IMG/VR virus record: IMGVR_UViG_3300021426_003004
Span: 6,973-70,972 of that record
Source: a virus
Lineage: Duplodnaviria; Caudoviricetes
DNA: 64,000 bases
Direction: 5' to 3' (one strand)
Numbering within the stretch: position 1 is the stretch's first letter; the number at the start of each line of letters is the position of its first letter. Below the pieces are notes generated by a model. The model was not told where the DNA came from and searched no databases. It saw nothing but the letters and a program-made list of their open reading frames with translations. Below are positions 1 to 64,000 of this stretch, piece by piece. The position numbers were made by a program, and so were the translations under genes.

Positions 1-2
1 AA

Positions 3-185
3 AACAAACTGAAGGAAATACGGGCAGAGAAAGGCCTGTCTCAGAGTGAGCTGGCTGAAATGGTCGGTGTTTCCCGTAATACAATCAGTTCGATAGAAAC
101 AGGTCAATTCTGTCCAACTGCGAAACTGGCATTAATCCTCTGTATTGCATTGGATAAGAAATTTGAGGATGTATTTTTCTTCTGA
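3..185 (+). CDS. XRE/Cro-family HTH transcriptional regulator (5' truncated by window edge)
   Basis: Own translation, not in ORF track: NKLKEIRAEKGLSQSELAEMVGVSRNTISSIETGQFCPTAKLALILCIALDKKFEDVFFF*. Confidence 0.85.
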   Translation, partial: NKLKEIRAEKGLSQSELAEMVGVSRNTISSIETGQFCPTAKLALILCIALDKKFEDVFFF

Positions 186-203
186 TTTCAAAAACCTATA
201 CAC

Positions 204-230
204 AGCGTCGTCCACACGGGCGGCGCTTTC
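204..230 (+). terminator. Hairpin after XRE gene, probable terminator
   Basis: AGCGTCGTCC-acac-GGGCGGCGCT followed by a short T tract. Confidence 0.45.
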
Positions 231-257
231 ATTATGCCTTTAAGGAGGTGACTTCCC

Positions 258-3200
258 ATGATCTGCGTTTATCCTGCTGACTGCACCGACTTCTCTACGA
301 ACGGTAACGGCACCATCGAGCCGACTTCCGCGCTGGTGACGGAAACCCTGAACGGAGAATACGAACTGCAGCTTGTACATCCGATCGATGAAGCGGGTAA
401 ATGGCAGCGACTGGTAGAAGGCTGTATCCTCCGTGCTCCTGTTCCTGCCGCAACAACTCCCCGGGTGCACTTCACCGCGCCGGGTGATGACAGCGGCACG
501 GAGATCTACAGGATCAATACCGACTTTGCCGGAGCGGAAACCCGGAAAGGAACCCTAAACCTACGTGCTGGTCCCGGCAGGAACTATAAGATCCTCGCGG
601 CCTACAAAAACACCCTGACCGTGCAGGTAATCGCGAAAACAAATGCCTCCTGGTACGAAGTGACCGCCCCTGATGGGAAGCACGGATACATGGACACCAC
701 CTATCTGGTATTCGATCATCAGGAAGGTTCCGCTTCTGAAGCTGTTTCCTCTGTGGTAGAGGAACGCCAGCTCCGGGACCAGCCTTTCCGGATCTATCGG
801 ATTGTTCCTGACCTGGATAAAATCACAGTGTACGCCCGGCATGTGTTCTATGATCTGCTGGACAACATGATCAAAAGCTACAAGCCTTCATCCTCTGCGG
901 TGGGGGCTTCCGTTGTACAGACCGTATCTTCTTCCTGCCTGTCCGAGCATGACTTTACCTTCTATTCTGACCTGGACAGCACAGCGGAGGATGTGGAGTT
1001 TGAGAATGTGAACCCCGTGGACGCCATCCTCGGTGAAGGCGGTGTCGTGGAGAAATATGCCGGAGAGCTCACCCGGGATTGGTGGGATGTTTTCGTCGTG
1101 AAACGGGTTGGACAGGACAGCAACGTACAGATCCGGCAGGCGAAGAACCTGCTGGGCATCTCCTATGATATCGACCTGACCGACGTAGTCACCCGGATCA
1201 TGCCGACCGGTGAAGACGCTGACGGGAACGTGCTGTATCTGCCGGAACTGTATATCGACAGTCCGCTGATCGATACCTACACCCATCCGAAATGGATTCA
1301 TCTCCCGGTTTCCGAAGCCAAGGAAGATACTGACGGCGATGACGCAAAAACCAAAGCGGAGTGCTATACCCTTATGCGTGATGCGGCACAGGCCCAATTC
1401 GATGCCGGGTGTGATGTTCCGACTGTCACGCTGGACGTCAGTTTCATCAACTGCGCCGAAACGGAAGAATATGCGGAATACGGTTTCCTGCAGAACATCT
1501 TCCTCGGTGATGCTGTCAGGGTGATCGCACCTCGGATCGGGGTCTGGGTATCCATGCGGATGACGCAGTATACCTATGACTGTTTGACCCGGAAATACAC
1601 TCAGATGACCCTCGGCACAGTAGCGGATACCGTGGAGGGAAATACGATCTCTGCCCGGCAGCTCCCCAGCGGGATCATCACGGGAAGCAAACTGGCAATC
1701 AACTCTGTCGGCTCCGGTGCCCTGCAGAATGGTTCCGTCGGCTCTCTGCAGATAAAGATGGCGGCGATTGAAACTGCCCACATCGAGGATGCGGCAATTA
1801 CCAAAGCCAAGATCGGACAGGCCGCGATCGGCACGGCCCAGATCGAGGATGCCGCTGTTACAAAGGCGAAGATCGGCAACGCTGCCATTGGAACCGCCCA
1901 GATCGAGGACGCTGCCATTACGCAGGCCAAGATCGGACAGGCGGCGATCGGTACTGCCCAGATTGAGGACGGCACGATCACTTCGGCGAAAATCGGCTCT
2001 GGAGAGATTCAGACTGCCAATATTCATGACGGCGCGATTACTCACGCCAAAATCGGACAAGCAGCCGTGGAGACTGCCAACATCAAAGACGCTGCTGTGG
2101 ACACGGCACAAATCAAAGATGCCGCGATCACCAATGCCAAAATCGGCGGTCTGGCTGTGGGTACGGCTAATATACAGGATGCGGCAATCGTTGCGGCAAA
2201 GATACTTGACGGTGAAATTGTCACTGCGAAGATCGCCCAACTGGCAGTGACAGAAGGCAAGATCGCTGACCTGGCTGTCACCACGGCGAAGATCGCTCAG
2301 GCGGCAATCACCAACGCCAAGATCGCAAACGCGGCTGTAGACACAGCACAGATCGCTTTGGGTGCGATCACAACCGCGCTGATCGCGCAGGGTGCTATCG
2401 GTACCGCCCAGATCGCGGACGCTTCCATTACCGCTGCGAAGGTTGTCTCTCTGAACGCTGACGTTATCACTTCCGGCACGCTGGCCACAGAGCGCCTGAT
2501 CATCACAGGAGCGAACGGGATCATATACGAGATCAACGCTGAAGCGTCTGGCCTTTCTGTACAGGAGCTTCAGGACCAGAAATACCAGGAGCAGATCAAC
2601 GGCACGGTCATTGTTGCACGGTCGATCACAGCACAGCAGATTGCTGCCGCTACAATTACCGCAAACGAGATCCTTGCCGCCACGATTACCGGTGATAAGA
2701 TTGCCGCAGCGACCATTGAGGGCAGCAACATCAAAGCCGGAGCCATCACGACGAGTCACGTTTCCTCCAACTTTGGCCAGACCCTTGACCTGTCCAGCAA
2801 TACCGGGATCAACCAGACTGTTCAGCAGATCTATACGGATATGAATGCTGCCATTGCGGCAGCGGGTGGCGGGGAGATCATTGTCGGCACTCAGGTTTCC
2901 AGTACCAGCGCGTGGACCGGTGTGGCGTCTTTCTCCCAGCTTACGGACGGACAGCAGATCGTATACTGGCTGCCTGTCGCGCCAACATCCTCAAACGTCA
3001 CGCTGGAACTGACATTGTCAGATAATTCCACGACCGGCGCAATTCCGGTGTATTACAGCGGCACAACCCGGCTGACGAACCATTACGCTGCCGGTAACGC
3101 CATCCGGCTGATCTATAAGGTGAATGCCCCGATTGACGGAAGCACCTATACCGGCTGGTGGGCAGACGCCAATTACGACAGCGGCAATACCTATGACCGG

Positions 3201-4574
3201 ATCAAGTTCGGCAATTCCGTCGTCTGCAAGCAGAATATCACGTGGGCCATGCTTATCGTTGGTGATGACACCGGGTACTGGAACCTTGCTGGCGGCAGTG
3301 TTTTCAATGTCGACCATCCGATCCTGTATCCTTCCTCCAACGGAGCGGCGGGATATTACCTGTCCAATGTGTACCTCTGCTATCCGACCATCAGCCTGCG
3401 GACGGTGACCGGCGATAGTTCCTTTGCTGTCACAGCCCGAAAAACAGTGTACCTGGTCGGAACTCTGAGCGGAAAAATGTTCACGGTACGGGGCACGAAC
3501 TGGCTGACGACAAATCCAACGGATGATACCGAAACGCTATCCTTCATTTCCCTCGGGTATATGTACAACACTTACCAGATGTACCTGTACCCGGAGCATC
3601 CAATCTACCGGATGAAGAATGGTGTACTGACCGCTGTTTCCCAGATGGCGTATGAGGCCTATGAGGCCATCGACAATCTGGAGATCGGCGGCAGGAACTA
3701 CCTGTTGAAGTCCGGGGATGAAGCGGTTACCAGTAATGACCTGATCGTCCGGTATGCCCTTTCCGAACCGATGGTAGAAGGCGAAGTATACACGCTTACT
3801 TTGTGTGTTTCTTCGTTGGATCTGTCCGAGATTGACGTCTATACGGCTGATGGGCATGTTCTACTTGAGAGCATCAGCCTTGATACTTCAGCGACTTCGG
3901 AAATCGTGCATGCCACCTTCATGGCGGAGTACACCACCGGGTATACCCCTGAGGATGATCCGAACAACGCTGATATTCTGATCAAACGTTCTCCGACAGG
4001 AATGAGCTCTCCGGAAGACTTCACGATCCATTGGGCAAAGCTGGAGAAAGGCAACCGGGCAACCGACTATACTCCAGCGCCTGAAGATACAGACGAGGCG
4101 ATGGAACTGAAGCTGGCTTCTGTCCGTGCCCAGATCAGTACGGAAGCGGACAGTATCCGGCAGGAGGTTCAGGCGAACTACGCCCTTGCCAGCGATATGT
4201 CGCAGGTCAGGACACAGCTGAGTACCCTGTCCGAGCAGACGGAGGATAACTTCACTTGGTCCGTGACAAGGATCAACCAGCTGGAGGAAGACCTGGAGAA
4301 TGCCCATGAGGCAACGGAAGAAGAACTGGCCATCATCCGTACCTACATGACCTTCGGGGATAACGGCCTGATCATTGGGAAAACCGGAAACCCGTTTACC
4401 TTCCGGGTTGTGAATGACAGGCTGGCATTCTACATGAATGACACCGAGGTCGCTTATCTGAGCAACAACAAACTGTATGTCACACAGGCCGAGATCCTGA
4501 CGAAGCTGATCATCGGTAAGTTTGCCTTTGTCCCGCAGACGAACGGCAACATGTCCATTGTTTACAACGGGTAA
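258..4574 (+). CDS. Phage tail spike / minor structural protein (prophage tail endopeptidase-like N-terminus, SH3b insertion, 5/10-residue repeat region, carbohydrate-binding-like insert)
   Basis: 1438 aa; strong RBS AAGGAGGTGA; N-terminal EETLNGEYELxLxHP-like and QPFRIYRI motifs; SH3b LNLRAGPG..WYEV..GYM; GGRNYL..KLEKGNRATDYTPAPED insert; upstream of DUF859-like gene and lysis cassette. Confidence 0.85.
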   Translation: MICVYPADCTDFSTNGNGTIEPTSALVTETLNGEYELQLVHPIDEAGKWQRLVEGCILRAPVPAATTPRVHFTAPGDDSGTEIYRINTDFAGAETRKGTLNLRAGPGRNYKILAAYKNTLTVQVIAKTNASWYEVTAPDGKHGYMDTTYLVFDHQEGSASEAVSSVVEERQLRDQPFRIYRIVPDLDKITVYARHVFYDLLDNMIKSYKPSSSAVGASVVQTVSSSCLSEHDFTFYSDLDSTAEDVEFENVNPVDAILGEGGVVEKYAGELTRDWWDVFVVKRVGQDSNVQIRQAKNLLGISYDIDLTDVVTRIMPTGEDADGNVLYLPELYIDSPLIDTYTHPKWIHLPVSEAKEDTDGDDAKTKAECYTLMRDAAQAQFDAGCDVPTVTLDVSFINCAETEEYAEYGFLQNIFLGDAVRVIAPRIGVWVSMRMTQYTYDCLTRKYTQMTLGTVADTVEGNTISARQLPSGIITGSKLAINSVGSGALQNGSVGSLQIKMAAIETAHIEDAAITKAKIGQAAIGTAQIEDAAVTKAKIGNAAIGTAQIEDAAITQAKIGQAAIGTAQIEDGTITSAKIGSGEIQTANIHDGAITHAKIGQAAVETANIKDAAVDTAQIKDAAITNAKIGGLAVGTANIQDAAIVAAKILDGEIVTAKIAQLAVTEGKIADLAVTTAKIAQAAITNAKIANAAVDTAQIALGAITTALIAQGAIGTAQIADASITAAKVVSLNADVITSGTLATERLIITGANGIIYEINAEASGLSVQELQDQKYQEQINGTVIVARSITAQQIAAATITANEILAATITGDKIAAATIEGSNIKAGAITTSHVSSNFGQTLDLSSNTGINQTVQQIYTDMNAAIAAAGGGEIIVGTQVSSTSAWTGVASFSQLTDGQQIVYWLPVAPTSSNVTLELTLSDNSTTGAIPVYYSGTTRLTNHYAAGNAIRLIYKVNAPIDGSTYTGWWADANYDSGNTYDRIKFGNSVVCKQNITWAMLIVGDDTGYWNLAGGSVFNVDHPILYPSSNGAAGYYLSNVYLCYPTISLRTVTGDSSFAVTARKTVYLVGTLSGKMFTVRGTNWLTTNPTDDTETLSFISLGYMYNTYQMYLYPEHPIYRMKNGVLTAVSQMAYEAYEAIDNLEIGGRNYLLKSGDEAVTSNDLIVRYALSEPMVEGEVYTLTLCVSSLDLSEIDVYTADGHVLLESISLDTSATSEIVHATFMAEYTTGYTPEDDPNNADILIKRSPTGMSSPEDFTIHWAKLEKGNRATDYTPAPEDTDEAMELKLASVRAQISTEADSIRQEVQANYALASDMSQVRTQLSTLSEQTEDNFTWSVTRINQLEEDLENAHEATEEELAIIRTYMTFGDNGLIIGKTGNPFTFRVVNDRLAFYMNDTEVAYLSNNKLYVTQAEILTKLIIGKFAFVPQTNGNMSIVYNG
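1680..2760 (+). repeat. Coding tandem repeats with 5/10-aa period (TAQIEDAAIT KAKIGQAAIG) in the tail spike
   Basis: Visible in the translation and as degenerate DNA repeats (gcccagatcgagga, aagatcgg); boundaries approximate. Confidence 0.85.
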
Positions 4575-4594
4575 TACCGGGAAAGGAGAAGCCC

Positions 4595-6847
4595 ATGGCA
4601 ACGACTGTCAATTATTCCGCGACGCTGGTCACTCGGAAAACCAATTATTCCTCGAACGGCAGCTCAAACAGCGCGGCGCAGGAATTCTATGAAGCCGGTT
4701 CAAACAACGTTGGTATCATCTGCTTTTCCGGCATGAACCTTGCGAATAAGGTCATACAGGAAATCATCTTCACCATTACGGCAAAGAAAGCCGGTTACGG
4801 CGAAGGCAGCACGAAAACGGTATATCTCCGGAAGGCAAACTACCAGAACAGTATTGCCTCCGGGGTGACCGGTTCCGGCTATGTCGCTGATGCGCTGGGA
4901 ACCTTCACCGGGCACTTCTACGGCAATACATCAGCCTATGAGCTGACCGGATCGCTGTACAACGCCGTCGCGGCTTATCTTGCTGCCGGGAACAACACGT
5001 TCACGATTTACAATCCCAACCCCAGCGCGTCGGCACAGGGCTATTCCTATAACTACCTGTCCTGGTCGGATGTCGTCATCACGGTGACGTATGAGGAAGC
5101 AGCCTCCCAGCCGAGCACCTCTGCCGCAACAGTCGCCATGGGTAGTGCAGTAACAATCTATACCAACCGCCCGAGTTCCGCTGTGACACACACAATATCC
5201 TACTGGTTCGGGAATACCAGCGGTGCGATCGCGACGAATGTCGGGGCTTCCGTTTCCTGGACTCCGCCTTTGTCGCTGGCAAGCCAGATCCCGAATGCCA
5301 CCAGCGGCGTGTGCACGATCACCTGTAACAGCTTTGTCAATGGAACGCTAACGGGAACACGAACGTGCACGATCACACTCACTGTCCCGTCAAGCGTTGT
5401 TCCGACCATATCCGCTGTAGCAGTGGACGATACGAACAGCACAGTTAAAACACGGATCGCAGCTTACGTGAAGAGCCTGAGCAAGCTGTCTGTGTCGATC
5501 ACGGCAGCAGGTGCCCGGGGCAGTACCATTTCTTCTTACCGCACAACACTGGATGGCGTGACCTATACAGCGGCATCTTTCACTGCGACGAAAGTGCTAT
5601 CGGCGGCTGGTTCCCTGACGCTTACGGTCACGGTTACGGACAGCCGTGGCCGGACAGCAACATATAGCACCACCATCACGGTGCTGGATTACGCCTATCC
5701 GTCGATCAGCCGTTTCACTGCCGAGCGCTGCAACAGTGGCGGCACAGCGGCACAGGTGGACGGCAACAAAGTCCGGTATAACCTGACAGGCAGTGGCTCC
5801 GCACTGAATAACCGGAACACACTCACCTGCACCGTCTATTACAAGCTGTCGACAGCATCGGCATGGACGCAAGCGGAGACTGTAACGCATTCTTCCTATG
5901 CTCTCAGCCAGACGAACAAGCTGATGAGCCAAACCTTTGATCCTTTGTACAGCTACAATTTGAAGGTTACGGTTTCGGACTACTTCTACTCAGTGGAGCA
6001 GATCATCAGTATCGGCACGAAGCAGGTGTTGCTGGACTTCCTTTCCAACGGCAACGGCATCGGTATTGGGAAGGTTGCGGAAACTAATGGCTACATCGAC
6101 TGCGGCTGGCCGCTGAAGCTGAGCACACCGCTGGCAATTGCTTACGGAGGCACGGGCTCGGTGAATGCCAATGCGGCGATCGCCAATCTCGGCGGCGTGA
6201 AGAAGTCCGGGGATACCATGACCGGAAACTTGAACATTCAGGGAACCCTGTATCCGTCACTGTGCCTATTGCCGACACAGGACGGCCAGACGAACCGGAT
6301 CGTGTTCGAGGGCAGTTATGTGGGTGCGGCATCCTTTGCCGCATGGGAGGACAGCACCGGCAATAATCGCCGGATGCTGGAAGTCCGGACAAAGGCCTAT
6401 GCGGCCAGTCTGGACAATGCGGTGATGGTCCGTGTCTGCGATGGCGGTACCTGGGGAAACTACCGGGTCTATCATGAGGGCATGGAAACCGTGATTCCGC
6501 TTTCAAAGGGAGGAACAGGCGGTACTTCCGCAGCGACAGCCCGGTCGAAAATCGGAGCCAACAATGCCAGCAACCTGACCACAGGCACACTGCCAGCGGC
6601 ACGGCTGCCTTTCAAAATCCAGTATGGGCAGACCAGCGTGACCGGTGTTGCGTGGACAACGGTTAGCCTGACAGCCGGGTTTACCGCAACCCCGACGATC
6701 ATTGTGTCGTATGCTGGCAACCCAACCTCCAGCGGTATTGCGGTGCTGAAAACCGGAAGTGAATCCACGACCAGCTTCCAGGTCTGTATGGCTGGATCCT
6801 CCGGTTCCGGCACACGGAAAGTGAACTGGATCGCGATCGGTACCTGA
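4595..6847 (+). CDS. DUF859-like siphophage minor structural/tail fibre protein with C-terminal small beta-sandwich (lectin-like) tip
   Basis: 750 aa, Ser/Thr-rich beta protein; SQIPNATSG..TITC, VTDSRGRT and GIGIGKVAE motifs; C-terminus KIQYGQ..VNWIAIG. Confidence 0.75.
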   Translation: MATTVNYSATLVTRKTNYSSNGSSNSAAQEFYEAGSNNVGIICFSGMNLANKVIQEIIFTITAKKAGYGEGSTKTVYLRKANYQNSIASGVTGSGYVADALGTFTGHFYGNTSAYELTGSLYNAVAAYLAAGNNTFTIYNPNPSASAQGYSYNYLSWSDVVITVTYEEAASQPSTSAATVAMGSAVTIYTNRPSSAVTHTISYWFGNTSGAIATNVGASVSWTPPLSLASQIPNATSGVCTITCNSFVNGTLTGTRTCTITLTVPSSVVPTISAVAVDDTNSTVKTRIAAYVKSLSKLSVSITAAGARGSTISSYRTTLDGVTYTAASFTATKVLSAAGSLTLTVTVTDSRGRTATYSTTITVLDYAYPSISRFTAERCNSGGTAAQVDGNKVRYNLTGSGSALNNRNTLTCTVYYKLSTASAWTQAETVTHSSYALSQTNKLMSQTFDPLYSYNLKVTVSDYFYSVEQIISIGTKQVLLDFLSNGNGIGIGKVAETNGYIDCGWPLKLSTPLAIAYGGTGSVNANAAIANLGGVKKSGDTMTGNLNIQGTLYPSLCLLPTQDGQTNRIVFEGSYVGAASFAAWEDSTGNNRRMLEVRTKAYAASLDNAVMVRVCDGGTWGNYRVYHEGMETVIPLSKGGTGGTSAATARSKIGANNASNLTTGTLPAARLPFKIQYGQTSVTGVAWTTVSLTAGFTATPTIIVSYAGNPTSSGIAVLKTGSESTTSFQVCMAGSSGSGTRKVNWIAIGT

Positions 6848-6853
6848 TGAATC

Positions 6854-6882
6854 ACCGCCTTGTCCACCCAGGGCGGTTTTTT
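6854..6882 (+). terminator. Rho-independent terminator
   Basis: ACCGCCTTG-tccacc-CAGGGCGGT plus T run. Confidence 0.65.
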
Positions 6883-6910
6883 CATATCAAAAAATAAGGA
6901 GGAAGATCCA

Positions 6911-7372
6911 ATGCGTGATTTTTCGATTGACCTGATCTGGGCAAAGATTCAGGTGGCCATCACCGCTGTGGGCGGATGGATTGGCTGGTTTCTGGGAGGT
7001 GTGGACGGTATGCTGATTGCCCTGATTGTGCTCATGGCGCTGGATTATCTCTCTGGCGTTATGTGCGCCATCGCGGATAAGAAGCTGTCCAGCGCCGTTG
7101 GCTTCAAAGGCATCTGCAAAAAGGTGCTGATCCTGATGCTGGTCGGAGTGGCCAACATCATCGACGTACACGTGGTCGGAACCGGGGCTGTCCTGCGGGG
7201 AGCCGTCATCTGCTTTTACCTGAGCAATGAAGGCCTGAGCCTGCTGGAGAACGCTGCCTACCTGGGACTGCCTATCCCTGACAAGCTCCGGGAGATCCTT
7301 GCCCAGCTGCACGAACGTTCCAAGAAGGAAGCCGAGCCGACCGATAAGGGCGAAGGTGATCAGGATGCTTGA
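6911..7372 (+). CDS. Phage holin (toxin secretion/phage lysis holin family)
   Basis: MRDFSIDLIWAKIQ..DYLSGV..KKLSSAVGFKGICKK..FYLSNEGLSLLENAAYLGLPIP; TM helices; start chosen at ATG 6911 after RBS. Confidence 0.9.
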   Translation: MRDFSIDLIWAKIQVAITAVGGWIGWFLGGVDGMLIALIVLMALDYLSGVMCAIADKKLSSAVGFKGICKKVLILMLVGVANIIDVHVVGTGAVLRGAVICFYLSNEGLSLLENAAYLGLPIPDKLREILAQLHERSKKEAEPTDKGEGDQDA

Positions 7373-8135
7373 TGCGAAAAAGCTGATCGCCTCCGTAGAA
7401 GAATGCCTCGGCTGGCCCTATGTCTCCCCGGGAACAAACGATTCCCGGGGGATTGACTGTTCCGGCCTGTTCGTGAAGGCATACCGGGACCAGGGTGACA
7501 GCATTTATCACGGCAGCAACACGATCTACAGGAAATACTGCTCTGAAAAGGGCAAACTGACGAACGTTTCCCAGCTGAAGCCCGGTATGGCAGTATTCAA
7601 ATGGAACGCGAACACCCCGGAGAAGTTCGATGACGGCCTCGGCGATTTCCAGCACATCGGCCTTGTCACCAGTGTGAATCCGCTCCGGATTGTCCACGCT
7701 TCCTCTGCTGCCGGGTGCGTCACGACCGATACGAAGCTCGGGAAATGGGCATACTGGGGCTGGCTAAAGGATGTAGCCAAGGGTGACAGCCTGCCGCCCA
7801 CTCCCGCTGAACCGACGGAAGGAGATGAAGAACCTATGGCTGAATTCGCCACTGTGATCGCGGATAGCGGTTCCACAGTGAACATGCGCACGAAGGCAAA
7901 GAGCACGGCTGCCCTGGTGGAGCGTGTGCCTCTCGGTGCCCGGGTAGAGGTTCTGGGAACCTGTGGCTCCTGGACAAAGGTGAAGTTCGGTTCTCGAACT
8001 GGCTACATGATGACGAAGTTCCTGATCGCAGAGGGCGACCAGGAACCTGACGAGGATCTGACACTTGAAGAACGGGTCACCCGGCTGGAAAAGCGGGTGG
8101 CCATGCTGGAAGCATACGATGACGCGGTCGGATGA
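7365..8135 (+). CDS. Endolysin: NlpC/P60-like cysteine peptidase plus SH3b cell-wall-binding domain
   Basis: GIDCSGL (Cys) and HIGLV (His); C-terminal VNMRTKA..WTKVKFGSRTGYMMTKFL; overlaps holin stop. Confidence 0.85.
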   Translation: MLDAKKLIASVEECLGWPYVSPGTNDSRGIDCSGLFVKAYRDQGDSIYHGSNTIYRKYCSEKGKLTNVSQLKPGMAVFKWNANTPEKFDDGLGDFQHIGLVTSVNPLRIVHASSAAGCVTTDTKLGKWAYWGWLKDVAKGDSLPPTPAEPTEGDEEPMAEFATVIADSGSTVNMRTKAKSTAALVERVPLGARVEVLGTCGSWTKVKFGSRTGYMMTKFLIAEGDQEPDEDLTLEERVTRLEKRVAMLEAYDDAVG

Positions 8136-8141
8136 CTGCCT

Positions 8142-8175
8142 GGCCTTGCAGAACAATCTGCAGGGCCGTTTTTTT
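8142..8175 (+). terminator. Rho-independent terminator ending the lysis module
   Basis: GGCCTTGCAG-aacaat-CTGCAGGGCC plus T7. Confidence 0.75.
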
Positions 8176-8186
8176 ATTTTTCACTA

Positions 8187-8215
8187 TTGACAACGAATTA
8201 TGTATGACATATAAT
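8187..8215 (+). promoter_or_regulatory. Consensus sigmaA promoter of maltodextrin operon 1
   Basis: TTGACA (8187-8192), 17-nt spacer, TATAAT (8210-8215). Confidence 0.85.
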
Positions 8216-8220
8216 TTGCT

Positions 8221-8236
8221 GTGCAAGCGGTTGCAT
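8221..8236. promoter_or_regulatory. LacI-family/cre-like operator O1
   Basis: GTGCAAGCGGTTGCAT palindrome with central CG, at the predicted transcription start. Confidence 0.8.
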
Positions 8237-8255
8237 GATTTCGCGAGGGAGGTGG

Positions 8256-9254
8256 ATGAAGATGGCAGTCACAATCAGTGATGTGGCGAAGCTCGCTGGT
8301 GTCAATTCATCTACCGTGTCCCGTGTTATAAATGGAAAAGCCTCTATTACTCAGGAAACAAAAGATCGGGTTCATGCGGCTATGAAAGAACTCGATTTTC
8401 ATCCGAACTCACTGGCTAGAAGCCTTGCCAGCGGGTTGTGTGGTGCTATTGGGGTTGTTGTTGACGCACGTGATGCAGAAGCTTTCAGCAACTTCTTCTT
8501 CAGCCGAAGCCTTTTTGCGATTGAGCAGGTGGCTCAGGAAAAAGGATATCAGGTTATTATCGCAAATGGTGCACAAAGCAAAGGACGGACCATTGAGAAC
8601 CTGATGAAGGAACGGAAAGTTGACGGGCTGATTCTTCCCCCAACAACAGTCAATCCTTCCCTGATGGAGACAATCGGTGATTTCCCCTATGTCGTTCTAG
8701 GAACACCTGATACTCTGCGCGGCGCAACCTGCTGGGTCGATAATAATAATGAGCAGGGATCAGATCTGGCGGTTCATCATCTTCAAGAACAGGGTTATCA
8801 GCATATTGCTTACCTTGGTGGAAATCAGAAACGCGGTTTTACCATTCGCCGGGTTCGCGGCTACAAGAAAGCAATTACCGGTGGGGAACTTGTTATTCCT
8901 ACAGATGGAACAACTGAAAACGCCTATTCTGCAGTGCTGGAGATTCTGGAAAAGAAAGATCGTCCGGATGCATTTGTCTGCAATGATAATATGGCCGCCT
9001 TTGGTCTGCTAAAGGCTTGTAGAAAACTTAAGATTCAGATTCCATCTGAAATGGGAATCGTTGCTTTTGATAATTATCCTCTTGCAGAGTATACTGATCC
9101 GCCTCTCACGATTGTTGATATTGATACCGGTATGCTAGGAGATCAGACGGCACAATTACTGTTCCGTAGAATTGATAAACGGTGTGGGAATCAGCAAATT
9201 ATGCTTTCCACGAATTTGATTGTCAGAGAATCATCAGAAAGGCTGGCGAAATAA
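8256..9254 (+). CDS. LacI-family transcriptional regulator
   Basis: VTISDVAKLAGVNSSTVSRVIN HTH, hinge PNSLARSL, sugar-binding domain; start at 8256 or 8262. Confidence 0.95.
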   Translation: MKMAVTISDVAKLAGVNSSTVSRVINGKASITQETKDRVHAAMKELDFHPNSLARSLASGLCGAIGVVVDARDAEAFSNFFFSRSLFAIEQVAQEKGYQVIIANGAQSKGRTIENLMKERKVDGLILPPTTVNPSLMETIGDFPYVVLGTPDTLRGATCWVDNNNEQGSDLAVHHLQEQGYQHIAYLGGNQKRGFTIRRVRGYKKAITGGELVIPTDGTTENAYSAVLEILEKKDRPDAFVCNDNMAAFGLLKACRKLKIQIPSEMGIVAFDNYPLAEYTDPPLTIVDIDTGMLGDQTAQLLFRRIDKRCGNQQIMLSTNLIVRESSERLAK

Positions 9255-9255
9255 G

Positions 9256-10926
9256 ATGAAAACATCTGCCATACGGCACCTTTCTTTTTACCCGTTCGTG
9301 CAACCGCTTGCACGGAACCGCGCTCAATTTATGCTCGATGCTGCATATCGGGATCTCTCTGACGTAGAATTGATTTGGTGGAAGAGAACAAGTCCCGAAA
9401 CCCGGCACACAGTTCCTATGGCAGTCAGGTATGAGGATCGTAATATTACACAGTGGACAGCGTGTGCTGATTTTTCAGAAGAGGCCCACTATATCAAATA
9501 TGCCTTCAAACTAACAGATACAGAAGGAAAAATATGCTGGCTGAACTCTTTGGGTGTTCAGGATACGTTTATTTTGGAAGGAAGCTACGAAATCCTTCAG
9601 ATCAATGATACAGACATCGTCTCTGTTCCGGAATGGACAGAAGGATGCATCTATTATCAGATTTTCCCGGAGCGTTTTGCCAAAGGATCTGAAGAAAGGA
9701 ATGACCTTGCAGCCTGGGATTCTGCCCCCACGCGTGACAACTACATGGGAGGAACGCTGTCCGGAATCACTGACAAGATTCCATACCTGAGTGATTTGGG
9801 CGTGGGATGTATTTATCTGAATCCAATTTTCCTGGCGGATTTTAATCACAAATATGCCACTACGGATTATTTCCAGATCGATCCGTTGTTTGGAACAGAA
9901 CAGGATCTGATTTTTCTGGTTGATATAGCTCATCGGAACGGAATCAAAATCATTCTTGATGGCGTTTTCAATCACGTTGGTATTCATTTTGCACCCTTTG
10001 AAGATCTGGTTCGAAATGGCGAAGACAGTCAATACAGGGAGTGGTTCTATCCCAAACGCTTCCCGATTGAAAACACACCGGAATGCTATGAATGTGTGGG
10101 CGATTATCCATACATGCCGAGGCTGAACGGTGCTAATTCGGATGTCAGAAAATATGTACGGGATGTCCTTCTGTACTGGCTGGATCATGCCCATATTGAC
10201 GGATGGCGCTTTGATGTTGCGGATGAACTGGATCGTCATGCTGTCACCTGGTGGCGGGAAGAAGTCAAGAAGAAATATCCGGATGCAGTTCTCCTGTGCG
10301 AAACATGGGGAGACGCATCAAACATGCTTGGGCCGGATGGCTTCGATTGTGCCATGAACTATCTGTTCAGGGACACGATGATTGACTATTTTGCACATGG
10401 CTCGATTACTGAAAGTATTTTTAGTAATCGTCTGATGAACATGCTGATGCGTTATCCGGATCAGATGAATATGGCTATGTATAACTGCCTTGGCAGTCAT
10501 GACACAGCGCGTTTCCTGACAGAATGCGGGAATGAAAAATGGAAATTGAAACAGGCGATGGCATTTCAGATGCTCTTCCTTGGTTCGCCTGCAATTTATT
10601 ATGGCGATGAACTCGGTATGACCGGCGAAAATGATCCCGGTTGCCGGGGAGGAATGATCTGGGAACACCCGGATCAAAACCTGCTCACCTGGGAAAAGGA
10701 ACTGGTGCAGGTTCGAAAAGAACATGAGGCTGTCCGAAAAGGATCATATGAACCGCTGATTACGGACGATCAGACACATCTGTTCGCTTTTAAGCGTTCT
10801 TTGGGCTCTGATTACGTGATTGCTGTATTTAACTCGGGCGAAACTTCCCATCATCTGGACTTCACGGAAGCGGAGGAATCAGTCGACGTTCAGCCGCATT
10901 CCGTTAAGATCATAACGAAATCTTAA
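9256..10926 (+). CDS. GH13 neopullulanase/cyclomaltodextrinase-like alpha-glycosidase (cytoplasmic)
   Basis: YQIFPERF, DGVFNH, MPRLN, GWRFDVADE, CETW, GSHD; catalytic D/E/D intact; no signal peptide. Confidence 0.92.
   Translation: MKTSAIRHLSFYPFVQPLARNRAQFMLDAAYRDLSDVELIWWKRTSPETRHTVPMAVRYEDRNITQWTACADFSEEAHYIKYAFKLTDTEGKICWLNSLGVQDTFILEGSYEILQINDTDIVSVPEWTEGCIYYQIFPERFAKGSEERNDLAAWDSAPTRDNYMGGTLSGITDKIPYLSDLGVGCIYLNPIFLADFNHKYATTDYFQIDPLFGTEQDLIFLVDIAHRNGIKIILDGVFNHVGIHFAPFEDLVRNGEDSQYREWFYPKRFPIENTPECYECVGDYPYMPRLNGANSDVRKYVRDVLLYWLDHAHIDGWRFDVADELDRHAVTWWREEVKKKYPDAVLLCETWGDASNMLGPDGFDCAMNYLFRDTMIDYFAHGSITESIFSNRLMNMLMRYPDQMNMAMYNCLGSHDTARFLTECGNEKWKLKQAMAFQMLFLGSPAIYYGDELGMTGENDPGCRGGMIWEHPDQNLLTWEKELVQVRKEHEAVRKGSYEPLITDDQTHLFAFKRSLGSDYVIAVFNSGETSHHLDFTEAEESVDVQPHSVKIITKS
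9298..9313. promoter_or_regulatory. Second operator O2 inside the 5' end of the GH13 gene, inverted copy of O1
   Basis: GTGCAACCGCTTGCAC; 15 nt are the exact reverse complement of 8221-8235. Confidence 0.65.
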
Positions 10927-10939
10927 GGAGGAAGATCCC

Positions 10940-12184
10940 ATGCGTACCCGTACCAAATTGCTGGCTGCACTGTTGGCATGTCTGATGATCCTGACCGTTG
11001 GTTCTGCCTTCGCTGAGGGCGAAACTGTTACGATCAATTTCTGGCATCATTACAGCGCTCAATCTGCTGAAAACGAAACCCTGATGAATGTCCTGATTCC
11101 TGCTTTTGAAGCTGAAAATCCCGGAATCAAAGTGAACGCTGTCTCTCATGAATGGGCCGAACTGCATGACAAGGTGCTGGTCAGCGCAAAGAGCAACGCG
11201 CTGCCTGACGTGGCCCGTTGTGACATTGCCTGGCTGCCCGAATTCCAGAAGATGGGCATCCTGGTAGCCCTTGATGAAGAAATGCCCGATTTCGCCGAGG
11301 TAAGCGGCAAACTGCTTGACAGCGCCATGTCCACCAGCGTGATTAGCGGTCATAACTATGCTCTGGCTCTGAATACGAACAGCAAGATCGTATTCTACAA
11401 CAAAGCCATGCTGGAAGAAGCCGGAGTACAGGTTCCCACTACCATGGATGAGTGGGTTGAAGCCGTGAAGAAGCTGTCTGGCGAAAACGCCAATGGTCAG
11501 CAGGTCTGGGGCTGGAACGAGCCTGCTCTGGCTGGCTGGAACATCTGCCCCTTCATCTGGAGCTTTGGTGGAAGCCTGACGAACGAAGATCAGACTGTAG
11601 CAACCGGCTACATCAATGGACCCGCTACTGTTAAAGCTGTTGAAACCTTTGCTGAACTGGTAAAAGAAGGTGGCATCACCGGGTTCAATTCTGGTGATAT
11701 CCCCATGACGGATGGTTTTGGTACTGGCCGTTATGCCATGATGCTTGAAGGCCCCTGGAAGTCTGCTGAACTGGCCGGTGCATACCCGGATGTTGCCTAC
11801 GGCACTGCGCCGATTCCCGCCGGTGAAGGTGGAAGCATTTCCGTACTGGGCGGCGAAGACATCGCTATGTTTAATTCCGCGAATAAGGAAGCTGCCTGGA
11901 AGTTCATGCAGTTCATGACCAGCGAATTTGCTGAGACTGAGATGGCCAAGTGCGGACAGATTCCCGTAAACAAAGCTGCTCTGGAAAGTGAAACTGTGAA
12001 GGCTGCGGATTATGCTCCTTTCATTGAGGCGATCCAGACCGCAAAAGCCCGTCCTACAGTCGCTGCCTGGAGTGAGATGGACAACGATCTGACGGTTGCT
12101 ATGACCGCTGTTGTGACAGGTGAAAAGACTGCTCAGGAAGCCATGGATGAGCTGGCTGCTAAGTGGGATGAACTCCTGAAATAA
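10940..12184 (+). CDS. Carbohydrate ABC transporter substrate-binding protein
   Basis: Signal peptide ending AFA-E; TVTINFWH, PDVARCD, GRYAMMLEGPW, LGGEDIAMF. Confidence 0.92.
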   Translation: MRTRTKLLAALLACLMILTVGSAFAEGETVTINFWHHYSAQSAENETLMNVLIPAFEAENPGIKVNAVSHEWAELHDKVLVSAKSNALPDVARCDIAWLPEFQKMGILVALDEEMPDFAEVSGKLLDSAMSTSVISGHNYALALNTNSKIVFYNKAMLEEAGVQVPTTMDEWVEAVKKLSGENANGQQVWGWNEPALAGWNICPFIWSFGGSLTNEDQTVATGYINGPATVKAVETFAELVKEGGITGFNSGDIPMTDGFGTGRYAMMLEGPWKSAELAGAYPDVAYGTAPIPAGEGGSISVLGGEDIAMFNSANKEAAWKFMQFMTSEFAETEMAKCGQIPVNKAALESETVKAADYAPFIEAIQTAKARPTVAAWSEMDNDLTVAMTAVVTGEKTAQEAMDELAAKWDELLK

Positions 12185-12194
12185 CCATTGACCC

Positions 12195-12225
12195 TGTGGC
12201 GGGGCAGGCTATCTGCTCCGCCACA
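12195..12225 (+). other. Intercistronic hairpin between the binding-protein and permease genes (mRNA stabiliser or attenuator)
   Basis: TGTGGCGGGGCAG-gctat-CTGCTCCGCCACA. Confidence 0.6.
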
Positions 12226-12243
12226 CTTTCCGGAGATGAGTAC

Positions 12244-13128
12244 ATGATCACAAAATCCCGTTTGAATCGAACTCAGCTGATCGCCTTGCTTTTGCCAGGC
12301 CTTTTGCTGTTTGCTGCCTTCACGGTATATCCGATAATCCGCCTGTTCTGGATGAGCCTGTGTGATATGAGCTTCTCCTCAATGCTTACACAGCCTTTCA
12401 ACGGGATCGAAAACTATAAAGAAGTATTTCAGGATCAGACTTTCTGGACGGTGTTTGTAAACAGTATCGTTTATACACTCATCACTGTTCCAGGGCAGAT
12501 GGCAATCGGTCTGCTTACCGCGATTCTGCTGAACGGGATCAAACGATTCAGCGTAACATTCAGAGTGATCAACTATCTTCCGGTTGTTACATCATGGGTA
12601 ATCGCTTCATTGGTATTCCGCTATATTTTCAACACGGAAGGACTCCTGAACTATTTCCTGTGGAAGGTTGTCGGAATAACCTCATCAAACATACGTTGGC
12701 TTGATACTCGCTGGGGCGGGATCAGTGTGGCTATGATTCTGGGCATTTGGAAAGGCATCGGCTGGAATATGGTTATTTTCCTGGCTGCTCTGCAGCAAGT
12801 GCCGCAGGATCTTTATGAAGCATCGGAGATTGATGGATGCGGGGCATGGGGCAAATTTGTTCACGTCACACTGCCCGGTATAAAGGGAACAATATTGTTT
12901 GCATTGATCGAACTGACAATCGGTGGATTTAACGTCTTTACTTCAATCAAAATGATTACTGGAGGAAAACCGGCACATCAAACCGATACTCTTCTAACCT
13001 GGATGTACTATAAAGCATTTAGCACCGGCAAGTTCGGATACGCAGCGGCTCTGAGTTTTGTGATGGCATTTAGCCTTGGCCTGTTGGCGATCGTGCAGTT
13101 CCGTATGATGCGGAACCGTGATAATTAA
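12244..13128 (+). CDS. Carbohydrate ABC transporter permease (MalF-type)
   Basis: Multiple TM helices; EAA loop LYEASEIDGCGAWGKFVHVTLP. Confidence 0.92.
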   Translation: MITKSRLNRTQLIALLLPGLLLFAAFTVYPIIRLFWMSLCDMSFSSMLTQPFNGIENYKEVFQDQTFWTVFVNSIVYTLITVPGQMAIGLLTAILLNGIKRFSVTFRVINYLPVVTSWVIASLVFRYIFNTEGLLNYFLWKVVGITSSNIRWLDTRWGGISVAMILGIWKGIGWNMVIFLAALQQVPQDLYEASEIDGCGAWGKFVHVTLPGIKGTILFALIELTIGGFNVFTSIKMITGGKPAHQTDTLLTWMYYKAFSTGKFGYAAALSFVMAFSLGLLAIVQFRMMRNRDN

Positions 13129-13140
13129 GGAGGTGCCGTC

Positions 13141-13992
13141 GTGAAAAGCCTGAATGGAGTGAAAATCCGAGGCATGATCCTACGGTATTTCCTTCTTGCA
13201 CTGGGAACTGTAATCTTTACTTTGCCGATGATCTATATGATTTCGACATCACTGCGTCCTAATGGTGCGCTTTATGAATATCCTCCTCGCTTCTTCCCCA
13301 AGTGGGAAGCCCTGACGCTGGAGAACTATGGATATATTCTCAACCAAAGCAAATTCTATGTGAACTTTCTGAATTCAGCTTTTGTTTCACTATCTACGAT
13401 CACTCTGGCAGCAGCAGTCTCTTCCGCGATGGCGTTTGTCCTTGGAAAATTCAAACTGAAGGTAAACAAACTTATCTTCGGTTTCATCATTCTAACCATG
13501 ATCATACCCGGTACAACAATGATCGTTCCCCAGTTTGAACTGGCGACAAAACTGAATCTTGTAAATCAGTTGTGGGGATTGATTCCGTTTTATGTGGCAT
13601 GGGTAATTCCGTTCTCCACCTTCATGATCAAGGGCTTTATGGAGAATATTCCCGGCGAGATCATGGAGGCATCCTGGATTGACGGGGCAAGTGTATGGAC
13701 AGTCTATACCAGAATTGCCCTTCCGCTTGCTTCTCCGGCCATTGCCTCTGTCAGCATTTTTAACTTTTTGACCGCATGGGAAGAATATCCGTGGGCCAAC
13801 ACAGTTATCAATGATACAAGTAAGAGAACGCTTCCTATTGCGATTGCGGGTTTCTTTGGTCAACATCAGTTTACACAATGGGGATATGTATTTGCTATGT
13901 CGGTTCTGACATTGATTCCTGTTGTACTGATCTTTATCCTGTGCCAGAAGTTCTTCGTGCAGGGGTTGACTGCTGGAAGTGTAAAAGGTTAA
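13141..13992 (+). CDS. Carbohydrate ABC transporter permease (MalG-type)
   Basis: EAA loop IMEASWIDGASVWTVYTRIALP; C-terminal FFVQGLTAGSVKG. Confidence 0.92.
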   Translation: MKSLNGVKIRGMILRYFLLALGTVIFTLPMIYMISTSLRPNGALYEYPPRFFPKWEALTLENYGYILNQSKFYVNFLNSAFVSLSTITLAAAVSSAMAFVLGKFKLKVNKLIFGFIILTMIIPGTTMIVPQFELATKLNLVNQLWGLIPFYVAWVIPFSTFMIKGFMENIPGEIMEASWIDGASVWTVYTRIALPLASPAIASVSIFNFLTAWEEYPWANTVINDTSKRTLPIAIAGFFGQHQFTQWGYVFAMSVLTLIPVVLIFILCQKFFVQGLTAGSVKG

Positions 13993-14016
13993 GGATACTG
14001 CGGTCGGCTAACCGTC

Positions 14017-14053
14017 AGGCCTTGTGGAGTTGAATCCATGGGGCCTCTTTTTT
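14017..14053 (+). terminator. Rho-independent terminator of operon 1
   Basis: AGGCCTTGTGGA-gttgaa-TCCATGGGGCCT plus T tract. Confidence 0.7.
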
Positions 14054-14180
14054 CGTTTTGGGGAGAAATACAGTGCTATATCTTTCATTTCTAATCCTGT
14101 TTTTCTGATATGCACTGCTTTATCCTATAACCGTACCGAATGACCGGTACATACGAAACGACAAAACGGAGGAAAGAAAA

Positions 14181-14354
14181 ATGCTGCGTCTGCTTGGTAT
14201 CCTGACCCTGGGGAACATGATCTTTGGTGGCCACCGCTGCCATTGCCATCATCACCGCCATGGCAGCTTCCTGGGCAGAGGCCTTCTGCTCGGAACGCTG
14301 CTCGGACTGTTCGTGAGCCGTGCGAATCAGACTCGCACCGAGGAGGAGGTATAA
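14181..14354 (+). CDS. Small His/Cys-rich membrane peptide (57 aa), not in ORF track
   Basis: RBS GGAGG; MLRLLGILTLGNMIFGGHRCHCHHHRHGSFLGRGLLLGTLLGLFVSRANQTRTEEEV*. Confidence 0.55.
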   Translation: MLRLLGILTLGNMIFGGHRCHCHHHRHGSFLGRGLLLGTLLGLFVSRANQTRTEEEV

Positions 14355-14365
14355 CAGTGTTTGAC

Positions 14366-14533
14366 ATGAATAAGAGCGTTGATCGCCGCCAGGTACTGAC
14401 TGTACTTGGAATTATCCTGATTCTCTCCTGCATCCCGACTTTTCTGGTACTGTTTACTCAGCTTGCCGGGAGAATGCTTCCCAGCATCCTGATCGGTATA
14501 GCTTTGTACTTCATCTTTCTGCGGAAGAAATAA
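14366..14533 (+). CDS. Small two-TM membrane protein (55 aa)
   Basis: RBS GGAGGAGG; MNKSVDRRQVLTVLGIILILSCIPTFLVLFTQLAGRMLPSILIGIALYFIFLRKK. Confidence 0.55.
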   Translation: MNKSVDRRQVLTVLGIILILSCIPTFLVLFTQLAGRMLPSILIGIALYFIFLRKK

Positions 14534-14628
14534 TCCGCACCCGTAATAACAGAAACGGGGACAGGCTTTCACATATGGGGCAGGATCCGTTTCCTGCCCT
14601 GCCTTTGTTTTGAGAGGAGACGTAACTC

Positions 14629-14943
14629 ATGAAGAAGATCTTCAGTCGCCCGAGCATCTTGCCGGATCGCACGAACCATTATGATGAGCACGGACATAAA
14701 ATTGGTTACAGCCGCCCCAGCTTATTCGGCACTTACACCAACCATTATGATGAGCATGGCCATAAAGTAGGACACAGCCGGGAAGGCTTGTTCGGAGCAA
14801 TCCATTATGATGAAAGTGGTCACAGGGTTGGCAGATCCCATGAAAGCATTCTGGGTTATCAGAACCATTACGATAATCATGGCCATAAAGTCGGATACAC
14901 CCGAGATACGCTGTTGGGGAAGACCACTCGAATAAAGAAATAA
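14629..14943 (+). CDS. His-rich repeat protein with four HYDxxGHxxG units
   Basis: RBS GAGAGGAG; four ~21-aa repeats; followed by a terminator. Confidence 0.75.
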   Translation: MKKIFSRPSILPDRTNHYDEHGHKIGYSRPSLFGTYTNHYDEHGHKVGHSREGLFGAIHYDESGHRVGRSHESILGYQNHYDNHGHKVGYTRDTLLGKTTRIKK

Positions 14944-14944
14944 A

Positions 14945-14977
14945 CGGCTATCTGGATCAAATCCGGTAGCCGCTTTT
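14945..14977. terminator. Hairpin between convergent genes, probable bidirectional terminator
   Basis: CGGCTATCTGGAT-caa-ATCCGGTAGCCG. Confidence 0.65.
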
Positions 14978-15046
14978 GTTGTTTAGCCAGAAATCATTTT
15001 TTCAATAAAAACGGGGACTTGCCTGATCAATGAACTTTATTATCTA

Positions 15047-16045
15047 TCAGGTTGATTGGCGCTCAATAATCTTTGGTATTGTACAGTAGCTTTGTGTTTG
15101 GAGCTCAGGCATTCGGATTTTTCGAAGAATAAAGCGAGCTGCTTCCTGTCCCATGTCGTACATATCTGCCTCAATAGCAGTTAGCTGTGGTTGGGTAAGC
15201 ATAGCAAAAGGATAATTATCAAAGGTCATAATCGCAATATCCTTTGGGACCTGAAGACCTTTATGTCTTATCACCTGCAGGCAAGCCATAGCCAGATAAT
15301 TGTTTGTGCAAAGCAGAATATCCGGTCGTTCCGGCATTGACAGACATTGTTCAGCTAACAGCAATCCGGATTCATATGTGCTGTCTCCGTATAATGTCGT
15401 AAAGGTGAGTTCCTCTTCCTCAAACATCTGAAGCATGCCATTTCTACGGGCGGCTGAAATCTTGTCGGTTTCCTTTTCGCCCATGAGATATACCATATGG
15501 CGATATCCTTTATCCAAAAGATAACTTGCTGCTTTTTGCCCCGCTTGTTCATGGTTCACATCCATCCAGCTGATCGATGTGGAAAAATCCGGTTTTCCGA
15601 TAACAAGATGAGGTAAAGAAAGATGACTAAGCATTCCAGCCAGAGGCTTGCTCAGGATTGCCGCATGAATAATGACGCCATCTGCCTGTTCCTGAATCAT
15701 CATTTCACGGATCATCTGTGGGGCATCCTTTGTTGTCGCGTGCTTTATCAGCATAGCATAGTTTTTTTCATCCAGATATTGAGAAATCCCCGTCATTATT
15801 TCAAACATATGCGGGTTTTCAAATGCAACGTTCCTGTGCAGATCTGTGATGAATAATACGCTACCGCTTCTTTGACGGGCAAAGCTGCGTGCACGGGCAT
15901 TAGGTCGATAATCCATTTTTTCTGCTAATGACAGGATACGAGCCTTTGTTTCTTCTGAAACAGCATAATGATCGTTCAGTGCCCGTGATACCGTTGCAAT
16001 AGATACCCCTGCCGCTTCTGCCAGGTCATAAATCGTGCTTGCCAT
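15047..16045 (-). CDS. LacI-family transcriptional regulator
   Basis: STIYDLAEAAGVSIATVSRALN HTH; YRPNARARSF hinge. Confidence 0.95.
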   Translation of the reverse strand: MASTIYDLAEAAGVSIATVSRALNDHYAVSEETKARILSLAEKMDYRPNARARSFARQRSGSVLFITDLHRNVAFENPHMFEIMTGISQYLDEKNYAMLIKHATTKDAPQMIREMMIQEQADGVIIHAAILSKPLAGMLSHLSLPHLVIGKPDFSTSISWMDVNHEQAGQKAASYLLDKGYRHMVYLMGEKETDKISAARRNGMLQMFEEEELTFTTLYGDSTYESGLLLAEQCLSMPERPDILLCTNNYLAMACLQVIRHKGLQVPKDIAIMTFDNYPFAMLTQPQLTAIEADMYDMGQEAARFILRKIRMPELQTQSYCTIPKIIERQST

Positions 16046-17753
16046 GGTTCACGCTCCTTGTAACAACGTAACCCTTTGGCATAAGTAAATCACACGTACA
16101 GTTCTTTTTCAATAGAACATCACCTGAAGCAGACAATGCAACGGAAGAATTACCCGGATTGACAGCAATCTCAATACGCTCGTCATTCCATTTCCGTGCA
16201 TAGCGGAATAACATCCCGGTTGCTTCTATTGTTTCAAATGCACCATGAGTCAGCGCTTTATTATCTTTCCGCAGGGCAATGAATTTTTGATAGATCTCTG
16301 ACAGCGAAGAATGATCGTTCCATGGCATTGGCATCCGGTATTCTTTTTCTGTCATGCCTGTCATTCCTTTTTCATCTCCATAGAAAACACAAGGCATGCC
16401 GATGAATGTCATCTGAAAAAGAATGGCCAGTTCCATTTTGTCGAGGTCTCCCTGGCAAAGTGATAAAAACCTGCAGGTGTCATGTCCGTCCAGGAGATTC
16501 AGCTGGGCCGGAAGCATCTGTTTTTTGTACCGCATCAGCAGACTGGACAGTCGGAAATCAAACTCCGGTGCGGTCAGGATATTCTCCGCAAAATACTGCG
16601 TGCAGAATCTGCGGAAATCATAGTTCATTGCTCCATCAACCATATCCCCGGTCATATAGTGCTCAGAGTTCTCCCATATTTCTCCGATAATCACTGCCTC
16701 CGGCTTTTCGCTTTTGACTGCCTGCCTGAAAGCACGAAGAAAGCCATCATCCACTTCATTGGCCACATCCAGCCGCCAGCCATCCACATCATACTCCCGA
16801 ATCCAGAATCGTCCTATATCGCAAAAGTAATCCCGGAGTGATGGACAGGCGGTATTCGTTTTGGGCATGTTGGCCACATATGCAAAACAGGTATAAGCCG
16901 GTTCCGCTTTCCCCTGTGGCAGTATCAGCGGCTCTGGAAGACTGTAAAACCATTCGTAATATGGGGATTCTTTTCCGTTTTTCAGCACATCCTGAAATGA
17001 AAAATGATTCCAGCTGACATGGTTGAAGACGCCGTCAACAATGACCCGAATACCTTTTTCATGTGCTTCCTGTACCAATCTACTGAAGTCCTTATCCGTG
17101 CCAAAGCAGGGATCAATATGTTTATAATCCATCAGGTCATATTTGTGATAAGCACCTGCAACAAAAGTTGGATTCAGGTAAAGGCAGTTAAATCCAAGTC
17201 TTTTGATATAATCCAGGTTTTCGCGGATACCGTTGATGGTTCCCCCGTAATTTGTGACAGATGAAAATCCATTATAGGATTCTGCTTTTCCCACTTTGCT
17301 TATGTGCTCTTTTCCGTCCGCAAAACTGTCAGGGAAAATATTATAAACCACAGCATTCTTAACCCATTCGGGTACAGATGCCAAATCTGCTTTATGGTTG
17401 AAAGGATACTGGAAGAATTCACTGCGCTCAATGTGAGCATCCTTTTTCTCAAAGCATTCTCCCGCATAGCGGCATTGTATATGTCCGTCATCAAGCAGGA
17501 AGTAATAAGCGATTCGTTCCCATTCCGTTTCCAGAATGATTTCATACCAGTCATATAACAGGTCCGAACGCACCATCGGCATGTTCAATGCTGTAAACGA
17601 CAATTCGGGTGCCATATCAGCACGATCAGCATAGAAAAACGTTACCTGCTTCAAGTCACCTTTGCCGGTCCGCAAGCGAAAGACAAAATGCGTTTCATCG
17701 AGTGGATGCGCATATTCGCTCATGGGCCTGTGGAGGATGGAAGCATAGTTCAT
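16026..17753 (-). CDS. GH13 neopullulanase/cyclomaltodextrinase-like alpha-glycosidase (cytoplasmic)
   Basis: N-terminal FRLRT domain, YNIFPDSF, DGVFNH, MPKTN, GWRLDVANE, GEIW, DGHD. Confidence 0.92.
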   Translation of the reverse strand: MNYASILHRPMSEYAHPLDETHFVFRLRTGKGDLKQVTFFYADRADMAPELSFTALNMPMVRSDLLYDWYEIILETEWERIAYYFLLDDGHIQCRYAGECFEKKDAHIERSEFFQYPFNHKADLASVPEWVKNAVVYNIFPDSFADGKEHISKVGKAESYNGFSSVTNYGGTINGIRENLDYIKRLGFNCLYLNPTFVAGAYHKYDLMDYKHIDPCFGTDKDFSRLVQEAHEKGIRVIVDGVFNHVSWNHFSFQDVLKNGKESPYYEWFYSLPEPLILPQGKAEPAYTCFAYVANMPKTNTACPSLRDYFCDIGRFWIREYDVDGWRLDVANEVDDGFLRAFRQAVKSEKPEAVIIGEIWENSEHYMTGDMVDGAMNYDFRRFCTQYFAENILTAPEFDFRLSSLLMRYKKQMLPAQLNLLDGHDTCRFLSLCQGDLDKMELAILFQMTFIGMPCVFYGDEKGMTGMTEKEYRMPMPWNDHSSLSEIYQKFIALRKDNKALTHGAFETIEATGMLFRYARKWNDERIEIAVNPGNSSVALSASGDVLLKKNCTCDLLMPKGYVVTRSVNHGKHDL

Positions 17754-17759
17754 AATGAT

Positions 17760-18614
17760 TTATCCTTTCGTAGCGCCGCCGGTCACACCGGCAACATAGT
17801 ATTTCTGCAGGCGGATAAATAACAGGACGATCGGAATAGCCACTACAACAGAACCCGCACAGAACACAGTGTAATACTGATAGATGTTGGCCTTATCAAC
17901 CATTGTATAAAGGCCTTTGGCAACCGTGTAGTTGTTGTAATTGTCCTTCATGATCACGGAAACAAAGATGAAATCCACCCACGGAGCAATGAAGGCGTTG
18001 ATCGCGGTGTTTACTACAATGGGCTTGGAATTCGGCAGGATGATCTTCCAGAAGATGGTATGTCTCGATGCCCCGTCCAGTGTGGCTGCTTCGTCCAGGG
18101 ACTTCGGAATCGTATCAAAGAACCCCTTGGCTATGTAGTAATTCAGTGCCGCGCCGCCAGAATACACAAGAATCAGAGCAAGGAGTGTTTGATCCAGTCC
18201 GATTGCTTTCATAAAATGATAGATGGCAATCATGCTCATGAAGCCCGGGAACATACCCAGAATCAAGCAGATATTCATGATTGTTTTCCGGCTTTTAAAG
18301 CGGAGCCGGGAATAAACATATGCAACCATCAGTGTTAAGATGGTTGTTATCACGCAGCAGCATACCGCCACGAACAGGGTGTTCATAAACCAGCGGGGGA
18401 AATTGAACAGACGCGTATCGGTAAACAGCCGTGTGTAATTGTCAAAAGTAAATGCTTTGGGCCAGAGATAGGGCGTATAGGCTCCAGGCTCTTTTCGAAA
18501 GGAGGAAATCAGGAGCCAGAAGACCGGCAGCATCCATAGAATGGAAAGTACAGTCAGAAGCGTATGCAAGCCAATGGATGCACGGAGTTTTCTCATGTTC
18601 GTATGCTTTTTCAT
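17760..18614 (-). CDS. malG: Maltose/maltodextrin ABC permease MalG-type
   Basis: KGFFDTIPKSLDEAATLDGAS EAA loop; RLRFKSRK; C-terminal GVTGGATKG. Confidence 0.88.
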   Translation of the reverse strand: MKKHTNMRKLRASIGLHTLLTVLSILWMLPVFWLLISSFRKEPGAYTPYLWPKAFTFDNYTRLFTDTRLFNFPRWFMNTLFVAVCCCVITTILTLMVAYVYSRLRFKSRKTIMNICLILGMFPGFMSMIAIYHFMKAIGLDQTLLALILVYSGGAALNYYIAKGFFDTIPKSLDEAATLDGASRHTIFWKIILPNSKPIVVNTAINAFIAPWVDFIFVSVIMKDNYNNYTVAKGLYTMVDKANIYQYYTVFCAGSVVVAIPIVLLFIRLQKYYVAGVTGGATKG

Positions 18615-19951
18615 TGGAACATGTCCTCCTTCTTCACAGCGCCTGTACGGTTATAGACGGTTAGAGAACAAACGGAGACAATCATGAAGATGAAAATGCC
18701 AATTGTTGAGGCGAGTGCGTAATCGTGTTGATCCACCGTCAGCTTGTAAAGCCAGGTAACAAGCAGATCTGTTTTTCCGGCCTGGTAATAGTCAAGGCTT
18801 GCCGGGCCTCCAGCGGTAAGCAGATAAATCACGTTGAAATTGTTGATATTCCCAACAAAGGTTGTAATGGTAGCCGGTGCTGTTACGAAGACCATATACG
18901 GGAGTGTAATGCTCATAAAGCGCCGGATAGGCCCCGCTCCATCAATCGAAGCGCTTTCGTACAGCTCTTCTGGCACATTCATCAGCACACCGGAAAAGGT
19001 CATCATGGTATATGGAATACCAATCCACATATTGATCACGATCACAACGATCCGTGAAAGCGTCACATCAGTCAGGAATGGCAGAGGCGTTTTGATCCAG
19101 CCCAGCTTCATGAGCGCGACGTTGATCGCGCCGGACGGTTCCAAAGCTCGGGAAATCAGCAGGAGGCTGACAAACTGCGGAATGGCGATCGGAATCATGA
19201 ACCATGTACGCCACATCTTTTTCAGCCTGACCAGTTTGTTATTGATGATGATTGCTAGAATCATCCCAAAGATGTAGTTGGTGAACGTGGCAAAGATGGC
19301 CCAGACAATCGTCCAGCCGAGAATGCCCATGAACGTGCGGGTTTTCGTCTCGTTGCCCAGAAAAATATCTGTGACGTTTTGCATTCCTGTCCATGTGAAC
19401 AGGTTTCCCGGCGGTTGATGATTTGCGTCGAAATTTGTGAAAGCAATCAGGATCATGAAAATGATCGGCAGAACGGTAAACAGGATCAGCGTTGTCATCG
19501 GCGCTGACAAAAGCGTGATATGAAAGCGGTCATTCAATAAGGATGAAGCGTCCTGCTGAAGAGAAGGTATCTCTTTCCCTGCTTTTTCCAGCTGATACAG
19601 ATGTGAAGCGCTCTTCAGATTAATAACCCACAAGCAGATAAAGATTATGGTCACAGCAACGGTCAAAACACTGAACAGCAGAATCAGCATGCTGTTATCT
19701 CCGGGCACTCGCTGATAGATCTGCAATTCTTCGTTCCAGACTTTCAGCTGAGCATTTTCTCCCAGCGTAAGAATATGGCTCAGATATTTCCAGCCAAAGC
19801 CAAAGAAGAACAGGAAAAATAGGCCTTCTGCCGCTAGGTACATCAGTCCCTTGACGATCTGGCCACGCTTTATACAGCCAAGACCCATTACCAGGCAGGA
19901 GCCTTTTACCCAGATATCACCCTGAGCAAATTCCTTCCAGAACCGCTTCAT
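18611..19951 (-). CDS. malF: Maltose/maltodextrin ABC permease MalF-type
   Basis: AFTNFD..HQPP, WTG..N, LYESASIDGA EAA loop, TDLLVTWLYKLT. Confidence 0.88.
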   Translation of the reverse strand: MKRFWKEFAQGDIWVKGSCLVMGLGCIKRGQIVKGLMYLAAEGLFFLFFFGFGWKYLSHILTLGENAQLKVWNEELQIYQRVPGDNSMLILLFSVLTVAVTIIFICLWVINLKSASHLYQLEKAGKEIPSLQQDASSLLNDRFHITLLSAPMTTLILFTVLPIIFMILIAFTNFDANHQPPGNLFTWTGMQNVTDIFLGNETKTRTFMGILGWTIVWAIFATFTNYIFGMILAIIINNKLVRLKKMWRTWFMIPIAIPQFVSLLLISRALEPSGAINVALMKLGWIKTPLPFLTDVTLSRIVVIVINMWIGIPYTMMTFSGVLMNVPEELYESASIDGAGPIRRFMSITLPYMVFVTAPATITTFVGNINNFNVIYLLTAGGPASLDYYQAGKTDLLVTWLYKLTVDQHDYALASTIGIFIFMIVSVCSLTVYNRTGAVKKEDMFQ

Positions 19952-19974
19952 ATGTTATCCTCCGAATGCCGGAA

Positions 19975-20000
19975 AAGGCTGCCGAGTTCCCGGCAGCCTT
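19975..20000 (-). other. Intercistronic hairpin between the binding-protein and permease genes
   Basis: AAGGCTGCCG-agttcc-CGGCAGCCTT perfect 10-bp stem. Confidence 0.6.
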
Positions 20001-20014
20001 CTCCAAACGAACGA

Positions 20015-21187
20015 TTATTGTCCAACAGTCTGGGCTACCCACTGATCCAGCAGAGGCTGAATATCAACTGTAGGATCGGCGATCAGTGCATTGCCGAAAG
20101 CCGTAGCAGGAGTCCAGAAGTCCCCGATGATCAACTGGGTCACAGCATAATCACTCTGCGCAGCCAGTGCAGACAGGGCCGGATCAGAGGCAATCGCTTC
20201 ACTCTTTGCTGCATTGATGTTGGAAGGACCATAGCCGCGAACTTCGAAGCGGCGGAGCTGGCTTTCTTCGCTGGTCAGGAACTCAGCCAGGTTCATTGCT
20301 TCAATCGGATAAGCGCTCTGTGTATTGACGCCGAGGATCTTACATCCGCCGAAAGAACCCATCTGTACCTGCTCTCCGTTTACCGTGAAGGTCGGAAGCT
20401 TGGCAGCGGCATAATTGTCGCCAAGGCGTTCCTTGATTGCGTCAGCGACCCAGGTTCCGCACACACCGGCGCATACAGTATCGCCAATGGTGCCGGTCAG
20501 AATATTCTGGTCACCGGGCAGGAATGCCGGATGAGCGCACAGGGCAGCAACTGCTTTAGCAGCCTCAAGGCCTTTTTCATTGTTGAAATCACAGACCTGT
20601 TTTCCATCTTCATCCAGAGTGATGGTGCAGCCATTTCCAAGGAAGAAAGAAGCGAGATACCAGCCATTTGCCACGTCAAAGTTGAACTGTTTTCCAGCTT
20701 TTTCTGCGGCGGCAAGAATTCCATCCAGAGTTTTTACGTCTTCTTCGGACAGTACGGACTTATCATAGAAGAGGAAGTATCCGTTGTCAGCAGTCATAGG
20801 ATAGCCCAGCAGGGTACCCTTATAGGTAGCCGCATTTACAGAGCCCTGGCTGTTGGCAGCTACAATCTCATCATGGTTGCGGGTCACTTCGTACAGTGCG
20901 TCAGCCATAGCCAGACGGATTAGCTGATCATCCGGATAGACAAACACATCGGCAGCAGCGGCGGGATCTTCCAGATAACGTGCACTGGCATCAGCGGTTC
21001 CGACAACGCCGTACTGGAAGTTGTAGTTGTTTTCCGGATGCGCGGCGGCATATGCCTCGCACAGTTCCTTGAGCAGTTCCTGATCGTCCTGTCCATCCCA
21101 GACTTTCAGGGTGATGTCCTCTGCAAATGCGGCAAAAGCCGTGCAGCACAGGATCACTGCCAGCATCACAGCAACAAGCTTTTTCAT
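20015..21187 (-). CDS. Maltose/maltodextrin-binding protein (MalE-like)
   Basis: Signal peptide ending AFA-E; ADVFVYPDDQL, GYPMTADNGYFLFYDK, AAKLPTF, GSFGGCK. Confidence 0.9.
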   Translation of the reverse strand: MKKLVAVMLAVILCCTAFAAFAEDITLKVWDGQDDQELLKELCEAYAAAHPENNYNFQYGVVGTADASARYLEDPAAAADVFVYPDDQLIRLAMADALYEVTRNHDEIVAANSQGSVNAATYKGTLLGYPMTADNGYFLFYDKSVLSEEDVKTLDGILAAAEKAGKQFNFDVANGWYLASFFLGNGCTITLDEDGKQVCDFNNEKGLEAAKAVAALCAHPAFLPGDQNILTGTIGDTVCAGVCGTWVADAIKERLGDNYAAAKLPTFTVNGEQVQMGSFGGCKILGVNTQSAYPIEAMNLAEFLTSEESQLRRFEVRGYGPSNINAAKSEAIASDPALSALAAQSDYAVTQLIIGDFWTPATAFGNALIADPTVDIQPLLDQWVAQTVGQ

Positions 21188-21240
21188 GGGGTGTTACCTC
21201 CTCGTTTTTTCAGCCATATCAGGCTGTTGTTTCTAGCTGC

Positions 21241-21269
21241 ATTATGGCTACTTTCTGAAAAATGGTCAA
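21241..21269 (-). promoter_or_regulatory. SigmaA promoter of maltodextrin operon 2
   Basis: On the minus strand TTGACC, 17-nt spacer, CATAAT. Confidence 0.7.
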
Positions 21270-21280
21270 CGTAAATTAGC

Positions 21281-21292
21281 GTAAGCGCTTAC
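21281..21292. promoter_or_regulatory. LacI-family operator of operon 2
   Basis: Perfect palindrome GTAAGCGCTTAC, 11 nt upstream of the -35. Confidence 0.75.
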
Positions 21293-21326
21293 ACAAAAAA
21301 AGAGCATGGAATATTTAGTTGCAAAA

Positions 21327-21353
21327 TTATAAAACTTCCTGACTTTTGGGCGT
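21327..21353 (+). promoter_or_regulatory. Class I element-specific bipartite motif, copy 1
   Basis: TTATAAAAC-ttcctg-ACTTTTGGGCGT; same motif and spacing at 47850, 47932 and 50909. Confidence 0.7.
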
Positions 21354-21390
21354 GAGTAGTCAAACGATCAAACGATTGGAGGACTGCTCG

Positions 21391-21795
21391 ATGACGACCC
21401 AAGAGAAACAGATGATTGCCAGTCTCAGCGAAAATGGACTGGGGTACAGGAAAATTGCCGCACAGATCGGAATTTCCGAAAACACGGTTAAATCCTATCT
21501 GAAGCGAATGACCGCCGCAGATGATCAGAAAGAACCTGATCAGCCAGCGGCGGTTTTTTCATGCCCGCAGTGCGGTGAAGAAATCAGGCAGATCCCGGGA
21601 CGGAAAGCAAAGAGATTCTGCTCAGATTCCTGTCGGTATAAATGGTGGAATTCTCATCCAAATCAGCTTCGGCGTGAATCGCTCCGGGAATCCACGTGCC
21701 CCGTCTGCGGGAAGATCTTCTCGGCCTATGGCAGCCGTAACCGGAAATACTGCTCTCATGATTGCTACATCCGTGACCGATTCGGGGGTGAGTAA
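21391..21795 (+). CDS. HTH plus two Zn-finger protein (recombinase-cluster accessory)
   Basis: GYRKIAAQIGISENTVKSYLKR HTH; CPQC..FCSDSC and CPVC..YCSHDC. Confidence 0.8.
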   Translation: MTTQEKQMIASLSENGLGYRKIAAQIGISENTVKSYLKRMTAADDQKEPDQPAAVFSCPQCGEEIRQIPGRKAKRFCSDSCRYKWWNSHPNQLRRESLRESTCPVCGKIFSAYGSRNRKYCSHDCYIRDRFGGE

Positions 21796-22133
21796 TGATG
21801 GAATTGACGAAGCAGGAGTTTCAGAATGAATGCCTTTTTTCGGTCACGATGAGTCATGTACGAAGCATGCTGAAGAAGGGCCTGATTTCCCAAGATGAAT
21901 ACTGCCAGATGCGCGACAAAATGAAGCAGAAATACCATCCTGTTTCTGACGGATTAATTTCCGAATCAGACTTGCAAGCTGCCGAAAACAGAGGATTAAT
22001 ACGACGTAACGAATCCACTGTGGAGGTTGCGCATGAAGCTGTCAAAACACGAGTTCCGGCGGGAGTGCCATTACACCCTGACCATGATTCAGACGAGAAG
22101 GATGCTGATGGAGAGAACAATCTCCAACCGTGA
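21795..22133 (+). CDS. SHOCT-like small protein, paralogue 1
   Basis: MLKKGLISQDEYCQMRDKMKQKYHPV; C-terminal extension overlaps paralogue 2. Confidence 0.65.
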   Translation: MMELTKQEFQNECLFSVTMSHVRSMLKKGLISQDEYCQMRDKMKQKYHPVSDGLISESDLQAAENRGLIRRNESTVEVAHEAVKTRVPAGVPLHPDHDSDEKDADGENNLQP

Positions 22134-22281
22134 ATACTGGAGGATGGACCGGAAAATGAAGATGAAATACAAGCCGGTTTCTGACGGCCTGATCCTCGAA
22201 TATAACTTGACTAATTCCCAGGAGCGAGCGTCAATGCAACGTGGAAAGGAGGGACAACATGTCGACCGTAAAACGGATTGA
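22033..22281 (+). CDS. SHOCT-like small protein, paralogue 2
   Basis: RBS GGAGG; MLMERTISNREYWRMDRKMKMKYKPVSDGLI, clearly similar to paralogue 1. Confidence 0.65.
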   Translation: MKLSKHEFRRECHYTLTMIQTRRMLMERTISNREYWRMDRKMKMKYKPVSDGLILEYNLTNSQERASMQRGKEGQHVDRKTD

Positions 22282-23467
22282 AACCAGACAGATCAAACAG
22301 TTCCAGCGGAAAAGAGTGGCGGCTTATGCACGTGTTTCTGTCGATACAGAGCAGCTGATGCATTCACTGTCCGCGCAGGTTAGTTACTACAGCAATCTGA
22401 TTCAGGGAACGCCAGAATGGGAGTATGTCGGTGTTTACATTGATGCGGGCATCACCGGTACAGACACAAAGCCGCGTGAGCGCTTTCAGGAGATGATTGC
22501 TGATTGTGAAGCAGGAAAGATTGACATCATCCTGACGAAGTCTATATCCAGGTTTGCCAGAAATACGGTTGATCTGCTGGCGACAGTTCGCCATCTGAAA
22601 GAACTGGGCGTGGAGGTGCGCTTTGAGCGTGAACACGTGAACACCTTCACTTCGGATGGCGAGGTGATGCTTTCCATTCTGGCTAGCTTTGCCGAACAGG
22701 AAAGTATCAGTCTATCGCAGAACATCAAATGGCGAGTGCGAAAAAACTATGAGCAAGGCAAACCACACGCCCATCTGAAGCTATATGGATATCGCTGGGA
22801 AGGCGATGAACGAGTAATCGAACCGGACGAAGCAGAAGTCGTCCGGTATATTTTTGCTGAGTATCTTTCCGGGAAGTCCTTTCGGGAAATTGCAACAGAA
22901 CTGGATGAAAAGGAGATAAGAAGCGTCCGAGGAACAAAGCATTTTTCTCCGCAGACTCTCCGAAAAATGATCAGCAACGAAGAATACACAGGGTGCCAGA
23001 TCTACCAGCAGGTCTATGCATACAAGCCTCACAAGCAGAGGATCAACTACGGGGAGCTTCCAAAGTACCGTGTGGACGATCATCACGAGGCAATCATAGA
23101 TCCGGACACCTTTGCCGCCGCTCAGGCAATGCGGAAGGAACGCGGCAAGGATCAGCTTCATGAGAAGAGAAACCCCAGTGCCTACAGCGGGATGGTCTGG
23201 TGCGGGAAGTGCGGGTCAAAGGCTTTCATGCACAGCACCGCGCAGGGCCAGTTCCGGTATTGGACATGTGATGCCAGGAGAAGCAAAAAGAGCTGCGACT
23301 GCAAGAACTGGCGGGATGAGGAACTGATGGCTGCTGTGCAGACGGCTATTGGAGAGGAAGAAATCGTGCACAAACTGAAGCGACAGGTCGAACGGATCGT
23401 CCTGTTCGATGATCATCTGGAACTTGAAATGACTAACGGGAGGAAACGTTCATGGCAAAAAAGGTAA
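22259..23467 (+). CDS. Large serine recombinase 1 (resolvase + recombinase + Zn ribbon)
   Basis: VAAYARVS catalytic Ser, DAGITGT, TKSISRFARNT, YGY, CGKCG..WTC. Confidence 0.93.
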   Translation: MSTVKRIETRQIKQFQRKRVAAYARVSVDTEQLMHSLSAQVSYYSNLIQGTPEWEYVGVYIDAGITGTDTKPRERFQEMIADCEAGKIDIILTKSISRFARNTVDLLATVRHLKELGVEVRFEREHVNTFTSDGEVMLSILASFAEQESISLSQNIKWRVRKNYEQGKPHAHLKLYGYRWEGDERVIEPDEAEVVRYIFAEYLSGKSFREIATELDEKEIRSVRGTKHFSPQTLRKMISNEEYTGCQIYQQVYAYKPHKQRINYGELPKYRVDDHHEAIIDPDTFAAAQAMRKERGKDQLHEKRNPSAYSGMVWCGKCGSKAFMHSTAQGQFRYWTCDARRSKKSCDCKNWRDEELMAAVQTAIGEEEIVHKLKRQVERIVLFDDHLELEMTNGRKRSWQKR

Positions 23468-25026
23468 GGGTCATACCGGCAACAATCGACAGGACCACAT
23501 CGGCACCGATCAGTAGCGGGACGAAACGGAAGGTCGCCGGATATGCACGGGTTTCCACAGAACTGGAAGAACAGCAATCTAGCTACGAGGCCCAGGTCAG
23601 TTACTACACGAACTACATCCAGAGCCGAAATGACTGGGAGTTCGTCAGGGTTTACACAGATGAAGGAATCTCCGCTACCAGCACAAAACACCGGGAAGGC
23701 TTTCAGCAGATGGTGGAGGATGCGCTGGACGGCAAGATCGATTTGATCGTAACGAAGTCGGTCAGCCGCTTCGCTCGGAATACTGTAGACAGCCTGACCA
23801 CCATCCGGAAACTGAAGGAGCACGGAACGGAGGTCTACTTCGAGAAAGAAAACATCTGGACATTCGATTCCAAGGGCGAACTCTTGCTGACCATTATGAG
23901 CAGCCTGGCTCAGGAAGAAAGCCGGAGCATTTCCGAGAACGTGCGCTGGGGCCAGCGGAAGAGAGCAGCTGACGGAAAGTACAGCCTTGGGTACGCTCAC
24001 TTCCTCGGATATGACAAAGGGCCTGACGGAACACCGGTTGTCAACAAGGAGCAGGCAGTTGTTGTCCGAAAGATTTATGGCCTGTTTCTGGAAGGGTACT
24101 CCTACAACAAGATCGCAAAAATCCTGACAGAAGAAGGCATACCGACACCAGCGGGTAAGAAGAACTGGCGGGATGTGACGGTTGCAGGAATCCTGACGAA
24201 CGAGACCTATATGGGTGACAAAATCCTTCAGAAGACATACACGCTAGACTTCCTGCATAAGACGCCCATCAAGAACCAAGGTCAGGTCCCCATGTACCAC
24301 ATCGAGCAGGATCACGAGGCGATCATTCCCCCGGAGACCTTCAAACGAGTCCAGGATGAGATTCTCCGGAGAAAGAACAGGCCGCTCCAAGGCCAGACCA
24401 TTTTCTCGGGGAAGATCTTCTGCGGATGCTGCGGGGCAACCTTCGGGCCTAAGGTTTGGCACAGCAATGACAAATATCGCCGGGTTATCTGGCAATGCAA
24501 TAACAAGTACAAGGGAACCAAGATTTGCCGGATGCCGCATCTGTACGAGGACAGGATTGAAGCAGACTTCCTGAAGGTCTGCCGGAAGCTTTCCATTGAT
24601 CGGGACGAGATCATCACCAACCTCCGTGAATTGCAGACCCTTGTCGGCGGGACGGAGGAACTGGAAAAGGAGCGTGCAGAATTGGAGATTGAAAGGAACC
24701 TTCTCGCAGACAGACTGCAGGCCCTGATCGACCGGAATGCCAAAGAGGCGCAGGATCAGGTGAAGTACATCAAGCAGTACGATGAGCTTTCCGGAAAGTA
24801 CAAGCAGGCGGAGGAAAAGCTGACCAGGCTGGATACTCGCATCCGGGATAAGGAAATGCGGAACCGTCGGATTGCGGATTTCATCGATGCGGTTGAGCAG
24901 ATGCCCGATACGGTTTCAGAGTTCAGCACCGAGCTCTGGGCAACGCTGATCGACCAGGTGACGGTTTACGGGAAAAAGGATGTCCGCTTTACGCTGAGCA
25001 CCGGCGAAGAGATCCAGGTTGACTGA
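23452..25026 (+). CDS. Large serine recombinase 2 (integrase) with Zn ribbon and coiled coil
   Basis: VAGYARVS, DEGISAT, TKSVSRFARNT, CGCCG..WQC, long coiled coil. Confidence 0.95.
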   Translation: MAKKVRVIPATIDRTTSAPISSGTKRKVAGYARVSTELEEQQSSYEAQVSYYTNYIQSRNDWEFVRVYTDEGISATSTKHREGFQQMVEDALDGKIDLIVTKSVSRFARNTVDSLTTIRKLKEHGTEVYFEKENIWTFDSKGELLLTIMSSLAQEESRSISENVRWGQRKRAADGKYSLGYAHFLGYDKGPDGTPVVNKEQAVVVRKIYGLFLEGYSYNKIAKILTEEGIPTPAGKKNWRDVTVAGILTNETYMGDKILQKTYTLDFLHKTPIKNQGQVPMYHIEQDHEAIIPPETFKRVQDEILRRKNRPLQGQTIFSGKIFCGCCGATFGPKVWHSNDKYRRVIWQCNNKYKGTKICRMPHLYEDRIEADFLKVCRKLSIDRDEIITNLRELQTLVGGTEELEKERAELEIERNLLADRLQALIDRNAKEAQDQVKYIKQYDELSGKYKQAEEKLTRLDTRIRDKEMRNRRIADFIDAVEQMPDTVSEFSTELWATLIDQVTVYGKKDVRFTLSTGEEIQVD

Positions 25027-25448
25027 TGCACCCCATACGGTCACACGATGCACCCCACTCAGTAGGTCTTGCACCTATTTGCACCCCAGAAAGGCGAGTG
25101 GGGTGCATCGTTTACTTGTATCGACCGTGCCATTCCCGGGTTCCTAAACATGGAGAAATTGATACAATGCAAAAACGGCCCGGAGCCTTTGAAATCAAAA
25201 GGTCTGCGGGATTCGAGTCCGTCCTCGGCTGTAATTTTGATTGTCGAAAAGGGCTGTATTTCATGGAGATCTAGGCAAATGGGTGCATACCAGCACACGA
25301 AGCCAAACGGTCACACGATACCGGAAATGAATCGTGTGACCGTACAGTGGGAACGTGTGATAGTTTGCCGGGAATCGTGTGACAGTAGGGTGCTTCAATC
25401 GAAGCGGCCTTTTTTCGGCCCTTTTTGGCCCGACGTGCCGCTTGCACC
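25027..25448. repeat. Repeat-rich non-coding junction (TGCACC iterons, ACGGTCACACGAT direct/inverted repeats), candidate att/crr region
   Basis: TGCACC at 25027, 25049, 25070, 25080, 25443; GGTGCA at 25102, 25282; ACGGTCACACGAT at 25037 and 25307, inverted at 25331, partial inverted at 25374. Confidence 0.75.
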
Positions 25449-25524
25449 ACGCAGGTCGGGTTTGTGCTCAACCCAGGCTGGTGAGGGGCAACAGAGGCGG
25501 ACGTGTGGGAGAACAATGCAATCC

Positions 25525-26193
25525 TTATTTTCCAAGCCTGTGCCGGAGATCGTTGAGAGGCTCTCCCTTGTACGTGAAGAACTTCGGTCCGGCAATTGAA
25601 TACTTTTTCCCTGAGAGCATTTTTGCAAGAGCAGTGAGAGACAGGGTTTCACCGTTATAAGAAACCCTGCGATCATCAACTACTGTCGCTTTTAGTTCAG
25701 TGTTGCTGATGAAAGCGATTTCTTCACCGGGCAGGATGCCGCACTCGCCGAACGAGAAGTTGGATAGACGTTCGGAAGATTCAGTGTCTATCTCCTTCGC
25801 TGTTTCCTCTGCTTTTTTGTCTGCTTCAGTTGGAGTAGCCAACTTCAGTTTATCCGCGCACCCATGGATCTCGGCTATTGCTTCCAGAATGGAATAAGCA
25901 TCCTCTGGAGACATAGCATAGAATTCTCTCACACGCTGTTTGCCGTTGAAACTCTCAATGGATCGAAGGTTGGGATTTAACTTGTCAATGATACTGTGGA
26001 TCTTCAAATCGGACAGTCGTGAGCTGACTTCGTAGGTTGCATAGACCCGGAAGGCAAAAGGAATGCATTCGCTGCGGTTTAATTGATGAAGACGATGATC
26101 CATATTGTCAGCATAGCCGATTTTCACATAGTCAGGGAAGGATGGATTGGTCAGAATATAGATGACGCCTTTACATTCATCATTCTTGTCCAT
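25525..26193 (-). CDS. GIY-YIG (T5orf172-like) nuclease with C-terminal RAMA-like domain
   Basis: GVIYILTNPSFPDYVKIG..R..L..EFY; C-terminal GEEIAF..ATV..VSYNGETLSLTALA..GPKFFTYKG. Confidence 0.8.
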   Translation of the reverse strand: MDKNDECKGVIYILTNPSFPDYVKIGYADNMDHRLHQLNRSECIPFAFRVYATYEVSSRLSDLKIHSIIDKLNPNLRSIESFNGKQRVREFYAMSPEDAYSILEAIAEIHGCADKLKLATPTEADKKAEETAKEIDTESSERLSNFSFGECGILPGEEIAFISNTELKATVVDDRRVSYNGETLSLTALAKMLSGKKYSIAGPKFFTYKGEPLNDLRHRLGK

Positions 26194-26204
26194 GCGCGAC
26201 CTCC

Positions 26205-29201
26205 TTACTGGAAAGCACCGCTGACAAAGCCACGGAACATTGTCACAGCCATGGCTTGCATGACAGCACGGTATTTTTTAGGATCGGTAAACAATGTACG
26301 GAAGGTGTCTTCGCTTTCTTTGTAGGATTGCTGTGCTACTTCACCAAAGATCTTCGGGAAGGTGCTTTCTTCAAAGATCTGCTCACCATCATGCGTTGCA
26401 GACACCTGAAGCTTTTTATTCGTTTTCATCTTTTCCATCAGGATGCCAACAAGAATGCGATCGCCTTCGGTGATGTCACCGGCAAAATTCTCGTTAAACC
26501 GTTCAATGACTTCATCAATTGGACTTTTCTGTTCTTTGCGGGGAACAGCGCTCTTTTGAGTAGCAGGTTCATATGCGCCGCCCTTGTTTTTATCGAGCGC
26601 AATGGTGCCAGAGAATGTTTCCTGAAGCTTGTAATACTCTAGCTTGACCTTGTCATCCAAATCCCATTTCTGAACCTTGTCAGGCGGGATAAGATGCAAC
26701 AGATAACTACAGAAGACGTATTCCTTATGGAGTTGCTCGTCGAACATTCTGACAATCTGCGTGATGTAGTTGTACCACTTTACCAGACTACGGAGTTGCC
26801 TGCGGAATTCATATCGTTTTTGTTCATCAAGATCATTATACCGCTGTGCGACAGGAAGCAATGCATTGGTAACCCTAGCCTGAATGACCCCACTATTCTT
26901 TTTATTCTCAGGATTAAAATTGATCTGCGTTACAGTTTCAATGTCTTCATCAGTATAGACCCCGAAGTCACGAAGTTCCTTTTGAGTCTTGTATATTAGA
27001 TCAACATTAATCTCCTGCTCGAGAATGGTCTCTGTGTAGAACTTTTGGAAAGAATCGCGGATTTCTTCATCAGTGTTTACAAAGTCCAGAACGTATGTAT
27101 CGATTTTACCTTCGCAGGTACGGTTTAGCCTACTGATGGTCTGCACAGCTTTAACGCCATGAAGCTTTTTATCAATAATCATGGTATGCAGATATCTTTC
27201 ATCAAAGCCTGTCTGGTACTTTTCTGCAACGACAAGGACGTCGCCATGATCATGGAATTGTGCTTTTGTCTGCGTATCCGAGAAACCATTCATATTGCTT
27301 TCGCTATACTTTATGCCATCTTCTTCCGAGACTTCACCAGAAAACGCAATCATAACCTGAAGGGCATCGTATTTGTTGTCTTTAATGTACTTGTTGATCG
27401 CCTGGAAATACCTGACTGCAGCAAGGCGGGAAGCAGTGACAACCATCATCTTTCCTTTTCCGTTTATGGCTTTGCTGGTAACATCACGGAATGTTTCAAC
27501 AATAATTGCTGCCTTTTGCTGGATGTTATACGGATGAAGTTCCGCATAACGCTTAATCAGTTTCATTGCCTGTGACTTGGGTACATCAGGATTGTCTTCA
27601 ATAGCTTTAGCAATTTTATAACAGGTCTTGTAGGTCGTATAGTTCTGAAGAACATCGAGGATGAACCCTTCTTCGATGGCCTGTTGCATGCTGTAGATGT
27701 GGTAGGGATAGAATTTCCCATCATCATGTTCCACTCCAAAGATCTCCAATGTTTGGTCTTTTGGAGTTGCAGTGAAAGCATAGAAACTTAGGTTTTTGTG
27801 CTTGCCTGCACTTACCAGTTCACGGACAAGAGCATCATTTTTCAGATCAAATTCGTCTTCGGTTTTCTGCTCCAATTCTGCATATTCTTTAAGTGCGTCG
27901 GTAGTGTCAGCCAATGCGACTTTTAGCTTCATTGCACTTTGCCCGGTCTGGCTGCTGTGTGCTTCATCGACAATGATGGCGAATGACTTTCCTGTTGGAT
28001 CATCAACAAGTTCGTAAATAACTGGGAACTTTTGTAGCGTTGTGACAATGATGCGACGACCGTCGTTGATTGCTTTGAGCAAGTCTTTGGAACTCTTTTT
28101 ATCGTCGATTAGCACAACGCTACCGAGAGCGTGATCGAAACCGTTGATCGTAGCCTGCAATTGTGCGTCCAGGACTTTTCTATCTGTGACAATAATCACT
28201 GAATTAAAAACTGCCTTGTTATTCTTGTCGTGCAGGCTGGCAAGACGATATGTAGTCCAGGCAATGCTGTTTGATTTACCCGAACCGGCACTGTGTTGTA
28301 TAAGATAATTATTCCCTGGGCCGTTTTCTCGCGTATCATTGATAAGCTTCGTTACAACATCCCACTGGTGATAACGAGGGAAGATGATTCTCTTTTCTTC
28401 TTTATCATAGCTGATAAACTTTTGAAAGATATCCAGTAAGCTGTCTTTATTCCAGATTTTCTTCCAGAGGTATGAGGTGACATAGTCATTTTCAGCAGGT
28501 GGGTTTCCAGCACCACCAACTTCTCCAGCACCGTTGGAACCTTGGTTGAACGGAAGGAACAGGGTGTTAGTGCCATCAAGTTTGGTGGTCATTGCTGCTT
28601 CATACAGATCAACAGCAAAATACACCAATACACGATGGTTAAACTGGAAAACAGGTTCTCTCTTATCACGGTCAATCATCCACTGCGTTTTTGCGTTATC
28701 GATGGTTTGACCTGTCAGCTGATCTTTCAGTTCAATCGCAACAACAGGAATGCCGTTAATCATTAGAACAACATCCACGCTGTTGTGATTTGTAGGATTT
28801 GAGCTGTAATGCCATTGACGGACGCAATGACAAATATTCTGATCATAGTGGATTTGTGCCAACTGGTTCAATTCGGATTCGGGCTTAAAGTAACACACTT
28901 TGAACTCTTGCCCACGATGACGAAAACCATGACGCAGAACATTTACAAGACCATCCAACTGAACTGCAGCTTCAAATGCCTGGTAAAACTTTCTCTTCGG
29001 ATCACTCTTGCAACGTTTAACAAACTGAAGCCAGGTGACTTTTTGAGTGGTTTCGACAAAATGGCAAAGGGTATCAATGTCCAGCCCCATTTCACGGCTG
29101 TTTTGAAAGCTGGAATCAGTTGCAGCTTGCCATTTGCCTTCGTGGGTTAGATATGTAACTATGTCAGTTTCAAATTGTTTTTCATTATTCGGCATAGTCA
29201 T
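26205..29201 (-). CDS. hsdR: Type I restriction enzyme R subunit
   Basis: [17 protein letters not shown] nuclease motif, HSAGSGKS Walker A, IVDEAH, FTATPK, YQTGFD. Confidence 0.95.
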
Positions 29202-29632
29202 TCCCCCTCATATCTTATAATAAAATAGGGACTCATGCTGTGACGAGAAGCGTTGGAAAGGACAGTTCCTGAAGACCGAACAAAACATTTAGATAAAACA
29301 CCGGGATCAGCTTTTTCGAACCGGATTACTTTTAGCCAGGAACCACAGCGATTCGCTTGATTTATGTAATATGACGGGAATTCGTTGAGAGGAGGAGTGT
29401 CGCTCGATATATCTTCAATGTAAGCCCAGTATCGATTAGCTGTTCCACTGTGAATGAGAAGGACTTTTGGAGTTTCAGCGCTCAGTATCATCTCTCGAAT
29501 CGGCTTTGAAACGGAGGAACCAAATTTTCCATACCAGACATATCCATTCTGCTGTATAACGGCTTCATGAGCTTTTATTGTACCACAATCTGGAGCAAGA
29601 TTGTTTGTGAAGCGCAGTGCAATCGTGTCCAT
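29198..29632 (-). CDS. Hypothetical 144-aa protein inside the type I R-M operon (possibly PUA-like fold)
   Basis: 4-nt overlap with hsdR, 1-nt gap to hsdS; aromatic motif [17 protein letters not shown]. Confidence 0.7.
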
Positions 29633-29633
29633 C

Positions 29634-30914
29634 CTAAAACACCTCCTTCTTCCCAGTTATGGTTTCATATATTAATGAGTTTTTGTAGGTCTCCAAATCA
29701 GACAGTAAGCTTTCTTTCTGAGCGATAGACCAATCAATCTCTTTTGTTTTTGCATCAAGGAACTCAACAATCCTGTTTTGACTTGCCAAGTCCGGTTGAA
29801 TAATGATAAAGGAACTCATTTTTTCTTGCGACATGGTTGGAATGGTTCCTCCTGTCACAATACCATCTACCTGACGTTTCAGGAACGGAGTTTGCATATA
29901 ATAGCAGAAGTATTTATGGTTCATAGTAATGTTTTTAAACACAACAAGCTGAGGATTCAAAGTAGCAGCGGTTGGAAGTTCATCAATATAAGCAGTTTTT
30001 CCGTAGGAAGCTCCCGTTTTTACCATGATTACGTCCCCAACGGATAACATTATTTCCGGGCTTTCGTTATACTTATCCCATGAGATATATGTGCACTTTT
30101 TCAGATCGAGTTTGCCATCTTTCATGTTCGACGGGCTAAGAGATATTGCACCATTTCCTTTTTCTACTATGTCAGCAGTAGTGTATCCCCTAAAACCAAT
30201 GCGTCCAAATATTTGAGCAACATATTTGATCTTTGATATCGAAAAACCGGATGGTAATTTCCCTATCCAAGAGATATTACAATCTTCAAAAGCTGTAGCT
30301 TGATCAACGCCGTTTTTTACTGCAGTAGTAATCACGGACAACTTCAGTTTTTTATAATCCTCAATACTTTCCCTTGTTTCCTGAATTAATGCATCTATTT
30401 CTTTACAGGTCTTATCTAAATATTCATTAATGGAACTCAGCCGGTCATAAGGCGGGATAGCAATTTTTATAGGCTTTATTTCATCATAAGTTAAACCTTG
30501 ACGGACTCCAGCCCCCATGCCATAAAAACCTTTTTTGATATCAAATGCATGAAGAGCATAGTAAAGGAATTTAGATAAGGAATCGTTTGGCCTAATAGTC
30601 GTATATGCTGAAGTGATAATCCCTCTTTCAGTTGCCAAACCAACGCGTAGACTCGTATGATCATTTTGCAAATCCGTTAAACGCAGAACTATATCGCCTG
30701 ATTCTATTATATTATATCCATCGAATGAAGCAGGTAGAAGACCGTTGTTTGTTTCAATATCCTTTCTCTTTATTTTTCCGTAGCTCAAGGAGAGTAAATT
30801 AGTTTCAAGGAGGTCTTTATTCTTGTTCTTGACCTGACTTGCGACTTGTGACAGGGATTTTATTTGCCAGTCATCCGGGATGCTGCAAATCCACGGCACA
30901 TAAGAATCTTTCAT
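29634..30914 (-). CDS. hsdS: Type I R-M specificity subunit (two TRDs)
   Basis: IPDDWQ, GAGVRQGL, IPP conserved spacer, second TRD GGTIPTM..P..Q..IVEFLD. Confidence 0.93.
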   Translation of the reverse strand: MKDSYVPWICSIPDDWQIKSLSQVASQVKNKNKDLLETNLLSLSYGKIKRKDIETNNGLLPASFDGYNIIESGDIVLRLTDLQNDHTSLRVGLATERGIITSAYTTIRPNDSLSKFLYYALHAFDIKKGFYGMGAGVRQGLTYDEIKPIKIAIPPYDRLSSINEYLDKTCKEIDALIQETRESIEDYKKLKLSVITTAVKNGVDQATAFEDCNISWIGKLPSGFSISKIKYVAQIFGRIGFRGYTTADIVEKGNGAISLSPSNMKDGKLDLKKCTYISWDKYNESPEIMLSVGDVIMVKTGASYGKTAYIDELPTAATLNPQLVVFKNITMNHKYFCYYMQTPFLKRQVDGIVTGGTIPTMSQEKMSSFIIIQPDLASQNRIVEFLDAKTKEIDWSIAQKESLLSDLETYKNSLIYETITGKKEVF

Positions 30915-32704
30915 TAGGCATTTCCTCCAAAGAGACGATTTAATGAATCTAACAGAGCTTTTTCTCTACTTATAATCCTGGAGGTAATAGATTCAACATC
31001 TTCAAGTTCTTGATATTCGTAGAAAATTCTTGTAAAAGGTATTTCGTATCCTTCTTTTGTTTTTGTTTTATCAACCCAAGCTTCAGGATTGTATGGCTTA
31101 ATTTCTCTTTCGAAATATTCATCTAGATCATCATCGAGAGGAACATTTTCAGTGCTTCGTTTTGAAGCATCAGGCACGGGTTGTCCTTTTTTCAGAACTT
31201 TTTTTCCATCTTCGTCTTTTAACGGCGTTTCTATTGTTATTTTTGAATACCCCAGTGAATAGCTGTCAAGAAGCCTTGCCTTTACACATACTTTATTTCC
31301 GCTTTCAGTAGTGCCGTTATACTCCTTGCTACAATATTCACCGTATGCTTTAACTATTAGTTCTCTACATTTATCGGAAATCTTTACTCGTTTATTTCCT
31401 ATATTTTTTCTTAGTGTTTCACTACAACTGCTGGCATCGATCAACAAAACCTTGCCAGGAGAACGAGTGGGCTTACTCTTATCAACAATCCAGATATATG
31501 TTGCAATGGCTGTATTGTAGAAACTGTCGTTCGGGAGCTGAACTATTGCATCAAGCCAATCACGCTCAATGATGTATTTCCTTATTTCACTTTGACCACT
31601 GCCTGCGTCACCAGAGAACAATGAAGATCCATTTTGAATAATTGCCATCTTGCCTGATTGCGACTTGAGTTTAGCAATGCCATTTAGCAGGAAGAGCATC
31701 TGCCCATCACTCTTTGGCGGAAGGCCGGGCTCAAATCTACCTTCGGGGCCTTTTTTATACTCGCTTTCAACTTCTTCCGCTTCTCTTTTCCAATCAATAC
31801 CGAATGGCGGATTGCTAATAACATAATCGAACTGATAGCCTTTAAACTGATCAGCAGAAAGGGTGTCTCCAAATTTCATGTTATCAGGATCACCACCATG
31901 GATCATAGTATCTGCAACAGCGATGCCCATGGTAAAAGGATTGATTTCTTGACCAAAGGTTTGAACATCAGCATTTTCATCTAGTAGACGTAGACGTTCC
32001 TCCATACAGGTGAGCATCTGACTGGTACCCATCGTCATATCATAGACGGTGCAATGGATGCCTTCTCCTTTGTCTTCCATGCCTCCGTTAGTCAGAAGGA
32101 GATCGCACATCAAATATATAATATCGCGGCTGGTAAAATGAGCTCCTGCTTCTTCGTTATATGATTCAGAAAAACGCTGAACCAGATTTTCAAAAATGTA
32201 TCCCATATCCACAGTGGAGATTCTATCGGGCCCCATGTTCAGATTCTCCGCACAGAAGTCTACAATTACCTGATAAAGGCATCCAGCTTCTACCATGCGA
32301 TCAATCTGCTGATAAAAATTCATCCGGGATAGGATTTGTTGAACGTTCTGGGAAAAGCCTGCCAAATAATCGCGGAAATTGTCCTCAATGTTCTCGGGGT
32401 CAGACAGAAGGGTCGGGAAAGTAAACTTACTGGTATTGTAGAACTGATAACCAGCAGCTTCCTTCAAGAATCCATCTTTTAGATCGCCGAACCCCTTATA
32501 TTTTTCATTGGCGGTGAGAATGGCTTCATGCTTAGGGAGCAGACAGTCGTGAAACCGCTTAATAACGCACATGGGCAGAATGACCAGACCGTATTCATGC
32601 GGTTTAAATGCTCCAAAAAGAGAGTTTGCAGCATTCCAGATTAGATTTGCGTTTTCTTGGGCGCGAAGCCCGACCTCGTTGATTCTTTCTTCACTGGTTG
32701 ACAT
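30914..32704 (-). CDS. hsdM: Type I R-M N6-adenine methyltransferase subunit
   Basis: YDMTMGT motif I variant, SNPPFG motif IV, GAHFTSRDII; start at ATG 32704 behind GGAGGAG. Confidence 0.95.
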   Translation of the reverse strand: MSTSEERINEVGLRAQENANLIWNAANSLFGAFKPHEYGLVILPMCVIKRFHDCLLPKHEAILTANEKYKGFGDLKDGFLKEAAGYQFYNTSKFTFPTLLSDPENIEDNFRDYLAGFSQNVQQILSRMNFYQQIDRMVEAGCLYQVIVDFCAENLNMGPDRISTVDMGYIFENLVQRFSESYNEEAGAHFTSRDIIYLMCDLLLTNGGMEDKGEGIHCTVYDMTMGTSQMLTCMEERLRLLDENADVQTFGQEINPFTMGIAVADTMIHGGDPDNMKFGDTLSADQFKGYQFDYVISNPPFGIDWKREAEEVESEYKKGPEGRFEPGLPPKSDGQMLFLLNGIAKLKSQSGKMAIIQNGSSLFSGDAGSGQSEIRKYIIERDWLDAIVQLPNDSFYNTAIATYIWIVDKSKPTRSPGKVLLIDASSCSETLRKNIGNKRVKISDKCRELIVKAYGEYCSKEYNGTTESGNKVCVKARLLDSYSLGYSKITIETPLKDEDGKKVLKKGQPVPDASKRSTENVPLDDDLDEYFEREIKPYNPEAWVDKTKTKEGYEIPFTRIFYEYQELEDVESITSRIISREKALLDSLNRLFGGNA

Positions 32705-34070
32705 TTCTGTGTCTCCTCCTATTATATGTTCTCGGTTTGATGTTGTGCAGGACGGCGAGATTTTCATTAACCTGCCTTAAACTAATGTTCTCCATCAGTT
32801 TCTCACCGTCATCTTGTTCCTGATCAAAATTGGCGAACAGTATACGTGCTCGCAACACTTCTGGTTGTGATCCGTCAAAAGTCTCGATCAGCTGGTTGAA
32901 AGCCCCAACCTCTTGATATAGGGATGATGGCAACTCATCCTGATGAAGTCTTCCGGCGACAAGGTAGTCTTTGAAATAGAGAACACACTCTTCTGTAGGC
33001 CTCAATATTTTTTCGCTTTCCGCAGGGATTAGCTGTGCCCAATTGAACAAGTCGGAGTAGTCCCAATCCCGGTCAATCAGGTATCCCAGAGACTGAACAT
33101 GATCAAATGCGTCCTGTAATGGTTGCCGTTTCCGAAGGAAGGAATCAACCCACTGCTTGTCACGTTCTGCGGCAGGGAAAGCTATAGGTGCTTGATGCAG
33201 CATCTTTCTCTCCCGGCTTGTCAGATTGTGATAGTTTGTCGTTATGAAGTCGCGGTAGTCAGTCAGTGCTGATTCGTATAAAAACCATCCAGGTACGTAT
33301 ACCTGCTTTTCCGGATAGTATGCCTTCAGTATTTCAGCGACTAACTGGCTACAGGAAATAACAAAAGAAGAAATTTTGTCTCGGTCATACTTCGATAAAG
33401 ATTCTACGATTGCGTCAGTCCCGACTTGCGCAACGACATCCAGGACCTTCGCTTCTGTGTTATCACAGTCAAGCAGGATAGTGAAAACCTGTTTTTGTGT
33501 ACTGGAAATGAAAATGCCGATGACGGACGGTGTGTGCAGAGTACCGTTGGATTCAATGTTATACTTCGCGTTCTTACTTTCATACCAGCTACGAAATGTA
33601 TTTCCCAGTGCCTGTGCTGTCACAGAAAACGGTATCCGTTCAGAAAGCCGACGATAAGACATATTCATGACCGATACAGCTACGGCATCATAGAACCGAT
33701 AGGTTCCTTTTGAGCTAGTATCAGCAAAGGTGATCGGCGGTGTGAATACATGCCTGCATTCCGGATTGGTGCAGCGGTACTTGCTGAATACGAAGGTTAG
33801 TTCGTCAAAGATATATTTCGCATCACCCAGAGGGATCGCATCATTATATATGTGCGTTTTTGATTCTTTGCGTTCGATATTCTTCTGATGACAGAGGGGG
33901 CACTCATTCGGTTCAACCGCCAGGCATGCAACAAAGTGGTTCTCGTCGCCGGTTCCGGATGCTACCCGCAGTTCGGGGAGACGAAGCTCCTGAGTGCGAG
34001 CGTCGTCAAACTGGTCAATCTTGCGCTTTCTACCCAACAGCCTCACCGCCTTTCCCTCTGCGGGGTGCAA
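32691..34070 (-). CDS. ISL3-family transposase homologue with Zn finger and HTH kept but DDE residues lost
   Basis: CPLC..C..C; IGIFI in place of IxxDE, VISC in place of xDM, YPEKQVYVPGWF in place of FPxAxIxxDxFH, terminal RARI; ORF unbroken; stop overlaps hsdM start. Confidence 0.7.
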   Translation of the reverse strand: MHPAEGKAVRLLGRKRKIDQFDDARTQELRLPELRVASGTGDENHFVACLAVEPNECPLCHQKNIERKESKTHIYNDAIPLGDAKYIFDELTFVFSKYRCTNPECRHVFTPPITFADTSSKGTYRFYDAVAVSVMNMSYRRLSERIPFSVTAQALGNTFRSWYESKNAKYNIESNGTLHTPSVIGIFISSTQKQVFTILLDCDNTEAKVLDVVAQVGTDAIVESLSKYDRDKISSFVISCSQLVAEILKAYYPEKQVYVPGWFLYESALTDYRDFITTNYHNLTSRERKMLHQAPIAFPAAERDKQWVDSFLRKRQPLQDAFDHVQSLGYLIDRDWDYSDLFNWAQLIPAESEKILRPTEECVLYFKDYLVAGRLHQDELPSSLYQEVGAFNQLIETFDGSQPEVLRARILFANFDQEQDDGEKLMENISLRQVNENLAVLHNIKPRTYNRRRHRNVNQ

Positions 34071-34087
34071 GTCTATCGTGTGATTGT

Positions 34088-34116
34088 AGTATACAGAAAA
34101 AAAGAGGGCCTGTCCA
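34088..34116 (-). promoter_or_regulatory. SigmaA-like promoter for the ISL3-like/hsdMS-X-R/GIY-YIG operon
   Basis: Minus strand TGGACA, 17-nt spacer, TATACT. Confidence 0.6.
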
Positions 34117-34288
34117 TCGTTTCCCCCTGCTTATTTTACAGATAACGCAAATTTGTTATTTTGTTTTTAATATCCCCCTACAATCTTTACAGATAATAAC
34201 AAGGTTAATCATAAACGCCGTGGTATAATATTAGTGTCGCAAGGTGATTATACCAAATTTATGGCGACGAAGAAAGGATTCAGAGCCT

Positions 34289-34492
34289 ATGAAAGAAAAC
34301 GATGTCCGTCCCACCACCTACAAGTGCCCGCTGGCAGACAAGTGCACACTGAAGAAGCACTGCCACATTCTGAAGACGGCGGCACCTCTGACAGAACCAG
34401 TTCCGGTCCTGTTCCTCTGTCCGGAGGCAGGAAAGGACGAGAACGGAAAGAAGCGTGAGAGGGTCATTGTAGTGGGCGGTAAGGCCGCCTGA
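34289..34492 (+). CDS. Small Cys/His-rich hypothetical protein
   Basis: MKENDVRPTTYKCPLADKCTLKKHCH..LCP; RBS AAAGGA. Confidence 0.5.
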   Translation: MKENDVRPTTYKCPLADKCTLKKHCHILKTAAPLTEPVPVLFLCPEAGKDENGKKRERVIVVGGKAA

Positions 34493-34811
34493 TCGTAGGT
34501 TCCGATACCCCGTTGAGTTGCTCGCAGGAAAGCCACTTGGATGCGCTAAGCTGCAGAACCCATCGACAGGACAGAAAGTCCGGTGATGTGTCTGCAGTAC
34601 ATCCAAGTGGCTTTTCTTGTCTCCGGAAGAAATTTTTTCCGGCTGGAGGTTCAATTTCGGGGTCATTTTTTGCTTCTACCTTATGGGGGGGAGCTTTTCG
34701 GAAAGGAGGGGTTGTGTTCATCGGCTTTCAGTAGGGGGATTTCTTTTCTGTCCTTTCAGTAGGAGTGAAGTTCTCCTGAGTCACTGTTTCCCTTGTACCG
34801 TCACGATCTAA

Positions 34812-35012
34812 CCGGTCGCTCCGGCGACGATCTGACGGGAAGACCCATCACCCAGCGCAGGGGATGGTTGGTCGGACCTGAAGCAGTCCGGTTGGCTCCC
34901 GGATGACTACCACTTCAGGGAAGACCAAAAAGCGCCAGTGAGTAGTCCGCTGGCCACACCACACAGACGGAGTGATCCGTGGGTGGGTGGCCACTGAGTG
35001 GATTGCTGGCCC
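34812..35012 (+). ncRNA. Candidate structured RNA upstream of the sigma-like gene
   Basis: Run of hairpins including ACGGA-GTGA-TCCGT (GNRA loop) nested in GGCCAC..GTGGCC and closed by GCCAGT..GCTGGC with G-U pairs on the + strand. Confidence 0.45.
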
Positions 35013-35062
35013 ACGAGATCTACTCCGTCTCAGAAAAATCTGAGATTAAGGAGTAGACCTTC

Positions 35063-35752
35063 ATGAAAATTAACGAAAATTATATCGTATTCCCCGACGG
35101 AACAGATGAATCCGCAAACTTTCGCGGTGAAACTTTCACTACTGACAGCGGCGAAACCATGTATTTCGCACCGCTCAGAGTTCAGACAGACGATGACCTG
35201 AAGGCCTTCGGTGTTGGAAAGGAAGCCCGCTGGACGCTGCCTTTCGGAAAAAGCTCGGTGAAATACAAGGTTCTGTATTTCCTGACGCCGAGAGAGGAGC
35301 TGGCTGAGGAATTTTGGGAAAAAATCAACACCCAGCATTCGAAGGACAATCGGAAGCGCAGGTGTATGATTCCCGGAAAGCTGAAGCCGCTGATCGTTTG
35401 CCCGGACTGCAATTCATGTGCCCACTGTCCGTATCCGGAATACAGGGACAAGCACGAAGCCCGGGAGATCAGCTACAACGACAAGCTCAACGCCCAGAAG
35501 ATCACACCCAGAGAAAGCCCGGAAATCCGGAAGCTGGAACTGACGTGGATGATCCAAGGCGCTTGCCGGAAGATGGATGAGCAGAATCCGCTGTTTGCGA
35601 AGGCGATCATCCTGAAGGAGTACAACGGTTATACGGTTCCTGAAATTGCCCAGATGCTTCACTGCACCGAATACGACGTTCGGTATTACTTGCGTCGGGC
35701 GGTGGAAATCGGGAAAGAATTCAAGCGGGAGTACTACCGTCGGGACGATTAA
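35063..35752 (+). CDS. Sigma-70 region 4-like transcription factor with Cys4 motif
   Basis: RCMIPG..CPDCNSCAHC; C-terminal GYTVPEIAQMLHCTEYDVRYYLRRA HTH. Confidence 0.75.
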   Translation: MKINENYIVFPDGTDESANFRGETFTTDSGETMYFAPLRVQTDDDLKAFGVGKEARWTLPFGKSSVKYKVLYFLTPREELAEEFWEKINTQHSKDNRKRRCMIPGKLKPLIVCPDCNSCAHCPYPEYRDKHEAREISYNDKLNAQKITPRESPEIRKLELTWMIQGACRKMDEQNPLFAKAIILKEYNGYTVPEIAQMLHCTEYDVRYYLRRAVEIGKEFKREYYRRDD

Positions 35753-35760
35753 TCAAAACG

Positions 35761-35793
35761 GCGGCACCGGAGCCATACGCTCTGGTGCCGCCA
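35761..35793. terminator. Hairpin between convergent genes
   Basis: GGCGGCACCGGAGC-cata-CGCTCTGGTGCCGCC. Confidence 0.65.
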
Positions 35794-35807
35794 GTAACAG
35801 CGATTTA

Positions 35808-36356
35808 TTATTTCAGCTTCAGTCCGTCTTTGAAGGCGTTTCCGACGATTTCCCCAACAACCCGATATGCATTGAAGGACGGATCAAAGATAATCGGTTT
35901 CAGTTTGCCCAGATCTACTTTCCCGTCTGTCAGAATGCTTTCATCCGCCTGCGACGCGACGATTTCTCCGATGACGTACCCGGTTTCAGGGTCCCAGGAC
36001 TTGACTTTGCACTCCAGTGTCAAAGGATACTCCTCGATGATCGGTGCGTTCACGTGCTGGCTCTTGTGGACATGGCACCCAGCTTTTTCAATTTTGTTTA
36101 CCTTTTTGCCGGTCTCTACACCGAAGTAGTCGGAAATCAGCATGGTATCTACTGTGCCATAGGCAACAGTGAAAGCGCCGGTCTTCTCAAAGTTATCGGT
36201 AGTCTTATGCTTGCTCAACATTATAGTGATTTCATTCATGTCGCTCTGCATGGCCCATGCAGCGTTCATGGCATTCGGTACGCCGTTCTCATCATATGTG
36301 CCGATAATGAATACGGCTTCCGGAGTGATGACTGACTTGTTTCCTGCGAATTCCAT
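35808..36356 (-). CDS. Flavin reductase-like FMN-binding protein
   Basis: PEAVFIIGTYDENGVPNAMNAAW, HKTTDN, APIIEEYPLTLECKV, GEIV. Confidence 0.9.
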   Translation of the reverse strand: MEFAGNKSVITPEAVFIIGTYDENGVPNAMNAAWAMQSDMNEITIMLSKHKTTDNFEKTGAFTVAYGTVDTMLISDYFGVETGKKVNKIEKAGCHVHKSQHVNAPIIEEYPLTLECKVKSWDPETGYVIGEIVASQADESILTDGKVDLGKLKPIIFDPSFNAYRVVGEIVGNAFKDGLKLK

Positions 36357-36622
36357 AAGGTGTAACCTCCTTCTGTCATGCGAGCCTGAGCTCGTCCAGG
36401 GTGTAGCGGATCACTTCGTCAACGGAATCCTCCTCATCCTGCGCTGTCAGCTTGGAGAGCCAAGGATGGGATTCCTCCCATGTGGGTTCTGTTGCTGCGG
36501 GGGTGGTTGTCTCCTCATTCATTGGTCGTTTGGCTCCTTCTGTGCTGGTCTAAACCGCTACAGATTGTAGCCGCCAACGGGAGAAAATACAATATCCATT
36601 TTGGTTCTTTTGCTGTCTGTTT

Positions 36623-37897
36623 TCAGGGCATAATATGACGGAAAAGCTGATATACGATCTTTTTCACTTCTGGATCAGCAAAACCGGCATACCGGAACCG
36701 CATGGCATACAGCAAATAAGGGATGATGGCAAAGCAGAGGATTGTCTCGCTGTCAAAGGTAATCTTGGCATCCCCATGAATAATTTCATTACGTACTTTC
36801 TTAATCCGTTCTGCGACCTTTGGTATGTCATAGGTTATTTTATTATACGCGAAGAGTTCCTTAGCTACTTCGCTGATGCAAGGGTCATGATCAGTAAGCG
36901 CGGTTTCCAGCTTCAGCCGTAGCTCTGTTTGTTGCTTCTTGGCAGGGACCCCCTGCAGATATATCTGCTTGTATTCCCATTCGAATGCGCTAGAAAGAAG
37001 CAGGATTCTGCTGGCGGTCATCCGCCGGGAATCTACGCTGCTCTCTGGAATGTGCCACGTATAGATTGTGTTGTCAGATAGCCCTTGCAGGACGCTTTCG
37101 ACTCCGTCTGCTATAAGTTCGATCGGAATCAAAAAATGAAACTTGGTATTCTTATTGTTCTCTGCATGGATTTCGTTCAGCCATGGTGCATCGAAGATTC
37201 CGCTGGAGAAGCGACGTCCTTTATCTGTTTCAGTGTGGATTGTGACATTCCGGACGTTAACATTCTGCCTGTAGCAGAGATACTGAACAAACGCTTTTCC
37301 AATCCTTACGAGTTTCGTTATGATCTCAAAATCCTCAGTTTGCTTGAAGGAGAAGTGCAATACGCTCTGAATTGTTAACGGGTTATCGTCGTGATTGAAA
37401 TGCTGGGCATAATAGCAAACGGCAGAGACATCCACTCCATCACAGGAAAAATGCCAGATTCTGCTTGAATGGTTTTTGCCTACTGAAACTGCGTTGCTGT
37501 GTTCTTCATCAGGTTTGAAATCATAAGAATATGCTTGCCGCACAGGGAAAATGTAATTCAATTCGTCAATCTCAAAGGAGAGTGCGCAGATCCCGGGCTG
37601 GTTGTAATATTGCTTTTGGTATTCGATGAATTGTTGTACTGTCAGGATTTGCTCGTTGTTCCGAAAACTTATATGCCGAACATCAATGAAGGCAATTCGA
37701 TGCCCGTCAGGGAAGCAAGACCCCCAGATGACAGGGATTGTATTGCCATCCAGTATAGCTTTATAAAAATCACCTGTTGGAGTCATTGGCATTGCAGGGT
37801 CAACCGTGCGTTTTTCCCAGATTACCAGTTCATAATCACTAAAGCTGAACAGATACTCTTTTTCCTGATAATTCAGGAAGCCGTTAATCGTTTCCAT
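36623..37897 (-). CDS. ApeA-like HEPN-domain protein (predicted anti-phage RNase)
   Basis: 424 aa; beta-rich N-terminus; LLLSSAFEWEY helix and RNEIIH (RxxxxH) motif near the C-terminus. Confidence 0.7.
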   Translation of the reverse strand: METINGFLNYQEKEYLFSFSDYELVIWEKRTVDPAMPMTPTGDFYKAILDGNTIPVIWGSCFPDGHRIAFIDVRHISFRNNEQILTVQQFIEYQKQYYNQPGICALSFEIDELNYIFPVRQAYSYDFKPDEEHSNAVSVGKNHSSRIWHFSCDGVDVSAVCYYAQHFNHDDNPLTIQSVLHFSFKQTEDFEIITKLVRIGKAFVQYLCYRQNVNVRNVTIHTETDKGRRFSSGIFDAPWLNEIHAENNKNTKFHFLIPIELIADGVESVLQGLSDNTIYTWHIPESSVDSRRMTASRILLLSSAFEWEYKQIYLQGVPAKKQQTELRLKLETALTDHDPCISEVAKELFAYNKITYDIPKVAERIKKVRNEIIHGDAKITFDSETILCFAIIPYLLYAMRFRYAGFADPEVKKIVYQLFRHIMP

Positions 37898-37911
37898 TCT
37901 TTACGTCCTCC

Positions 37912-39291
37912 TTAAGGGGAAGGTTCAGCGTCCATGATGACGATATATCCTTCTGAAAACTCGCGGAAAGTCTGGTTAACATCGTCAACAACATCATGCA
38001 GTTCTTCGATAAGCACGCCTTCGACATACCGCCGCCGAAGCTCGGGTTTCTCAATCAGAACCCACTTCAGTTGAGAATAAGAATACTTCGCAAACGCGAT
38101 CCACTGTGGGTAATTTATGGCCATCGGATTCTTGGTGAAAAGCACCTTCCCGGCGTTAACTGCTGTTGCCGCAGTGTGGCCGATGAAAAGCATGGTGGCC
38201 AGTTTTGGATGCTTTTCCCTATTCAGCGAGATCGGAATCGAATCTTTTATTGCGTTTCCTTCCTTGATGCGCTTTATGGCATACCCGATCCGGACAATCA
38301 CTTCGGAGATCATGACAGGGATGGACATGGAGCAGAAATGAATAAAATCATAGCCCTCGTAATACATTCCCTGCACGATTTCCGCGATTGTCTGATGCTC
38401 ATCTCCGATATCGCCGAACTGGAATAGATTGAATAGCGCCATGAGGGGTGCCGGTAGCCCCATGTCGGTGTTGATATCGGTTTTCAGATGAAGGAATTGT
38501 TTGGCTATTGCTGCAAACAGGTTTGTTTCTCTGCGATCGGCATACCCCTCCACAACTTGGACGACCAGCTTGCCCTTTTTGTCTATCGTTGTCATGGTGC
38601 CTTTCATAATATCAAGGACGCCAACTATGAATCCAAGCAGTGGATCATGACCAAGTGAAAGCAGACGATGGTAATAAGCGGACAAGCCTTCGACATGTTC
38701 TTGCGTGTGCCGGTTGTCTTGAGCGTCATAAGGCGTCTTACTTTCATGCCTGACCGCCAGCTTATCCATTTCTTCCTTGGGATATTTCTTTTCGAAGTGT
38801 TCTCGTATGTAATCAGCCAGCTTTCCAGCTTTTAGTCCGCCGGGAGTCTTCTTCGGTATGCCAACGAGGAGGATGTCCATTGCTGCGCTGAGAAGACCGG
38901 CAACGACGCTGATGGTAACGTCAATAGCATCAAGCCTATGAACCATATCGTATTCACGGTTCAGTTGCCTGATGGCGAGAGTGTTCTCCGTCAATTCGTC
39001 GGCTGTGAACAGATCCTCCAGTTCGGTATGGGCATAGCAAGCCTGCTCTGCTTCTCTGCAGAGTTCTGCCCAGGAAGGGATGATCATAACCGGTTTCTCA
39101 GACGGAACCGCGATTTCCACCTTTTGCGGAGTGTACCCCAGCGATCGGAGCAGATCTTCCGATTCAGAGATCGATTTATCTACCTCAGCCGTATCCGGAA
39201 AGTGGATTTCCTTCAGCCGGTCGTCCTGATGCTTCAGCACGTCGTTAATCTGCTGTTCGGTTTCAGTATAACGATATTTTCCCATGCTCAT
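37912..39291 (-). CDS. Hypothetical 459-aa protein with YHRLLSLGHDP motif and hydrophobic segments
   Basis: 4-nt overlap with the upstream gene; hydrophobic stretches ISVVAGLLSAAMDILLV and PLLGFIVGVLDI. Confidence 0.8.
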   Translation of the reverse strand: MSMGKYRYTETEQQINDVLKHQDDRLKEIHFPDTAEVDKSISESEDLLRSLGYTPQKVEIAVPSEKPVMIIPSWAELCREAEQACYAHTELEDLFTADELTENTLAIRQLNREYDMVHRLDAIDVTISVVAGLLSAAMDILLVGIPKKTPGGLKAGKLADYIREHFEKKYPKEEMDKLAVRHESKTPYDAQDNRHTQEHVEGLSAYYHRLLSLGHDPLLGFIVGVLDIMKGTMTTIDKKGKLVVQVVEGYADRRETNLFAAIAKQFLHLKTDINTDMGLPAPLMALFNLFQFGDIGDEHQTIAEIVQGMYYEGYDFIHFCSMSIPVMISEVIVRIGYAIKRIKEGNAIKDSIPISLNREKHPKLATMLFIGHTAATAVNAGKVLFTKNPMAINYPQWIAFAKYSYSQLKWVLIEKPELRRRYVEGVLIEELHDVVDDVNQTFREFSEGYIVIMDAEPSP

Positions 39292-40667
39292 TTCCCCAGG
39301 TCTGCTTTCAGGTCATGGATGGCTCTTTGAAGTAAAACATTCAGGCTCTGCAGGTAGTCGATACGTTCCTTTGACGCATCGGCTTCTTCCTTCAGGGCTC
39401 TGATAATTGCCTCGTGTTTTTTGATGGCTTCCTTATACAACCGCTCCTTCTCTTGCTGGAACCTTTGGTTCCTAATGTGCGAAGCAATGCCATAACCTGC
39501 GGCACCAAGTGCAGCAACTGGGGCGGCCAGAACAAAGACTCCTGCTGCCATTCCTCCACCGACAAGAGCTCCAGCTGCCGCCAATGCGGAGGTAATTCCT
39601 GCTGCAGAAAGCCCAACAACGCCTAGCCCATACAAGGCGGCAAAGGAACCAACCCCACCAAGTCCAGCACCAATAACTGCTCCAAGGACATCGGCTATTG
39701 GACTGTCAGCAATTACTCTGTTCTTATCTTCAACAGCAACAGCAGCTTCATTCACGACATTCACTACGTGCTGGAGTGATTCGGTGTTCTTGAAATTGAT
39801 CTCCTTTTTTGAAGATTCTTTTTTATTCTCTCGTTTTACTGTGGAACTCTTTGGCTCTTTGGGACGGAACCCTTTATCTTCAACGATGCCATATTTTTCC
39901 TCGAAGTCCGTAACGATCTGAATCTGATCTGCGTCGAGATACTGTAAAGCCGTTTCTCTGATCTCCGGGGGTATCCCATAGAACGCTTCAGCAATACTGC
40001 CTGCCATAGCGGCAATTGTATCGCTATCGCCGCCAATGGAGATGGCGTTACGGATTGCATCCTCAAAAGAATCTGACTCGAGGAATGCCTGTATTGCCTG
40101 AGGTACGCTTCCCTGGCATGACACATCAAAGCCGTACTTGGCCCGGATAGAGTGAAGGGTAAAGCTCAGCGGATAGTAGTTCTCTTCGATATGCTTCTTT
40201 ATTTCTTCCTTTTTTGCTCCATTCCGTGCCAGATACACTGCAGCAGTGATGGCGCGGGCACCTTTCATTCCTTCAGGGTGATTATGGGTCACTGCCGTAA
40301 CCTTGTCTGACAGGCGGAGGGCGTTTTCTAAGGATGCACCTGCCCATCCACAGGGGGATACTCTCATCCCGGCACCATTGCCCCAGCTGTTATATGGATG
40401 CGGGTCCGAAGAATGAATCCAAGCCAGAAAGCGTCCGCCATATCCGTATGGATATCTTCTCCCCAGGTCTCTCATGGAAATCACAGCGTTTGCGGGCAAT
40501 TGGGACCAATTGTTGCCGCACTTCAGTATTCCCTGCGCGATTGCCAACGTCATGGTGCTGTCGTCGGTTGGTCTGCAGCCCTCTGCAAAAAGCTCAAACG
40601 ATTTGTCCTTGTGATTATCGTGCTCAAATCGTGAACCTACGATATCGCCTATAATTGCACCTAACAC
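39288..40667 (-). CDS. ADP-ribosylglycohydrolase (DraG/ARH) fused to a glycine-zipper TM plus coiled-coil domain
   Basis: GAIIGDIVG, PTDDS, SWGNGAGMR, THNHPEG, GGDSDTIAAMAG; C-terminal GAGLGGVG..AAAGALVGGGMAAG and a charged coil. Confidence 0.88.
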   Translation of the reverse strand: MLGAIIGDIVGSRFEHDNHKDKSFELFAEGCRPTDDSTMTLAIAQGILKCGNNWSQLPANAVISMRDLGRRYPYGYGGRFLAWIHSSDPHPYNSWGNGAGMRVSPCGWAGASLENALRLSDKVTAVTHNHPEGMKGARAITAAVYLARNGAKKEEIKKHIEENYYPLSFTLHSIRAKYGFDVSCQGSVPQAIQAFLESDSFEDAIRNAISIGGDSDTIAAMAGSIAEAFYGIPPEIRETALQYLDADQIQIVTDFEEKYGIVEDKGFRPKEPKSSTVKRENKKESSKKEINFKNTESLQHVVNVVNEAAVAVEDKNRVIADSPIADVLGAVIGAGLGGVGSFAALYGLGVVGLSAAGITSALAAAGALVGGGMAAGVFVLAAPVAALGAAGYGIASHIRNQRFQQEKERLYKEAIKKHEAIIRALKEEADASKERIDYLQSLNVLLQRAIHDLKADLGK

Positions 40668-40669
40668 AG

Positions 40670-42649
40670 TTAATTCTCACCTCCAGCGTTCAGTAGAGCT
40701 AGGAGGCCATTTGCCTCTTCAATGATCTTTTTGATATCGAATGGAGACATGCTGAGGAATTTATGTGGCTCGCCCCACGTAGCGGCTATGGTTTCTGCAG
40801 CGGGTTGAAGCAGATGATAAATTGTATTCTGTGTTTCGGAATCAGAAATGCTCTTAGCGGCATGATAGATGCTCTGGAATGCAGCAGGTTCAGCAAAAAG
40901 GTTTTTCTGGGTTTCAACGGCAAGCTGTGTCATTTCCGCATTGTCCGATCTCAGGGTATAGCACAGCAAAGGCAAAGCAGCACAATGGGACACCTTCAGA
41001 TTGTGCCGTTCCTCTGGTGAATAGCTGGACTGGCCGTGCCACTCTCCATCGTCCTCAAAGTGAAGGTTTGTTAACAGGCAACGCAGAAGCTTGGCTGATT
41101 CATCTGTTTCATTTTTAAGTATGCTGATAATTGCTGCCATTTGCTTCTCGTCCGGGACAGCATGCAATTCCACCAACAGATAGTACAATCCATCGCAGTC
41201 CTGGTGTTTAACGCACTCGTTTATGCTATGGGTCAGGAAGATCTGATACGCACGCTCGTCTTTGAACAGCACACCGACTTTGTAGAACTCAGTCCATGCG
41301 GATGAGTAGCAAGACGTGTTTTCCAAGTGGAAATAGGCCCAATGCGGTATGCAAGGATACCCTTGCTCAACATAGATCTTCATCAGCTTTATATCGCCGG
41401 TGCTCAGAAGCCATCTGACGGTATCCGCATATTGAAAATCCTTTTGATTAAGCTGAGTGAGAATCTTTTTTACGAGAGAAATTTCACCGGACTTATAAAG
41501 GACATCAAGTGCAGTGTCATGCCATGAAACAGTATCCTTATACTTTAGTAGTTTCTTCATGGTTTCCGGGTCAAGGTTTTTAGCTGTTTCATCAATGATA
41601 AAGAACGGTGTGCCAGCATTAAGAAGCTTGAAGGCATAATCTGGCCGATTGGCTCTGAATGCCTGACCAACGAGGTACTCGTTCCAGAAACTTTTAGGAT
41701 TAAAGCCAGATTTCAAGCATAATGCAAAGACCGAGTCAAGGCCGCTGTCAATGACGAAAGACATGATCCCCTGATTCTTTCCATTGACCATAACTGCACG
41801 GTTGACATCAGCGCCGTTCTTCAGCAGGTATTCTGCCATTGCGATATCTTTTCGGCTGATTGCATTAAACAGAGCTTGAACCAGATCATCGGGTTGCAGC
41901 GAAGAACGGGGAATATGACGCAATTCGCGCTGTACCGTTTTAATATCACCATTTTCAGCAGCAAGATTGATAGTCTGAAGTCGGTTGCTCTTTTCTGCAC
42001 CTGTTAGACGACTCTGAGCTTCTGTTACCAGCTGATCGTAATGATAATAGGTTGTGGCATCAACCATAGAGAACAACGCCAATAATGGTTCGGCATCTTC
42101 TGCTTTCAAATACCGTGGATTTGCTTGCCAGAATTCCTTACGGGTCAGGATATCAAGATAGGCATGCGAGATATCAATAGCTTTTGCAATTCGCGCACAG
42201 GAGATGGAGGACTCGTTTCCTTTCTTATCAGCGAAGGTGATGGCTCTTTTCGTAACCTTTGTGACCTTCCATCCGCCCGGCAACTTTTCGCCATCAGCTT
42301 TTTTGATTAGCTGATCCAGTTCTTCTTCTGCTGTGCTGATTGTGCAGAGCGAGAGGGCGCTGGCGAGTTTCTTTTCATCGAAAGGCGTCAGTTCAGCATC
42401 CCGGGTTACCGGTTTTCCGTGGCCCTGTGTAAGGTCGTACACTTTGTAGTACTTCATATCATTTACACGGCCATTTTCGTCAAGGAATACCTGCAGATTC
42501 ACGCGAACGTTGGTATTGTAATTGTCATCATATGGGTAATACCCGTTTCCGGAGAAATACTCCGAAAAATGCTCGTTCGTCTTCCTATAATAAAATGGCG
42601 CGAACCAGCCATCTCCCATTTCAAAAGAAGCCAAGTCCAACTTTGCCAT
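40670..42649 (-). CDS. Ankyrin-repeat-containing protein (659 aa)
   Basis: LAAENGDIKTV, ALFNAISRKDIAMAEYLLKNGADVN and further degenerate repeats. Confidence 0.7.
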   Translation of the reverse strand: MAKLDLASFEMGDGWFAPFYYRKTNEHFSEYFSGNGYYPYDDNYNTNVRVNLQVFLDENGRVNDMKYYKVYDLTQGHGKPVTRDAELTPFDEKKLASALSLCTISTAEEELDQLIKKADGEKLPGGWKVTKVTKRAITFADKKGNESSISCARIAKAIDISHAYLDILTRKEFWQANPRYLKAEDAEPLLALFSMVDATTYYHYDQLVTEAQSRLTGAEKSNRLQTINLAAENGDIKTVQRELRHIPRSSLQPDDLVQALFNAISRKDIAMAEYLLKNGADVNRAVMVNGKNQGIMSFVIDSGLDSVFALCLKSGFNPKSFWNEYLVGQAFRANRPDYAFKLLNAGTPFFIIDETAKNLDPETMKKLLKYKDTVSWHDTALDVLYKSGEISLVKKILTQLNQKDFQYADTVRWLLSTGDIKLMKIYVEQGYPCIPHWAYFHLENTSCYSSAWTEFYKVGVLFKDERAYQIFLTHSINECVKHQDCDGLYYLLVELHAVPDEKQMAAIISILKNETDESAKLLRCLLTNLHFEDDGEWHGQSSYSPEERHNLKVSHCAALPLLCYTLRSDNAEMTQLAVETQKNLFAEPAAFQSIYHAAKSISDSETQNTIYHLLQPAAETIAATWGEPHKFLSMSPFDIKKIIEEANGLLALLNAGGEN

Positions 42650-42683
42650 GGTTTGACCCTGCCTTTCTCGTCTGTTTACTACG

Positions 42684-42989
42684 TTAGCTTTTTGGCCCTA
42701 ACTCAGCACGCTGGTTGCTGGCAACATAAGTGGCGATCTGCCGGACATGAGTGTTCAACGTCTTCAGGTCGTCATTCCAGCAGGATTCCTCAACCATAGC
42801 CATAGCATTGCCCATCAGGTAGGATGCAGCTGTGTCTGCTATGACATGGAAGTCCTCCAGCTGTTGTGCCAGTGTGTTTTCCTGATTCTTACCGTAGGTC
42901 TTGTTGATATAAGCCTGGATCTCGTTTGCAGCCAGATCATATATCTTCTCAGCGACGGCAGTCAGTTCTGCTTGATGCTTCTTGGTCAT
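42684..42989 (-). CDS. Hypothetical helical protein (101 aa)
   Basis: RBS GGGAG; 4-nt overlap with the SLOG gene. Confidence 0.65.
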   Translation of the reverse strand: MTKKHQAELTAVAEKIYDLAANEIQAYINKTYGKNQENTLAQQLEDFHVIADTAASYLMGNAMAMVEESCWNDDLKTLNTHVRQIATYVASNQRAELGPKS

Positions 42990-43564
42990 TCTGCGATCTC
43001 CCTTATGCTTTCTGCGATTTCGCCAGGTTCCTCTTCTTTTGACTTCCGTTTTCTTTTGGGTTTTGGTTCATAGTTTGGGTTGTTCGTGATAACTTCAATA
43101 CCTTTACCAACAGCATAGTCAATTGTGTTCTTTGTGCCGCCGGGAGCTCCGTTGAAATATGCAATCACACGGTTGCTGTGATTGACCATCCATTCATTCC
43201 TCTGCTGGAATACTCCCTTGTGATAGTGATTGCAGACGGGTACAACCAGATCGGCATTCTTCAGGAGATCACTGTATTGTACCTGCCAGTCAAGGCTCCA
43301 TCTGTTTGAGAAACCAGGCCACGGGGTTGCTGCGATCAAGTGTAGAGACTGGTTGTCAGCTTTTCGCTGCAGAACAATCTGCCCGGCCCAAATATCAACA
43401 CCCATCGCGCAGCCGGAAATGAAGGTTGTATACCCGGCGGCAATGGCGCTGTCGATCTGCTCCGATAGCCATTTTTTCACATTTTCTTCCGATTCATCCA
43501 GCTTCTCTGGGCGATGGCCGGAGAAGCAGCATCGATGAAGACGCTTTTCCTCTTCCGTTGCCAA
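42986..43564 (-). CDS. SLOG-superfamily (YspA/DUF1273-like) protein
   Basis: CCFSGHRP, FISGCAMGVD, QRNEWMVNHS, GGTKNTIDYA. Confidence 0.88.
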   Translation of the reverse strand: MATEEEKRLHRCCFSGHRPEKLDESEENVKKWLSEQIDSAIAAGYTTFISGCAMGVDIWAGQIVLQRKADNQSLHLIAATPWPGFSNRWSLDWQVQYSDLLKNADLVVPVCNHYHKGVFQQRNEWMVNHSNRVIAYFNGAPGGTKNTIDYAVGKGIEVITNNPNYEPKPKRKRKSKEEEPGEIAESIREIAE

Positions 43565-43611
43565 GGGTCAAACCTCCTTCCTCAATCGAGTTAACGGGCT
43601 CAAGTGCCCAT

Positions 43612-43640
43612 ATTATAAGGTATTTTGTCCTTTTTGTCAC
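43612..43640 (-). promoter_or_regulatory. SigmaA-like promoter for the SLOG-to-HEPN operon
   Basis: Minus strand GTGACA, 17-nt spacer, TATAAT. Confidence 0.65.
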
Positions 43641-43710
43641 GTTATCCACAGGGACCACATGAGCCCCAAAACGCAAAAAAGATGCGCCGCCGAAGCGACG
43701 CATAAGAAGT

Positions 43711-45699
43711 CTACTGCTTCTGATAGAAAGGGCATTGGTAACCATCGGCACGAAGATCAATCCCGGGGAGCCAGGGAGGGGTTCGGCCCATTTGCTCACA
43801 GATAGCATCTAAGGAGACCTCCGGGCTGCACTCGATGATCAGTTCGTCGTGAACGTGGCCGACGATCGAACAATAGGACAAGGTCTTCATGGCATAGGCC
43901 AGAATGTCCCGGGAGATTGCCTGGACTATGTTTTCGACGAATTTCGGGCCGTAAGATTCAATCCGGCTCCACTTTTTGTTAGCATCGATCCCCATGTAGG
44001 TGACGGATTCGCCGCCGAATTGGTTCTCACCGATTCGCGGTTTCACATAAGCCAGCCGCCTGCCGGAGGGCAAGTTGATGAACAGCATCCCGTTTCTGGC
44101 GATAAAGGATACGTTGCCGACTCTCGTTTCAGCGTGTTTCTGGATGGTTTCCTTTACGGCTTCATCCACGTCCCACCAGTACCGAACGATGTGCGGATTC
44201 GACTCCCGCCACATGGTGACCAGCGGTTGAAGCTCGTCTTCAGAAAGGCCCATCTCGATGGCTCCCATGGCTTTCAAGGCACCGACGGAGCCGCCGTAAC
44301 CCAAAGCCAACTCTGCGATTTTGCCTTTCTGGCGGAGATGAGAGTTCTGACCGTGCTTCTCAACCGGCACCTTGAACATCTGGCTGGCGGAGGCACAGTA
44401 AATGTCGCCGCCGGTGCGGAAAACTTCTGCTCGCCATTTCTCACCGGCAAGGTGGCTGAGCACCCGAGCTTCGATCGCGGAAAAGTCTGAAACGATGAAC
44501 TTATACCCTGGCCGGGGAACGAAGGCAGTTCTGATCAATTCGGAAAGGACACCCGGCACAGAATCATACAGCCTATCCAGCATGTCAAAGTCACCCTGCT
44601 TCACGAGATCCCGTGCCTGCTCCAGGTCGGGCATGTGGTTTTGCGGCAAGTTCTGCAACTGAATCAGCCGTCCAGCCCAGCGGCCAGTTCGATTCGCGCC
44701 GTAGAATTGATAAAGCCCGTGGCAGCGGCCATCGAAACATACACAGTTCTGCATAGCCTCATATTTCCGGACAGAGCTTTTTGCCAGCTGCAGCCGGAGC
44801 TCCAGCACCTCTGTAAGATCTTCCGGCGCTGTCTGAATCAGCGCCTTTACATCCTTCTTTCCGAGGCTTTCGGTTTCCAATCCGTTCTCGGCGAGATAAT
44901 CCTTCATCTGCATGACGGAGTTCGGATTCGACAAGCCAGTGATCTGCTGCAGGCGGGCGGTCAGGCTGCATTTGGATATCTCGTCAATCCGGAGCGCCTG
45001 CGATACCATTTCCTGATCTACCATGATCCCCCGGTCGTTGATCTGCTGATCCAAATGGTATTCTTCCCAGAGAGAATCCGGAACCGGATACTTGCTGAGC
45101 CGTTCCTGAATCTGCAGTTCCACCTGAACGTCGCGGGCGTTGTATTTCTTGAACAATTCCCATTTTTCCGGAGCATGATACGGAAGGTTCCACGTGCGTC
45201 CGCCATTCGCCTTCGTCGGCTTGCAGGGACAGCAAAAATATTTGATCAGTTCTTTGCCTTCCTTTAGCTTCTGTTCTTCAAAACCAAGCACAGCACCAAC
45301 ACGATCTAGCCCCAGAGGCAGACCGTTGTATGCCGCCCAAACCAGGGTGCACTTCCATCCAGCAGGATCCAGGTATTCCTGAACCGGGTCACCTTCAGTA
45401 CCGTAGGATTTGAAGTGCTCTGGGTGATAACGCTTCAGCCATTCGGAAAGACAGATCCTTTCGAAGGAAGCGTTATAAGCAAATTTCGTCACATTGTTAT
45501 CCGATAACGCAGCCAGAATATCGTCCGGGATGGTATCGTTATTGGCAAGATCATATACTTCGACTGGGCCGTGATTTACGGACACTCCGAACAAAAGCAC
45601 ATCAAAATCAGGATCTTCGGCGTAGCGGTACAATCCGGCCTTTGCGATATCAGCACTGGACCGGGTTTCGAGATCGATGCTGAGCGTTTTTATGTCCAT
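43711..45699 (-). CDS. Phage family A DNA polymerase (3'-5' exonuclease + polymerase)
   Basis: SIDLET, YNASFER, YNARD, DFSAIEAR (motif A), RQKGKIAELALGYG (B), HVHDE (C). Confidence 0.95.
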   Translation of the reverse strand: MDIKTLSIDLETRSSADIAKAGLYRYAEDPDFDVLLFGVSVNHGPVEVYDLANNDTIPDDILAALSDNNVTKFAYNASFERICLSEWLKRYHPEHFKSYGTEGDPVQEYLDPAGWKCTLVWAAYNGLPLGLDRVGAVLGFEEQKLKEGKELIKYFCCPCKPTKANGGRTWNLPYHAPEKWELFKKYNARDVQVELQIQERLSKYPVPDSLWEEYHLDQQINDRGIMVDQEMVSQALRIDEISKCSLTARLQQITGLSNPNSVMQMKDYLAENGLETESLGKKDVKALIQTAPEDLTEVLELRLQLAKSSVRKYEAMQNCVCFDGRCHGLYQFYGANRTGRWAGRLIQLQNLPQNHMPDLEQARDLVKQGDFDMLDRLYDSVPGVLSELIRTAFVPRPGYKFIVSDFSAIEARVLSHLAGEKWRAEVFRTGGDIYCASASQMFKVPVEKHGQNSHLRQKGKIAELALGYGGSVGALKAMGAIEMGLSEDELQPLVTMWRESNPHIVRYWWDVDEAVKETIQKHAETRVGNVSFIARNGMLFINLPSGRRLAYVKPRIGENQFGGESVTYMGIDANKKWSRIESYGPKFVENIVQAISRDILAYAMKTLSYCSIVGHVHDELIIECSPEVSLDAICEQMGRTPPWLPGIDLRADGYQCPFYQKQ

Positions 45700-45729
45700 G
45701 CGATCAACTCCTCACAAACAAAAATAAAC

Positions 45730-45755
45730 GGGGTGACGGTGTTACCCGCCACCCC
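45730..45755 (-). terminator. Hairpin/terminator between DUF2815 and pol
   Basis: GGGGTGACGG..CCGCCACCCC, with a T-rich tail on the minus strand. Confidence 0.5.
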
Positions 45756-45765
45756 AGTGAACCGA

Positions 45766-46338
45766 TCAGGACAGGAAGTCTTCGTCGTCATCGTCGTCGG
45801 CGAAGTCATCCTCAGGCCTGCTGTGTCCGCCCAGGGGCGTACCGTCAGCCAGCTTCTGGATGTTGTTCAGGCCGCAGGCGATGCCGCGATTGCCGTTGCT
45901 GTTGAACGCGTAAAAATTGATCGATGCCCGCCCGATGATGCCGGAGTACAGCTCCGAGGTGTCCAGGATGTCCTGCTTGTTGGCATCGACGACACCGGGC
46001 TTCGTGGTCGAATTTGCATTCACGAAGTAGCTGTTCTTGTAGGCTTCGTCGCCTTTGCGGTCCTTATCACCGTCGCGGAGCGGCGTCTTCAGGTCTTCCA
46101 GCGCCGGGACAACCTTGCTGTTACCCTTCAGCTTGGACTGGCCTTCCTCGTAGGCGGCCTTGATGGCAACCTTGATCTTCTCGATGGTGACCGTGTCGCT
46201 CTTGGGAATGATGATGCTCACCGAATACTTCGGGGTGCCGCCGCCCAGCGGGGTCTTGGGTTCGTTGACATTCAGGTAGGACATGATGCATTTTTTGCCC
46301 GTGACAACTTTGCACGGATTCTTGGCGATAGTGTTCAT
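45766..46338 (-). CDS. DUF2815 phage single-stranded DNA-binding protein (T7 gp2.5-like)
   Basis: KYSVSIIIPK, PLRDGD, FYAFNSNGNRGIACGLNNIQK, acidic tail DDFADDDDDEDFLS. Confidence 0.9.
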   Translation of the reverse strand: MNTIAKNPCKVVTGKKCIMSYLNVNEPKTPLGGGTPKYSVSIIIPKSDTVTIEKIKVAIKAAYEEGQSKLKGNSKVVPALEDLKTPLRDGDKDRKGDEAYKNSYFVNANSTTKPGVVDANKQDILDTSELYSGIIGRASINFYAFNSNGNRGIACGLNNIQKLADGTPLGGHSRPEDDFADDDDDEDFLS

Positions 46339-46343
46339 AATAC

Positions 46344-47483
46344 TTATTCTCCTTCATTAAAATCGTTTGCTGCGGAGCTGAACTCGGGACGCTTATCGGT
46401 CACCGGTACCAGCACCGGCTTTCCCTGGGGCTTAACAATCAGCCCCTGTAACAACTCGTCAAACCGCTTTTTACCTAGCTGCTTGGTCATTGCGGTTATC
46501 CCCAGCAGCTTATGTTCGTAAGGCTCGTATCCGGCTTCCGATACGATCTTGGCAACCTCCGCTTCATTGCGGTACTTCCGATTGCTTTTGCCCTCGACCA
46601 GTTTGAAACCGGGGTATTTCGTGCCAGACAGCGCCTGCTCAAGGGCAAACGCTTTGATGTCTTCGGCCCAGGATACCAGGGAATCAATCTGGGGCAGGAT
46701 CTCCGCTATTTCAGCCGTGTCCAACGTGGGCGGGTCAGCAAAATCGTATGCTGCCATCGCCATGTTGTAGTTGGCTCTTTCGCGGCAGACCGCCTTGGCT
46801 TTGCAGAACGTGCAGTGATCACCGGCACAGAAGTCGCCGTCGCCGACATAGGCGAGCTTGGCGATCGGGGCCAGGGTTCCATCTGCCCAGTTCAGCAGGT
46901 CTTCCTTCGTCATTTCGAATGTGTCCACGTTGTCCCTGCGCGGCTGGAAGATCGAGAGCCTGATACGATGAATGTCGTACAGGTCACCGAACGTGTCCAA
47001 GGCACCTAAGGCATAGCACTTCAGCTGACTGTTCCCGGCTCCATCCTCACCAGATGCGCTGACCAGCACGCCAACTCCATATTTGAAATCAACGATGTGC
47101 AGCAGATCATCGGCGACGATGACACAGTCTCCGGTTCCGAAACCGTGCTCGACCCATTTGGAAAAATCCAATGTCTGTTCAACACAGACCAGCGGGTCAG
47201 GGCAGAGTTCCTTTGCCTGAGCGACCTGCTCCATGACGAATGCGGTGTAGGCTTCTGCCGCCTCCTGCATTTCACCGTCATACCAGGTCAGGTCGCCTGT
47301 GGGATCGCGGGTATTCCTGCCGAGTGCTTTCTCCACCAGATACTGGCAGAGAGCGTGGGCATCCGTGCCTTGCTGTGCGTATGGGCTACCTTGATCTTCC
47401 ATCTGAGCGCACAGCTTGGCTGAAGGTGGGCATTTTAGCCATCGTTCACTGGCCGAAGCGGATAGGTATGCATGACTAGGCAT
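46344..47483 (-). CDS. DUF2800 Cas4-like PD-(D/E)XK exonuclease
   Basis: HAYLSASASERWLKCPPS, FGTGDCVIV, DFKYG, QLKCYALG, GDHCTFCKAKAVC. Confidence 0.9.
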   Translation of the reverse strand: MPSHAYLSASASERWLKCPPSAKLCAQMEDQGSPYAQQGTDAHALCQYLVEKALGRNTRDPTGDLTWYDGEMQEAAEAYTAFVMEQVAQAKELCPDPLVCVEQTLDFSKWVEHGFGTGDCVIVADDLLHIVDFKYGVGVLVSASGEDGAGNSQLKCYALGALDTFGDLYDIHRIRLSIFQPRRDNVDTFEMTKEDLLNWADGTLAPIAKLAYVGDGDFCAGDHCTFCKAKAVCRERANYNMAMAAYDFADPPTLDTAEIAEILPQIDSLVSWAEDIKAFALEQALSGTKYPGFKLVEGKSNRKYRNEAEVAKIVSEAGYEPYEHKLLGITAMTKQLGKKRFDELLQGLIVKPQGKPVLVPVTDKRPEFSSAANDFNEGE

Positions 47484-47814
47484 TACCAATCCCCTCAGCT
47501 TTCTTCACGATTTCAGCCAACTTGCCCGGATCCTTGACGTCGGAAAGCTGACTCACACCGAACTCGGCGAGAAGCGTTTTGACCTCAGCCCTGAACCCTG
47601 CCCTGGACTTCTCCGCGAGAACCGCCCGGGTCTCTTCGTAAGTGCGTGTTTCAGCGGGCGCATCTTCCGTAGGTGCCGGAGCCTGTTCGACAGTGGGTTC
47701 GTCCTGCGTGTTCTCCGGAGCCTCTGAACCTTCGAGCCGGGCGGCGAGATCCGCCACGTCAGCGCTCAGCTTCTTCAGCCCCTCAACCAGAACCGTTTTG
47801 TCTTGCTTTGTCAC
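47476..47814 (-). CDS. Conserved phage hypothetical protein preceding DUF2800
   Basis: GTG start behind AAAGGAGG; RAVLAEKSRAGFRAEVKTLLAEFG. Confidence 0.75.
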   Translation of the reverse strand: MTKQDKTVLVEGLKKLSADVADLAARLEGSEAPENTQDEPTVEQAPAPTEDAPAETRTYEETRAVLAEKSRAGFRAEVKTLLAEFGVSQLSDVKDPGKLAEIVKKAEGIGNA

Positions 47815-47849
47815 TGGGATTTCCTCCTTTCTGACGTATTCAGCCATCT

Positions 47850-47876
47850 ACGCCCAGAAGTGATCGGTTTTTATAA
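47850..47876 (-). promoter_or_regulatory. Class I bipartite motif, copy 2
   Basis: Minus strand TTATAAAAA-ccgatc-ACTTCTGGGCGT. Confidence 0.7.
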
Positions 47877-47931
47877 GAGCCGATCAGATTTTTTTCAAAA
47901 TCTTTTCTCTGTGTTCCGATGACAACCACTA

Positions 47932-47958
47932 ACGCCCAGAAGTGGAGGAGTTTTATAA
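47932..47958 (-). promoter_or_regulatory. Class I bipartite motif, copy 3
   Basis: Minus strand TTATAAAAC-tcctcc-ACTTCTGGGCGT. Confidence 0.7.
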
Positions 47959-48042
47959 ACAGCGAACAAACTTTTTTTTCAAAAAGATGGGCACATAAAA
48001 AAGCGACATCCTCTGAGAGATGCCGCCGTATGCCGGTTAGGC

Positions 48043-48897
48043 TTATTCGAAGAACGCTTTGTGGAAGAATTCTTCTTTCTTTAATAGGTCAGGAACGTAG
48101 GTCGCCAGTTTCTCCAACAGATCTTCTGCATTCTGATGATACTGGGGAAACTGTTCTTCCCGGATACCACCTGTGGAATGATACAACCTATCACTGGAGT
48201 CAGCCAGCATTTCCAGTTCCTGCATCATGGACTTGTACTGCTCAGAACCGGTTTGATCTTCAAACAGGATGGCAAGATACTTCATGAGATCCGGAATGAT
48301 CCCGGGATTATCTCGATCGTTATAGTTGGCCAGCGGGGCTACATAGGTCAGGGCCTTATATTGTTCCGCTTCAATATGATCACCAAGGATGTGGACGTAA
48401 TAGACCAGAACAGCGAACGCTTCAGCTTTGCGGTCAAGATCCCCACGTTCAGATGACCAGGGAAGCCAGGAGAAAGTGCCCTCCATGGGAGTAAAGAGCT
48501 TGGCTCGGATTGTGTTTTTCAGGATGGCCTGACGCTCTGTCCAGTGGGAATCCGCAGAATAAGTAACGTTCCATCCTCTATGTGTATAATCCCTGTGAGC
48601 ATAGTTGCTCGTAAAATTGATTTGATCTATAGAGGAAGGAATACCAGGAATCTTATCGTCATTCAGGTTTTTGAGTTCCGTTGTTCCGCTTCCATTATAC
48701 TGGTCTATTGCCAAATATGCGGCATCCTCGATCCGCTGGATGATTTTCCCGGTTGTTGGATGTGTGTCCGAATAATATCGGTCGCGGAAAAGGACATACT
48801 CCAGTTCCTCGTCATGTTCATCACGATCATGGGCGAGGGCTGGTGCTGCCGTTAGTAGCAGCACCAGCGCGAGAAGCAGGCAGATGATTCGCTTCAT
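48043..48897 (-). CDS. Secreted protein, possible Zn-dependent phospholipase C/P1-nuclease-like fold
   Basis: Signal peptide MKRIICLLLALVLLLTAAPALA; mature H1-x4-H6, D43, HRDYTH, VHILGDH. Confidence 0.6.
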   Translation of the reverse strand: MKRIICLLLALVLLLTAAPALAHDRDEHDEELEYVLFRDRYYSDTHPTTGKIIQRIEDAAYLAIDQYNGSGTTELKNLNDDKIPGIPSSIDQINFTSNYAHRDYTHRGWNVTYSADSHWTERQAILKNTIRAKLFTPMEGTFSWLPWSSERGDLDRKAEAFAVLVYYVHILGDHIEAEQYKALTYVAPLANYNDRDNPGIIPDLMKYLAILFEDQTGSEQYKSMMQELEMLADSSDRLYHSTGGIREEQFPQYHQNAEDLLEKLATYVPDLLKKEEFFHKAFFE

Positions 48898-48899
48898 TA

Positions 48900-50723
48900 T
48901 TAATTCACCCTTATGAAGTTGACGCTGTTGTCCCAAACCTTCAGATAATCGTACCAGTTGTTCTTGTGGCCTTCCCAGACCTTCAGGTAGTCATACCACT
49001 CTTTCTTCGAGCCTTCTGCAGTGTATTCGAAGTGAATCGGTTCCTCGCTGGCATCCGGATTCGGAACTATGTCAATCAGGATAGTGGATTCCGGCTCCCA
49101 GACGTGGTTCTTGCCTTCTTCGCTGTTATAGATCGCAACATAGGTGGAGATATCGCCTTCGGTTCCTCTTTCTACCTTGTCCAGCTTCCAATCGGTGAGG
49201 ATGACCGCCTCATCGGCATTCTTTTCCTTCACACTCACGGTAATTGTAGCATTGGGAGACAGGAGGCGAACCGGCAGGACCATGCCTGTGCCGCCGAACT
49301 CGATGTCAGCAGGTTCGGTTGCAGCCTTGTTGGCGGTGTTGAACCAGAACTGATCATCAAGGGCCTCGTTCAGGAACAGGCGGTTTCCATTCGGATGCAG
49401 GATTGTGTCAACCTTGGTTTTATCTGCATCAGAGATCTGCAGTTCACCGGCCAGACCAAACAGAAGCTCGCAGTTCAGGTACAGGGCTTCAGATACCGGG
49501 GCAAACTCGGTCTTCCGGTTTTCCTTCAGCATCTTATTATAATTGTTGATCTGGTCTTTCTGGCTGTTCGTAGCGTCCTTGGGAACAGCGGTCTCTTTTA
49601 CTTTCGCGAGGTAGGTTTCGTTCATGGACTGCTGCTCTTTGACCAGATAATTCACATTATCCAGAACAATGTTGTAGGCCTTCTGCAGATATGCTTTGTC
49701 AGAAGTCTTGCCATAAACATCGACATAGGTCTGCGCAGCAAAGTACCGCAGCGCCCAGTCTTTATTCTGGGTGTTCTCGTAGATTGCGTCAGCCCGCTTG
49801 GCTGCATATTCCGCATACTCTTCTTCGGAATACACCTGCTCGGCAGAGGCAATGGCGAGGGGCAGGACTTTGGCATACTCATAATCCCACCGGAACAGGC
49901 GAGCTCCCATCGCTTCGTAGGTAGCGACGGCTTCCAGACAGTTTTTGAACTCACCGTTGTTGTAATAGGCATCTGCGAGAATCAGCCAATACCCGCCGTA
50001 GGATTGGTAGATCTTCTGGTTGGACTCCAGGAACTGGATGCGGGCGACAACATTATCATTGTTCTTCCACTCTACCAGATCAGCGACGGTGCCTTCGGTC
50101 AGGGCCAGTTCGCCGGGAAGACCATAGTCATTCACCATCTTGATCATGTAGCTGAAAGCACCTTTCCGGCTCTCATGGAGAGCAGCGGCTTCTTCATCGT
50201 CCAGTGCCCAGCCTTCCTTCAGGAACTGGAGATCGTTTTCAGCGGTATAGGCAGTGTAGCTGGTGTAGGAGTCAACCGCCATGTAAACGACGGACGCAAT
50301 CAACCGGGCCGGGGTCAGAGAGTGAACTGAGCTCAGAAGCCCCAGCGGATTCGGAACCGCCGCACGGATGGCCTTGGCCTGGTTTTGCTCATAGATGAAC
50401 TGCAGGCGATCCCGCTTTACGTTGACCATCCTGTACTTTTCCATCGTATCCAGCAGGCCGGTCATCTGGCTGAGGGTTCTGCTGTCGACGGCATTCGGGT
50501 AGGTGTTGTTGATCAGGGAAGCATAAGCCTGCTCCATGAACATACGACTGTTTTTCGCGGCATTCGTTTCCTGAGTAAGAACCGTCAGGTGGTTCAACAT
50601 GGCGATAGCGTTCTTCTGCTCATCCGTGAGGGCAGAAGACTCCGCATGCACAGAACCGATCGCTCCCACCATCAGGGCCATGAGGAGTACGATGCTGACA
50701 ACCTGCTTCAGAAACCGTTTCAT
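48900..50723 (-). CDS. Secreted 607-aa protein with helical/TPR-like core
   Basis: Signal peptide ending VHA-E; YWLILADAYYNNGEFKNCLEA TPR-like helices; beta-rich C-terminus. Confidence 0.75.
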   Translation of the reverse strand: MKRFLKQVVSIVLLMALMVGAIGSVHAESSALTDEQKNAIAMLNHLTVLTQETNAAKNSRMFMEQAYASLINNTYPNAVDSRTLSQMTGLLDTMEKYRMVNVKRDRLQFIYEQNQAKAIRAAVPNPLGLLSSVHSLTPARLIASVVYMAVDSYTSYTAYTAENDLQFLKEGWALDDEEAAALHESRKGAFSYMIKMVNDYGLPGELALTEGTVADLVEWKNNDNVVARIQFLESNQKIYQSYGGYWLILADAYYNNGEFKNCLEAVATYEAMGARLFRWDYEYAKVLPLAIASAEQVYSEEEYAEYAAKRADAIYENTQNKDWALRYFAAQTYVDVYGKTSDKAYLQKAYNIVLDNVNYLVKEQQSMNETYLAKVKETAVPKDATNSQKDQINNYNKMLKENRKTEFAPVSEALYLNCELLFGLAGELQISDADKTKVDTILHPNGNRLFLNEALDDQFWFNTANKAATEPADIEFGGTGMVLPVRLLSPNATITVSVKEKNADEAVILTDWKLDKVERGTEGDISTYVAIYNSEEGKNHVWEPESTILIDIVPNPDASEEPIHFEYTAEGSKKEWYDYLKVWEGHKNNWYDYLKVWDNSVNFIRVN

Positions 50724-50908
50724 GGGTACCTACCTCCTACGAGAATAATTTCTTGATCATAGTATACCGCCGAACAGATGACTATTACATGACGAGTTCG
50801 GCGAAATAGGGCCGCGTAATTTTCACCTGCAGGCCCCAAACCATAACGATCACGTCAACCAGAGAATTATACCACGCCAGTCTTTTTTCGACAAATTTCA
50901 TATTCCGT

Positions 50909-50935
50909 TTATAAAACCGGTCGACTTCTGGGCGT
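50909..50935 (+). promoter_or_regulatory. Class I bipartite motif, copy 4
   Basis: TTATAAAAC-cggtcg-ACTTCTGGGCGT, 33 nt before the ATG at 50969. Confidence 0.7.
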
Positions 50936-50968
50936 AAGCGGGCAGAACGATGAAAGGAGCTGCCCGCC

Positions 50969-51322
50969 ATGGACACGCGAAACAGGGACTCACCGGTTGT
51001 TTATATCTGTTCCCGTTACTCAGGAAACATCGAGAGAAACACAGACCTAGCCCGCCGATACAGCCGCTTGGCTGTGGAGCGAGGGTGTGTTCCGCTGACT
51101 CCGCACCTGCTGCTACCACAGTTCTTATCGGAAGAAACGGAACGGGAGAAGGCAATCAGCCTGGATCTCCGCTTCCTCGGTCTTTGTCAGGAACTGTGGG
51201 TTTGCGGTCCGGATGTCAGCGAAGGCATGCGGCGCGAGATCGATTGCGCTGCCGAAATGAAAATACCCATCCGATATATCAAGGAGGAAGAAATCTTATG
51301 TATGCAATTACCGAAGGCGTAG
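50969..51322 (+). CDS. DUF4406-like (nucleoside 2-deoxyribosyltransferase-like fold) phage protein
   Basis: VYICSRYSG, PHLLLPQFL, CQELWVCG..SEGMRREI. Confidence 0.8.
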   Translation: MDTRNRDSPVVYICSRYSGNIERNTDLARRYSRLAVERGCVPLTPHLLLPQFLSEETEREKAISLDLRFLGLCQELWVCGPDVSEGMRREIDCAAEMKIPIRYIKEEEILCMQLPKA

Positions 51323-51630
51323 CCAAGATCAACGGAGAGATCGTTGATACCTTTGAGCGGGAGATCAGCGACGGAAGGACTGCTCTTGAGGTGGAAGCCG
51401 GAACGACCGGTTTCGTCGGCGAAGATTGCCGAAATGCGGGAGGCCGCACTTACATCGGCATCAACTGTATCTGCGGCGACTTCTACTTCGAGCCGGTGAA
51501 GAACGACAACGGCCAGATCTCCGGAATCAAGATCGCCTGCTGCGGGGATGACGGTCTGGACAGCATCCTGAAAGCGCTCGGCTTTGTGATGCAGGCGCTG
51601 ACCGACCAGGTCAACGAGATCGATGACTAA
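51298..51630 (+). CDS. Conserved phage hypothetical protein
   Basis: RBS AAGGAGG; LEVEAGTTGF..GGRTY motif. Confidence 0.7.
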   Translation: MYAITEGVAKINGEIVDTFEREISDGRTALEVEAGTTGFVGEDCRNAGGRTYIGINCICGDFYFEPVKNDNGQISGIKIACCGDDGLDSILKALGFVMQALTDQVNEIDD

Positions 51631-51690
51631 ACTGCGAAGGCAGGTCTGTGTGATACAGGCCTGCCTGATTCATTTTTGGAGGTCAATCTA

Positions 51691-52584
51691 ATGGCAATTA
51701 CTTCATTAATGGTAAAGGGTCTGGCTATCAGCCCGGAAGCCATACAGCGCAATGTCGATGAATGGGAACGCCGTGGCAGAAACTGGCAGGGTGTGGACCG
51801 CTTTGAAATGACAGAACAGCAGATGATCTCCGTTGTTGAAAAGCTATACGACACGGACTACTTTTCTTCAACTTATCTGATGTCTCCGTCCATTCCAGAG
51901 TTCGCGGTTCTCATTCAGGAGCCGGACGATTATGTGAACACCTATGTTTGCTTTCGTCGGACGCTGCTGAAGGAGGGCGACATTCTGACGGATGATCAGG
52001 ATGGCCTTCAGAAAACGGTAACGCCTGTTATCGACGCATACGTGTACGCCAATAACAAAGGCACCTTATGCAATATCGTCATCACACTAGGCAGATGCGA
52101 GCTCAGGCGGGAGGGCCATATGATGCCCTGTACGGCACAGGTCTTGTCGTATACCCACCGTGATCCCATGACGGAATATATGCTGGAACGCCCTGAGGAT
52201 TTGCGGGACTTCATGCGCAATGTGAAGTCCATTTACCTTGCGATTCAGATGCTTTCACTGGAACGGCCTGAAGTCTTCGTTACGAAGACGGAAAAGGTAA
52301 CGCATCAGGAAACCATCCGGAAGAAGGGACGGTACAAGAAGGTCAACAAGACCAAGCTCGTCAAGGTGACTCGGGTTTCGGAGGAAGCGCTGAACGCGAT
52401 TGAATCCCATAGCATCCGTACGTTTACCTGCCCCTGCTGGGGTGTCGCCGGTCACTGGCGCACATACAAATCGGGGAAAAAGATCTGGATTAATCCTTAC
52501 CGCAAGGGCAAGCAGAGATCGAACCCTGCTGCCTATACCCCCAAAGTATATCAACTTCCAGAGGAGGAAGCCGCTTATGTTTGA
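51691..52584 (+). CDS. Hypothetical phage protein with C-terminal WGVAGHWRTYKSGK motif
   Basis: RBS GGAGG; basic C-terminal region; overlaps primase start. Confidence 0.7.
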   Translation: MAITSLMVKGLAISPEAIQRNVDEWERRGRNWQGVDRFEMTEQQMISVVEKLYDTDYFSSTYLMSPSIPEFAVLIQEPDDYVNTYVCFRRTLLKEGDILTDDQDGLQKTVTPVIDAYVYANNKGTLCNIVITLGRCELRREGHMMPCTAQVLSYTHRDPMTEYMLERPEDLRDFMRNVKSIYLAIQMLSLERPEVFVTKTEKVTHQETIRKKGRYKKVNKTKLVKVTRVSEEALNAIESHSIRTFTCPCWGVAGHWRTYKSGKKIWINPYRKGKQRSNPAAYTPKVYQLPEEEAAYV

Positions 52585-54847
52585 TATCTATTTTGCCGAT
52601 TGCCTCGGGCGGGAGAACAACTGTCTCTATCCGCACAAGGCTACAATTACCGACGCTGAATCACTCGCGCAGGCAGTCAGTCATGATTATGTCTGCGCAC
52701 GCTACAAGAACAATTACCGTAACAACACCAACTTCGAAGAGAGCGATTGCCTCGCTTGGGAATTCGATAACGACCATTCCGAGAATCCGGAAGACTGGAT
52801 TGAGCCGAAGAAGCTAGCGGAGGAATTCCCGGATGTGCCGATAGGCATCCATTACAGCAGGCATCATATGCTGCAGAAGGGTGACAAAGGCCCCAGGCCC
52901 AGGTTCCACGCTTTCATGATGATCAAGCGCACCACAGACGGCGCTGCCTACAGCGCACTGAAGAAGAAAATGTACTCGCTGTTTCCCTTTGCAGATACCA
53001 ATGCGCTGGACGCTGCTCGATTCTTCTTCGGTACGAAAGACCCGAAGACGGAGTTCTTCCCGGGCACGAAAACGCTGGATGAATTCCTTGAAGAGGCTGA
53101 CTTCGACGAGGATATGAACCAGGGCAGCTACGGCAGCCGGGTGATTAAAGAAGGAAGCCGGAACTCCACCATGAGCCGGTTTGCCGGGAAACTGGTCAAG
53201 CGGTTCGGCTGGAACATCACAACGCACAGTATCTTCATGGAGGAAGCAACAAAGTGTGACCCTCCGTTGCCGGACGCTGAGCTCGATCGGATTTGGCAGA
53301 GCGCACGGAAGTTCGAGAAGACGGTCTCTGAACAGCCCGGATACATTCCTCCGGAGAAGTTCAATGCCGCGATTCCAATGGGCGAGCTTGGCTCCCTGAA
53401 ACCGAGCGATTATTCCGATATCGGTCAGGCGAAAGTACTGAAGCGGGAGTATGGCGACGAGCTTGCTTTCCATCCGGGCACAGATTTCCTGCACTACGAC
53501 GATACAGTCTGGAACGAATCCAAAGAGGAAGCCTACGGTGCAACCGAAGAGTTCCTTGACCTTCAGCTGGCTGATGCTCAGCTCATGGTTTTTCAAGCCC
53601 GGGAGGCTTTCCTGCGGGCAGGCGGCGATGAGGAAGCGCTCGGCGGCAGCAAGAAGGCTGCGGCAAAACTCAACGAGGAAATGCTGGAACTGCTTCTCGC
53701 ATACCTGTCGGCGCGGGCATACGAGGCGTTCGTCATGAAGCGCCGGGACGCGAAGTACATCAATGCGGTCATGACTACGGTGAAACCGCTGGTGCTGATC
53801 AAACTGGAACAGCTGAACCACGATCCATTGCTCCTGAATACGCCGTCGGCAACCTACAACCTGGCTGAAGGCCTTGAAGGCCGGAGGGAACATCGAGCGG
53901 ATGATTTCTGCACGAAGATCACAGCGGTTGATCCGGGTGACAAGGGCAAAGAGCTCTGGCTGGATGCCCTGAACAAGACTTTCCAGAACGATCAGGAGCT
54001 GATTGACTATGTTCAGGAAGTTGTCGGTTTGGCTTCGGTCGGCAAAGTCTATATGGAAGCAATGATTATAGCCTACGGCGGCGGGCGAAACGGTAAATCC
54101 ACCTTCTGGAATACGATTTCCCGAGTCCTGGGCTCCTACAGCGGCGATGTGTCCGCAGACACACTGACTGTTGGCTGCCGCCGGAATGTGAAGCCGGAAA
54201 TGGCTGAACTGAAAGGCGTCAGACTGGCGCTGGCAAAGGAACTGGAGGAAGGCATGCGGATGAACACCAGTGTGGTGAAGCAGCTGACCTCTACCGACCA
54301 GATTTTCGGTGAGAAAAAGTTCTGCAAGCCCGCGCATTTCACACCTTCTCATACTTTGGTTCTCTACACAAACCATTTACCTCGTGTCGGCGCGACCGAT
54401 GACGGAACCTGGCGGCGATTGATTGTGATTCCCTTCACAGCGGTATTCACAGGGAAGAAGGATCACAAGAATTACGCCGATTTCCTGTTCGAGAACGCTG
54501 GTCCCTACATCCTGAAATGGATTATTGAAGGGGCACAGCGCATCATCAGTAAAGGTTACCACTTGACGAACCCGTCGGTTGTGCAGGAAGCAATCGACGC
54601 TTACCGCAACCAGAATGACTGGATGGAAGATTTCCTGGAGGATTGCTGTGAACTGGGACCGACGTACAGCTGTAAGTCTGGCGAACTGTACCAGGAATAC
54701 CGCGCCTACTGTCTGCGCATGGGCGAGTTTGCCCGGAGCACTTCTGATTTCTACACCGAGCTTGATAAACGCGAGTTTGAGCGGAAGAAGACGAAGGCCG
54801 GAATGGTGATCAAGGGCCTGCAACTGAAGCAGGATTTCAGCGATTGA
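52577..54847 (+). CDS. Phage/plasmid P4-family primase-helicase (primase domain, PriCT-1, D5-like SF3 helicase)
   Basis: HYSRHH, RPRFH, EGSRNSTM (PriCT), GGGRNGKSTF Walker A, TNHLP, WRRLIVIPF. Confidence 0.93.
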   Translation: MFDIYFADCLGRENNCLYPHKATITDAESLAQAVSHDYVCARYKNNYRNNTNFEESDCLAWEFDNDHSENPEDWIEPKKLAEEFPDVPIGIHYSRHHMLQKGDKGPRPRFHAFMMIKRTTDGAAYSALKKKMYSLFPFADTNALDAARFFFGTKDPKTEFFPGTKTLDEFLEEADFDEDMNQGSYGSRVIKEGSRNSTMSRFAGKLVKRFGWNITTHSIFMEEATKCDPPLPDAELDRIWQSARKFEKTVSEQPGYIPPEKFNAAIPMGELGSLKPSDYSDIGQAKVLKREYGDELAFHPGTDFLHYDDTVWNESKEEAYGATEEFLDLQLADAQLMVFQAREAFLRAGGDEEALGGSKKAAAKLNEEMLELLLAYLSARAYEAFVMKRRDAKYINAVMTTVKPLVLIKLEQLNHDPLLLNTPSATYNLAEGLEGRREHRADDFCTKITAVDPGDKGKELWLDALNKTFQNDQELIDYVQEVVGLASVGKVYMEAMIIAYGGGRNGKSTFWNTISRVLGSYSGDVSADTLTVGCRRNVKPEMAELKGVRLALAKELEEGMRMNTSVVKQLTSTDQIFGEKKFCKPAHFTPSHTLVLYTNHLPRVGATDDGTWRRLIVIPFTAVFTGKKDHKNYADFLFENAGPYILKWIIEGAQRIISKGYHLTNPSVVQEAIDAYRNQNDWMEDFLEDCCELGPTYSCKSGELYQEYRAYCLRMGEFARSTSDFYTELDKREFERKKTKAGMVIKGLQLKQDFSD

Positions 54848-54865
54848 CCAAAAAACACATGCCTC

Positions 54866-55038
54866 GACCTGCACCGACCTGCACCTTTTCAAGTCCCAGA
54901 AGCCTTATGGCATAAGGATTTCTTTATAGGGTGCAGGTCGGTGCACCTCATTTCATAACCCTTCTATAGAGAGAAAAAAATCTGGCCAAAAAAAGTCCCT
55001 ATAGGAGGGTACTGAAAAGACCTGCACCGACCTGCACC
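54866..55038. repeat. Iteron array, probable replication origin
   Basis: GACCTGCACC x2 (54866-54885), inverted copy plus GGTGCACC (54930-54947), x2 (55019-55038); AT-rich spacer; CCTTATGGCATAAGG dyad at 54903. Confidence 0.75.
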
Positions 55039-55073
55039 TTTTTGATTAATTCGTGATGAAGGAGCGTCCTTAA

Positions 55074-55352
55074 ATGCGAGAAAAACAGATTGAGCAGCGC
55101 CTTGTCAAGGCCGTAAAGGCCCGGGGCGGGCTGTGTCCCAAACTGGTATCTCCCGGGACTGATGGAATGCCGGACAGAATGGTGCTGCTTCCGGATTCCC
55201 ACATGGGCTTTGTGGAAGTGAAAGCTCCCGGGGAGAAACCGCGACCGCTGCAACAACGGCGGCATGAGCAACTACGGGAACTGGGATATAAGGTTTCAGT
55301 TCTCGACGACCCTGAACAAATCCCCCCAATCCTGGACGAGATACGGAGGTGA
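55074..55352 (+). CDS. VRR-NUC domain nuclease
   Basis: MREKQIEQRL, GMPDRMVL, FVEVKAPG..PRPLQ. Confidence 0.92.
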   Translation: MREKQIEQRLVKAVKARGGLCPKLVSPGTDGMPDRMVLLPDSHMGFVEVKAPGEKPRPLQQRRHEQLRELGYKVSVLDDPEQIPPILDEIRR

Positions 55353-55693
55353 TCGTGATGCCCAGCGTGATTCAACTGAAGTCAGGCAAGACCGAAACGG
55401 TCTTTGATTTGGAAGATCTCCTGCGGCTGGTGGAGCAGCACATGGGCGATGAGACTCGCCGCCTGCTGGAAGAACTTAACGCCCCGGAGGATGACGCCGC
55501 CGAGTATATTGCCGACCTGGAGAAGGAAAACCAGCGGCTCCGGGATCACCACCATGGGGTGATGACGGAACTGCGGTCTCTGTCCGAGACGGAAGCCCAG
55601 CTGATTCAGGAGAAGGAAATTGATCGGAAAGCCCTGTCCACGGTGGTGGGCAAGATCGGAACAATCACATGGAGAGAAGTCAATGTGCGATGA
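55349..55693 (+). CDS. Hypothetical coiled-coil phage protein
   Basis: 4-nt overlap with VRR-NUC; RBS GGAGG. Confidence 0.65.
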   Translation: MIVMPSVIQLKSGKTETVFDLEDLLRLVEQHMGDETRRLLEELNAPEDDAAEYIADLEKENQRLRDHHHGVMTELRSLSETEAQLIQEKEIDRKALSTVVGKIGTITWREVNVR

Positions 55694-55922
55694 AGGATAT
55701 CACGAACTGGCGAAGGCGATCATCCTGCAGGCAATCAAGGATTTCGAACCGGCCTATCTGTGGCTGAAAAAGCACCCGGAGGATGAGTGGGCGGGAAAAC
55801 GGGTACGGGAGATCACGGAGTTCTTCTGCAGCGAGTATTTCTGCCTGCTGTCTGAAATGGATGGTCCCCGGCTGCTGAAACAAATCATTTATAAGCTTGA
55901 TACGAAAGGACGAATCAAATGA
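55683..55922 (+). CDS. Conserved phage hypothetical protein
   Basis: YHELAKAIILQAIKD..EFFCSEYF..LSEMDG; 4-nt overlap with SNF2. Confidence 0.7.
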   Translation: MCDEGYHELAKAIILQAIKDFEPAYLWLKKHPEDEWAGKRVREITEFFCSEYFCLLSEMDGPRLLKQIIYKLDTKGRIK

Positions 55923-57298
55923 AAAGAACCGACTTATATGAATACCAACACTACTGCGTTGACTTCCTGAAATCACATCCGGAAGCAATGCTGATCCTCG
56001 AAATGGGCTTAGGCAAGTCAGCTATATCCCTGACAGCGATTCTGGATCTGATGTTTGATCGGTTTGACGTCGGAAAGACACTGGTGATCGCTCCATTACG
56101 AGTTGCCAGAACGGTATGGCCTGAAGAACGTGAGACCTGGGAGCACGCTTCCTTCCTGCAGATGTCCGTCATGGTTGGCGATGCGAAACAGCGTGCCGCT
56201 GCCCTGCGGGCACAAGCTGACGTGTACGTGATCAACCGGGACAATGTGAAATGGCTGACGGATTATCTGGAGAAGCACAATATGCCATGGCCATTTGACA
56301 TGGTGGTGATTGACGAGCTTAGCAGCTTCAAAAATCACCAGAGTCAGCGCTGGCGGGCACTGCGGAAGGTGCGTCCGTATATCAAACGGATCGTTGGTCT
56401 GACCGGAACACCGGCCAGCAACGGCTTACTGGATCTGTGGGCGGAGACGTACCTGATCGATAAAGGTGTGCGGCTGGGGCAGTTTATCACCCGGTACCGT
56501 GAAGCGTATTTTAAACCGGCAGGCATGAATCCGTACACCGGAGTGGTTTACAACTATGTGCCGCGTCCCGGGGCGGAGGAACTGATCTATCAGAAGATCG
56601 CGGACATCTCCGTGTCTATGAAGGCGAAGGACTACCTGCACATGCCGGAATGCCTGACCGTCACCCACAATGTGGAGATGGACCCGGAAGAACGGAAACT
56701 GTATGACTCCATGAAGGAAGATCTCCTGGTGGATGTCGAGGGAGACACACTGACAGCGGATAATGCCGCTGCCTTGTCCAATAAACTCCTGCAGATGGCA
56801 AACGGTGCGGTCTACAATTCCGATAAGGAAGTGAAGCCGCTCCACGAGAAGAAGCTGGAAGCCCTGTTTGATCTGATTGAACAGGCAAACGGACAGAGCG
56901 TGTTGGTGTGTTACTGGTACAAGCATGACCATCAGCGGATTCAGGAATACCTGACCGCAAAGGGAGTGCCGACCCGGGATCTGAAGTCCGATCAGGATAT
57001 TGCCGACTGGAATGCTGGCAAGATTCCTGTGGCTCTGATCTCACCGGCCAGCGCCGGGCATGGCCTGAACATTCAGAAAGGCGGACACATCATGATTTGG
57101 TTTTCGCTGGTGTGGTCGCTGGAACTGTACTCCCAGACCAACGCCCGTCTCTGGCGGCAAGGGCAAAATGAAGTGGTGACCATCCACCACATCGTGATGA
57201 AGGACACTGTTGATGAGAATGTGCTTTCCGCACTGAAACGGAAAGACACCACGCAGCAGAGCCTGATCGATGCGGTGAAGGCCCACCTGACAATCTGA
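55919..57298 (+). CDS. SNF2-like (DEAD/H) phage helicase
   Basis: LEMGLGKS, IAPLRVA, VIDELSSFK, LTGTP, AGHGLNIQ, ARLWRQGQ. Confidence 0.93.
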   Translation: MKRTDLYEYQHYCVDFLKSHPEAMLILEMGLGKSAISLTAILDLMFDRFDVGKTLVIAPLRVARTVWPEERETWEHASFLQMSVMVGDAKQRAAALRAQADVYVINRDNVKWLTDYLEKHNMPWPFDMVVIDELSSFKNHQSQRWRALRKVRPYIKRIVGLTGTPASNGLLDLWAETYLIDKGVRLGQFITRYREAYFKPAGMNPYTGVVYNYVPRPGAEELIYQKIADISVSMKAKDYLHMPECLTVTHNVEMDPEERKLYDSMKEDLLVDVEGDTLTADNAAALSNKLLQMANGAVYNSDKEVKPLHEKKLEALFDLIEQANGQSVLVCYWYKHDHQRIQEYLTAKGVPTRDLKSDQDIADWNAGKIPVALISPASAGHGLNIQKGGHIMIWFSLVWSLELYSQTNARLWRQGQNEVVTIHHIVMKDTVDENVLSALKRKDTTQQSLIDAVKAHLTI

Positions 57299-57344
57299 GT
57301 CAATCTCAATGGCAATCCGAGAAACACTATTATTTTCGGAGGTT

Positions 57345-57812
57345 ATGCCTATGAGTATCATGTGGAAGTATCTCGACAAACGGACCGCGACGATTGCGGC
57401 ACTGAAGGATTTCAAAAGCATGCAGTTCATCATCAAGAACTCCGGCGAGGAAATCAAGGGTGCCTATGAAACCATGGCAGGCGTCACCAGTCCCAAGTGG
57501 GATGGGATGCCGAAAGCCCATAATCCTACCGCCGGGGAAGACCGGATGCTGAAAGCGATCGAGGAAATCGATGTGCTGCGGGAACGCTACCGGCAGGCGG
57601 TCGAATTCATGAACTGGTTCATGCCCGCGTGGGAGCAGCTTTCTGAGGAGGATCAGTTTTGTTTGGAAACTTTCTATGGGGATTCCAAATCTTACGGAAG
57701 CGGCGCTGCCAGCTATATTGCCGAGTACCTGCATGTGGAACAGGCAACGGCATACCGGCATAAGAACCGGGCGTTGGATCGGTTAACTGTCCTGTTGTAT
57801 GGGAAAGGGTAA
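57345..57812 (+). CDS. Phage transcriptional regulator (ArpU/DUF1492-like)
   Basis: DGMPKAHNP, WFMPAWEQLSEEDQFCLETFY, C-terminal HTH with ALDRLTVLLYG. Confidence 0.7.
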   Translation: MPMSIMWKYLDKRTATIAALKDFKSMQFIIKNSGEEIKGAYETMAGVTSPKWDGMPKAHNPTAGEDRMLKAIEEIDVLRERYRQAVEFMNWFMPAWEQLSEEDQFCLETFYGDSKSYGSGAASYIAEYLHVEQATAYRHKNRALDRLTVLLYGKG

Positions 57813-57933
57813 TGTCCAATTTATGATAATATTCCCCGTCCCGAATGTGTTATTATGATATCATGGAAAATCGTGAAGGCCCGTCAGGCACAGTACCTGG
57901 CGGGTTTTCCTTTTCCCCCGAAGGAGGAACGCT

Positions 57934-59001
57934 ATGCTTTTTACATCTGAACAGGTGTCCGCTGGACACCCTGACAAAATCTGTGACCAGATTTCTGACG
58001 CTATTCTGTCTGATTGCCTGAGCCATGACCTGCAGTCCCGTGTGGCTATCGAAACCCTGATCAAGGACAACCACGTGACGGTTGCAGGGGAGATCACCTC
58101 CGACCACGAGCCAGATGTGCATGACCTGGTTCGGAAGGTACTGGCTGTCCGGGAGCCGGAGATCAGGGACACCTTTGATCTGACGGTTCATATTTCGAAG
58201 CAGTCCGGCGATATCGCTTTGGGCGTTGATCGCAAAGGCGCAGGCGACCAGGGCATGATGTTTGGCTATGCCACCAACGAAACACACAAAATGCTGCCGC
58301 TTCCTTTTGTTCTTGCAACCGAAGCAATTCAGTATCTGCAGCAGGGAGAGTATCCACAGCTGCTGCCTGATGCCAAGAGCCAGGTGTCTTTCGATTACCG
58401 GAAACACAGGATCGATACCTTCTTGATCAGCACCCAGCATCGGGAAGATGCCAAGACCGAGGATATTCAGGAGATCTGCAAGCACATCATGCATAAGATC
58501 GCTGACGCCTATGGCCTGAACCAGGATTTCCGGGTCTTGATCAATCCAACCGGACGATTCGTGACCGGCGGCAGCTTTGCCGATTCCGGAGTGACCGGAA
58601 GAAAGATCATCGCGGATACGTACGGAGGCGCAGCGCACCACGGAGGCGGTGCTTTCAGCGGAAAAGATCCGACGAAGGTCGACCGGGCAGCAGCGTACAT
58701 GGCCCGTCGGATTGCAAAGGATGTGGTTCGTGACGGAATGGCTGGAAAGTGCGAGGTGCAGCTGGCCTATGCCATCGGGATTGAAGAGCCGGTCAGCGTC
58801 TGTGTGAACACCTTCCGTTCCGGCATGGTGCCTGTGAGGTACATTGAGAAGTGGATTCGAAAGAACTATGACCTGACGCCGGAAGGCATCATTGATTTCC
58901 TTGGCCTGCGACATGTGGATTATACCTATACCTCTACGCTGGGACACTTCTGGCGGCAGTGGATGCCGTGGGAGAACGATAGCAAACCTTATGGAAAATA
59001 A
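57934..59001 (+). CDS. metK: S-adenosylmethionine synthetase (phage-borne)
   Basis: FTSEQVSAGHPDKICDQISD, GAGDQGMMFGYA, GVTGRKIIADTYGG, GGGAFSGKDPTKVDR. Confidence 0.95.
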   Translation: MLFTSEQVSAGHPDKICDQISDAILSDCLSHDLQSRVAIETLIKDNHVTVAGEITSDHEPDVHDLVRKVLAVREPEIRDTFDLTVHISKQSGDIALGVDRKGAGDQGMMFGYATNETHKMLPLPFVLATEAIQYLQQGEYPQLLPDAKSQVSFDYRKHRIDTFLISTQHREDAKTEDIQEICKHIMHKIADAYGLNQDFRVLINPTGRFVTGGSFADSGVTGRKIIADTYGGAAHHGGGAFSGKDPTKVDRAAAYMARRIAKDVVRDGMAGKCEVQLAYAIGIEEPVSVCVNTFRSGMVPVRYIEKWIRKNYDLTPEGIIDFLGLRHVDYTYTSTLGHFWRQWMPWENDSKPYGK

Positions 59002-59023
59002 TCCGCTGGAAGCATTGAAATTG

Positions 59024-59055
59024 CTTGACTTTATGACCTTTTAGAGTGAGTAATG
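59024..59055 (+). promoter_or_regulatory. Class II bipartite promoter-like motif (further copies at 21971, 22206, 61154-61185 minus, 61481-61512 minus)
   Basis: CTTGACT, 13-nt spacer, GAGTG-AGTAATG. Confidence 0.55.
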
Positions 59056-59084
59056 TCCTACCAAAATCGAAGGAGGTATGGACC

Positions 59085-59930
59085 ATGACCGTAACTACCA
59101 ACACGACCGACCGCAAAGCGCTGGCTAAAGCCATGGCTGATGAACTGGGTACAACCGCTAAGTACATGGGGCCGCCCACATTTGGATACCAGGTTGGCGA
59201 CTACACTGTCGACCGGGACGGCAACATCGAGGGAGAAGATTTCGGAGCTCTGCAGGATTTCCTGACCCGGATCGGCTGTTTCCCGGAAGAGGAAGCTGCC
59301 CCGGCGGAGGAGCAGACGGAACCTGAACCCGAAACGACTGGGACGGTGGATCAGGTGAGCATTTCGGTACCCGCTGACGATTTGACAGCGCTGCAGTTGA
59401 AGAATCTGATCTTCATGCTGTACACCAAGCAGTACCTGATCGGAAAGATGACCGGCGGCGATCAGCTGAGCATCCCGGATACCTTAATCGCAAGACTGAT
59501 GGAGCAGACCCCGGAAACCACAGCGGATTTCATTCCTCTGCTGGATACCGCTAAGGAAGATGGCCTGACCGGATTTGATTTCGCAGACGGAAAGATCACC
59601 GTCACCTACCAGGCACATCCGGATGAGCCGGAACGGAACATGGTGTACGCCATGTTGACCGCCCGGATTCTGAAAGCGGCAAAGGAAGCGACCCGGGTTT
59701 TCCCGGAGCGTCAGGAACCCGCAAACGAGAAGTACTTCGCCCGTGCATGGCTGATGCGGATCGGGTACGGCGGTACTGATTCCAAAGCGGAGCGGAACCT
59801 TCTGCTGAAGCACCTGAAGGGGCACAGCGCTTTCCCGAACGACGATGCGGCTGAGAAGCACAAGGAGAAGTACGCGGCGATCCGGAAAGAGAAAAAGCTG
59901 GCGGCGCAGGAGGTGTCCTCCAATGACTGA
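59085..59930 (+). CDS. Conserved phage protein of the family often labelled 'virulence-related protein'
   Basis: RKALAKAMADELGTTAKYMGPPTFGYQVGDYTVD; NEKYFARAWLMRIGYGG..RNLLLKHLKGHSAF. Confidence 0.7.
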   Translation: MTVTTNTTDRKALAKAMADELGTTAKYMGPPTFGYQVGDYTVDRDGNIEGEDFGALQDFLTRIGCFPEEEAAPAEEQTEPEPETTGTVDQVSISVPADDLTALQLKNLIFMLYTKQYLIGKMTGGDQLSIPDTLIARLMEQTPETTADFIPLLDTAKEDGLTGFDFADGKITVTYQAHPDEPERNMVYAMLTARILKAAKEATRVFPERQEPANEKYFARAWLMRIGYGGTDSKAERNLLLKHLKGHSAFPNDDAAEKHKEKYAAIRKEKKLAAQEVSSND

Positions 59931-60450
59931 TGTCCAGAAGGCCCTTGCTGATTTGAAAGCCCGGCAGGAAGCCGGAGAACAGATGCCTTGCCCCCGGTGC
60001 GGGAAGGACACGATGAAGCCTGCCCTGTGCACGAACGCACTGAGCCGGGTTGCCGATGGGATCTTCGTGTGTGACGATTGCGGAACACAGGAAGCCCTAC
60101 TGGCATTCATGCAGAACCCAATGCCCGTGGATGAATGGGCATTTCTGAACCCTGATTTGCCCGATGTCGATTTCAAAGATCTCCCGGGCAAAGCAGTCTG
60201 GGAACAGATTCGGATGGATCACGGCCCGGCGCTGATCAGTATTTTCAAGCGCTGGACACAGGAACAGCCGGGAGCGGATTTCAAACCGTACCGCCGGGAA
60301 GCTATGAAACGCTGTCCCGGACTGACACAGATTTGGGACCGGCCTTTCCAAGCCATGTATGAAGTTTCTGATGGCCAGCTGATCCTGCGATTCAGGAACA
60401 CTGACGACGGTGTTGAGCTGACGGCAGACCTGATGGAAAACGACAAGTAA
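59923..60450 (+). CDS. Zn-finger hypothetical protein
   Basis: CPRCG..NALSR..VCDDCGTQEAL. Confidence 0.7.
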   Translation: MTDVQKALADLKARQEAGEQMPCPRCGKDTMKPALCTNALSRVADGIFVCDDCGTQEALLAFMQNPMPVDEWAFLNPDLPDVDFKDLPGKAVWEQIRMDHGPALISIFKRWTQEQPGADFKPYRREAMKRCPGLTQIWDRPFQAMYEVSDGQLILRFRNTDDGVELTADLMENDK

Positions 60451-60675
60451 GCCCCGGCGGATTTAGGAGCGGAGCAGCCAAGCGCTGCCCCGCCTTTTTC
60501 TGCGTTTGTCGCGGGCTGTCTGCCGCCTCTGGTTCATCGGTCGAATGAAAACCCGATCGCCAGCCGTGGCGGGCAACGTGGGCAAACGTGGCGGGAACAA
60601 GGAAAGCCGCCTCCGATTTGGAAGCGGCTGTAATTGTGTGCCCCTGCGGGCCTATTTCCCTGGTTGTGAAGGTCC

Positions 60676-61119
60676 TCACCAAGCGTATCCCCGGGCGATG
60701 CTTCTTTCCAGCGCTGGCTTCAGAACCGTCTTGATTTGGGAGCCGAGGCCGAGTTTGCGGTAGGCATCGGCGATGCCTTCGTAGTACTGCGTGTGCGGCG
60801 GTGATTTCCGGATCATCTTCATCAGGTAGATCATGCCTTCGACCATTGTGCCGTCATTCATGTGTACCCACCAGCGATCCTTGATGTAGTAGCTGGGGTA
60901 TCCTTCGTAGCGATCCAGCATCTGTTCATCCCGCTTGTTGATTTCCCAGACAGCGACCGGTACGCGATTCCGCTGATCACCGGTTTCTTCGACTGTGGCG
61001 TGGAGGTAGAACTCCAACCGGGCTCCGCTGATGTACCCGGTGCCGATCAGCTTGGCCTCCGGGCAGCGAACAGCCATCTGTTCCTGGACCATGTTTGATC
61101 CATAAGCGATGTATTTCAT
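60676..61119 (-). CDS. Gamma-glutamylcyclotransferase (AIG2-like) family protein
   Basis: MKYIAYGSNM..QMAVRCP, VPVAVWEI..LDRYEGYPSYY. Confidence 0.9.
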   Translation of the reverse strand: MKYIAYGSNMVQEQMAVRCPEAKLIGTGYISGARLEFYLHATVEETGDQRNRVPVAVWEINKRDEQMLDRYEGYPSYYIKDRWWVHMNDGTMVEGMIYLMKMIRKSPPHTQYYEGIADAYRKLGLGSQIKTVLKPALERSIARGYAW

Positions 61120-61187
61120 AGCGCCTCCTGATTCAAGAGCCTGTGGCTCGTTTCTATCTTCACCCTTTTCAGGGGAAAACGCAAGTG

Positions 61188-61439
61188 TCAATCGTTGACT
61201 GTGTATTCGTACAGGTCAGCCATGTCGAGAACCGTAACCCGGTAATCCGGGCGGTAGCCGAACGGATCGCGTTCGTACAGTTCGTACTTGTCGATTTCAG
61301 AGCTGACACAATCTTCGATGAACTCCGCCCGGGCATCGCTGTCCGGGAACCGGATCTGATTGTCTTCTTCCAGTTCGGTTGCCGCCTGATCGATGTAGTA
61401 GCGGATGTCAGCGTCGGTAATAACTGCGGTGATCTTCAT
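61188..61439 (-). CDS. Small acidic hypothetical protein (83 aa)
   Basis: RBS GAAGGAGG; MKITAVITDADIRYYIDQAA. Confidence 0.65.
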   Translation of the reverse strand: MKITAVITDADIRYYIDQAATELEEDNQIRFPDSDARAEFIEDCVSSEIDKYELYERDPFGYRPDYRVTVLDMADLYEYTVND

Positions 61440-61545
61440 TCGAAAGCCTCCTTCTTGATTTGAAAGCCCTGCGGGCTGTCCATCCATCACTCTGCCGCCG
61501 CCGGAAGTCAAGTGAATGTGTACTTCCGGCGGCGCTTTTTCCTGG

Positions 61546-61749
61546 TTAATCTGCGTACTCGATTTCCAAGACTCCATCGTCGCCGGGATTGATCGCTGTG
61601 ATGCTTTTCATCATCAGGTCGAAGTGGATGTCGCCGGAAACTGTGCTGTCGAAAACCGTGACGGTCTCGTCGCCGCCGAGGTATTTCAGGATTCGAACCG
61701 GGGCGTTGAAGTTGAACTCGGGGTTGTTGAGAAGCTCGTGGATGTACAT
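61546..61749 (-). CDS. Small hypothetical protein (67 aa)
   Basis: RBS AAGGAGG; MYIHELLNNPEF. Confidence 0.65.
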   Translation of the reverse strand: MYIHELLNNPEFNFNAPVRILKYLGGDETVTVFDSTVSGDIHFDLMMKSITAINPGDDGVLEIEYAD

Positions 61750-61767
61750 TCTGATTCCTCCTTGATT

Positions 61768-61995
61768 TCAAAGCTGTGCCCGAAGGCGAAGGGTGATGTT
61801 GCTGATTTCCCGGGGAGTCATCCCGGTTATCTCCAGATCGTTCCGACCGTTGATGGTCGCCATCAGGATTTCGAAGAGCTCGATTTGGAAGCTGGCGGCG
61901 TGGTTGTCCGGGTCTTCCATCCGGAACTGTGCCCAGTCCCGCTTCAGGTCTGCGACCGTGTATTCCCGGTCGTCGTTCAGGTCGATGAACCTCAT
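61768..61995 (-). CDS. Small hypothetical protein (75 aa)
   Basis: RBS AAGGAGG; MRFIDLNDDREYTV. Confidence 0.65.
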   Translation of the reverse strand: MRFIDLNDDREYTVADLKRDWAQFRMEDPDNHAASFQIELFEILMATINGRNDLEITGMTPREISNITLRLRAQL

Positions 61996-62010
61996 GGTGC
62001 GTACCTCCTT

Positions 62011-62084
62011 CTTGATTTGGGAGCCTGTGGCTCCGGGCGAGGGTTCCCAGCAGGAGCCCTCAACCGGAACCGCCCGGCGGCGGT
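62011..62084 (-). repeat. Three-hairpin intergenic repeat, copy C
   Basis: Plus strand CTTGATTTGGGAGCCTGTGGCTCC..AGGGTTCC..GGAGCCCT..ACCGCC..GGCGGT. Confidence 0.8.
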
Positions 62085-62094
62085 ACCGTGTGCG

Positions 62095-62688
62095 TCAGCG
62101 GATGGTGAAGTACTTACCCTTGGCTCTGATTTCAAAGCTGCGCTTGCCGCCTTTGCCCCAGACCCGGGTCATCTTTTCGATGTCTTCCAGCTTGCAGGTC
62201 TTCATCTTGGGCTGTTTCCGGAGCCAGCGCAGGGCGATCGATTTGTAAGCGTCGCCGACTTCCTCCCGGCGGGTCTCTTCGTGTGCCTTGTAGCGTTCCC
62301 ACTGGAGCTTACTGATCCGGCGGCCTTCTTCCATGTCGGTGTACCAGCTGTGGTTGCGGTTGCCGCCGATCCAAGCCCACTCGATTTGGAAGCGTGGCTC
62401 GAGGCGGTTGTTCCAAACGGTGCCGTCCCAGTTGTCGTAGACCCGTGTGTCCGGTGCGGCCTTTCCGACCGTCAGGCAGATGGTGTCGCCGTTGTACCCG
62501 TCCTCGTCCCGTGCCCAGCGGTGTTCCCGGGTCAGAAGAACCCGGAGGATTTCAGAGCCGTTGGTCAGGTCGATGTGTGCGATCTCGCCTTGGCTCCCGT
62601 TCATGGTGTCCGGGAAAATGGTGTACCCCTGATTCAGGAGCTCGGTGACCTTCTGGGTGTAGATGTTGCGGATATCCTGCTTTTTCAT
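62095..62688 (-). CDS. Hypothetical protein (197 aa)
   Basis: RBS AAGGAGGG; MKKQDIRNIYTQKVTELLNQGY. Confidence 0.7.
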   Translation of the reverse strand: MKKQDIRNIYTQKVTELLNQGYTIFPDTMNGSQGEIAHIDLTNGSEILRVLLTREHRWARDEDGYNGDTICLTVGKAAPDTRVYDNWDGTVWNNRLEPRFQIEWAWIGGNRNHSWYTDMEEGRRISKLQWERYKAHEETRREEVGDAYKSIALRWLRKQPKMKTCKLEDIEKMTRVWGKGGKRSFEIRAKGKYFTIR

Positions 62689-62717
62689 GGTGTGCCCTCC
62701 TTGGCGCTGTGCGCCTG

Positions 62718-62793
62718 TTGATTTAGGAGCCTGTGGCTCCGGGTGAAGGCTCCCGATTCGAAAGCCCTCAACCGGAACCGCCGGTGTGGCGGT
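62718..62793 (-). repeat. Three-hairpin intergenic repeat, copy B
   Basis: Plus strand TTGATTTAGGAGCCTGTGGCTCC..AAGGCT..AGCCCT..ACCGCC..GGCGGT. Confidence 0.8.
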
Positions 62794-62800
62794 GGGCGGC

Positions 62801-63064
62801 TTACCAGATCCCGCCCGTCCGGGTCAGGTGTGCCGCCCGATCCAGATTCAGGAGCTCGGCGGCGACCTGTTCCTCGGTCAGGGAGCCGAGGGTGCAGACC
62901 CGCTTGCTGTCCCGGAAAACGAACCAGCTGTGCCCGGTGACCCCTTGCCGAGCCCAGTGATACTCGGTTTCGTCGTAGGGGTGGATGCTGGAAACGCAGG
63001 GTGTGCCCGTGCGGGGGTCGGTCTTGATTCCAAAGCGCTGGCGGTCGACGGTGATGGTCTTCAT
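62801..63064 (-). CDS. Hypothetical protein (87 aa)
   Basis: RBS AAAGGA; MKTITVDRQRFGIKTDP. Confidence 0.65.
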   Translation of the reverse strand: MKTITVDRQRFGIKTDPRTGTPCVSSIHPYDETEYHWARQGVTGHSWFVFRDSKRVCTLGSLTEEQVAAELLNLDRAAHLTRTGGIW

Positions 63065-63094
63065 GGTGTGTTCCTTTCCGGGCAAAAAGCCCTG

Positions 63095-63169
63095 CTTGAT
63101 TTAGGAGCCGTGTGGCTCCCGGGAAGGTTCCCGATCTGGGAGCCCTCCGGGGAACCGCCCAGCGGCGGT
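63095..63169 (-). repeat. Three-hairpin intergenic repeat, copy A
   Basis: Plus strand CTTGATTTAGGAGCCGTGTGGCTCC..AAGGTTCCC..GGGAGCCCT..ACCGCC..GGCGGT. Confidence 0.8.
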
Positions 63170-63187
63170 CGGTGTGTGCCCGCCGGA

Positions 63188-64000
63188 TCAGGAAGCCCGG
63201 CGGGTGGTCTCGGCACCGTTCCTCCAAGCGGCGTTCCCGGGCAGGTGCTTCAGGAGGTGTGTCCGGGCGGTCTTGAACTCGTCGCCGTTCAGCCCCAGCC
63301 GGAGGAGCCAGCACCGGAAGGTGTAGGCGGGGTTGTCGGTTTCCGGGCGGCGGGGGCTGGCGCTGGCGACCGTCAGGGCTTGGTGGGAAATCGCAAGGCA
63401 AAGCTGGATGTACCCCTTGACCTCCCCGGCGTGGAGGGTCGAGTTGAAAGCCCGGAACTCGATGGTGCCCTTCTGCCAAACGGCGTGGAGGTTCAGGAGG
63501 TGGTACCGGGAGGGGTCGTAGTGCTGGTGTGCGTGCCATTCCCAGTTCCGGTCGTCGTACCAAATCCGGGCAAGCTCCTCGGAGGAGGTCGGCTTCCGGC
63601 GGTTCAGGGTGGCGAGGAAGTCGGGGTCGACGGGCTGGCACCACCGTTCCCGGCGGGCGGGGGAAATCTGCAGGGCTTGGGTCAGGAGGTCTTCCTTGGC
63701 GTTCACCAAGTTGACCAAGTTGCGCAGGGTGCGGGGGGTGTGGCTCCCCAGCCCGACGTGCACGTGGATGCCGCAGGAGGGGTCGGCGTGTGCCCCCGCC
63801 GCCCGGAGCGCCCGGACGCAGGCCTGCACCGTTTCGAGGTCTTCCCAGCGGCACACCGGGGTGACGAACTCTGTGCCTTGGTCCCGGGGTCCGGCGATGC
63901 TCCCGTCGGAAACGCACTTCCAGCGGCGGCCTTCCCGGTCGATGGCGACCCAAGCGTCGTAGGAACCGCCTTCGTGGCGCACCTCGGCGGTGTAGATCGG
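63188..64000 (-). CDS. Putative amidoligase (COOH-NH2 ligase type 2 / Amidoligase_2), 5' end beyond the window
   Basis: SDGSI, EFVTP, SCGIHVHVG, RYHLLNL, TIEFRAFNSTLH. Confidence 0.9.
   Translation of the reverse strand, partial: PIYTAEVRHEGGSYDAWVAIDREGRRWKCVSDGSIAGPRDQGTEFVTPVCRWEDLETVQACVRALRAAGAHADPSCGIHVHVGLGSHTPRTLRNLVNLVNAKEDLLTQALQISPARRERWCQPVDPDFLATLNRRKPTSSEELARIWYDDRNWEWHAHQHYDPSRYHLLNLHAVWQKGTIEFRAFNSTLHAGEVKGYIQLCLAISHQALTVASASPRRPETDNPAYTFRCWLLRLGLNGDEFKTARTHLLKHLPGNAAWRNGAETTRRAS

Follow-up and report, generated by a model that had tools for sequence, protein, structure and literature searches.

Between the small early genes of a gut phage lies a repeated RNA element of 75 nt that is a genuine, conserved and lineage-restricted structured spacer. 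Most likely it helps to cut or to stabilise the long message gene by gene. As to how this is brought about, we tentatively put forward, as one possibility among several, a putative non-catalytic intercistronic module for RNA processing and stability. The element was studied in a window of 64,000 nucleotides, the last 64 kb of a 70,972-bp IMG/VR record (IMGVR_UViG_3300021426_003004), the end of the window being also the end of the contig.

The element serves an early operon that reads from an amidoligase gene to a gene encoding a GGCT/AIG2 gamma-glutamyl cyclotransferase (Table 1). The operon proteins of 87, 197, 75, 67 and 83 aa do not belong to any Pfam family. An earlier note on this DNA, made by reading the letters, had described three full copies and a partial copy of the element, each full copy being placed between a stop codon and the next ribosome-binding site. 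The four copies were found where the note had put them, on the minus strand, which is the mRNA strand, and the position between stop codon and ribosome-binding site was verified for copies A, B and C. The tail of the element also occurs alone, as the note had claimed, AAATCAAG abutting the ribosome-binding sites at 61454-61461 and 61761-61768. What had been overlooked is that the AAATCAA tail is part of a word of 10-13 nt, G-CTYYNRAATC-RR.

Table 1. Position of the element, of the surrounding genes and of associated signals in the window and in related phage loci
Feature	Position	Strand	Remarks
Early operon served by the element	60676..63982	minus	gene order amidoligase, 87 aa, 197 aa, 75 aa, 67 aa, 83 aa, GGCT/AIG2
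Amidoligase (Amidoligase_2) gene	63188-63982	minus	cut by the contig end
Copy C	63090..63174	minus	amidoligase stop (63188) to ATG of the 87-aa gene (63064); R1 85.4 bits; fold z -3.5
Copy B	62713..62797	minus	stop of the 87-aa gene (62801) to ATG of the 197-aa gene (62688); R1 86.7 bits; fold z -6.2
Copy A	62005..62089	minus	stop of the 197-aa gene (62095) to ATG of the 75-aa gene (61995); R1 75.3 bits; fold z -1.9
Internal promoter-like site TTGACT-N16-TGATGGAT	61482..61511	minus	within a 12-bp inverted repeat
Partial copy	61128..61149	minus	H3-type hairpin GAGCC-ACA-GGCTC and word CTCTTGAATC, directly 5' of the ribosome-binding site of the GGCT gene
GGCT/AIG2 gamma-glutamyl cyclotransferase gene	60676-61122	minus	last gene of the operon
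Terminator-like hairpin	60605..60629	minus	convergence point; a word copy forms part of the 5' arm and the loop
Two convergent genes (294 aa, 201 aa)	59046..60450	plus	word on the antisense strand, at conserved positions
Word array, 17 exact copies of GCTYYNRAATCRR	59776..63108	minus only	17 against 0.58 expected; none on the plus strand
Word modules in relatives	L001 6690-9413; L002 6792-9767; L039 6876-11385		
Promoter-like box in relatives	L039 5773-5802; L001 about 5728-5760		ahead of the amidoligase gene
Hammerheads of L001	6740-6800, 7150-7215		between amidoligase-operon genes
Hammerheads of L002	6715-6774, 7130-7184, 7698-7752		between amidoligase-operon genes

On the mRNA strand the element reads hairpin H1, GGUUCC, irregular helix H2, GGAGCC, a loop of 3-4 nt, GGCUCC, (U/C)AAAUCAA and the Shine-Dalgarno sequence, and in some copies only, a further small hairpin stands before the latter. 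Full copies begin 7-17 nt 3' of the stop codon. H1, a hairpin of 6 bp, is small and variable and lies just past the upstream stop codon. H2 is an irregular helix of about 15-20 bp with one conserved pyrimidine-C mismatch; the earlier note had taken this second hairpin for a short one, which proved wrong, as H2 is one long helix. Both GCGGUUCC, between H1 and H2, and GGAGCC, after H2, are almost invariant across copies. GGAGCC has two possible partners. Pairing with the upstream GGUUCC lengthens H2, and pairing with the downstream GGCUCC, the first half of the word, makes the third hairpin, H3; the partner found in the minimum-energy fold differs among the window copies. Single-stranded AAAUCAAG follows H3 and runs into the Shine-Dalgarno sequence. 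In copy B, the minimum-energy fold contains H1 (ACCGCC 62793-62788 paired with GGCGGT 62782-62777), H2 (62776-62738) and H3 (GGAGCC 62740-62735, loop ACA, GGCTCC 62731-62726) together, the apical loop of H2 carries a second copy of the word (62753-62765), and the tail TAAATCAA (62725-62718) leads to the small hairpin, the ribosome-binding site and the ATG. The order in copy C is H1, GGUUCC, H2, GGAGCC, H3, the word and AAG, and the tail of copy A continues directly into AAGGAGG. The three window copies, direct repeats that are 85-90% alike, are not a product of chance, as judged from their scores with the covariance model R1 (75-87 bits) and from the fold z-scores of the sense strand against shuffled sequences (Table 1); antisense z-scores are -2.3, -1.6 and -2.3 for copies C, B and A.

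Blastn searches with the operon led to Clostridia phages from the gut. PV036419.1 and PV036454.1, two of these, are classified under Ca. Heliusvirales; in both the amidoligase operon is syntenic, and in PV036419.1 alone it ends with a GGCT gene. Searches with the amidoligase protein led to 25 viral and 37 genomic loci. R1 was built on H2 and its flanks and used with a cut-off of 40 bits; 35 copies, all of them on the strand of the operon, exceeded it, and they come from 19 loci of related phages. When R1 was run on 91 further loci just one additional copy was obtained, from a locus found by the word scan (L088), and the element is therefore restricted to one lineage. A wide scan with the pattern GCGGTTCC...GGGAGCC brought up 80 loci without a true copy, so that its matches were due to chance.

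Evidence for the fold comes mainly from H2. In the R1-fitted alignment, a kind of alignment which favours structure, 85.7% of the H2 cells are paired as compared to 71% after shuffling. Changes on both sides are seen at 11 of the 15 pairs, the covariation amounts to 0.435 as compared to 0.156, with none of 500 shuffles as good, and all slid registers score much lower. The basal stem alone comes as CCGG/CCGG, CCUCAG/CUGAGG, CUUCAG/CUGAAG and CCC/GGG. G-U pairs are frequent, one position having 22 of them and other positions 12 and 7, and can pair on the sense strand only; the fold of H2 thus belongs to the sense strand. Since the copies are lineage-restricted and fairly similar, part of this conservation reflects shared ancestry. 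The earlier note had seen stems that were kept while loops varied. Inside the window this pattern is weak, the stems being almost identical; the relatives, searched with a covariance model as the note had proposed, provide the compensatory changes. The statement that the element has no named family held at every threshold. Gathering and permissive Rfam scans of the window, of the element alone and of 14 related loci gave no family for it, and cmscan of 121 nt with E values up to 10 returned only noise (L31-leader, mir-2004, sR10) and no hammerhead. Covariance models of twister, twister-sister, pistol, hatchet and HDV-like ribozymes did not match either, and nothing came up when the window and 12 loci were scanned at the gathering threshold.

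In relatives the same junctions are occupied by hammerhead ribozymes. PV036419.1, PV036454.1 and many further loci have type I hammerheads, predicted from sequence, in their spacers. All 33 distinct sequences are on the operon strand and have an intact CUGANGA, GAA, A15.1-U16.1 and a non-G H17, with compensatory changes in stems II and III; Rfam gives them 15.7 bits against a gathering score of 34, and they were confirmed instead by core and covariation. Their layout is CCCGC-CUGANGA-stem II-GAAA-stem III-GUC, where the cut is expected, and then GCGGG. At the junction of the amidoligase gene with g94, the first family of small genes, three loci have a hammerhead (L045, L019, L001), and the element stands there in the window, L039 and L014. 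The element and the hammerheads end in a common 3' flank, UC-GCGGGAGCC, followed by a spacer and the word. In one clade, that of L025, the element reads CCCCUGA-hairpin-UC-GCGGGAGCC and resembles a hammerhead without A6-A14 and stem II. The leaders behind the hammerheads contain an H3-like hairpin, GGAAGC/GCUUCC, only 2 nt from the expected new 5' end. As a side observation, in L001 and L002 the hammerhead core takes its U4-G5-A6 from the UGA stop codon of the upstream gene.

Hammerheads are lacking in the window phage, and CTGANGA is absent from the window spacers. Compared with the hammerhead families RF00163, RF00008 and RF02276, the element shares only the UC-GCGGG-type 3' flank. It agrees with the clustered phage and prophage hammerheads (Perreault et al. 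2011, PMC3088659) in genomic slots, operon type, strand and 3' flank, but the window copies lack CUGANGA, GAAA, stem II and the three-way junction: in place of stems I, II and III with an NUH before stem I they consist of H1 and one continuous helix. For want of core, stem II and three-way junction the window copies cannot be hammerheads, and their visible anatomy would not lead one to expect self-cleavage. The element is probably a functional analogue of the phage hammerheads, and hammerhead-derived. Hammerheads that occur in clusters in prophages are believed to divide polycistronic RNA into pieces the size of single genes (PMC3088659), and the purpose of self-cleaving ribozymes between certain bacterial and phage genes is still an open question (PMC6765202). 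Junctions that are filled either by a hammerhead or by a helix module which looks protein-dependent amount to a natural swap experiment. Should both devices turn out to give messages of one gene each whose 5' end is protected by a hairpin, what phage hammerheads are for could be tested directly.

According to the reading that we tentatively prefer, the element would do the job of the hammerhead without catalysis. The double-strand-specific RNase III of the host would cut H2, as it does in T7 and SP82 early RNA. After the cut, H1 would block 3' exonucleases on the upstream message. The freed GGAGCC could then refold with the GGCUCC of the word into a 5'-terminal hairpin, which would protect the downstream single-gene message and leave its ribosome-binding site open. 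The near-identical direct repeats may in addition serve passively as crossover points for the loss or exchange of cassettes.

H2 has the shape of an RNase III substrate, a helix of roughly two turns, or 16-20 bp, of double-stranded RNA with only small mismatches. It comprises 15 modelled pairs, up to 3 GGUUCC/GGAGCC pairs and one conserved mismatch. Pairing of the H3 type is enriched at the leader copies of the word, with a mean of 3.9 pairs versus 2.4 in controls. Classic RNase III targets are described in PMC4838370 (refs 19, 20) as stable stem-loops with small bulges, SP82 early RNA being one of them. The T7 and SP82 sites, as cited there (Panganiban and Whiteley 1983; Mitra and Bechhofer 1994), are similar repeated irregular stem-loops between early cistrons, and the helix of the element likewise measures about two turns with small mismatches; no sequence similarity is claimed. 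In contrast, the flanking hairpins of the element and its invariant GCGGUUCC and GGAGCC have no described counterpart. The near-invariance of the two motifs exceeds what a plain RNase III helix needs, which hints at sequence-specific recognition or a switch. Several junctions of the same operons have only the word and a ribosome-binding site and no helix, hence processing is not needed everywhere. The earlier note had offered an RNA-level reading, and this gains indirect support from the conserved fold, the compensatory changes, the sense-only G-U pairs and the replacement of hammerheads in relatives.

Cutting need not take place at all. The element might be a hammerhead relic that persists as stable hairpins with no endonucleolytic step, and these would stop 3' exonucleases, uncouple translation and set relative expression, much as REP-type intercistronic stabilisers do. 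The conservation of helices with no conserved unpaired core would suit such a spacer, as would the clade that resembles a hammerhead without its core and the placement of H1 shortly past the stop codon. We nevertheless regard this as rather unlikely: the element lies exactly at the sites where relatives have active-looking ribozymes, arguing that a cut is wanted there, and the overlap of H2 and H3 on GGAGCC suggests refolding after a cut.

The word has a distribution of its own. The array begins at the 3' end of the amidoligase gene, crosses the operon and continues antisense through the convergent genes. Leaders contain copies of the word, as do the loops of H2 and of the convergence-point hairpin; others are in minus-strand genes, in all three frames, or antisense within both plus-strand convergent genes. 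Two related phage records filed as complete contain 17 versus 0 and 14 versus 0 copies per strand, 30 of the 31 lying within about 3 kb, and in 63 kb of clusters 166 exact copies were counted on one strand and 0 on the other. Each phage has 14-21 copies within a module of 3-5 kb. Copies inside genes occupy orthologous positions with near-invariant third codon positions, the antisense copies included. At nt 109-118 of the 201-aa gene, for instance, the word is present in 14 of 14 orthologues, and the third-position identity is 1.0 versus a mean of 0.74. Because of the antisense copies, a function in sense mRNA only cannot explain the word. It is selected even through coding DNA of both orientations, in a widespread group of gut phages.

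This raises the possibility, in our estimation an unlikely one, that the word and not the hairpins is the functional unit. A phage factor, e.g. a nickase, would read CTYYNRAATC on one DNA strand, and the three-hairpin element would be merely a spacer that happens to display two copies of it. The one-strand counts in clusters and whole genomes speak for this, as does the orthologous and synonymous-site conservation, even antisense in the two convergent genes; host genomes are not enriched in the word. Moreover, there is a precedent in phage tf, with 14 nick sites TACT/RTGMC on one strand, at similar positions in relatives (PMC3517423). Like such a nick-site word, CTYYNRAATC is asymmetric, confined to one strand and conserved in position. 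The nick words of T5, phiKMV-like phages and tf (PMC3517423) are the closest precedent, being likewise short, asymmetric and one-stranded and located inside and between genes. They are, however, spread genome-wide, whereas CTYYNRAATC is far denser (17 copies packed into 3.4 kb, in a 3-5 kb module) and has leader copies that also take part in an RNA hairpin. Further objections are that elements of the L025 clade without the word in H2 still keep the helix, and that H2 covaries independently of the word.

Other explanations of the word were discarded. It is not a host signal (boxA, Chi or an uptake sequence), for host metagenome-assembled genomes hold it at about chance level outside the phage contig. 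A trans-acting hammerhead with arms matching the word would have a stem I arm of only 2-3 bp, and CUGANGA...GAAAYYYNRR was absent from the window record and from the records of four related phages, of which two are filed as complete and the others rated 96-100% complete. Reading the Y/R degeneracy as a sign of a guide RNA or of wobble pairing fails as C0 and A7 do not tolerate wobble partners; no internal hairpin covariation was found within the word. A ParB-parS array was dismissed, the 'ParB-like partition protein' of relatives being a ParB_N-DNA methylase fusion, and so was a promoter of a phage RNA polymerase, the replication module having no RNA polymerase gene. The sigma-A-like box upstream of one leader copy puts the word inside the leader.

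Gene content between amidoligase and GGCT varies among the relatives. Contigs of related phages from animal-gut RNA libraries, whose runs were examined as contigs and in which depth is no evidence of expression, have precisely one cassette missing and are joined at the repeats (61119>61756, 62024>62733, 62694>63171). The gain and loss of genes at repeat boundaries, which the earlier note had considered, is thereby borne out. The integron-like recombination it had suggested for this is not: on reading the copies by eye no attC-type RYYYAAC/GTTRRRY cores were seen, no IntI integrase or recombinase was present among the neighbours scanned against Pfam or PHROGs, and direct repeats as similar as these suffice for ordinary homologous recombination. 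Cassette turnover fits homologous shuffling of the PeSL type, with no need for a site-specific recombinase, and not integron chemistry.

In T4-type PeSL cassettes (PMC2839356, PMC4122927) repeats flank small early genes and the indels or replacements of relatives end there, and the same is true of the element. It is nonetheless improbable that homology for shuffling small early genes is the main role under selection. The missing single cassettes with joints at the repeats and the different gene sets at these boundaries are in line with such a recombination handle, and so is the association of the element mostly with the 75-aa gene (11 of 14 distinct upstream regions). DNA homology alone, however, leaves the compensatory changes of the RNA helix and the G-U pairs unexplained, and no recombinase is linked. 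PeSLs, moreover, consist of an early promoter and a terminator stem-loop, whereas the element has neither promoter nor U-tract and shows RNA-type covariation. No promoter-like or sense terminator-like site was detected in the three copies. Two hits of the scan, each a hairpin with a T-run (62703-62715, 61137-61149), are on the plus (antisense) strand, and the promoter-like box within the operon is separate from the copies.

Very improbable, finally, is a new self-cleaving RNA, be it a minimal hammerhead derivative or a new ribozyme class in a ribozyme-associated gene context. Its positional interchange with hammerheads invites the idea, and pistol was discovered through gene-context association (PMC4604425), which also provided the first hint of twister (PMC6765202); the invariant GCGGUUCC and GGAGCC, the conserved mismatch, a conserved G-U pair and the missing Rfam family could be cited as well. 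Yet nearly all conserved letters are in plain helices, and we found neither a conserved junction nor a conserved internal loop or pseudoknot. L022 and L023 do not have the internal loop seen in window copies A and B, and this, together with the lack of a conserved unpaired core, makes a ribozyme unlikely. The hammerhead catalytic G8, G12, A9, A13 and A14 are missing, too. We would hardly expect, therefore, that in gut phages of this group a self-cleaving RNA has replaced the hammerheads of the ribozyme-associated amidoligase operons and shares one processing code with the word around it. As the element came to light through the context logic that had led to pistol, it is all the same a cheap candidate for a self-cleavage assay. 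A T-loop or tRNA mimic was rejected as the equivalent of G53-C61 is missing, and an RNase P reading of the GCC tail as hammerhead flanks carry GCC too.

Some observations concern the neighbourhood of the operon. The promoter-like box TTGACT-N16-TGATGRAT is kept among relatives, where it stands before the amidoligase gene; its place in the window is the middle of the operon. The leader behind it again shows a hairpin, the word and a ribosome-binding site (g83, upstream class PROM). As to a possible physical end of the genome upstream of the amidoligase gene, three contigs end in one C-rich tract, each at a different base. From the methylase gene to the amidoligase promoter extends a tract of 300-600 bp of GC-rich short iterated repeats (L039 5400-5700, L001 5140-5560, L002 5030-5560, L046 1-200), and several contigs break in or beside the tract. 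In PV036419.1 the amidoligase CDS is annotated across the tract and probably begins, as annotated, too far upstream. The same record has a tRNA gene (60 bits) on the minus strand (L001 4955-5025), with the methylase gene on one side and the GC-rich repeats on the other. The protein encoded at 4057-5316 of L039 (minus strand) is a fusion of ParB_N and an N6_N4 DNA methyltransferase and has the position of the 'ParB-like partition protein' of PV036419.1 and PV036454.1; it is probably not a partition protein. The 294-aa convergent gene of the window (59046-59930, plus strand) has no Pfam family and matches the PHROG phrog_2443 of the amidoligase family with an E value of 4e-36, and its product is perhaps a second, diverged protein of the amidoligase type in the module.
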